The notes beneath the pieces are model-generated. The model worked only from the letters and a program-made list of their open reading frames with translations, was not told the origin of the DNA and made no database searches. From positions 1,594,827 through 1,658,826 of the forward strand of contig BDGG01000006.1 of assembly GCA_001949185.1 (NCBI GenBank): a DNA stretch of 64,000 nucleotides. The letters are read 5' to 3'. This DNA comes from Ramazzottius varieornatus. Its lineage: Eukaryota > Animalia > Tardigrada. Shown piece after piece: positions 1-64,000 of this stretch (positions are counted from its first letter, which is position 1; every line of letters begins with the position of its first letter). A program made the position numbers and the translations under genes.

Positions 1-605
1 AGCGATTCTTCCTTAAGGCTTGCTCTCCTCAAGCATCCGTCAGACCTGCAGGACAAGGAGCAATCGTCCACGAATATGCGAAAGTTTCTAAAATCAGGAA
101 TAACTATCGGCATTAGGATTCAGGAAACGAGATGACATACTGTAACTGACATTGTTATGTTTTATGACGTTAGGCAACACGTGGGTACAGGTAATGCTCC
201 GATTGATTGACAGATTGAATGACATGTCAGTTTACGTAATGTGACATTACATTCAAACAGCTGTTCCACTGGCCCTACTCAGAATTCAGATTTATTTAAA
301 TCCACAGATTTAGCTCAGCTAAATTCGCGTGCAGATTGGCCCATAGCCTAAATGTAGCCCGCCCATCGAGCTAAATCTAATGCACCGAAACAGGTCGATT
401 TAGCTAAATCCAGCGGCGTAAATCCAGTTGTGACGTCACATGGCTTACTGTTTTCCACCGAAAACAGCTGTTTTGCACTCGTCACCCGGTACTTCAGAGA
501 CGTGTTCTGGCGCGAAGACGGAAACATTTTCAACGTTAGTTTCATGATACTTTTATTTTGATTCACTTTATGTTAGGTCGCTGAAGTTCGTTTTTTCTTT
601 CGGAA

Positions 606-1969
606 ATGTCTTCTTGCGACGCTCCTTCGATACTCTACAGAGGACAGCTGCTTCCTAAACCAGCAGTTCAGCAAGTTCTTGTACAAAGTAGGATGGCAGA
701 AAAGTGTACGGTTCAAGCCACGAAGAGGGAAGGATGGACTAAGCAAGCAGAAGAAAGCCTCCTCCAGTGGTTAGAAACACCTGGAAACTACGACAAGTTT
801 CGGTCTGCTCCGCAAGACAAAGGAGATGGAAGGAAGAGAACTAGCTCCAACACCAGGATGGACATCACGCGGAAGATCGTGGAGCATCTTGCAAAGTCGG
901 GTGCTGTAAAGACGGAAAAACAAGTAACCACTAAAGTCCATAACCTTGTTGGGAAATGGAAAGAGGCTCATCTAGCCAAGACTGGGACTGGTTTCGGTGT
1001 CAATGGCGAAGGAACCAAAAACGGAAAAGCGCTACGGGGTAAGACGAACTTTCAATTTACGGAACTGTAAAAAAACATTTCATCTTGCTTTCAAATGAAC
1101 GATTTGCTCACTTTCGAGTTTTCGCTGGTGGTTAGACAGTTCTGATTGGTTGATTATTTCAAAGCGCTATAAGGTAAGATGAGGCTGTCAAAATACGAAA
1201 GTGTGTAAATACGGTTTGTTTAAGCTTTTACCGAACGATTTGCTCACTTTCGTGTTTTCGGTGATGGCTCAGCAGCTTTGATTGGCTGATTATTGCAGAG
1301 ACCATACTCGACATTTGCAAGTACTGGGACCGTCTTGATCCTGTTTTCCGCGATCGTGCTGGGATGTCTGCACCTTTTACAGGTGATAACGAAGATGGCG
1401 TGGCGACCAACGTTTTCACACTAGCCGTAACAGATAACACGGAAAAGACTATGGAATTTCCCGAAGGGACAGCCGAAGTTTCAGCAGAAGTACCGAAAGA
1501 CAGACCGACTTCTCGCTACTCTGAATTAGAGGACCATCGGTCGGTTGCTGATAAGATGCTTGACGGTGATTATGTTCCATCAGACGACGAAGAAACTCTC
1601 ACTGGATCACCTGGCTCAGCTTCAAAGAAACGTCCAAAAAAATTCAAGTCTTTGTGTGACGGCATGGATAAAAAGCCAAAAGAGAAAACAATGGATCTGG
1701 TAGGGATACTCGTGGCTAGCGGGAAAGAAAGGAATGAGCGTGCAGCGGCTAGGAACGAGGTCATGGAACGACGATTCACCCGAGAGTTGGACTTGAAAGA
1801 AAAAGAACTGAGACTGAACGAACAGCGACAGAAAGATGATCACGAGACGAAGATGGAAGAGCTCAGAATTCGACACCAAGAGATTGATCTACGCAAAGCC
1901 GAAATGGAATTCAAACGGACGGAGATGCTTCTAGAGTTGGAGAGATTGAAGCAGCAGCGTTTACAGTAG
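606..1969 (+). CDS. Harbinger-associated Myb/SANT-like DNA-binding protein (exons 606-1038, 1299-1969)
   Basis: WTKQAEESLLQWL...KQVTTKVHNLVGKWKEA trihelix-like motif. A GT-AG intron at 1039-1298 joins it in frame to ETILDICKYWDRLDPVFRDR and a C-terminal coiled coil. Confidence 0.85.
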
Positions 1970-2227
1970 TGGTTTCCACCATGAACACCAAGACACGAAA
2001 GTTAGGAAATTAGACTTCTTACTTTTTGCTAAACCAAAAAATCCAACTTTCTAATTCTAATCGCTATTGAGACTTGAAATCGAAGTGAACTGGACTGAAT
2101 CGAATACGTTTTTCTGGAATAAACGAACTGTTGATATTTTCTTTCTTCCAGAGCATCGATCGTTGGAGAAACGTTCTCTGAATCATGAAATGATACGAAA
2201 AATTAGCTTTCATGATTCCACTTAAAT

Positions 2228-3660
2228 TTACTGCCATCTTAAGACATATTGCTTGATTCTTTCTCGTTTGGTTGAACCTCGTTCAGTCGCTACCGCTTGT
2301 TGATTCGGGTTTGGAATCGGGCCGTCATCACCATCATCTTCCACTGTCCACTCTTCATCATATTCGTCGTCCAGAAGCATATTGTGCAGCATGCAACACG
2401 TTCTGATCCAGTACACAGCGAATTCGTGATCTTTCTTATTCTTGATTCTTAGTCGCAAGGCTTTTAAACTTTGGAAACGGCCTTTGAGCATTCCAATAGT
2501 CTGTTCCACGATAACCCTAGCCTGACTATGAGCTGTGTTGAAAGCCGTGTTCTCGTGACTGTTGGCCAGGGGTTTCTTGAACGTCGGGACTATAATATCC
2601 GATACGGGATAGGCGCTGTCAGCAAGCAGATATTCATGACCAGAAAAATATTTGAATGGATTCAGAGCTAGCTTCGAATACATGAACACTCTGTGATCAT
2701 GAGAACAGCCTGGGAAACCAGCCAAAACATGACGGATGCGTTTCAGATCATCGCAGACGATCATGGCATTAATGGCATAGCTACCTTTCCGCGTGTAGTA
2801 ATCTTCCCCACACATGGATGGAGCTTCCTGTAAACCAATTAGTGACCCGTCAACATATCCGNNNNNNNNNNNNNNNNNNNNNNNNNNNNNNNNNNNNNNN
2901 NNNNNNNNNNNNNNNNNNNNNNNNNNNNNNNNNNNNNNNNNNNNNNNNNNNNNNNNNNNNNNNNNNNNNNNNNNNNNNNNNNNNNNNNNNNNNNNNNNNN
3001 NNNNNNNNNNNNNNNNNNNNNNNNNNAGTGACCCGTCACATATCCGAGGCAGTGGGGAAACCCTTGGTTTTTTTCGATACGAGCTTTGATGGTAGCTCGC
3101 TCGCTCGTGTTAGGCCAAGTAACGACAGTCTTTTCCAGCGAGAGTAACGCGTACATCACTCTTTCGGTGTAAAGGCTCACAGTGCCCTCTCCAATTCCCA
3201 AACGCGATCCAGCAGTCCATAAAGACGAAGCGGAACCGTCGAATCCAAACCGCGACAATGCTACCATAAGCTGATCAGGCACAGGAGCCTGTTCGTGATG
3301 ACTCTTGTTCCTGAAGACAATGTGAGAGCCTATTTTGTCCACAACAGCGAAAAATGCTTGCCTGGTCATTCGGGCGTTTCTCTTGAAGGTCAGCTCATCT
3401 GACTGGAATATCAGGTAGGCTAACTCTTTCGTTTTTGGTGAGTTCACTCGCGCGGAAAGGTAACGGCTTTGAGTGGCGAAATATCGAACGACAGCTATCT
3501 TGATTTCTTCATCATCTTCCGAACTGCTGCCATCAGTTTCGCACAACATCTCATCCTCTTCGTCGCTACTAGAATCCAGAACATCATGAAGCACAAGATC
3601 TGTCAGAATTTTGACGTCGACTGACCGAACAAGTTCTTTACGGTTAACTAGACGAGGCAT
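2228..3660 (-). CDS. Harbinger (HARBI1-like) DDE transposase, about 415 aa once the N gap is collapsed
   Basis: Motifs GFPHCLGYVDG, YYTRKGSYAINAMIVCD, PGCSHD, LLADSAYP, FNTAHSQARVIVEQTIGMLKGRF, CCMLHN. Confidence 0.93.
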
Positions 3661-3906
3661 GGTCGAACTGCTAGTAAGTGAGCGAGAAACAGAAAACTAA
3701 ACTTTGTCACAGCTGGAAATTCGAGATGCATTCTCGGTGACGTCACCTTGGAATCTACGTCATTGAATCGCTACCGTGATTTAGCCGTTATTTCGGCACT
3801 CAGAATTCAGGTCGTAAATTGGCTGTCTGATTGGTGGATTTCGCTAAATCAAGATCCAACTAAATAAGCCTGATTTAGATAAATCTGAATTCTGAGTAGG
3901 GCCACT

Positions 3907-5389
3907 GAGCGATGGCCGGATGATTTACCCAGTGAATCACCGAAAACACAGGATGGCTTTCCAACATCAAATACAGCCTGCCTCAGGACCGGCAATCAAC
4001 CCAATCAAGCTTTCTGATATGTTTGTCATTGCTGGTTTCGTACAACACGGTGACCGAACAGTAAGCAGTCAAGTACAATAGAAAAACACATGAATACTAG
4101 AAATGTAAATTAAACAAAAAGCCCGTAGACAGTATTGTTCCGATTATTGTAATTCGTAATTGAAAATGGTCAAATTTGACGGTTTTGGAATTTCGATATA
4201 ACAACTCAAATTACAAATTCTGGGTTGGTCATTTCGATCTTAATCGGAATTGAATCGGAATTCCCAAGAACGAGAATATATCTCAATGTACAATTGAAAT
4301 CCAAGATTTTGGTGATTCGAAAAATAACGGTCGCCAAAGAAGCACGCGAAATGCACGTGGATATATCACTTTCTTGCCTTGTGAAGCACCATCAGCGCTT
4401 GATTGAGTGACTAACGATGCGCTAGTGCACGTGCGCAGCAAAATTATGATGCGTACAAAGTGAAAAGCAAAGCTGCAATTCGTCCTTGTATGACGGATAC
4501 GCGACCAGCACCTGGGGGGCCTTCCTAGGGTTCTGTTTCTCCGGTGGGGTTAAGTTTACGCCTATGCGACGCACCGTGGCTCTTTCATGGAGCGCAACAG
4601 TCCGTAGTGACGACAGCCATCCGTACTGAATACCTTGGGAACGACGTATTTTCCGCGAGATACCAGAGGATCAATCCAAACGCTTACCCATCCGACGCGT
4701 GGTACCGAGCAGAAACCACAATTTTATGAAAACTCAAATTACGAAACACCACCTTAATAATCTGAATAATTTCAATTGTTGTGGAAACTTGAGTTTGAAT
4801 TAATCTTAACTGATAATCCAGCCAGGACGAGGTACCTGCAACTCAAACTACTGCTGCGCCACGGGTTCCGATTAATCGTAATTGCAATGGAAACTAAAAA
4901 AGTCATGTCGGAACAACAATGCCCGTAGAACCAATACCATACAAAAGAACCAAGTAATGCCCAACTACGGCTGATGTCAGCTGCTCCAGGCTTCACGAAA
5001 TGATGCGTTAACAGTCCAGTCGGCTCGACCACAATACTGCCAGACGGAAGAGTTGTCCAAACGCCAATGAGACACTTGATCGGCTTTTCGCTCTGGCATA
5101 TCGGGGTTACTCGTCAGTTCGATAGCATAGTCAACGTGATGTTTCGCAATGTTTCGAGGAGCTGACGTCTTCTGATAAAGTTGCGCCTGCGGAAATCCCT
5201 GCGCCGATCTGAGAACTGGAGCATTTAAAAACCGCTGGAATTGGGTTCGAACACCGCATCTCCGGTTTCGGACGAAAGAATGTGCGGATCGATGAGTAAT
5301 TTCCTCTTTCGACCGGTTCACAGCAGGCCGTACGGGAGAAACGGGTAATTTTTGATATTAGGCTGGGTAAATCATCCGGCCGTCAGCTG
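3907..5389. mobile_element. Non-autonomous hAT-type DNA transposon
   Basis: Inverted repeat GGCCGGATGATTTACCCAG at 3914-3932 and 5363-5381, with (G/C)AGC termini. 8-bp TSD GTTCCACT at 5390-5397 and at 263-270; the left copy is separated from the element by the Harbinger insertion. Confidence 0.75.
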
Positions 5390-5584
5390 GTTCCACTCTC
5401 GAGATTTTCTGTTGAAAGTTTCGACTTTCGAGTCTGCTCTTCCTTGAGTTCCTTCTTACTAGAATAACTGGATTTCTTATGTTTATGCGGAGTCAGGTCT
5501 CATCCTCGCTCTCACGGAGCTACAGGATACTTAGGCTGTATATAGCCGACTTTTCTCCGTGAACTTTTGCTTCCACAGAACAGC

Positions 5585-7759
5585 ATGGCAGCCGCCACAC
5601 CACCGCGCTTCGCCGTCCAGCGCAGTCCAGTCATCCTGGAGATGGGTTCCAAATTCATCAAGTGAGTATTCACCCCTTCACTCTGTATTAATAGTCTGCT
5701 TGCAGGGTTGCACGTTCTTCATTTCTCTTTGATCTGTGCAGAGTGGGTTTCGCTGGCGATCCTTCACCTCTAGCCATCATCCCAAGCGTAGGCAAGCTGC
5801 CTGGAGGAAAGGTAGGCATAAATCAGCCTCTCAGTTCATGTCGGCAGAACGTCACATGGCATACTGAAAATTGCACTTAGCCGTAGTAACGTCATGCGTC
5901 GCTTTGCAGCTGGGCAAAAGTTTTGTTTATTCCAGCTTGTAAGTTTGATGAACGAATCCATCACACCCGCTGAGCGTCTCGAGATGTTTACCATGTTTCT
6001 TTCCGACGTATATTTCAAGTAAGTTATTTTTGTTTGCTTTGTAGGAAATCATTTTGTGAACTTTGTTTTTGTAGAGTGTTACAGACGAATGCGAAGGATC
6101 GGAAGATTTTCGTCCTGCTGAACCTCTTCGACACGCACAGTCTGCAGAAAACCCTCATGTCGGTCCTGATCACCGCACTCGAAGTTCCTGCCGTCTGTTT
6201 CGTCTCTCCCCACATGACAATCTTTCCGTCCATTGGACCTCTCCACACCGGTCTCATCGTGGACATCGGCAGTGTCACTCGCCTCATACCCGTCTCCCAC
6301 AACTCTTCGATCGTCGGTGCGTGGGATCTCCTGCCCGGTATGGGCTTCGCTGGACTTGTCAAGTACAGTACATCAAACTCACGATTTCATTCTTTACCTC
6401 TCTCGTACACGATAATATCCAAAGGAACAGTTTTCTGATATTCTTTAGACACTTCAAGGATATCCTACCGAACGGAAGTCAAGTTACCAGTGCCAAACTG
6501 CAAGCTGGTGATGACCACTCGGACAACTTTGAAGATTCACTCAACTCAAGCCTTCGATCCGGTGCGAAAGCTTCGGGTGGTTGTTCGTTGGATGCTTCTG
6601 TGGCGTCTTATCAAACTCGACCTGCCATAACGAGTCTCGTGTCCTTTCAGAAGCAACTCCAGAAAGCAGCCGAAGTGAGGACCTGATCCAGGAACTCAAC
6701 GTCTCAGATGTCTGCCTGGAACTGATCAGTAAGTCCTTCCGCAGCTCGACCAGGCCAGTTCGTTGTGATTTATTGATGTTTTCCGGTTCATAGATCGCTG
6801 GCTAGCCTGTACAACATTTAGTAGGAGTAAGCGACTATTAGCTGGGGAGAAATACGGACCGGTAACATCTACTTATACTTATTCTAGAGTTGTTCGCTAG
6901 TTGGATAGCTGAGACTTACGGATAAAATTTAATATACATCAGTGAAAATTTTCAGGATTTTCCACCCTTCCCTGACATTCCTCTGCGTTTCAACACGGTT
7001 GATGGCACGAAGAGCTACGAACTGTGCCTCACTGGCCGCCAGTTGTAAGTCTACTCTCCTCTGTGTGGGTTTCCTCAACGAACTTTGACTTTTGGAAAAC
7101 ACGTTGTAATGATGTTCCAGGGAAGAGACTATGGAGGTGTTCTTCCAGCCGAACATTGACGGCGAGACACTACCCTCCGCCATCCTGAAAGTCATCCTGA
7201 AGTGTCCCATCGATCTCCGGAGAGCCATGATGGAGAACATCATAGTCGTCGGCGGAATGGCAGCTGTCAAGAACTTCATTCCCCGGATCAACAGCGAGCT
7301 CTACGCCATGGTCAAAGAAGCCGAGTTCGCTGAAAAGTTCCAGAACCCCACGTTCAGATTTGTGTCGACGGGAAAGGTACCACCCAACATTGTGGCTTGG
7401 AGAGGCTGTAAGTGGAGGGAACAGAAGTTCTTCGTTGACCGAGGTCGAAACTATTTGGGCCATGGGAAAATAAGCTCGACAAGATCGTTTTGAAGTGGCG
7501 CACGCTTCCTTCCAGTAACAAAAGAAACTTGCGTCACTTGGGAAAGTAGTCTTGTCGAGTTGGTTCGTTTGCCGAGCTCCAATTTCCTATTATCAATTTT
7601 GGTCATTTTGTAGGTAGCATTTTGGTACACGCTGATTATTTTCCGGACAACGCTTCGTTCTCACGAGACGATTACCTGCTGCGAGCCAGTCCGCACAACG
7701 TGTCGAATCTGCTGAAGGAGTGGTGCTACGTGGGAAAAGATAGACGGATCTCGCGCTAG
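5585..7759 (+). CDS. ACTR10: Actin-related protein, Arp10/Arp11 (dynactin) type, multi-exon
   Basis: Actin-fold motifs across spliced exons: SPVILEMGSKFIK/VGFAGDPSP, LHTGLIVDIG, TLPSAILKVILKCPIDLRRAMMENIIVVGG, NIVAWRGCSI, and C-terminal LLKEW. Internal exon boundaries are not all resolved. Confidence 0.8.
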
Positions 7760-9081
7760 ATTTTATGATCTATCTTAGGTTTCCTAGTTGCGCTGGACGC
7801 GCGGGTAACTGATTTGGGATACTTCAGCTGGATCTGAGTTGGACGGTTTATGTTTTCGGGTTTTTTTCTGACCGGTAGCAAACTTTCGTGACCGGTTCAG
7901 CTTTTCCTTGTTCAGACTGAGGTTACTAATATCTCTAAATTCGTTGAGTTGGATCAATATGGAACCAAGTCCCATAAATCTCGATCTTGTTTGTTGAAAC
8001 TGCTTGACGAATTAGACGTACAGTACTGTACACGACTACACGTGCAGAATGTCAGTGATTCAATGTAGTTTGTGAACATTACGTAGAAACTCAGACAAAG
8101 CATGGTCCTACGGCACGAAATCGGAAAAATTTGCAGTCCTAGAGCAAAATCGCGATGGATCTTAGTGCGTTTCCGACAGTGGAAATGGGAGAGAATGTTC
8201 GCCGTTGGCATAGAAGGGTAGAGCAAGTATCGATTGTAGAAAGCACGCGATCCGTCCGGCGACCCAGGAAACCACCACCAAAATCACGAACTGTCCATCA
8301 GCTACCGTGCTCCGACGCTCCGTTCTCTGATCGTGATATGAAGAAAGTCATTTCGGACTGGGTGATTTGGTCAGTGGCCAAAAATGTTCAGGAATCGGTT
8401 TTTTCATCTGGGCTGTTAGGGGCGAGTTGAAACGGCTGATGCAGCCTTGTGTAGCACTCATCGGAGTATCCCATGGTGCAAAGCTCATGGGCGTCAGATG
8501 AACGGTCGTCAGATGAACGGCAGACGAAGGTCCTACAGTGGTTATGATTGAACTTTGAACTATCGCGAGTGAGCGAACTAAGGCCTGTCTTTGCCTTTGT
8601 GGTGAGAACCGTCACGTCGTGGTGAAGGCTCGTACAGCACAAAGTCGATAACAGTGATTCATACGAGCGTACAAGACGAAGAGTATAGATGGCCGAGACC
8701 AAGATGGGGAGCCTGCAAACGATCTCGGAAGAATCGTTATCTTGTGTGGCGCAGTTTTCATTCCTGTTGGCGGGTAATGTACGCCATATGAACAACATCA
8801 TCCCGAGACTGTTTCCCGGGTACCCCGATAAGCGGGTATTACTGCAATGTTATAATAACGGTATGGGACAAAGAACAGTCAGTGTGAAGCAAATGATGGA
8901 CGGATAATCCTCCGGTGCGGATAATGGCTCCGGATACGGTGACGCACCCTGAAACAAAACTAAAACATCAGTCTCAGACAATATTCACAAATATGTATAT
9001 ATCAATAAGAACGTTAAGTCGAAGGAAGAAAAATTTGAAGGGATGCTGGCATTTATACCTGTGACGGCGAACTCTGCTCCA

Positions 9082-9696
9082 TCAAGCGCGTGCAACCTGT
9101 CCAGGGCGTGGCAAGGTGGGAACGTTTTGCATGGCCAGCATCACATCGCGCTGGTGAACCTGGAGAGCGCTGATTCTGCCACGCAAAACGCGGACGGTGA
9201 CGGCAAAGGCACACACCATCAAGACCAAAGCTGCGACGAGAGTTCCAGCAGCGATTTTGTACATGAAATGGTCGTCCATCAATGATCGCTTCTGGACATC
9301 GCAGCGGTGTTCCATCATGTTGTAAAACTCCAGGGCGTATTCAACCATTTTCACGCTGACCTGGTCCGCTGTCATGAAGTTCTCGTATCGCTGACTGACC
9401 ATGTGCAACATAGCCCCTCACATGATCACAAGGGATCTTGTACAGTAATCATGAGACCTCAAAAGCACATTTTTCCCAAAAATATCTGAAGGAAAAAATC
9501 ACAAATTCGTACTAGACTGTCGAGTTATCGTTTGACTCAGCAGACTTACATGCTCCATCCCTGTGATCATGGGCGTGACCGCTGAAAAGATGTGTGAAGC
9601 CACTCCGTGGAGTAAGGCTAGCCAGTTGCCGAGTACTCCATCCGCCATAACCATAACTATGACGAAGGCAAACAGAGCAATCCCGGCGGTGTCCAT
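9082..9696 (-). pseudogene. Cargo gene inside the Sola-like element: signal peptide plus single TM segment, disrupted
   Basis: Exon MDTAGIALFAFVIVMVMA...MEH|GTAAGT, an intron to about 9487, in-frame stops, then a TM segment IAAGTLVAALVLMVCAFAVTV followed by basic residues. Confidence 0.4.
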
Positions 9697-10057
9697 GATT
9701 TATTCCGGGATTTAGAAAGCGGAGATACCGTAAACGAAAAAGTAGGAAGGGGAATTTCTTGTGAGGAAAGATGGCAAGTTAGGACGAGAAACGTTCGACA
9801 AGTGGTTCTTTGTGTGACTGCACGGCGTTTCCGAACGTTTTACGTCTGAAAGTCGCAGTAACACTATTGTCTGTGATGAAGCGGTGTGCGTCACCGTAAA
9901 ACTTTGCTTCTACGCGTAAAAAAAAACTGGAAGAAATATTTGATGCGTTGGAGATCGCATCGTGCGGCTTCCTCGTTCTTCCGAAAGCGCAGTAGGAAAC
10001 ATTTCTTGCTCGAAATTTATGGTCCGCGTTGTTGTAACCTTGCTTACAAGTTAAGCA

Positions 10058-13000
10058 ATGGCGGACAATTTATTGCATCTCATTTGGAGCTTTTTCCACA
10101 GGGAACCGGCAAAAGTGAGAAAACGTTATCTTGCAGTATGCAAAGGTTGTTGCACTCGTCTTACCAATTCCCACGTTCCCTATCTGCTTGACCATATTCG
10201 GCAAAAATGCTCGAGCACGTCGACTGGCCACATGGCACTTGGGACAGCAGCCTCCAGCCAACATGCACAACCCGAGACCGCACAAGCATCGTCCGTAGCG
10301 CCACCTGGCGACAAAAAGCCCGAAAGTTGCGAAAGGAGAAGCGGACCTGACACTTCCACCTGCGGTCATTTGTCATCACAACTTAAAACATAAAAAGATG
10401 AAGATGACCATGATGGAAATAATTCGGATACGGATACTGATTCTTCAGGTAGGCACAGGAAGCAGCATTATGGTACAATGAAAAAAGTGCTTCATTTCTC
10501 ATGATCAAATTATGTTGAGTTATTGCGTGCTTGTGAGTTGGCTGAAGCTGCAGTAACGGGTCCACAATTCAAAATCGTTATTGAGTAGGAGATCGTAAGC
10601 GCTTGTTCCATTGTATAGTTAATTGACGGCTCACAGCAAATTAGTTCGAACGTCTGTGTGATTACAGTACAGACGAAATAATTTTAGTGATGGAGAGAAA
10701 CGAAGCCGAAATTGTGGAGCATGTGATTTATTTTATGTGACCAAAGCATGCTGCAATAAAACCCTATTCTTTTTTTCGTTCGTGCAGATAAAGAATGGGA
10801 AACTATTGCAGGAGTGTTTGCGCAGCCGGAAAAAGTTCCGCTGTGCGTACCTGGTTTCGAAGACATGGACTGTCAGCAGGACACCTTCCTAATTACACGG
10901 AACGACGACGCGCAATGGAACGACGTCGATCAAGTTGACGTGGAAGATGGAAATGAAATAATCAGCGAGAACTCGCCGGACGAGGCCGTATGGGAAAATA
11001 CGGAACAGATAATATCGAAAGATACTTTGACGAGCGATGAACTCGAGGCGATGGATACGATGGATGATCAGCAGGTATGCAGTAGCATTCGTCACTCATA
11101 AAGTACGGAAGCCGTACAATTTAAAACACAAAGGCTGTAGCTTCAAGTAACGGCATACAGCTGCGCAGAGTTGCTCGCGGTATACGTTGTGCGCAGGTCA
11201 TTGAATGATTTCCGAATCCCTTGCCTGTGGTTGTCTCGATCACCTGCATACAGTGTGAACTAATCATTGCGATTCGAATACGTGTGTGGGTGGAAAATTC
11301 CCCTCTGGAACAGAAAGCAACACTTCCGCCTTCCCTACATTTAGCGTATTCGCACATACGATTGCCATTACAGCCATGTGTTTATTTTAGGATCCTGCTC
11401 CGGCCATCGATAGACGGTGGGGGAAATTCGTGTGGAATACTGAGAAAGAAGATGGCCTGTACAACGACTTTATCACCAATCATGCATCATGTGGCCTGCG
11501 GTGTCACTTGACCATCAGTATAGAGTTACATCAAGGAAGGCGACGTACAATGAAGGAAATGTCCCGGCATGAAAGACGACTATGTCTGGCATCGATGCTA
11601 TCTATGGCTCTTCCTGCAGTGTTTGAGAAGGGCTCTTATGCGAAGTAATCGTTCAGTACTGATCGACCGTTATGTCTTAAAGCTTTCTGCTTCGCAAATG
11701 CAGCACCGAACAACACTGTCTACCGGTTGCGAACCTCTCAGGAATGGCGGGTTCCGTGTTGCAAAACCACCAGGCAATCGTGGTCGGGCGCTGAACTTCC
11801 TTCTTCAGAAAGCCAGCTTATTCGGATTGCCGATGCCAACGCCAGCACGGGCAGCATCCAAACCACCTTCGATCTATCTACCTTCGGATCTCTCTCCTAT
11901 GGTCTTGTACGTTCAGTACCTTCAGATGTTTCCGAAGGAGGGCGCAGAAAAGGGTGTCAGCAAGAACACCTCAAGATGGGAAAGCAGCTGGTGCCGCACG
12001 TGAGAGTCCGAGGTCTGCGCAGCGAAATGTGCAATGACTGCGAGCAGTACTCCAGCCGCATATATCACTGCCGATAGAAAGGCATTCCCTGTGATGATCT
12101 GTTGGTGAAGTGGAAAGCACACAAGCAAAGCGCGGACGATCAACGAGCTGAATATGTCAGCCACGTGGAAAGCAGCGTCGCAAGCTACAAACAGAATGGT
12201 TTCTTGGAGGGCAGTAAGTTTCTAGCGGGAAAAAATGCAACGCGCGTTATTGCTTTCGACTTCGCGCAGTCCGTGGGTCTTCCAAATCATGCCGACCAAG
12301 CGGCACCTATTTATTTTAAGGTAAGCTCGCCCACTATCGGAACACCTCAAACGTAGCGTTTTCATAGCTAGCAAAGTACGCAGCTGAGAAGTAACCAGGA
12401 TTACAGCGAACCCCAGCTGGACGGGGTACGAAAAGATTTTGGTTGTGTATTGCGACAACTGCGGCGGACAAAACAAGTAACGGTTCCGAATGGCGTATTG
12501 GGCCCACCTGATGAAAACCGGCAGGCATAACGATGTGGAGACTCACTTCCTACCTGTCGGGCACACAGGTTTCTTCGGCCGATGGAAGAAGGTATTTCGT
12601 AGTCAGAACACGGATCTGCCGGAAGATCTCAATACGGCTGTCGTGAATGCCGTTCCGAATACGGCAACATACAAGTACTCCGATGAACCCGATTACGAAG
12701 GTTTGACTGGAAAACATACCTTGATGAGCGTTACGAGCCCGTGGTCGGAATACAGTCGTCCTACTGCTTCAAGTTTTCCAAAACCGATCAAGGTACCGTG
12801 TTGAAACATTCCTACCAGGAAGGTGTTGACGAAAAGATGGTGCTGATGGAAACGTGGTTCAAGAAATGAACAGCCGGCGCAGGTTCGCCAGGTTAAGTTC
12901 TTACATGATCCCAAAACTTTTCTACTGCTGCCGTAAAGTACTCGCAACTTTCATTTACATATTCTCAGCAAAGTTGTATCTGCCTGTTCTGAACCATTTT

Positions 13001-13219
13001 TTTCGCAGCGCTGCCACCAACATAATAGAACCACCCTATCCATCAGCACCCAAAACGACCTTCGAGCTTGCCGGTCTTAGTGCAAGAGCTGCTCAGCTGC
13101 TGGACGAATTGAAAGGGCATGTGGAATATGGAAAGCAACAGTCTTTCGATGAGTTTGTGCGGAAACATTGTGTCGATGGAAATCTTAGAACGAAAACAAA
13201 GCGGGTCAAAAGGACCTAG
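10058..13219 (+). pseudogene. Frameshifted Sola-type transposase with an upstream BED-finger-like exon
   Basis: Fragments FGLPMP...IYLPSD, RSEMCNDCE, VIAFDFAQSVGLP...PIYFK, YCDNCGGQNK and HFLPVGHT lie in different frames. The 5' ORF IWSFF...CKGC...LLDHIRQKC fits a BED zinc finger. Confidence 0.75.
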
Positions 13220-14311
13220 ATTTGACACTGAGCTGCTCATCTTCATCGTACCGCGCAATTTCTATCTTAAAACTTTCGGTGATCTGTGTGTATAGCGCGG
13301 ATGAGACGTCCGCAAATGAGTTCAGCTGGTGGTTTTTCCAGAGGCGCTCACTCTCTGTGCCGGTAGCAATGGACATGAACACCACATGAGATAGCGAGCC
13401 GACATTCCATGATATCTCCGCCGCTATACCTGTCGAAACATGGTATTTTACTAAGAACAGAGTGGACTGCGGATCTGCGTTCTGTTGATTCATTGCCACT
13501 TGAAATGATTAATCACTATGTGGAACACCAGTCAGTTTTGACCCGAACCCTGTTGGAAATAGGCGGCGACCCATATCCCGTTAATACGTTAGAGGTCTAA
13601 CGGCCGAAAATCAGCAGTAAGGGTCCAAGGTGTCGAATGAAGGGATATGTTCCACCACCACCTAAACATTACAGTCTTACTTCCACTGCCAACAATGACA
13701 TGGAATAATCATGTCCAGTTGTACGGAGAATCAATGGCTAATTACAAGTGTAGTTCCGTGTTTCAACTAGGTCAGAAATTACGCCGTCAGTACCGCGTTC
13801 GCACTCCTGCTCCTCTGACTTCACGCAGATATCAATAGTACACACCTGACCGCAGCAAGAACTCTGCAACAAAAATTCTTCCCAAAAATACACTACTGTA
13901 CACGCGCCTGGCTTTACTGTTGGCATGGACAAAAGAGTTGGCAGCCGGCCGAAAGCGGTAATAGCCACGTTAATTTGATGTACGTTGCCGCTTTCGACCG
14001 GCTGCCAGCTGTTTTTTCCATGGCATCAGTTAGGCCAGGCGCGTGCACACCCTTGCATAGGGCAAACTCTTTCCTTGTACAGGGGCAGGTGGTCAGCCAA
14101 AGGGTGACCACTGGTCAATCGTTACTTGTGGGTGCGCAGAGGTGCGCGTTGGTTATCGGATGCCCCCCATTAAAACCAGCAGCTTGATGTTGTTAGATGC
14201 GTTCTTGGGCCCATAGGAGCAAATCACACAGTTCCAAATGATTTTTTTACATATGACAAAACTGATCGATGTAATCGCAAAAGTGTCTGTTTGGTGAAAA
14301 CAAGATCGCGT

Positions 14312-15089
14312 TCAGGTTTGGAAGTGCCGATTAAGGTAAAGTACGAAAAAGGGGCTAGATAGAAAAACGACGTCCCGCTGCGTCCGATTCGCCGATCCAG
14401 TGGTGAGCCACGCGGTGGTTTGATTATTACAAAGGGATGTATTACAAAATTTGCCCTATAATGGGACTGGTCGCGTTGTCAAAGTCGAACTCCACACGCT
14501 TCTTAAAAGTTCCTTTTTGACGGTTATTTGGGTCAAAAGTGCATCCTCTCACAATGTAGGGAGCCCGATCAGCAACCCGCCTTCCACGCGGCGGTTCCAA
14601 GTGATACTAGAAACATGCACCGGAGCAGCGAATTTTGGTGCCATAATACAGATTACGGTTGCAGTTGCGGTTCACTTGGTTCTCTTCATTACACACGTAA
14701 CATTCAATACAGCTTGCATTGTCAGGTTTTAGCTGCACAGACTGCGAATTCCGGAGGTTTGGTACATTGCCACCGTTGCATAAATCGGCACCAGAGCAGA
14801 AACATGTGGCCTGGTTGGTACCAAACCGAGAGCAACCGGTAGAGGGACTTCCGGATCCTTTCAAACATCCACGCTGTATGTACGTGTTGTATGGATTATC
14901 TTCAAAGACCGTGGTAAAAGATGACGAGCAGCTCGAGCTTCGGGAGCTCGTGTTGGATGCAGGTTTCGAGCACGAGTCAGCGGAGTAACCGGCAAGTCCG
15001 ATGCAATTGTAGCACGTTAGACAGTTAACGGAATGAAGCATACGGCTGAGCACTGAGACACTACCGATAACTACATCATATCGGTTCAT
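14312..15089 (-). pseudogene. Ly6/uPAR (three-finger, quiver-like) two-domain protein with probable GPI tail, disrupted
   Basis: Domain 1 LTCYNC...RGC...CFCSGADLCN. Domain 2 IECYVC...C-F-stop (TAG 14607-14609)...IVRGC, then a frameshift to FCNTSLCN and a hydrophobic tail. Confidence 0.7.
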
Positions 15090-15892
15090 GTTATGAGTAC
15101 GAGGAGCGAGGCCTTACTTCGTCCACGAGCATACTTTGTACAGTCAAGTTCTGCAGGCGGCGATGTTAGCTGCCTAGCTTGGTCATAATCAGCTGACCAT
15201 GTTCACCGCCATAAGACACCCACAGAAGAGTGTACAAAGTTTTCGCCGTTCCGATTTTGGTGAAAAACGGTCGTATGACATCATCACTAACGTTGGCCAC
15301 ACATCAAGAGATGTGTGCTTCTGCTCGGTCGGGCACATATGTGTTTTACTTGTCCCGGTCTGTTGTGCCCTCTGCAGAAAGCGTGTTCCCTAATATCGAA
15401 TGAAATTCCCCAACGACTTCCGCTCAAGAATTTCTCCCGTCATGATCATTTATCTGATCCCACTTTTGGCTGGATAGAAATGAAGCCAAGTGTTTGAAGG
15501 TACTTGTGAATTATTTTGGGGTTTTTATAGCGAAAGGTCAGTGAGAAAACCGTCAGTGGAACAAGTAGTCGCCTGTCCGGCAAACGTACAAAGTAGAGCC
15601 TCGCTCCTCGTACAAAGATAGATGCGTTTCGCTCGTCAAACATAAGGCCATCACAACATATGTATAAGACTTATGCTGTGCAGATATCCACGGCTTATGT
15701 TTTCCCTGATCTCGGTGCACAGAATCTCGAATTCTGTATAACCTGAGTTGATTGCCCGATTGACCTGTTAAGTCTGAAATTAAAAATTTCAATTTTTAAA
15801 ACTTGTTTTCCGGCTTGCTGTGTTTCCGGTGGTGTTTTTCACTACGATACCTTTGAGCTGCTTGATATTGTCGATATTTACTGTCCTCGGAA

Positions 15893-16390
15893 ATGTCGGA
15901 AGATGGGGGAATCCAGAAGGAGCCTGAGAAGTCTCAACAGAGCAAGAAGAAGAGGTTCACCTACAACCCGCGCCATCTAATTGCCCTATTGCGTCAGGTT
16001 GCAGCTGACAACCCTTTCCAGTTCGCGAGTAACGCTGCGCGGCTCAAGGTGTAGGACGAGAAAGCAAAGGCACTGAAAGATCCGAAGGTGGGGATTACGG
16101 CACAAGCACGAAGCTCTCAGCTGAAGGTAGATAAGATGCTGGACGATCAAGACTCCTTGATGAACAAGCTTATCGCGTCTGGTAGCGAAGAGGACGGACC
16201 GAGCTAAAGCGATTACTAGAGAAAGTGGCTCTTCTTCGCAAAGAGGAAGACAAGCGACATAAAGAAAACGCTGCGATTGAGAAGGCACGACCAGTCCAGA
16301 AGAAGTCAGCTAGGAAGTCCAGGGGGGTTACGGAGGCGCTGCAAGGGAAGGATATTCGGGAAGGATCAATTCTGAATGCGTAACCACGTT
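15893..16390 (+). pseudogene. Decayed Myb/SANT-like protein of a second Harbinger family
   Basis: KKRFTYNPRHLIALLRQVAADNPF...KV*DEKA...KVDKML...ASGSEE. Probable W-to-stop at 16052-16054, followed by further disruptions. Confidence 0.6.
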
Positions 16391-16574
16391 TCCGACTGAA
16401 AGCGGGAAATCTGCCCCGCAGAACTCGCACATTTTCGGTTCCCTATGCCTTGTTTTTATGCGGACGAGCGAAACGATCTCTGCATAGAATCTGACATAGT
16501 ATAAAATCATGTGATTCTGTGCTATTCAAGTTAGAAATCTGACGGGCGAGAACCATCTAATTATTACTAGAAAG

Positions 16575-17765
16575 GAAGAAAGTCATTTCGGACTGGGTGA
16601 TTCGGTCAGTGGTCAAAATTGTTCAGAAATCGATTTTTTTGTTCTGAGGTAGTTTGGGTCGGTCTGAAACGTTAACGGCTGATGCAGCCATGTATATCAT
16701 TCATCAAAGAAGCTCATGGTGCAAAGTTCATGGTCGGTAGACAAACGCCGGCTGGGATATGAATCTGGAAGATAAGGGGCCCATAGTAGTTATGAGCGAA
16801 CTTTGAACTATTGCGACTGTGCGAACTGAGGCCTTTATTTTGCTTTTGTGATGAGAATTGAAACGCGATGGTATGTGCCGCTACAGTACAATCTTGACAA
16901 CGGTAAAACAAAATGGCGTACGTGACGAAGAGTGACCATAAGAGCGTATTATTGTAATGTCAAAATGGCGCTAATGGGATAAAGCATGGACTGAATGAAA
17001 CTAGTGATGAACTGAGGATTCCGATGGTGTAATAATGGCTCCAGGTACTCTGACGACAACTGAAATAAACAGATACATTAATATTATCCCACATTTGGAA
17101 AGCCACATTTCTTTGCATTAAAGTAAGTAGGAGTACATCACGATTATGTTGTCCGATGGTATCATTATAAGCTGAGGAAATACGGTACGTAGAAGACATG
17201 CTGTGCTAAACCAGACCCTATCAAATAAGACGCGGCGACCCCAACACGGTTGAAACATTTTAGGCTTTACCCACGTAAAATCACATTATGGGTCTATGCT
17301 AATAGCATTATGCTCCACCAGCAACGCGACTACTGCCGCACATTCGGCACTGACGAAGAAAGTGGAAACAATTTGCTCGGTTCCATAAAATGATTGTCTC
17401 GATACAACAGCATCCTTCCATTTCCACAACATCAAAGTTTTTGCGGCTCCTTTTCTATTCCTACTTCTGCTCACTCAGTTTTGTGCTGTGTGCAGATGCC
17501 ATTATTGTATTCGTGTCCACCGCGATTTTTGCGTAAAACTCGCTTTCTAATAACAGTCTACTGTAAACTTAGCATAGGGGAAAACCTTCGTTCGCACAGG
17601 GGTAGATGGTTAGCAAAAGGGTGGCCACTGTTCAGTCATTACCTATGGCTGACCACAGGTGACCGTTATTGACCCGATGTCCCTCATCAAATCCTACAAC
17701 TTGATGATTTTAGGCACTTTTGGGGACGCATAGGAGCAAATCACCCAGTTCCAAATGATTTTCCC
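16575..17765. mobile_element. Non-autonomous deletion derivative of the Sola-like element
   Basis: Left end is homologous to 8340-8850. The right part shares segments with about 14050-14250 (e.g. CATAGGAGCAAATCACCCAGTTCCAAATGATT). No clean TSD. Confidence 0.75.
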
Positions 17766-17964
17766 AGTTTAACTTATAATTCAACTTATAATAATAATCT
17801 TCGAGCCTTCCTGCTCTACGCAAAATTCGACCAGATACAGAAGAACGCGGCTCCGGAAGACATGTGTTATCTCAGGACAGAAGCCCCGAAACCGTGGCTA
17901 TTGCTGAATATGTCCGTAGAACCAGCCTTGCTCGAGTGAAGAATTTGCGTCCTGGTGATAGTCT

Positions 17965-18025
17965 CGATTTTCCAAGATTTGATTTTCCAAGATTCGATTT
18001 TCCACGTTTCGATTTTCCAAGATTT
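17965..18025. repeat. 15-bp tandem repeat (GATTTTCCAAGATTY) x4
   Basis: Directly visible; it produces the DFPRF repeats in the ORF track. Confidence 0.9.
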
Positions 18026-18527
18026 TTTATTTATTTCGTTGTGCTGAATTCCCATTCGGAGCTTTCAGACTGCGAAGAAATCACTTTGACCATCGGTCAG
18101 TACATGGATAACACGATAGATGGCGCTGACGCCGCTTGGGACGTCAAGATGTTGTGCTTTCAGCCGTTTTCGCTAGCTTGTTGATTGATTCTTGATTGGA
18201 TCGAGCATAGGTTTTCGACTGCGAATTTCTGATTTCAAACGATCAAACAGTTTGAGGTACGAGCCAAAGGCAAAGACGCCTTGAAACGGCACGTTGTAAA
18301 CCCTGGGCCTGGAACTTGTACTTGGAACTTGTAATTGTAATTTGTATCTGTAATTTGTACTTGTTACTTGCAAAGTTAAGCAAGATTCTGTGAAAATGGG
18401 TGGAAAACTGATGAGTGAAACATTTGGGATGCCGGCAGACAAAATGTGCAGCATCATAGTGTCAAGTGGCGCACGTTGCCAGCCAGTAGCGAGAAATGTT
18501 GATATCATTTACCTGTCTGTTCACAGG

Positions 18528-18859
18528 ATGGGTTTCTTGGGTATCTGCCATCGGATTTCATCCAAATGGTGGCTGATCTGCACAAGGTGGGTATTAAGGA
18601 CTCGGAAGCCAAAGAAGCCAGTTACATCATCTACCGTCACCTGAGACCTGTTAACCAAGCCATCCTGGAGCACAACAACCAAGCATACGCGCACTACTGG
18701 AATAACCTCGTCTTGCCCTACACCGAGTACCAGACCATGATGAAACTCATGGAGAACTGGATGTCCAAAGGTGTGCTTGGCCGAAACTCGACGGCGCCCT
18801 ACTCCATCCTGGCCACGTTGAGAAACTGGTGGAACATCGAGCTCGTGTACCTCAGCTGA
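18528..18859 (+). CDS. Terminal exon of an unknown protein, possibly death-domain-like
   Basis: TTCACAG acceptor and coding-like codon use. EYQTMMKLMENWMSKG...PYSILATLRNW resembles the C-terminal helices of a death fold. Upstream exons are unclear. Confidence 0.35.
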
Positions 18860-19094
18860 AGACTTAGGATACATTCACCATAAAAAATCGAACTCCATTT
18901 CTTTCAGCTTTTTAATTTAATTTTCTGTTTACGGCAGCTCATCGCAACACTAGCTTTCCAGGTTATATAATGTATTCATCCCGATGTCTTCCAGACACTT
19001 GCTCATACCTATTTGAATTAGTGATTAGTATGCCGAATTGTTTTTTGAAACTGGAATTCAATTGGGAAGCGGTAGACGTAAATGGAAAAGTGTG

Positions 19095-23318
<4,224 letters not shown>

Positions 23319-23571
23319 CGTGATTTGATTTAATGTCCCCAATTAGAGATCGCTAACCAAATCTTCCGGGTACTTTTTAGGCCCGCGCTACCCCCGAATA
23401 AAATTATAAAATCAGCCCTATGGCTAGGTTTGACGAATGCGGGCGCGAAGAAGAGAAGATGCAATTGAGTTTGAAGATTAACACCAGGGAATATAATGTG
23501 CCTACCAAAATGACCAGGAAAGAAAGCCCTCCACGCGTTATTCGATCACTGGTTAAATTTACTGCTCGATG

Positions 23572-23582
23572 TAATTTCATTA
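23572..23582. promoter_or_regulatory. P3 paired-class homeodomain dimer site TAATTTCATTA upstream of Phox2
   Basis: TAAT-N3-ATTA about 250 bp 5' of the Phox2 ATG. Confidence 0.4.
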
Positions 23583-24660
23583 CTTTCCCTCTAACTAAAT
23601 TCCCTATGACATTCCCGGGACTCAGTCCAGTTGTACGCCGTGGTGGAAAACAGGACGCCAGTTGGCTGACGACCAAAGTCATCCCTGGAAGCAACTTGTT
23701 CATACGCCGTCGAGGACCCATTGGGCCACACTCTACGAGTCAACTCCCCCCTCCCTTTTCTATCGATCGGTCCCAATCCAGTGCACTTGTCCATGCAGCC
23801 TTCCTGCAGAGTTACAAGTCCTGGATATATGCTCCTCGGCTGCGTGTTAATAATTGAGGGACGGCGTCCCGCCACGCGCGGAAGTGACACTTGCTCATTT
23901 GCCGCTTGCGACATGTCCCAAGGCTTATTAGGATAGGCTTCCGGGAGATCTAAGAGCTCATTCCTAGTAAGCCATCCTTTTCCTCTCCCAAAAATTTCGC
24001 TGGTTTTGCAAGGACATCATCAAACTGGAGTTTCGTACACTTTCACCCTACAGCTGAAGTGATCGAGCCGGGCGAAGCAACTCAACCAGATCATTTTCTC
24101 AAGTGATGCACGTTTACCGTGTTATTGGCTGAAAACACGCGCCACTAGGAAAACGATCTGATCGAGCTGGTTTGAGGAACTGCCGTTTATGGTATTATCG
24201 TTAAAAATCAGTAGTTTTTTGGCGATAGATACAGTTTTTATTCAGGTGCAAACTTGGCTTCGAAAAATAGGACACTAACTTATGCAGTACAATCGTCGCA
24301 AAGTTATTCTTCGTGGGCCAAAGAACGAAAACAATCTCGGTGATGTGCTGACAGGTTGGAAACTCAGTGCCGTATTGCAAATCTTGTCAGAAGAGGGTTA
24401 TGCTTTCCCTTCAGTATCGGGGCTTTTTCAATCAGTGAAGAATAGATGATCGAGTTATGGGCTGTTAAACCGCACTTGATCAAAAGCGATGTGGGGATTA
24501 AATAGGGGAGCAAGGGCTGTTTACTCAGAGCCGCAGTCACAGCAAATGGTCAGACATGTCCAGAAGGGGATTCACGAGCCACAATGGTCCATAACGACAC
24601 GCATGAAGTATGTCCGCTTGACACTTTCTAGCCCCCTTTTCATCCCTCTTTTAAACATTA

Positions 24661-26192
<1,532 letters not shown>

Positions 26193-27394
26193 CTTGCAGC
26201 TATCCCCCTCAGAAAACATGGCGCTCAGAAAGTCCAGAAAGGAGCAGAATGTCCACTTCCGGCACATTCGTCACTCGTCAGCCGTTCAACTTGTAAAACT
26301 GCAGAAGCTTCAGTCAACAGTTCCAATTAATCAACTGTTGAACCAGTAGCGACGGGGCGCGGTTTACCGTGACCGCACCATGACGTCAGACAATTAGCGA
26401 AATATTGAATCATAGTGTTTCCATAATTTCGACAATACGACTATCTTCCATTCAAATCAGACAGCGTAACTTAGCATCCCCTGTATTTCACTCTGCACTA
26501 TGAATCTACGAGAAGAAATGGAATGTATCCAAAAATTGTCCTGTTTACGCCGGCATGGAGGTCAGAGTATGGGACACCTAAAAGCTGTATGGCTACATCA
26601 CTCCCGCGACCGTTGTACGACATCATTCTGTACCACGCGACACTTCGCGAAGCGATGAACTAAGTCGGTCCCGGCAGTTCTGGCGGGACAGAAGTTCACT
26701 GGTGAGTTCCTGACACGGTTAGGCGTGGTCGTATCCCAGAAGGTTTAACGATTGTCCAGTTGAAGCCCTTGTGCGGAACTTTGACCCAGAAAGATCCGCT
26801 CCTAAATGCCGGTATCAAAGAGAACCGGTCTTAGTGACTACTGTCTCATCAGGTAAAATTATTGTTCCTCGTGCTCGACTGAATCTACGTCACCCGAATC
26901 TCCGTTACTCAAAAGTTGGACCACACACGTAAAAGAAAGACCACGGTAAAGTTTCGCCGTGTCTTTCTTGAAGATGTTACCAAAGATGAGGCTGTAGCAC
27001 CAAGGACGACGATACATAACAAAGCTGGGTCGCAGAACCGTCCTTACATGAAGTCACTGACTAGGGCCCTTGCTGGGCATGCCAAAGTTCAGTGGTTTAT
27101 TTCTGCAATTCTTTTCTGTCTGATTGGTTGTTAAAACTATAATTCGACATGATTGGATGGAGGAAACCGTTAGATCCGACTTGAATGACAGACACAGTAA
27201 AATTCAAACAAAAGGGAAGTAATTCGCGCAGGGACCCAGTCAGAACATGAGCGTGTCCCTCACACAACCAGTCAACCAGTGATGGAAATCACGGGAAGTA
27301 CGGAGAAAATGGTTAACATGACAGTTATCGCAACAAATACAAAGTAGTGAACTGTAGTATAAAACGAAAGGCACTCAGAAAAAAAACAAAATAA

Positions 27395-29005
<1,611 letters not shown>

Positions 29006-30077
29006 TCATAAGGATGCTTCATGAATACATGTGAACCGGTGATGAAGTTTGACAACAAAGTGATCAGAAACTCGGAACGCATCACCAACCTGCATCTTTG
29101 GAAGGACGACGGTCCCCACACGCTCGACTGCAGTATTTCACGATCTACGATCTCTTGCAAGCCAGTCCTCAGTGCTGATGAAGAGCATGGAGTGATCCGA
29201 GTGGATACAGTCAAGAGGAACAAGAAGACATGAAGAATTTTCCTGAGGATATCATTTTTTATGGGTGGATTTTGCTACTGTAGTTCCGACCGTTCCGCCA
29301 GACCGCAGTATAGGCTGTATAGCAACAATTTCGCTCCGCCTATCCTGTCCGTTATTGCCTTGTGAGACTATGTGCCACACGGCTTACCCCGCACGAACGT
29401 TTTGACGGCTGTGCTGCGCCACCCTGTACAAATGCTCGTATGTTTGGGGCGGAGCTGGACGATCCACAACAATCAACAAAGCCGTGCCTCATGACGTCAT
29501 GGATGTCTCACCTGCCGACTGCCGAGGCAGAAATGGCTGCATATTTCCATATCGAGCAATAACTCATAAACTCGTCTGCTCACAGATCATAACTCTCGAA
29601 ATCTGTAAAGGCTGACTCTCAAGAATGCTGTTCGAAGCCTGGTGACTGCTCGTGGGAAGGGAATATTGTACAATCACATCGGGAAGGACTGCGCACGCTG
29701 GACATTCCGATGTCCAAAGCTGGCTGAGGTTGGTGGTGTTCTGAGGTAAGTCGTGGACGCTTCGCCAAAGAACGCCTTTGTGGCAGAGAGTGGAAATAGG
29801 GATGCGTGAAAGACGAAACGTGTCCATCTTGCTGCTTTTTGAGTGTACTTTGAAGTGTGACGAGAAACAGTATCAACGATTTCGTCAACACTCAACAGCG
29901 ATATTTATATGACTCAATCAAACAGTGGACGCTATGCATTCCTCTTGATTGTGCACTCTTCAGTATCGACGTTAATTTTCCAGAGCGACGGAATATTTCC
30001 TCCCTACCCACTCAAAGATGATCTAGACGCATTCGGTGAAGCTCGAAAAATCCATCGAATATCCTGTTTCTGGGAAG

Positions 30078-34347
<4,270 letters not shown>

Positions 34348-35540
34348 AGAAACGTCAAGCGGTAAAGGTTTACCGCGGACCAAAGATGGACGTTGTGAGA
34401 GTCGCAAAGGGGCAGCGTGTTGTTTTCGGCGCTTTATGAATTCGTTTTTTATTGATTTTGGTAAACTTCCACAAAATCACCGAACGGTTGGTGAACACTG
34501 TGTAAAGTGCAAACCATTTTTACTAAATATGTTGTGTTTGTTTGCTAAATGATTTCCTGAACGTGTACGTACGACGTACCGCTGAGATATTTCACACAGT
34601 GTTCCATAATGAACCATTTCTGGGCGTGCCTTCCGTTTTAGCTTTTTCAACGGTGCTTTTTTCGAAATTGAAGCTCACTTGTTCAGACCCCATTTCCAGG
34701 CGTAAGATGCATGATCAAATAATCATTCATTGGTCAGTGGCTCTATGATGACTGAGTGGAGTGTGGAAAGACTCTATGCAGTCGGAATCAGTTGAGTCGG
34801 GACCTCCTTGTTGTCAATCGCGGATCAGGTAGGACGCGGTCGAAATTCATCGATCCGATAGATATCGCGCACGTGTCAAAAACTTGCGTACGCAGAAGAA
34901 GTGCTTGTGACTTTTCAGCAGATCAAAGGGGACTCGAAAACAGCAACAACGTGATTTGAAGGGCTGTTGGCTGCTGGCCTGCATTGTTCCAAGTTCTTGA
35001 CAAAAGGCCCGGCAGGAAGACCTTTGATGGAAAAGGGTCAGTCCGATGATCGTGATATGTCGGTGAACGGCCACCTCACTCCATCGGCTATTTTAATCCT
35101 CTAATTTGCAGATTGTTCTTGATCATGTTTTCGGTTCGTCAGACGGATGGATCTTGGTGTACCATGGCATATGATGAAACAGGAGAAGCTCTATGAGAAC
35201 CACGCGCAATTTTCACGCAGCTCGAATTCTACGGGTGTCAGATTGCCTTCATTAGAGGGTTCATGCCCACTTTGCATGTTGATAACAGTTCGTCACCTGC
35301 TTGAAGCTTGGGTTATATCTGTCCCCTTTCGCAGGTGCCATACTGGGATCGAAACTAGGCAAGATGTTTTGAAGTTGATCGTTCACGGTCAGTGGACGGT
35401 ATTCTTCATATGCATAACCGTCATATCTGTACTGAACTATGTCGTGAGCTGAAACGATGTTTCCGCGAACTGAAACGCTTGGGGCGAACTATTTATAATA
35501 AATACACTGCCTTTCACGGCACGCCGAATTGTATCAGAAA

Positions 35541-35834
35541 GGCAATTGACTTCGGGCAATGGCCAATCTTCACCATAATTGCCCGAATTTACCCGAATTT
35601 TCGAAGTGCTCGGGTTAAGTTAGCCGACGCTGATTTGTGATTGCCCGAAGTTTCATACATCAACCCAAGCTTCCGCGGTGCATTTCGGAACGTCGTGGTA
35701 TGGTAGAAGCGTCACGACAGATCTTGGACAGCGTAAACGGTCTCCTTCATACGTCTTGCTTAAATGCGTTCAGGCGATTCGGGCAATTTTGGGTGAATTC
35801 GGGTAAACTGAATATTGTCCGAAGTCACTTGCCC
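35541..35834. mobile_element. Small TIR element (MITE), superfamily uncertain
   Basis: GGCAATTGACTTCGGGCAAT...ATTGTCCGAAGTCACTTGCC, with internal CCCGAATT/AATTCGGG inverted motifs. It interrupts the aPKC relic. Confidence 0.6.
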
Positions 35835-36070
35835 TAAATGTCTTGCCTGCTCCAAGTCTGGAAGTTAGCAGATGTGTTCTGCATGATCATTATCCCAAGT
35901 GGCGCATGTTTCCTTTGTTGCTGGCTGAAGGTCTGCGCCACCTGGGAAAACGATCGTCTTCCAGCCAGTTGCCGACGTCCCATATTGTCCATGAGTTGTG
36001 CCGCATAAGAAGCGAGTGTTCGGTGGAACTCCATGGAGGATGCGTTAACTTCGAGACGTCAAGTTTCACA

Positions 36071-36693
36071 TAGAGCTGTTAATGGTTTGAACTATTTGGT
36101 TTGGTTTAAGTGGTGGTTTGCTTGCCAAACCGGTTAAACGAAAATGGTTCCTCCCGCAAACCACCAAAAGTGGTCTGGTCTAAACTTCAAACCAGACCAT
36201 TTACACCAAACCACATAAACCACCGGTTTGAACCGGTTTGCGAACAGCTCTTTGATGACCAGTGCATAGTAAATTCTGACAGTTTTCTTCAATTGACTAA
36301 TCAACGAAAATTACCACCGCGCAGCTCAAGTCGCGCAGCTTATGACACAGTGCTCATCCAGGTAAAGCTGTCCATCACGTGGCATTCAGAACGATGTGGC
36401 TGCGCACGGTGGCAGTGGGGGGAAAAAGATTGGCACTGTCAGACGGCCAATTCCGGTCCGACTTTTAGCCCAGAATCTGCAGATTTCGTACGAAATTTCC
36501 CTTTACCGCAAACCATATTAAACCACATGAACCAGTGGTTCATATGGTTTGGCGTGAGTTCGAAACCGGTTTGAGTGGTTTGGTTTGAGATGCCATATGG
36601 TTTGAGGTGGTTCGCTTTGGATGTCAAACCACGAACCACATAAACCATGTAAACCACTTTCTAAGTGGTCTGGTCTGGTTTTTAACAGCTCTA
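36071..36693. mobile_element. hAT-type MITE
   Basis: TIR TAGAGCTGTTAA/TTAACAGCTCTA. Perfect 8-bp TSD GTTTCACA at 36063-36070 and 36694-36701. Dense subterminal AAACC/GGTTT motifs. Confidence 0.9.
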
Positions 36694-39600
36694 GTTTCAC
36701 AACAATAGGCTCAGTAAAGTCCGGGCTTTACAGCCTACACCGTAAGGTTGGCCGCGCGGTTGCTGAGTTCGTTTGTGGCACCAAGTACCGCCAAACCCTG
36801 AAGTTCTTCAAACCGTCGTGTCCTGCGTCTCAGCGTCTGAGTCTGGATGAGATACAGTCTACTGTGATTCGCAATCGGTCATTACTTTACATGCTGTAGC
36901 ATTGAATTTTTTAAGCCCTCCTGTGTAGATCGTCCATCATTGCAATCGACCAGTCCCAGATCGAAGGTCTTCAATTGCATGTACAGCACTACAGTTAATT
37001 TCTTATGGACATTGTGTATGAGCAACCCGGAAAGTCACCAGGTACCATAATTTGTCTCTGAAGTGTTCAACGTTAAATCGTAGCAAAGCCATGTCTTCAT
37101 TTTCCGTTCAGCATGCGTCTGATTTCAGTGCAGAGACGGAATTGAAGTTGAAAACGGTGGAGAAATCACCATTCGAAAATGTTCTGGCCGTGCACGCGTG
37201 ATAAGTCGACCAAGCCTTCGCACTTGATTGGCACCACTACCGCTTCGACGGCTAAAGGACATATATCCAGAACAAGTCGCTCTTTTTGTCCGTCTAGTTT
37301 CGCAATCAATGGTTGCTGACGCTTGACCGACATGAAATCCATTCGCCATAAAAATATAAATCTGACAGTGTCTAGCGCGGACTGGGGGATCCTCACCTGA
37401 TGATCGCCATAGCTAAATTAACAGCCCTGCATGCAAGGTTCGAATTTGCATGCCTTTAGGATTTTGCGCAATCCAAAGAGCGATGCACTGTATTTCTGCT
37501 GTCATTTACTCTTTTTCCCACCTTGACCGCTTTTCCAACGCCGACATGGACATCAGCACAATTAAAAAGACACGTACTGTACACGTACATAAAACGCTGT
37601 TCTAATCAGTGTCAACCATCGTGTCTGATTTTGCTTTGCCGGTGGCTTGCATTGGTGCGCAGAAATTTGCTGGCGCATGTTAACGCTGGTCCATCCGGGC
37701 TAGTCCCAGTTTGGTGTTGGTGTTGGCAAAAAAACGAACACTCTAATAACGGATAAAAGCTCGACATTGATTTACCGTCTACTACCAATCCATAAATCAC
37801 AGTGGTGTCGTTGGTTGCCACATAGTATCGAATCATCGACATGGCTTTGGTATGTTTCAGGTGGTGCGTAGTAATTGAGTGGGGAACCCTGTTACTAAGC
37901 TGCGTCGGCAACAATTGACGCCGGTCGCGGCCATTATCATTAGTATCGACCGGTTCAGCCCACCAAGAACATATTGTATCGAGTAGCGTCGATGCTTCCG
38001 CCGCGTCGAAACTTGCCTGGGTCGTTGAGCCCAGCACCATATGGTTGGCAGGCAAATGACGGGGTACTACGCTGTAACAATTCACAAATGTATCGACTAC
38101 AGCTGCGCACTTGAGTGCGACGAGGAAAACAACGTTGAGCACGACCCGCTAGTTCGCCGAAGCGCGTGACGCATGATCAGCAGGTCGGCCAGCTGGGTCT
38201 CCCTCTCAATCTCCAGCGAGAGAGAGACCTCCTAGTCTATGGAGGTGGTTATGCAAGACTTTGCTGGAAAGAGAGACCCACGGTACACAAACAAGGGACC
38301 TGCTATCAGCAGTAGCAGCACGTAGCGGAAAACGACAACATTTCCGCCATCCACTGACTGGGATCTGACGTGCCGGCAACGCAGCTGGCGCAGCACAGCG
38401 CCTGATAGAAAGGCACCCCCAGCCTCTTTTCTAATAGGCCTCCCGTCTTTTTTTCCCTTTGTCCGGCCTAATTCGCTTCGCGTATTTTTTCTTCCGCCGC
38501 TGACAATTTCAATCGTCTGGAAAATTCTTTTGATGGAAAAAGGCAGCGTTGTTCCCACTTATTCCTGAATAATACACAGTTTTCTCACTTGTAAGTCGGA
38601 GACACACATTTTCGCCATTTAGCCACTGCAGTATTTTCCCCTGATTCTTCATCTTCATTTTTTACACGAAGACACACAGGTCGCTAAGTCTCCAACTGCT
38701 CGTTCTTTCGGGTGTCTGGTCTGTCACGCCTAACGAGTTCGATGGACGAGCCGCACAAATATTTCATATCGCCAAGGAAGAGCGCAAATGATTGATAGGT
38801 GTTGGCATTCCAGAGGTTGCCATTGGCCGGAGGGTCGTTGGATACGGCTGGCGCCTGTGACTTCGTTGCCGCAGTGACGACACAGCCGTCTTGCAGCTGT
38901 CACTCAGCGGGGAAAGGGGGGCGAGGGGCGCCGTTGGTGCAGTTAGATCAGCTGATCGTGCGCTTGATTGCTGGCATTTACTGAGGGCGGCATCTGCTCT
39001 CATGGGTTTATTTGACTTTTCTCTGGTCAAGTGGACACATATTGCGAAACGTGCGTTTTCCCCATAAAGTGTGTCCACATGATGAACCGCTTATATCCTG
39101 TGTGTGAGGGGAAAATCCCCACACTCTGTGGCGCATGACAGCGACCACCTTGTCAAGAGATTAAGGTCATTTTTATCGGTGTTTTTATTCCGGCTGTATT
39201 TGGTTTAGAATAGTTCCTCTGCCACACTGTCATGTGCGGCAGACATGACGCGAGAAGAGCGTAAAGTGCAGACAGCACAAAGGACCCTGGTTCTCTCGTA
39301 CAACGATCAGAGCCAACAAAATAGACTGCCATCGTTCAAGCTTTGTTTGCATAACGCGTTCTCGTATATGCAGCTATATACGAGACCTCAGACAGCCTTG
39401 AGTTGACGGCGTCATCGAGCCACCGCGGCTGACTCAAGTTACCGTCTGGCAGACTTTATGTCATGCCTGTCTCGCCATCCACAGTCTACGGGCGGTGTAG
39501 CGTACGTAGCATGGTCGGCGGTAGCGCGAAATGCAGTGCATACAGGGTAACCAGACCCTCCTGTGTAACCGCGACGTGATTGGACGCTACCACAAGTCGC

Positions 39601-41000
39601 CCGGCCCACTTGGCGCACCCATCAGCGTTGTCTGGCGGCAGGCCGCAGAGTGAGTGGCGTGGTCGACCACGTGGCCGGCCTAACCTCAATGTAGAGCCAC
39701 GTGGTAGACTGCGCTGCGGTTGACGGCGCAGCCCGCCTGTCTGAGCCGTGGGTACGGAGAGAGAACGAGGCAGAGAGAGAGAGAACTAAACACGGCACAC
39801 TATTCCGAGAAAAGACCGAGGCACTTTTCATACAGTGCGCTGCCTGGCTAAGCTCCATTCACATCGAAAGAGTTTTCTCTCTGTGCGTGGTGGATTGTGC
39901 TTCTGAAATTTAACAGTGCTGCCTGCTGTTCCTTCTTTCTTTGCCGTTTTCGCATAGTACAGTTCTTTTTATCTCTCTCCTTTTGGTCTAGACTTTTACC
40001 TATCTTCGTTCTTTCAAAATATCCAAGAAAACGTATCCCGATATAGAGGATTATTTACTCTGCCTGGTTTATTCGTTACCTTGTGGATCTACGCCGCTGT
40101 GATTCCTGTGAGAGCCTTGGTAAGTGCGGTAGCGGGTGCTTTTGTCCAATCAACAATCAAGGACAGGGACGGCTAGACGGCGACCCGGTTTAGCATGCTT
40201 CACCTTGCTTGAAACGGTCGAAATGTCCTAGATCTGACGTCGGGCGGCTATTGATGTGGACGTCCATGAGATCGAGGTTGGCGCCAACAGAAGCTCCATG
40301 CCACAACAACACGGTACACACTGCGGTGACTCGACTGGTCAAAGCGGCCAGTCGTGTTTGGCAGGTTGACAAGGCTAGACTAACCGCTTTTGACGTACGG
40401 TCAACCATCAAGAGATAGATTACCTGGTTGTGGCTGACCGTATGGTGGCGTTTGACCGGCTACTGTTCGACCATCGATATAGCGTAGGAAAACGGCTGGA
40501 TCACCTGTATCCGGGTCGTGCCGCTAATGACAGGTCCATGCAGGGCCGTGCTGAATATTATTTTAGGCCCGGTGTCGTAGAGAAACGTCCAGATTGTCTG
40601 ACTGGTGAAGGCCGTGCCGTGAATGTCCAGTCTCGATCAAGTCCGTGCCTTCGTGTAACTTTATGTTGAGGTGGCAAGACGAGTTCTTTGTGTGATCGTG
40701 CTTACAATCCATCAAAGCCCGTTTCACGTTCCTCGTTTGGCTGGTTTTAGAGACTTGTCAAAGAGTCTTATTACAAGCAAGCCTGAATAGTACGTGAGGA
40801 AAATCTCTGTAATGTACGTGGAAGAGCAAGGCTAGACGATACGTCTGTCTGGGCTTTTAAAACACAGACAATGGAAGTTCGAAGTGTGACCCTGGAGCCT
40901 ACCAAATTACTCGATTTCTAATTACGTCCCTTTTCTTTGCAGATTTCTCTATTCTGTTACGTCGTTGGAATAGTTTCTTCTGGTCAGATGTTGTGTCACG

Positions 41001-44000
41001 ATGAACACTAGCGACAATCAAAGCCAGAACAGTCCAACGGCGACGATCCAGAATCCTCATTTGAAGAAAGTCCTGAAGGCGTACCAAGCGCAAGCCATGT
41101 AAGTGCCCCTGCGGCTTGCCAAATCTGCAATTCGATATGCGTACGATTTTCTTCAAAATTCAGGAACAACCTCAATGGCCCATCTTCGGCCCATTCCTGG
41201 ACGGATACTGTCTCCTCGACTTCTTCGTCGGCCAAAAGATCCTCCTCGGTGCTGTCGGTTATTACATCGACCATCAAGACCGCCAAAAAGAGCAGCCATG
41301 ACGGCCAAGATCGACCGGAAACGGCTTTCCAACTTCCCTTCCCCATTCAACCGGCACCCGTCCTGTACGCGGCAGACCAAGCCTCGGCGGAACGCAAGGA
41401 AGTGATCCTGGAAGGCCAGACCATCTCGTGCTTTGAGGTAGGAGGTGAAAAGAGGCTGGTACTGCCGCAACTGCTGAACACTGTTTGGACTGATCGCCCG
41501 TTGGAAGAGATTAACCAGGTTTGCGACGATCTGCACGTCTTCATTGCCCAGTGCACTCAACAGCAACTGGAATGCCTGAAGAATAACAAGATCCTACCTG
41601 CTGGTGAGTGCCGTTAAGCTGTTTCGCAATTTGTTGCAGTCTTTGCAATGGAAGAGAAAGAAATCGAATGTGATCGAATGTATCAATCAAACTAGGACAG
41701 CCAATCAAGCCGTATGTCGTAAGCTTGGTCTGGCACACCATGAAGTTCATGAACGATTGTCCATTTCCGGTTCTAACACAGATTGGCCCACCATGTGTGC
41801 CTCGTTTGGGTTATCTCGTCTGGATTTCTAATCGTCGTTTTGTTTTTATCTTTCAGGTGCTCCAAGCTGTGGGCTGATAACGCAGACGGATGCCGAACGT
41901 TTATGTGGCCGGATCCTGCAGCACGAGGAGGCATCGTTCCCCATCGCCCACCGTGACAAGCTGCTGCAAATTCCTGTCATCCATCGGGAGTTTGGCAAGG
42001 TTGTGGGTACATGCTTCCCGGAGCTGTATTCGCGCGAGGAATCGCCGTGCATTGAGTGCCGCGAATGCCGAGCTCTCTTGTCACCTCGGCACTTTGTCCT
42101 GCACAGCCACCGATCGATGGAGGAGCGACGTCTTTGCCACTGGGGCTTCGACTCCAACAACTGGCGCCATTACATACTGATCCAGGACGATCTGAGCCAA
42201 GAGGCCCAGCGCCAACTCCTCCCACTCCTGGAAGACTTTAGGAAGAAACACCGCAACGGTGGCAACGACAAGCAAACCTCACAAAGCCGAAGACTCTGCA
42301 AAGGCAGCCTGGTAAGCTCAAAATATACTATAAATGTTCTGGGCACAGACCTGAGTCGGTGTGTCTCGTAGCTGAGGGTGTAAGGCTCCGGCCCGGAGAA
42401 GTGAGGCAGTTGATTGGTATTGCATGCTTGATTGGTCCTGTTTGTGTTTTTCTGGATAGCTGTTGACTCGACGTCTTTAACTGCCGCTTTTTAGTTGTCC
42501 GACTTCTTCGGGGGCTTCAAGGCTGTTTTTAGGTGCGTGGGTCATACTTGAGGATGGAATTGAAGGTTAAGAGAAAAAAGAATGTTGACGGAGGCATTGA
42601 TGAGACAGAAGGAAAGTAAGTCATCGGTGTCATAGTGTGGGTGGAAGGTTTTCTTTCGGTGGATTGGAACGGCGACGAGGAAAACAGTCGGGCTTGTTTG
42701 TGTCGAGCTGGGAGAGTCTTCGTGGCAAGCAAGCTGTCTGTATTTCTAGAAGCTGTACTGATGGAAAAGTGAGACATGTCGAGCGAGCGAGCCACCGAAG
42801 CTTGCGATGGAGACAAAGGCGACCGGTTTGCGAGGACTGGTTTTTTTCTTTCTCTTTGATATTTCTCTGTCTGCTTTGCCACCCTTTAATTAGGTCCGGT
42901 GTGCTTGTCATCGTCGACGAGACATGACTGAAAACTATTAACTGACCGGTCAAAGCAAGGAAGAAGTGTGAAGAGAGATTTGTATCGCTTGTGTTGTTGA
43001 AGAGAGCAAATGGCGACGGCGAAAGATGAGCAGTTTGCAGGTTCGTGAGATGCACACTGCTCTGATGAAATCACAGAAATAACTCCAGCGCGTATCTGTG
43101 CATGAGGAAGAGCGAGAAGGAACACAGGGAACGGTCGGGTTAGCCAGTGGTCTGCTTGGTTCGTCTGGTTCAAATTCGATCGTTGGGTTCGTTGATTTGA
43201 AGTTTGAATTTGAAAATCGCTTCAACCGTTGAATTTCTTCCTGACTTCCGCGTTGTTTCAACTAAATGCAGAAGTTTTTGCACGGTGTTTTGGTGTCATC
43301 TTGATGCGGCTTACTTTCATAATTGGAGCAATTGTCAGGGGGGAAAAAATGGTGAACGATGGTTTAATGGCCAATAAACACCGTGGCCAAGCGTGAGGTC
43401 GATAACGTAACCAGCCGATCGAAAGGGTTGACTCGATGCTTGCCGATGCTCTTTGAACGATAACAATTTTTTGTTTGATTCAAGTACGTCTCGACGTCGT
43501 TGTCGATACGCGCCTTGGCTGATTACAAATGCAAGAAAATGGCACGATAAACGCCAGTTTACTGCGGAGCGACAGGACCTCAAAGCTGCAGGTTCTGTCA
43601 AAAGACTCGTGCTGTTCAATAAACTTTTGAGACAGAAGAAAATCTCAATTTGTAAAGGTGTGCGCGAACGACACTTGTCTCTTTATTGCGCCATAACAAC
43701 AGCCTAGTTTGCCGGTGGACAAGACTCGGTGTAAACGAAGCTGACTTTTGCCAAGAAGATATAATTGCGCAAAGCTGGCAGCAAACTTGATTGTTTTTGC
43801 GCGTATCTGAGAGGTTGCCGACCAAGTTTAGGTTTTGCAGACTTTTTCTTGCCGTCTGGCGACTGCACTGAGAATAGCAAAGTCTTAATGTCGCACACAG
43901 TATGGTGTAGACCTGAGGAAACAATGAAGTCTTGCCGACATGAACATAAATTAACTTTAGCTGCCTCGGGGGTTTGCAAGGTAAATTATAATTATGGCCG

Positions 44001-47000
44001 ACGCGTCGTTCGCAATTTCCATGTTTCGTTACATTTGCCATTGTAAGGGTGCTGAGCGCAAGAGACGTTTTGTGCGCTGCTATACACGTTTGTCATGGGA
44101 GATTAATGATCAAATAATGAATAACGATGCAATATTAAGCGTAGAAAGCAGCGAATCTAGCCTTGGCGCCATGAAGGAATAAATTAGTAATTTGGAGATT
44201 GTCATCTGCTGCCTGATTGATTGAGCAAGCCGAAATCGCGTTGGATTTGCGATTTGGTAGGCGCAAGGTCGATTGAGGGAAAGATCAGAGTAGGCCAGTG
44301 TGTAGAAGGCGTGGGCGCTGGACAGTTGGGTGAAGGCCGAGGAAGTGAAGAGGCGAGCACGTGGGGAATCAGCAGGCAGTGCAGTGAACTCTCCGCAGTG
44401 ACGTAGACCGTGTCTGCTGCGTCAGTAGGCGCTGGGGCTGCGCGCCATGTGATGCGTAGGCGGAAAGGCATTTGCGAAGAACAAGCCTGATTGATGCGTT
44501 GGTGACATTCTTTGCAAGCGGGACTTTGATTGGCTAACTTGATTTGCGGGCCAGCCCGATGGTCCATCTTTGCATGTTGTCAAGAGTCAATGGCAAGGGA
44601 CGACGCACTGATTAAATTTTAATGGCCAGCCTGGCCTGATAGTGCACAAATGCCTGGCAGGGACAAGCGGCTTGAAAGGCGCGTGGGTAATCAAATTGCC
44701 ATAGTGGCTGGTGTATCTACAGAGAACCAGTTGAGCTGACAGGCGAGGAAAAGTCGGCGTAGTCTAGGAAAGAGCTGGAGCTTGTGACTGACTGATGCTA
44801 GACGACAGGCGCTACAGGGTGGATTGACATGAAAGCTTACGCCGGGCCTTGTTGGCGTGGAGGTCGAAGGAAGAGTAACTAGAAATTGGGTGCAATGTCT
44901 GTGTTTGCTTTGAGATGCGGCAAGACGAAGCACTGCGGCCAGCGCTGCCGAGTTTGAGGTGTCATACTTGAGACGACCAGGCTTATTTTCTTTGCTACGG
45001 CCTGTTGACGTGCTACTATGGTAAAGGACAAGTTTGGTGGTGGTGGTAGTAGGCCATTTCGCGACATTGCGGACAGCGATAGACTAGCGCTAGAACAACT
45101 AGCCGTTAGGAAAGTCTTTGAAGTTTCTGCTGACGTTGGCGATAGACGGAGACTCAATCAGGTCTTGTTGATGCAGCAGTAGCATGAAAACGACTAGGAT
45201 AATGGATGGATGAAATGTCCGGCCTTGTCAGCAGACGTGCGATGGTGCGGGTTCCGGTTTTACCACCGCCAGAACACGAAACTGCACTTTTCGCTGCTGC
45301 GATGGCTTTGGAAAGGAGCCTCTTGAAGGTGAACTGAAGTATCGATAGAAAGACCGTTCGGTGAGTGGGAAGAATGGGGAGGGCAGAGAAAGTAAAAAGT
45401 GCAGTCAAGCAAGCGATCAAGTTAACTGTAGGACTATTCATGGGGGGGGGGGGNNNNNNNNNNNNNNNNNNNNNNNNNNNNNNNNNNNNNNNNNNNNNNN
45501 NNNGGGGGGGGGGGGGGGGTATTGACGCTAAAGTGGAAAGACAAGATGGGGGATACCTCTGGTGTCGTCTTGTGTTTCTGTAGGAATCTAAATTAGATTG
45601 CCAGTCAGGCTGGGTGTTGGCAGAAGGAGAAGGCTTTTTTATAGAAGTGATTGGTGGCGGAGGCATGGAACGAGCGAGGAGAGAAATCCAGTAAGGATAA
45701 CAGTGAAACATGTCAGGCGCTCGCTACCCAACGACTTGACCACGCACTAGGATTGTGCTACGAGGACGTTCCTCGAAATATCCCAAAGTAGTGACGTGAA
45801 GGCTGTGCAGATTGGCCCGCAGCAATGAATGGAATGAGGCGGAATCAGGTTACTTAATGAGTTTATCAATTGTAAATGTCTCGTTTGCCCACATGAATGT
45901 TTCCTGTCTGGTGATGCGAACGCTGGAGAGTCGTCGGAACCGACGCGGGAAATTAGAGCTGGCGTAATGAGCGACTGGAGACTACTGTGTGCCAATTGAG
46001 ATGCGCAGATTGAAGCACCGGGGAAGTGAAGTAGGACCCAACAGTGTATCCTTGACCATTGAACAGTGCGGTAAATTAGGACATGCAGTAGGCGCTCGTC
46101 TGGGCATTCCGCTCATACTGGCGAGGGTGTTAGGGTAGGCTGTGAGACCTGCGTCGATTGATGTGGGTTTTTGACTGTGGTCGATGTGCAAGGTTTTCCC
46201 GATGGCCGGGACTTTGTTCGAGCTATTGAACCTTTGACTGCAGCTCTTGTTGTTTGTTCAGTGGTGGAAAAAATTGAGTTGGTGAAGGGATTATGGTGGC
46301 TTGATGGGTTGAAAGGGGAGTGCGAGGCGGAGACGATATTGATTTTCGACAAGTCAGACGCTTGTTTGTGAAGCGCGCTTTCTCTTCCTGGTGAGCTCAA
46401 ATTTCAACAGAGAAGATTGATGGGATTTTCTCGTTTGGAGTATTTGCGCCGTCAATCGGTAGACTAGGAGGAAAAAGAGCGCGAGCGAGGAGAGGATGAC
46501 AGGGGAGGAAATAGCCCGGTGAGCACAAATATCGATCTCTGTGAGTTTTTCTTTGTGTCTTGTTGACGAAAGGAATGTGTGCTGAATTCTTCTTCTATAG
46601 CTCGATCAGGGAATGCGTGGTTGTTGAGACTGGCTGGAAAGGAGCTGTAGAAAGGAGATGGCAGTAATTGGGCGAGAATGATGGGCCGTGGCAGACTTGA
46701 AGGGAACTGCGGCCTGTCAAGCGCCTTGGGTGCGTCAATGGCACATTGCTTCACTCGTCGCCCACCCAGTGCAGCAACGTACCCTTGGGTCCGTGCCAAG
46801 ACATGGCCAAGAGATAGTGTCTGGGGTTGAGAGAAGGTTGTTGTTACGTCGTCGCAACGAGTAGCTGCAACTTGACGTGCGCGCCATCGAACGACACTAG
46901 GCTAGATTGTCTTTCACGTTTTGAGGTTGAACGATACAATGTTATCTTTGTAGTGCGTCGGAGATGAGCCATTTTGATGGCGGAAGACACGCAAACGAGG

Positions 47001-50000
47001 AAGGACATCGGGAAAAGGTTTTTCTTTGATGGGTGGTTTTTTGTCGGCAGAAGGTTTTTGAGAAGTGGAAATGGTAGATGTGTGAAGAGTGTCTGAATGA
47101 GGTTTGACAGAGCTGGAGGTTGCGTTTTTATGGCGAGACAGGTATTTATGGCCGTAGCGTAATTGGAGACAACGCGCGTCGCATTGTGAAAAGACTTCTG
47201 GAAATCGCGAACGTACACAGCGCGTAAGAATTCATTAGGCATTCTCAAGGATGGCGAGACGCGAAGCTCGTTATATATGGCTGGGCTTTTAGTCTTTTAC
47301 GGCACAATCGCTTGCGTTTTATGGTCGGCTGCACTAAAGGCAAACGCGTCATTCGCTTTCTGACGATGGTCGAGAGATTTCACGCTTGGAAGGCCGTCGT
47401 CGCGATGGCAGACTTGCGTGTTGTGCACCGCTGACAGAGACACATGGCGCAAAGTGCAAAGGAAAAGAGTTGAGCTCTAGCCATGTAGAACAGTTACCAA
47501 GATGGCTTGGTGTTGTGGTCAGTGGGAAAATGCCAGGGAAAAGGGCGTGGAGGCTGACAAAAGTACAGTGCAGTAATGATCATATGCTCTAATAATTTGT
47601 CTGATAATGTCGTTAAATGCTGCAGACCGCGAAGACGCAGAAAGTACACTGCTCATTATCGAGGGTAAAGATAGGGCCAAGAAGAAGCTTTGCAAAACAG
47701 GCACCAGACCCTGCGCAAATTGAAACATCTTGCAGTCTGGGACTGTGTACTGGGGCTGTAATGGCCAACAGAAGCCAGCAGGTATGAGAAGAAATTATCA
47801 AGTGTGATTATGGCTTGACTGGCCAGCCGTGTTCTAGAGCTGCTTTACCTCACTCTGAAGACGGTTGTTAAAGTTTACGACCAGCGGTCAAACATACGTG
47901 GGCTGATTTGGGCGCAGCACGTAGGTTCACCTCCCACAACCTTGAACACGAGTAGGGCGACTTGGTCCTACTGCCCCAGTGGGACAGTTGGTGTGCGAAT
48001 AGGGTGTTTGACTGAAGCTCATCATGTGTAAAACAAGTATAAGCGTTGACTCTACAATGGGACTGTTGCCAGTAAGTTCAGCGCATACTAAGCCCAGGTT
48101 TTGCATCTAGTTGTGGGATTGTTGGAAGGGTTCGAGGTTTGAGGTTGGATGGGAAGGATTTGGTTGTAGTCCTGTGGGAAGGTGCGGAAGAGATGGACAG
48201 TGGTCTGCTCGGATGTTTGGAAGGCGACACGCGGAAGGAAATGAGATAATTACTCTTGTGTTTTTTGTGTAAGTTTGAGTGACAAGCGCTTTCATAACAT
48301 TTCGCTGAAATGGCCGTCTGACGAGCTGGTAAAGCGGACTAGGCGACAAGGACAGATGGCGGTACGCTGAATTTGTTGTACGATAGTGTTTGGCAAAAGT
48401 CGGACAGCGCGGAATGCAAGCCAGATGCTCGGATTTTTGCCGAGGTTGAAGCGGACTTTGCTGTAGCTTGATGGAAAACGAGCGTGTGTTGAAGAAGTTG
48501 TAGTGCCAAGACGCTGTCAGGCGTTGCTGTCGCTGGTACTGCACCAGTGACACGACACCAGTGGTGCACAACTCTTTCCATTAGAAGGGGATAGACGATT
48601 GAGAATAAAAAAGCGATCACTTTTGAGCAACGATCATCGTTGAGAAAACAGACATGATGGCTGCGTGACGGCTGGGAAGAAGGGCATAATAAATCACGAT
48701 GCAGCCAAGCGGAACAGGCTCACAAATGGGAAATGGCTGGCACCATGTGTCGAGAAGCGTACCATGCCGCGACCTCCTGTTCTTGTCACAAGCTTCACGC
48801 ACATTCGCTATATTCTTCTTCTAAATGGACTAGGGTGAACAACTTGGCAAGTTACGACAAGGTTTTCAGTCTTTGGAAACCTAACAAGAAAACACATACG
48901 ACCGATCGCACAGATTTCGCCAACTAAATCGACAAGAAAAGAATATGTACTCATATCAAGTTGACTGATTTTTTGACGAGATTTAGGATTTTGATTGGTC
49001 GATTGACGGTATGGATGGTTGTGCGAAATGGTCTGTGAGGTTTCATAGCTTGATTGGTGGATTGAAGGGAGGGTAGATTGTTTGGAAGTTTGGATGGGTT
49101 GATTGAGAGGAGGTGAAGGATTTGATTGCGGGAGGCTGAATTCTTGCCGGGGGAATTGGTTTTGCCGCGCTAGGATTTGGCATGTTGCGTATCGGTTTCT
49201 CTTTAAAGCCTCGCCATGTGGCGGAGGTCGAGGGATTACGGCGTATGTGAATTCTTGGATGTGAATGGAAGAAAGAGGGATTACGTGGAAGAAAAGTGTG
49301 GGCGAGTGTCTGAGGAGTGGGCATATGCGAGGAGACTTGGCTATGCATTGGAGCGAAGCATAGTAAACATGCTCAATCGATCAGAAAGCCATCAGTATGG
49401 TCATCGTAAAAGGCAAATTCATATTAGACCAGTTATAAATCCATAAATGCCACAAACCTAGAAGCTAACTTCCCGCCGGCCATTTTGTACTGTGAGCTCG
49501 TCAGTCAGCAGGCTAGACGGACGGAGAGGGAACGTCCGTCTGTAAAAGATCCATCTCGCATTGACGTCTGTAGCGGCTTTACGGTCCCGCAGCGCTGGCT
49601 GCGCTTCATCGCGTCGCCAGTCAGTGGAAATCCGTAGCAAACAAGATGGCTTTACAGCAGAAGAGCTTAGCTCGCCGTAAGACGAGGGGGAAAAAATGTC
49701 CGTTTTCCTGATGGATTTGGTCGCGCTTGAAAGCACTGTGCGCGACTTGGTCGGGGAAACGAAAATGGAAGGGGTAAATGTGGTTATTCGAAGTGGCGCA
49801 CTCTTTCAGCTAATAACTTCGGAACGTGCGCCACTTGAGGCAGTAATTGGGTTTGAACAAGGACATGAAGTTGGGTTGGTTTTCGGGGTCTGATTTCTTG
49901 ATTGAGGTTCGGTTGAAAGGAACTAGACGGCTTCCTGGTCTGTTCGTCGGGGTTGCGAGTGGTGTTTGGGTTGGGAAGTGTAGAAGAAGAGGGGGTGGGT

Positions 50001-52519
50001 AATGGAAGTAACATGGAAATGCACCGTAGACGTTGGTAGACAGAGACTGTTTACATAATGATGGAAGAAGTCATTTTGGGGGGGTAGTAGTTTGGCCTTT
50101 GTGATTGATGTCTAATGGAGCTGATTAGCTTTGATGAAACTGCAGCAAGAGGCTCTGAGGCTAGACGGAGGAGTGGAAGCAACGTCTGATACACGTCAGT
50201 GTAATTTATTCTGCTGGTGGAAGAAAAGTGCCTGCCGACATGTCTGGAGAAAGCGGGCAGCAAGGAAAGTTTAATGGCGATGGGCGAGGCTCTGTAAGGA
50301 AAGAAAGGGGCTCGTCCTGGGAATGGGGTGGATGTGACTGTGCTGGGGAGGAAAGGAGGAGGAAGACTGAGATGTGTCTTGTGTTGATGTGCGTGTGTTG
50401 TGTGTGTGCCTCATTTACTCTTGAGGCCAAAAGTCTGAACGATACTTGGGACGACGCTAATGGCCTTTGCGTTTTTATGTCTGCTGCTTGTGTTGTGTTG
50501 GTGGGGCTCCTTTCATGTCTGGATGAATGTCCCTTGAACTTTTGACGACGACGTCTTTGTGTCTTTGAGGGGGAAGATGAGGCAAGTCATTTGGGAGCGA
50601 CGGAAGTTGCGTGCAGACTGGAGAGTTGATCATGAGGGGACACACGCCAAGAGATGGGAACAAAGAGGGGCTTGACGTCAAAGCGACTCGACCTCAATCA
50701 GAGCGATCGCTGAGAGCTTTGGTAGACAAAGAGCCTGAAACAAACCGGCGGAAGTGAGGTCTTTGACGAGGGAAAACTTTAGGGATTTCGATGGGGTAGA
50801 TTGTCCGCGCTCATTTGAATGAGTGGAATGAATAATTTGATCAACGGAAAAAAACCCATACAGACACGCGTTGAATGAGCTGCCGTAATCTGCTGAATCT
50901 CTCTCTCTTCAATGGAAGAAACTAAACTCAGATGATCCTGGAAAGCTTTAGGGAAACAGCTGCGCTAAATTAAGACCGGAATCTTTTGTGTCCGGTTGAC
51001 GTTTGAAACGTTGAGATGATTACTAAGCGTACTTGGGCAATCAGAAGTTCAAAGAGAGTGAATGCGAAAATGAATGTGTTGGGATTTTTTTCAGATTGAG
51101 GAAGAAGCAAATCGTCTTTCGGCTCTGGCTAATGGCAAGCGCATCAAGATTGAGGAAGCGGTGTACCCGGGCCATGCAGGCTTCCCGGCCATGTGGTTCA
51201 TCCCTCGGGATAACGAGAAACTGGCCACAGGCTACGTGGCGTCACCTGCTGACATGGCTTCCACCTTCACTCGAGCCGTTGTGTAAGTACAGCTTTCTCA
51301 ACACCTTCGTTCCTGTTTGGGTGGCGTGCAGATGAATCGTACGAAATCGCCACGGCGCACGTGTTTATTGTTATTGTCCGTAAGCGTGCGCTACTTGGAA
51401 AACCGATCTTGCAGAGTTCGTTCATTTTTTCAAGTGACGCACGTTTTGAGTGTTATAGGATGAGACCGTGCGCCGCTTGAGGAGCAGATTTGGTTCGCGC
51501 TATTTGCCCATGGTTAAGTTTATTTTGAAATTTACTAAAATATTGGTATTTTCTTTGTAGATCGGTGAACAACTTGACGGTGGTCAGTAGCGCAAACCAG
51601 AGCGCAATTCCAGCTTACTTGAACAAGGGACCGCCCATGATGATGAACCCGGACAAGATTGTGTTACAATCGCCCTTTGACAAGTAAGTAAAAGGATTAG
51701 AAAGCTTTCAGTAAAATGACAGATTTGGTAGAGAATGGTGAACTATATTTTGTACCTTTTTCTGTACAGGTTTGCCCACGGTGAGAAACTGCCACCGAAC
51801 GTGGCACTGGTTCCCGCGCCACGCAGTGTGGTTTCCATGTCTAGTCAGAGTAGCTTGCCGGCTCGCAGTGATGGTCAACACATGAGCAACCCCTCTTCTT
51901 CTCGTATCGTGCTTTCCTCAAATTTTAACCATGCAGCGGCGGATCGTCAACGAGGTGCAGACTTCCACGAAGCCGCGGATATGATCATCGAGACCGATGA
52001 CGAGTCTTCTTCGGAATCGACACTGTCGATTGATGAAGGTGCGGTCTTTCGTTCTTCCTTCCCCTGGTCCGTCAAAGCTGAAGTGAGTTTTGTGCTTTCA
52101 GGTCGAGAAAAACCTTTCTTGGAAGAACAGGAAGAAGAGCTGTACAGAGTCTTGTCACAAGTCGATTCCGGTGTGAAACGACAAGTGCTGGATGTATACA
52201 GTGTGACGAAACAGCACTACATTAAACAGCTGGAGGACAGCCGACTCGAAAATTACAGATTAAAAATGGTAAGAGTATGGAAAGCCTGTCTAAAACCATT
52301 TACGACATGGAGAAATGAATGGGGCCAGATCGTTCTTTCAAGTAGCGCACGTTTTCGTTTCAGTTATGTGGAGGTGCGCCACTTAGGGAAACAATCTGGT
52401 TGAAAACATTTTGGCCATGTTCGACTTTTTGCATTTTCGAATCTTTTATATATTGATTTTTCTTTGTGTGGTTTCAGAAACTGGAACTTGGTGAGGCATC
52501 ACGGACGGAGTCTTCGTAA
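41001..52519 (+). CDS. SKI: Ski/Sno family Smad co-repressor, multi-exon, with an 8.8-kb intron at 42312-51094
   Basis: [14 protein letters not shown] domain [21 protein letters not shown]...[16 protein letters not shown]-like domain CIECREC...FVLHSH...[14 protein letters not shown], and downstream PPNVALVP. Ski versus SnoN subtype is not resolved. Confidence 0.92.
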
Positions 52520-53381
52520 TTTTTAGCTATTGTATCCTGGACGTGGCTTCACTCGACTGGCTGGAAGTTTTTCTTCTTCTTCTCCTGCGCTGTGTCCCCT
52601 CTTTTCAACCGGTTTTCACTCTCTCCTCCTGTACAGTTGGTTTTTTTTCTTCTTAATTGAGTCATTTTTTGGCATTTACGTTTCGTTTCGTTTTTCGAAC
52701 TGACGATCCACAGACAGACACAATCTTACGATTTTCATATTGTATACCTGGCCGCCGGAGGGTTTACCACTACGATGACGATTAGTAGCGCAGACACGGT
52801 GTTCTTTTTGGCATTATCAGTATTATTTCCTCATGTAGTTGTAGTCTTTAGTAGCTCATTTCACTGTAGCTGGTTGTTGTTTTTATTTTTCATTTTGCAC
52901 ACACCCACATATGCATTACATGGAGAGAACTGTTTGATGTTACTAATGTGGTACCGAGTTTATTTGTAAAGACAATGGCTCATATTTCACCAGTCGGCTT
53001 CGCTGTACGTCAGTTGAGAGCGCCACCTGGCGTTGCGGGAAGAGTGAAGATTTCTGGTTTCCAGACACGGATCCAACAACCCACAACGCTCTAACGTCAC
53101 GAAGGCCAGAAACTTTAACCCGATAGGAGGAATGGACGTCTGGATTCGCGGGGCTCCCCCTGGTGACCGTGTTGTTTAAGGGGAACTACCCTTGACATTC
53201 CAACCTGACGAGCTGACCTTTCTTCCGTGACCTTTACTGGAATGTTACTCACGTGACTCACCGCCTAACGTCATCACCTCGACCGGAAGTGATGACGTCA
53301 TCGGCTCGCTCCGATAACGCAATTATCATTTTCTTTGATTTATTGTGTGGGTCTTTAAGACCTCTTTTTTTTCTTCGGATT

Positions 53382-53785
53382 TTATTTGTTGATCATTCTC
53401 TTCTTACAAGTACAAGGTCTAAAAAGAGGAAAAGAATGCCAAGACTCAGAGACGCCTTCGTCAATGTCCAGGTCCATGAGCAGGTCGTTCTCGTTCTTCT
53501 TCAGTTCTTCCAAGCAAAAGTAATCCTCAACAGGAATCGGCAGCGTCTTCCCGTCCTCGGTCACCTTTTCTAGCAGACAACGATTCTTCGGGTCCTGGTA
53601 CACCATTTTTGCGCACGAATCGATGGCGCACGTTTCGCAGCACGAAGGCAGTCCTTTGTAGTCGTGTCCAAAGGCATAGCAGTAGGCAGTAATTTCCCAT
53701 ACTGCACGCCTATCAGGAACTCTCGACGACATCCCTCATCCGCAGCGATGATTCGGATAACGTCCTCGTACGTGGGATAAACCAT
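53382..53785 (-). pseudogene. Cys-rich unknown protein, paralog A (one frameshift near 53732)
   Basis: MVYPTYEDVIRIIAADEG / ...SCCETCAIDSCAKMVYQ...GKTLPIPVEDYFCL. AATAAA overlaps the stop codon. Confidence 0.65.
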
Positions 53786-53903
53786 GTAGATAATGGGAAG
53801 GAAATAAAAATGAGTAATATGGTTCGTTGATATACAGAAACAGAAGCACCCAGGAATAGTCACTACCGGTTGGAATACAGCTGACGTTTAGCACCCAAAC
53901 AAA

Positions 53904-54248
53904 TCAAAAGTGTTCAGGCGTAAACGAGGTCACTGCCGACTTGGCTGCCTTCCAGCCACGGATATAGGAGCAGTCAGTACACGGGATGATGATTCTAGAA
54001 CCTCGCTGAACGGCTTTGGGAATCAGACCTGCTTTCTTCATGGATTGGTAGACCTTCATGGCACAGGAGTTGCGAGCACAGACATCACAACAGAAGGAGT
54101 TATTTCCTCGGAGTGGCGTTGGAGACCAGAGAGCTTCTACCACAGCAATGACACTTTGGGGTTTCGGATGAAGATAAAAGTAGTCAAGGTGGATGCCGTG
54201 ATAAAGAGCGATACAGTCCACTGCTTCAGCAAAATAATAAGCCGTCAT
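53904..54248 (-). CDS. Cys-rich unknown protein, paralog B (114 aa, intronless)
   Basis: MTAYYFAEAVDCIALYHG...FCCDVCARNSCAMKVYQ...GSRIIIPCTDCSYI aligns with its neighbours. Confidence 0.7.
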   Translation of the reverse strand: MTAYYFAEAVDCIALYHGIHLDYFYLHPKPQSVIAVVEALWSPTPLRGNNSFCCDVCARNSCAMKVYQSMKKAGLIPKAVQRGSRIIIPCTDCSYIRGWKAAKSAVTSFTPEHF

Positions 54249-54291
54249 TTCAATCGTCCGAAAGCTCCACAGGGATGAAATGGTAAAGAAT

Positions 54292-54530
54292 TTAGTGCTC
54301 TCGTCGGGTGTATCCGTACAATGCCACCTTTTGCAAACAGAAGTGATCCGAGCAAAGGATAGGCAACTCTATTCCGGATCGCGTTGTTTCCTCCAGTTGC
54401 TGGCACTCCTTCAGGTGAATGTAGACCTTCCGGTCACAGCGCGCAGATCGCAGGTTCTTGGTTCTTGGCCACAGTGAAACTTCCTCTTCGTCTGTGTAAG
54501 ACATCCTCCAATGGCGAAGTCTCTCTTGTC
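54292..54530 (-). pseudogene. Cys-rich unknown protein, paralog C (5'-truncated)
   Basis: ...RCDRKVYIHLKECQQLEETTRSGIELPILCSDHFCL matches paralog A. The 5' part is replaced by tauD sequence. Confidence 0.55.
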
Positions 54531-55291
54531 CCAGTACCAGAGACGCTCGAGAAATTATCATGCTAGACACCAGTCCGGAAAATCTTCCAGATAGTGACGC
54601 TTGGAATACTGATGTCACTTTTATCAAAGTAAGCTTCTTCTGCCGTATCCTCACCTTTTAAGTTGTTCACCTTGTTCCAAAAGGTTGCCTGCACTGCTGG
54701 TATCTAGACTCCGCCCATCGGATCGGTCTTGATGGCGCGAATGTTACCACCGGGCGGCGGGGATACTTCCTGGTCTAGCAACGTGACGGCTCATAACGCC
54801 CTATCCCAACCGTTCCGTCGTTTTCTGCACGGGCTAACCGCCGTGCATGTCTCTACACATGATTTCACGAAGGAGCAACATGCCGGCGGAGATCAAGCGA
54901 AATGGAACGAGGCGGTAGGTAGCCAAACATCAAGGAATATACAGCTTCTCTCAGACTTGGTCCAAAGATATACGCATTATCTTCACTTTAACAGGTTAAG
55001 AATAATCCACCGGTGGTCCATCCCGTTACAGGAAAGTTAGGCCTTTTCATCAACAGTATCTGGACCACACGTATTGTGGAACTGAGCAAGTCGGAGAGCG
55101 ACATGGTCTTGCGGTATCTGTTCACGCATTGCGCTAAGCCCGAATTTACGGGTCGTTGGAAATGGAGTGTGGGTGATGTGGCCTTCTGGGATACCCGCTT
55201 GACACAACACTACGCATTGGCAGATTACTTGCCTCGCCGACGCATCATGCATCGCGCTACCATCCTGGGAGACGAGCTTGGAGGCCCCTAG
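54530..55291 (+). pseudogene. tauD: Bacterial-type taurine dioxygenase (TauD) with two spliceosomal introns, 5'-truncated
   Basis: EIIMLDTSPENLPDSDAWNTDVTFIK | intron 54629-54707 | TPPIGSVL...GGDTSW...ALSQPFRRFLHGLTAVH...WNEA | intron 54915-54994 | ...HPVTGK...[31 protein letters not shown]. Confidence 0.88.
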
Positions 55292-56012
55292 GTTATCCTA
55301 TCGAGACAACCTTCCCACCATAGTAGCTGCCTTACGGACAGGAGGAATATACTGCGTAATAGCATGTTTCAAGAAAACCTTTCCAGCTAAAGTCCATGAT
55401 ATATTAGAGTTCAGTCTTTTTGACGGTACAAATTCTCATAATGGTATTTCGCCAAAACGGATTATACTGAGCCAACAAGATGCCGCATCACAACCGCTTG
55501 TCCAACTTTGGGCCATCGCCGCGAGCATCTGTCTCGGATGGAAAATCGGTGGTGCTACGTTCCTACCAGGACACCAAAGCTTTTAGACCGCGATCTACCT
55601 GCAAAGACTCACCGAACGACCAATCATGCGTAATACGATACGCAAACGATGGCAACCCACCCGGTTACCCAGCCGATTCTCGTTCCCTGACACGCAAAGT
55701 CACAGAATCACTATACTCAACCAAGTAAAGCTTCCGACTTTCGGACCCCGCTTCCCTGAATGCCCGAGTTCGGGACTTCTGACTTCCTGCTTCCTGATTC
55801 CAAACCAATCAAGTAATTCCCAATCAAACCTGGAGCACAACACGCCAAGAAACCGTAAATTCATACTGCTCCCCGGAATTACCGTCGATCAGCCTGAAAG
55901 CTGCATCGACGTACAAGTAAAACGTAAACAAAGAGGCGGTCCTCAACCAGCCACAGCACAGACTAGGAACTCAGAGCCATAGGAAAGAAGGAAGCGGCGG
56001 GGTTACGTAGCA

Positions 56013-56500
56013 GTGGTACCCACCTCGTCTTTACGTTATTTCTGGTTCACTGGTCTCCACTTCCCAGATAACCGACAACCAGCCGCAGAACTGGCACTTG
56101 CGGTCAGGCGATTCCGTCGGGCTGTTCGGCCTTTCCGATTCTGTTATGCCATGGCCATTTTCAGTCTTACCGTTACTCTTCTGTGCTTTACCGACAACGT
56201 TGAATACTTCTTCCGCGAAAACTCGGCTGCTTTCTGTAGCCTGTTCGTACTTGTCCGGGGTTACAAACTATTTTGGCGAATGCGTACAGTTCGCCATCAT
56301 CCTGCCTCTGCTGGTCTGGTCCCGAAAATCAACCGACAAGCTCTTGCGGCAGGTTGACAATGTCTTGGTGAAGTATTTTCGAAGAAGAAAGCAGAGATTT
56401 TTCGAAGAAAATCCATCGTTTTCGCTTTGTGGTATCTTGCCTCGGGCTGATTGAATATTATGGAAACTTGAGATGGCGGTTGTGCACCGCGAATTCTTCG
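56013..56500 (+). pseudogene. Frameshifted multi-TM fragment, possibly gustatory-receptor-like
   Basis: SLRYFWFTGLHFP...CYAMAIFSLTVTLLCF continues in another frame as VTNYFGECVQFAIILPLLVW. Confidence 0.3.
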
Positions 56501-57973
56501 GGTCTACGCCTTACTCTGGATAGACGGCGCGTAACCGGCACACGCAGTGGCATTGTTTGCCTGCTTAAAGTACACGCGCGAAGGGAAAGTTGGGAACATG
56601 CGGAAAAGACGGCGAACTGAGAATTCAACCGTAGGAAATTGTCAAAAAGTGCATTGGTGTGAATTGCACACGTACGTACGAGCTTCCGTTCCGCTGTTTC
56701 GGAATCACCTGTTCCAAACTTTCCCTTCGAGCGTGTACATCTTTTTCCGGTAACGCCGAGGCCATTACCCAGATGTACTACACCTCTTTGACTACAATGT
56801 CTTAACTGCCGGTTTCCGAAGTATCATTATTATCCATAGACTAGATCGAGCGATCCACTGGACGTGAAGGTCGTCGACTGCGTCAAACGCCATCTTGAAC
56901 TTTACCATAAGACTTGTGGGCAACATTATCCCCTGTCCAGATCGAAATGCGTTCAAGTTCCTTCCCAGTCGACCGGTGGCCAAGAACATCGTTACCGGTT
57001 TAACTGAAGGATTTTGGGTGCATTTGAAATACCTTACGTCGGTACAGCCTTTTGTATCCTCAAACTTAAGAAGCGCCATGTTGGAATATCGGACCAGATG
57101 AATTAGCTACCACCATGGTCCAACCGGCAAGATGAGCTAACTTTTAATGAAAAGGTACTGAATGCTGCCGCGTATCCGATAACAAGAAGTTGTACGTCGT
57201 TGAATGCTCCCGAATATTCCGTTCTGCCTTGTTTTCGCCCTTTCTGGATCAATACGCGTATTAACTCACTTTGTGGAAAGCAGACATTCGCTGTCAAGTA
57301 AGCGGATAGGAAGGTGACTGGGAGATGGGAAAAAGCTCTACCGGATAAGAGGGACCTCGAGCTCCATGACAGATTAGAGCCACCCCTTCCCCAGTTTCCG
57401 TCGATTCCAAAGGATAATTATACCTTTATGTCACACGCAACCTTGCCAGCAAAAGGTGGCAGACGGGCGGGAAGAAGAACCTCTTCGGGTGATTTGATTA
57501 GTAATCTTCCAAAGAAGGCTTAACGAAAGACCATTCATATCCCTCATCATAGTCCTTCATTTTTTGTGCGCTACCTTACCATCCGCACTGAGCTCGGTGA
57601 AAAGCAGAGTATGCTGATCCCGGATTTTGCAACTGAGCAAGTGGTAATCGAGACCCAAGATAATATGTCATTGTACTGCACGTGGACCGAACGAAAAAAC
57701 TGAACACTAACAGCTGATCTGACACAATAAAAATGTAAGAGATCTAACACGGCAAGCTTACACGCGACCACGTTAACACCGAAATTTAAAAATTGGTTTG
57801 GGACGGGTAAAAATGGCAGGCATATTTGTTCTTTGGTCTCAGGGGTGGCGACGAACCAGGACATAATCCTTCCGTATGGTTTCCATACATGCTTTCAACC
57901 TATACGAAACACAGCGGTAAGCTCCCACGACCGACAACCGAAACACATACTGTGATAGTAAGATGGCATTGAC

Positions 57974-59820
57974 TTACGTGTCTTCTGCAGTTCTAATTCT
58001 TTCTTCGAGTCGAAGTTGAATCCGCTCGTTCAGATCCATCAAGATCATGTCATCGTTTGCCAACTGCTTTCGGCTTCCCGACAGTTGATTATCGTTACTG
58101 ATGAGTCTACTCTGATGAGGTGCGACGGACTGCGAACGCGAGTTTCTCAGACTAAAACCCAGGGCCGCTTTTGGGGAGTTTAGCTCACGAAGTAACTGCT
58201 TTGAGATGCTACGCGTGTCTTCACTGTTCCGATTCGTCTGTGTACTGGTTTGCGGCTGGTTGGACCGATTCACCGCCTCATTGGTCGTCACTGGCTCAAA
58301 GTATGACGAAGACCGGCGCATCGAAGTTTCTTCTTCCTTCCCCTCAGAATACCTTCCCGCGCTAACTTCGCCTGTTTCTTTGTCGGACACCGGTTCGTCC
58401 TTCTGGAGCTTCTGAACCGAGCTAAAACCCGAGTCGCGCAAAAGCTCACTGTTCACCTTCTCGATCTGCGCCACTTCCCGTTGGAGGTCGGCCATGCGTT
58501 GATCGTGCGAGTACGATCGAGACATGGACATGACGCGAGAAGGCGGCTTGCTGTTGCGCCCTCGGCTCGGTTCGTTGTCCGAGTCGGACGGCTTAGGCTT
58601 TGTAGCGGCGGAATCAGTGGACGGAGATCGAGCTCGTTGTTGCTGAGACTGCGAGATTGCAGACAACTGTCTCACGGGCACTTCCTGATCGGTCGATTCG
58701 CACTTGTCAGCGGAGGTGTGTCGATGGCGACCTCGAGGAGGTTTCTGAAATGAGAAGGATAAGCTGTGGGTACTACTGTATATTACGGATGAAGTACTGG
58801 AGGTAGAGTATTGAACGTACCGTAGAGTGTCTTTCAAGGTAATCCAGACGAGACTGGTGCGTGTCGAGACGCTTGATTATACTCCGATCGAGCTCGACGT
58901 TGTGATCGGTAAGCTCGCGTTCAATCTTGATCAGTCGATCCTCGATCGATCGAAACTGGATATTCTGGTGCGACTCCTGTGGAAACAAAGTACTTCAGGG
59001 TGGACGGGGTAAACTCATCAAGATGAAAGCGATAAAGCTCTCAATATTTAAACAACATGCTTCAGGCGCCTCTTCGCCCCACAAGTCCTACTACATTCCA
59101 CCAAGATAGGTCTTGTCTTACCAGAGATATCAACCGGTCCAAGACGGTCCTTGTCAGCCCATCGTCCCCGTTCCTGTTCGCTTGCGGCATGGTCGACCTC
59201 AGTACTTCCAAACGAGGTCCCAGGTTACTATCTACAAAACAAATGTGACGCAAAATTTCGCTCGCTCCTTCATAACACTTCAGCTGTAAAATTCTGTCTC
59301 CAAAAAAAACCCTGAAACTTTATCTGAAATCTAAAGCGAGTTCGACAGTGGCGACACCATATTCATTTCTAGCCTGCCCTAGAAAACTTGGTAAATTTCT
59401 CGAGGAATATATTGGAAAAACCAAAAGACGAAAAATTAGACACAATGAAAAGCGATTGGAAGTTCGGGGGAAAATCACGAGGTTGTTCTTACCTTGCTGA
59501 GTGTCGAAAAGTTCGCGGTTCAGACTGGACGAGGCATTCCAGCTGCGTTCGATGCCTTCATCGGCACTGACTTCCTCCTCATCACTGCCACCATCTTCGC
59601 CACTTCCAGTTGCTCCAGCCCGCACAGCGGTCTCTTTCACCACACGCCAAGGTACACTACCGTCAGGTGCGGTGATGCTGGCAGGTCTCATGGGCTGGCT
59701 GTAAGACCTGTCTCGATCGTTGAGGCTGCTGCCATACAGACTCTTGTTGGAGGAGAAAGAGTCGTGCAGCCGCTCAACGATCCGTCCGACCTTCTCTCTC
59801 CCACCACCCTCGCCGTCCTG
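57974..59820 (-). CDS. Multi-exon unknown protein, Ser-rich/disordered with coiled coils (ends uncertain)
   Basis: Long open exons bounded by GT-AG sites (about 59820-59493, 58981-58821, 58746-57977). Coiled-coil segments IEDRLIKIEREL and MADLQREVAQIEKVNSEL. Confidence 0.55.
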
Positions 59821-59996
59821 TGAAGGGAATGGTAAAAGGTTGTACCATCAAATCACACAAATCGATATCATCAATGGAAATTAGGGCAGCAGTGAACACA
59901 GGTGCGCCATAGAGGAAAATCAGACGGAAAACAATATCGATCAAGCGACATCAACAGCCTCATAAAAATTAAAATAATAAATTAGAAATTTCCTCG

Positions 59997-61300
59997 GTGA
60001 TAAATTGCTCTTACATTTCTAGTTTCCCGATCTTTACTCTCGTTGAGTTTCTTCTGAGATTTCCACAAGGAGCGCAGTTCGTGGGCAATGTCGGCGATCT
60101 CTTCCACTTTGCTCAGCGGATGGCCGGGACAAACATATTGGTACAGAGGGAGAGCTTGATCATGGCCGATGATTTGGCGAAGACACTAAAGGCAAATGTA
60201 CGCAAATGCTTCGCTCATGACAAAAGCTTACGGGGACACGTGTTGTTTTTTTACCGAGAAAAATCGTCTGGCAAAGCCTTCCCGATCGATCACTTTGTCG
60301 TTCAAAATGTACTGGTCCAAATAGACCTCCTTCTCGTCAAAAAGCCTCCGGAAAGTCTTGTAGAGATAAAGGTAAATCTGGAAACAGATGCATGGTCCGC
60401 CTTTCTTCAACCTGAAAAGAATTCGGAATTGCCTGCCAGAATATTCAAAAATATCTCGAGCATCTTCCACCTCATTTCTGCTGCGGAAATATTCGACCTA
60501 CTTGTCAAGCTTTGCTTCCAGAGTAGTAACAGGAAATCCGACGGCTTGCAGCTCTTCGAAAACAGGAAGAAGTCGACTGGATTCCAGACGGATTTGATAA
60601 TCACACGAGTCGCTCGACGTTGACATTGTTGTCTTTCCTTGCGCTGATCGCTTCCACAATATCACACCATAAACTTTAACGCACCATTGTAAACAGTAAA
60701 AGCCGTAAAACCGTAACGATGTGCAGCCTGAGCCGAAGAGGAAATGCGCCAAGACATCGGAGAGATAAAGAGATAAAATCCGCCGTCAATGCTTCACATG
60801 TCAACACTGCCGTAAAAGAAGTCGCGGAGCTGTCAGCGTAAACCTGCAACCACAGAAAAGAATACTGCGAAGAGTAACGACCGCCTCGAGTGGTAACGGG
60901 CGTAATTCTTACCGGAAAACAACGACCAGGAATATTCCGCAACTAGCTGTGACGAGATTCATCAATCTTCCAGGACGATGCCGTCCTCATCGCACAGATG
61001 AAATGCGAGGATAAGTCAGGGACAGATCTGATTATCAGCTTCCGTGACGGGGTAGTAGGATATTCACCTGAAAAAGTAAACGGAGAGCGCAGGATTCAGG
61101 AATGATCGATACGAGGTGGCAGTCAGGCCGGCGTGATCTTCCATCAGCTTACCCGGACGCAATACTCTTATCCAGTTCCAAAGGCTATGATAGCTCGGCC
61201 CGCTCATAGCGCTTTGTGCGCCGTGTCACCGAAGGTATGGTAGACAGGTAAGATCGTTTACGGCGAGTGGAAAGCAGAACAAGCCGCTGCAGATCTTCAT
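59997..61300 (-). pseudogene. Degraded unknown gene
   Basis: One long minus-strand frame (...LEAKLDK*VEYFR...QHVSP*AFVMSE...) is broken by isolated stops, with hydrophobic remnants upstream. Confidence 0.4.
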
Positions 61301-61879
61301 ATTCGATTTTGAAAATCTGAGTTTAGAACATCGGGTCAATCAATGATCACCACTGATTGCGAAATTTATGAAAACAAGGAACGCATTTCGTCACCCATTA
61401 CGTCACACCTGTTGATCCGCATTTTGACAAACCGATGGTGCCTGGGTCAGTTACGTCAGGGACTCATTCACATATCGGCATGGATGTACCGGTAGCAAAG
61501 AGGGGATAGCTTGACAAACTGCACTGCGGAAGGCCAAATTTGGCACGCCGATACAAAGCCCTCAACCGGTATCAAGGCATCTACATGTGCCAGCCTGCTC
61601 TCTCATCAAATCACATTGTTTACCCACGTTTATTGTTTACTGTTTACTTGATCTTCTCACCCAAGCTTCGCGGATAGTTGGGCTGTGGCCCGTGGGCAAG
61701 GTTGTTCAAAAATCTGGGGTCATAGCGTAGAGGCACAGCTGATGAAATTTGGGAAGGGCAAGGAAAGGTTTCGGGGTTTTCTTGAAAATTCTCGGCCTCC
61801 ACATGGCAAGCCCCGACCCCCACCTTTGGGCTACCCTGCCCCCTGCCTAAATTTCCTCGACTATACCTCTACGCCGTGA

Positions 61880-62588
61880 CCCCATACTTCTGAGGAACTT
61901 TGCCCAGACTCCAGTTGTCTCGCAAGTCCACCCGAATCTCCATCTTACGCATCATGTCAAAGGTCAGTCTGAATGAAGAAGGCGGGAAAAAGTTCGTCGA
62001 AGCCATCGGTCGATTTTCTTAAGAGCTGCTAGCCATTGTCCTTGGGCAGAACTTCGTGCCCACGTTTCAAGCCTGTGAATCCCTTGTCAAAGAGTTCCAA
62101 ATAGAATCTTGCAAGTTTCTGGAGCAGCATTTCAAAGCCAAGGGATACGTGCGATTGTCCGTTATCGGATGGACGACTTTCCCCAGGATTAGCACTGGAA
62201 TCGCTAGCAGCCAGCTTATGGAAGACGCCATCATTAGATGCCTGAAAGCCATCCTTACAGTTCAGGGTAAAGGAGCTATTCTCACAGACCTTTGGACTTC
62301 CATCGAGACCATGCACAAGTGAGTTATCCTTATGTCCTACTCTTCGTGCGGGCTCCCTGGTAAGCTGGAGGTCGGCATAAGTTTTGAAGATTGCATATCC
62401 GATATTTCTCTTTGTGCTTTAGGATGCCTGAATCTCCTGCCGAACTGCAGTCGCTCAAACAAATAAACGACCACAATGTTTCGGACTCGGTGTCGTGGGA
62501 AAAGATTCTCCTGAAAGACGAGTATTACTCGCTACCACCGGTTGTACTACCTCCCAGTTCCCAGGTACCAATTCAGCTTTCTTCATAG
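61880..62588 (+). pseudogene. Two-exon unknown gene fragment with an in-frame stop
   Basis: ILRIMSKVSL...GRFS*ELLAIVL...IETMHK|GTGAG...TAG|MPESPAEL. Confidence 0.35.
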
Positions 62589-64000
62589 TTTGGTTTCGTG
62601 CTGTAGCGTTGTCCTGTGTTTTTGGTTCTGCATCTACAATGCAGCGATTCCACTTCTCGTAACTGGCGCGTTTTTGCTCTTTACAAAAATTTCCCATTAC
62701 CATAACTGGAAAAAACCATCACGGAAAAAGTCATCTCGGGAGAGGAGCAATCTCCGGATCCATCACGTATTTCTGATTACTGGCTGGAACGAGGAAGTAG
62801 AATATACCTCATAACTGTCGTAATTTCTTGTCGAAAGTTCTATATGTATATTTCTCTTATTCGAGTATATATACTTGATTATCATAAATTCACAACGAAT
62901 ACAATAATGGAGATGCTAGAATGGATGCGGAAGCGATGGTCATTAGTACGTCCTTTACTGTAGTGTCAAATTCCGTATTCGTCACAACCAATCCAGTTTT
63001 GGTCCCGCAAACCTACGAGGGACCATTCAGTCATTTCACTCGCCGATCAAGACAACTCTTCCGTGTTAGCTGAGACCCTTAGCTCTCTACAAAGTCCCCC
63101 TTTCTTATAGACATTCGGTTTCAGTCTCGGTCTTTTCAGTTTGGTCCCAGGTATTTCAGTCCTGATCCGTCTAAATACACCCTGAGTGCGCCAACTGCTA
63201 CCACCTGGCATTTCGGCGAGAAAGAATTCAGAGCACGACCCTAGCATTCATGCTACCACACGTTTCGTACAACTTTTAAAGCCGCTTCGATTGAGCTGTG
63301 ATATTTCTTATTGTGATGGGAAATAGCTCGAAAAAAATGAGCAGTATGACTTCCGGTGAGGAAGTAGGTAAAACGCAGCAGGTACAACGCTGTCTGCAAA
63401 AATTCCGGGTGGGAGTTTGTGCCTCCAAAATGACGTAAACAAACTTACACCCACCGTAGCTTTTCAGGAAAAATGAAGAAAGAGCAGGAAAGTTCCGGAC
63501 TAACTCGACAACGGAATCAAAACCGTCAAACGTTTACATTTTGCCGGAAAACTCCTCTGGTAAAAAGTTCTAGATCTTTTCCAAAACATCAGATTCATGT
63601 TTTCCACCCACTCTCCTGTAATTGAGTGTCATTTCTATTTATTTTCAGCAACAGAACTGCAGGACAACAGCGAAGAAATGCTTTCCGAAAAGGGCCCAAA
63701 ATTTTGCGAAAGATGTTGTTACTTTCACTTCGCGTTTCCCCTACTTTTATTTTTATTCCGACTTTTTGTAAACAGATTTTTGAGCAGTAATTTTTGGGGA
63801 GGTAGGAAACAGGATGTTGAATCGAGGAAAATTGAGGAATCTCAAAGCCGAGCAACAATCGCGTCGAGAAAATTTTGATATGATAGGTGGTAGCAAGCAA
63901 CTCAGAGTGTAATACGCTAATTCAGCCTAATCTTTGGACTAAAACTGAAGCTGATAAAAACACTGATATTTTATGTCAGACCGTTGAAAATGGATACAAC

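Follow-up and report, generated by a model that had tools for sequence, protein, structure and literature searches.

A decayed cassette of cysteine-rich genes with a predicted dsRBD/DUF283-like fold, possibly Polinton/Maverick cargo, in the tardigrade Ramazzottius varieornatus

Several described systems come close to the locus reported here. Nematode Mavericks hold a cargo region of 2–5 kb between the TIR and the integrase, in which patchy accessory genes such as the WASP proteases and the KRMA kinases occur (10.1101/2022.07.12.499685). The invertebrate DNA virus IIV-6 encodes 340R, a dsRBD protein that acts as a suppressor of RNAi and needs Lys86 and Lys89 for RNA binding (PMC4231766). The DUF283 domain of Dicer binds Dicer partners (PMC7827160), and the fission-yeast (S. 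pombe) Dicer, Dcr1, carries a Zn-extended dsRBD with the ligand spacing C-X36-H-X37-C-X-C (PMC3199388). Three Dicers are present in R. varieornatus (PMC12505628). In the literature searched we found neither a dsRBD nor an RNAi antagonist reported for a Polinton, a novelty on which subscription papers and supplements may bear, and no account of endogenous viral elements in Ramazzottius. Neither tardigrades nor a Polinton dsRBD gene is mentioned in the accessible parts of PMC8502044, PMC8363768, 10.1101/2023.08.22.554363 or 10.64898/2026.10.13.758929.

Here we describe three minus-strand genes, A, B and C, within a 64,000-nucleotide stretch of R. varieornatus contig BDGG01000006.1 (the window). 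They belong to a real, undescribed family of small genes on a decayed mobile element. Our main reading is that the element was a Polinton/Maverick and that its cargo consisted of Cys-rich, stand-alone dsRBD/DUF283-fold proteins opposing RNA silencing; we assign this reading as a whole a probability of roughly 0.38.

The original prediction was of three ORFs on one strand, separated by about 43 and 118 bp. Strand and spacing were borne out, with gaps between the minus-strand units of 43 bp (54249–54291) and 118 bp (53786–53903), but only gene B is intact. Gene B (53904–54248, minus strand) encodes 114 aa and has paralogs in RvY_01999 (74%) and in the C-terminal part of RvY_14412 (79%). Gene C (53382–53785, minus strand) is frameshifted near 53695, where its intact paralog RvY_11804 (protein P0005) matches by tblastn in two abutting frames of 94% and 85% identity; an intron at this break was ruled out. 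Gene A is represented by a 3′ remnant (54292–54458, minus strand) that matches residues 63–120 of the metagenome protein P0008 at 45% identity (E = 2e-16, tblastn within the window). A short frame-disrupting loss falls within its Cys motif; the CCxxC part is absent in frame and the N-terminus is missing. The middle of gene A (54459–54525, plus strand, ends approximate) lies inverted where the element remnant has its upstream junction. P0008 matches it on the plus strand (E = 0.003), and in a contig from another copy 54438 is linked to 54507, the two being on opposite strands. The breaks in genes C and A are genomic rather than assembly errors, because a DNA-run contig matches 53326–55607 with zero differences and a likely RNA contig crosses the gene C break with four differences and no gap.

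The proposed paralogy of the three genes holds well beyond shuffled controls: the observed score was reached by 0 of 2000 shuffles for B–C, 0 of 2000 for A–C and 4 of 2000 for A–B. A profile made from three metagenome relatives alone scored 53.1 bits on B (best of 500 shuffles, 11.0) and 74.0 bits on the C piece (best of 500 shuffles, 11.6). An N-terminal YxExV-type motif had been ascribed to A and B; it is present in B and in the gene at 53785, and absent from the 54292 remnant. The CxxC-x32-CxxC arrangement noted for B was confirmed by counting (C54/C57 and C90/C93). Also as described, one AATAAA overlaps the last stop, that of gene C (53381–53386, minus strand), and a second lies at 53339–53344 (minus strand), the two starting 42 bp apart at 53386 and 53344. 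The overlap with the stop may be accidental, because intact RvY_11804 stops about 20 codons earlier. No AATAAA occurs on the minus strand between the three genes, and because of this we propose that they would form one transcription unit, read toward the element end.

The family was thought to be unrecognised, and indeed no member scores above a Pfam cut-off. A profile search identified 7 family proteins among 2438 candidates. The named relatives are solely R. varieornatus hypothetical proteins, dispersed over three scaffolds: RvY_11804 (on a 2.48-Mb contig, apparently that of the window), RvY_01999 (9.33 Mb) and RvY_14412 (1.85 Mb). RvY gene identifiers were absent from the full texts searched and from 24 of the 27 supplements of PMC5531438. 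Metagenome relatives comprise a C-type cluster (n = 5) and P0008, an intact A-type protein. In a tree, B-types group with full support, and A- and C-types are joined less firmly, with a long-branch warning. Because the tail of RvY_01999 is C-like, although out of frame, and RvY_14412 starts with an A-like remnant, the A-B-C tandem order recurs at other loci. IMG/VR scans with P0008, alignment A2, P0005 and P0001 returned no family relative, a scan with P0009 reported three related stretches and returned 0 loci, and JGI metagenome scans and phage records yielded no relative. A search for longer family proteins yielded none among 7992 candidates of 353–2000 aa. Two candidates were rejected: P0007 (4872 aa), which has no matched stretch and two Cys, is spurious, and the IMG/VR hairpin-pattern loci L001–L003, which are phage or bacterial DNA lacking family members, are chance matches.

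The core of these proteins is likely a dsRBD/DUF283-like fold and not a free-standing Zn finger, as judged from predicted structures. The RvY_11804 model, built on a seven-row alignment, has the order helix-strand-strand-strand-helix (alpha-beta-beta-beta-alpha), with pLDDT of 62–89 over residues 1–70 and below 50 past residue 74. Compared with 48,161 chains, it found dsRBD- or DUF283-bearing structures (by title or range) in 49 of the top 50 places, the sole exception being phage Acb4 (Z 6.0). Its best match had Z 7.8 with an rmsd of 2.5 over 72 residues, a range (Z <8) in which, as the tool warns, similarity can reflect a common arrangement. The longest alignments, of 76–81 residues, fall in the part of Dicer that we take to be the DUF283 domain. 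Foldseek likewise ranked dsRBD-type folds first, with no E-value below 0.01 and none significant, and its viral matches included reovirus VP5A, giant-virus DRBM proteins, rotavirus NSP3 and coronavirus ORF4a. The predicted RvY_11804 model thus shows the fold of the dsRBD clan (PF00035).

At the sequence level, P0008 alone among 11 members matched Pfam Dicer_dimer (PF03368), at E = 5e-4 and 20.4 bits against a gathering cut-off of 23.7, and none of the 11 matched Pfam dsrm at E up to 1. Together, the paralog model and this sub-threshold match make a dsRBD fold highly probable. For B, the model was too poor (mean pLDDT 47) to show this fold; its secondary structure follows a similar order, and it gave no dsRBD match (best Z 3.7). 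PDB sequence searches and PHROGs gave nothing significant. In the ESM Atlas, dsrm- and Dicer_dimer-bearing clusters came up for P0008 at scores of only 0.76–0.79, below the bar of the tool, and the C piece was nearest to unnamed clusters (0.94, with 143 shared features), which is not informative. Unlike Dicer DUF283/Dicer_dimer, which is internal to Dicer, the family proteins stand alone at 114–121 aa, fall under the Pfam cut-off and have extra conserved Cys.

Four of these cysteines are present in all seven rows of the alignment, three of them at the start of helix 2, where CCxxC occurs in 7 of 7 rows of alignment A2. In RvY_11804 numbering, the conserved columns are 49, 50, 53 and 58 and, in part, 70, 86 and 91. 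In canonical dsRBDs, helix 2 begins with a basic, KKxAK-type motif that contacts RNA. Judged by eye, the Cys-rich residues of the family appear to occupy the site of these usual basic contacts. By analogy with fission-yeast Dicer, a Zn ion may be bound by the helix-2 cysteines together with those of the C-terminal tail. Dcr1 and, by prediction, the family share a dsRBD core and a Cys-bearing C-terminal tail with a putative Zn fold-back (PMC3199388), whereas the spacing of the Dcr1 ligands is not found in the conserved Cys columns of the family, where the pattern is CCxxC-x4-C with P[C]xD..C in the tail instead.

We propose that the trio formed a cargo block beside a Polinton/Maverick terminal repeat and that its products would fold as dsRBDs and interfere with host RNA silencing. 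They could serve as decoys that engage Dicer or the dsRBD proteins partnering it, which we prefer to RNA sponges because Cys-rich residues appear where the basic helix-2 RNA contacts usually are. Given the fold, we hold such a counter-silencing mechanism to be slightly short of an even bet. The closest parallel would be IIV-6 340R, likewise a small stand-alone dsRBD of an invertebrate DNA virus or element (PMC4231766). In contrast to that canonical dsRBD, the tardigrade genes have no Pfam dsrm match, carry CCxxC at helix 2 and occur as three diverged tandem paralogs. A more specific version, a tardigrade Polinton-like virus whose triad of Zn-stabilised, stand-alone DUF283 mimics sequesters Dicer cofactors, with one B copy possibly in a host transcript, is doubtful.

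The proteins could also be cargo of a Polinton-like element with another role, as Zn-stabilised protein-interaction modules or small-molecule sponges, which we regard as unlikely. Many dsRBD folds bind no RNA, and a basic RNA-contact motif is not evident in the family. Acb4, the exception among the fold matches, is a cGAMP sponge, and adintoviruses bear accessory ORFs with CxxC motifs, termed 'Oncoid' (PMC8502044). Against a role of this kind, the only family match at the sequence level is a Dicer domain, and the helix-2 region of B and P0009 is basic (7 K/R versus 1 D/E).

Whatever the proteins do, the DNA that carries them has a defined end. The putative element end, a candidate terminal repeat (53140–53380), has GC-rich palindromes at its tip, a TGAC-rich stretch and a hairpin. 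Copies elsewhere share a stop of matching at about 53140–53157: a 1364-nt DNA-run contig matches 53157–53285 and then continues for at least 255 nt unlike the window, and a third copy likewise matches no further than 53157. Both have loose ends similar to 53140–53157, with CTAG where this copy has CTGG (plus strand). TGAC/GTCA words number 9 in the 190 bp inside the end, compared with a mean of 1.65, a count reached in 1 of 1277 windows, and the folding z at the element end is −2.27, with 3 of 200 shuffles as extreme. The hairpin (53268–53298) has a perfect 10-bp stem, among the two longest of five perfect stems of at least 9 bp in the window. Rfam gave 0 matches over 52900–57200.

On the other side, the remnant borders a 5′-truncated TauD-like host gene (54526–55291, plus strand), a flank outside the element in which Pfam TauD matches two pieces. 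Splice-like GT/AG sites in its sequence indicate that it apparently contains introns. The inverted gene A piece abuts the middle of a TauD exon, with the frame read at the junction; the missing 5′ part of this exon was not found. Loose ends of contigs include a paralog of the TauD-like gene with a matching exon junction. Because other copies stop matching at the same hairpin-rich end, we conclude that the remnant, spanning about 53140–54525 (~1.4 kb), is a decayed fragment of a multi-copy element. This copy is unable to move alone. Neither an inverted partner of the end within the window nor a target-site duplication at the truncated upstream junction was found.

Further copies, traced through proteins, tables of read contigs and the published gene table, exist in several states of completeness. 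An 11,165-nt contig from the DNA run is a second copy, matching 53326–53840, and two more DNA-run contigs match B at 85–86%. Contigs of runs X8 and X10 contain an A-B copy with about 95% similarity, which in X10 lacks the inversion; it is unlisted for the filtered DNA-run records, which hints at strain differences. The third copy, in two likely RNA runs, joins the element end straight to 53867. Splicing was considered for this joint (53295–53867) and rejected; because GT-AG ends are lacking and the contig is 12% diverged, we read it as a further copy without C.

The original prediction placed the genes, as one of two options, in an accessory array of an endogenised DNA virus or large transposon, which is supported by dispersed copies with a shared end and by a Polinton-type integrase near one paralog. 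In the portion of the gene table consulted (PMC5034306, Suppl. file 2), RvY_02004, annotated as an rve integrase, and RvY_01999 are five gene models apart, and RvY_02349–02358 form a Polinton-type cluster that includes an adenoviral protease and DNA_pol_B_2. GI 1244746 is the best hit of four genes in the searched part of the table, two of them annotated as rve integrase, and all four sit one or two genes from a gene that shares its best hit with RvY_02349–02358, although for RvY_02005 the shared best hit is weak (E 0.053). This link comes from RvY_01999, the one of three other loci that the consulted part of the table covers (it ends before RvY_11804 and RvY_14412), and is expressed in gene-model order, not in distances or strands. 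The proximity of the integrase may also reflect clustering of transposable elements, since LTR reverse transcriptase, retropepsin and DDE_1 genes are listed in the same region around RvY_01999. From the neighbourhood of this one paralog, we judge a Polinton origin of the cassette slightly better than even.

Similar to nematode Maverick cargo, the trio consists of patchy accessory genes near an element end and, at one other locus, an rve integrase, with scattered, decaying copies (10.1101/2022.07.12.499685). It differs in that its three genes are paralogs, intronless and predicted to fold as dsRBDs, and in an indirect link to core genes, at another locus. Polintons/Mavericks are recognised by TIRs of 100–1500 bp and a target-site duplication of 5–8 bp; we observed one shared end of about 240 bp. 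Capsid, NS1, PolB or integrase genes did not turn up among the 103 ORF pieces in 43–64 kb of the window, nor did protease, ATPase or replicase core genes in these same pieces around the 1.4-kb copy. Our Pfam scan covered these ORF pieces plus three ORFs from 1–43 kb.

Alternatively, the cassette could be a Helitron 3′ end, the three genes being carried or captured by the element, a reading that we consider rather improbable. Helitrons end in a 3′ hairpin and CTRR and insert between A and T (PMC4344730). On the loose ends of two other copies, CTAG follows GC-rich palindromes, whereas the present copy ends CCAG and then A (minus strand), not CTRR and then T. The orientation of the trio toward the shared end would suit a Helitron. 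Helitrons commonly leave 5′-truncated copies. Helitron genes are present in the R. varieornatus gene table, but none is annotated in RvY_01971–02026 around RvY_01999. No RepHel was found among the ORF pieces scanned in 43–64 kb, and the 5′ end of this copy is lost. Because defining features are missing from this copy or not demonstrable in it, the cassette is left outside Polinton, Helitron, dsrm and Dicer_dimer membership.

The neighbourhood of the cassette and the gene table hold other features that we record separately. Apparent Polinton remnants, not labelled as such, occur in the consulted part of the gene table at RvY_00105–00108, 01865–01869, 02003–02006, 02349–02358, 03105–03107 and 03449. 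Some Polintons carry PC4-like ssDNA-binding proteins, which an intronless 95-aa ORF at 56792–57079 (minus strand) may resemble; this reading found no support in searches of Pfam, PHROGs and PDB sequences. A MITE at 56570–56738 has 29-bp inverted arms, 93% complementary, and is apparently TA-flanked, with up to 44 DNA-run contigs overlapping it, and a low-copy repeat at 55550–55920 has indel variants in other contigs. A spliced host gene with no Pfam match occupies 51094–52975 (plus strand), and its four GT-AG joints show that run X8 is RNA. Short repeats at 51379–51447 and 52324–52404, in or near its introns, are in inverted and direct relation and have many loose ends elsewhere. Strong G skew (0.15–0.34) extends over about 7 kb at 44000–51000, where neither a tandem repeat nor a meaningful match in Pfam was found; this region is perhaps a decayed retroelement. 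At 585–3696, a Myb/SANT-like ORF (E = 2.4e-4) and an opposite-strand ORF across an N gap have a putative PIF/Harbinger-like layout.

Some observations would fit a host origin, in which lineage-specific small dsRBD cofactors (Loqs/R2D2/DRB-like or derived from Dicer) were spread by segmental duplication and are now decaying. Between B and its high-depth paralog, 18 of the 34 listed differences within the ORF fall at third codon positions (p = 0.014; 38 of 57 differences are listed, 34 of those within the ORF), suggesting that B is under some coding constraint. In 3 of 3 likely RNA runs examined, this B paralog is carried by a high-depth contig, with a loose end that by hand translation matches RvY_14412, and RvY_01999 has an FPKM of 1.4–5.7 (gene table, PMC5034306, Suppl. 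file 2). The runs listed with the locus include none recorded as RNA, and contigs of the locus itself in likely RNA runs are of low depth, from which strand or level is not readable. The expansion of tardigrade Dicers (PMC12505628) would also suit host cofactors. A host family is nonetheless quite unlikely, given genes that are intronless and tightly packed with a single polyA region for three, the discrete end shared by the copies, most of which are broken, and the absence of proteins of another named tardigrade from the relatives found. Least probable is that a different DNA virus (bidna-, parvo- or adeno-like) whose termini are hairpins or ITRs left an endogenised end here: the hairpins and recurrent TGAC words found there, the inversion at the junction and the short contigs (666–2696 nt) of close metagenome relatives would suit one, but NS1, capsid and PolB are absent from the 43–64 kb ORF pieces, the searched part of the gene table has 0 'Parvo' rows, and multiple copies with one boundary better fit an integrase- or transposase-driven element.

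Should the proposed function fail, what stands is an unnamed gene family of a mobile element, mostly decayed. If the more specific reading as DUF283 mimics is correct, the genes would represent a decoy-type RNAi suppressor directed against the three Dicers of the host, undescribed for Polintons or animal transposons. Polintons face small-RNA defences in animal germlines, and this family allows a direct test of counter-silencing cargo. It would also add a novel Cys-rich branch to the dsRBD fold and offer a way into tardigrade DNA viruses, which are almost unknown.
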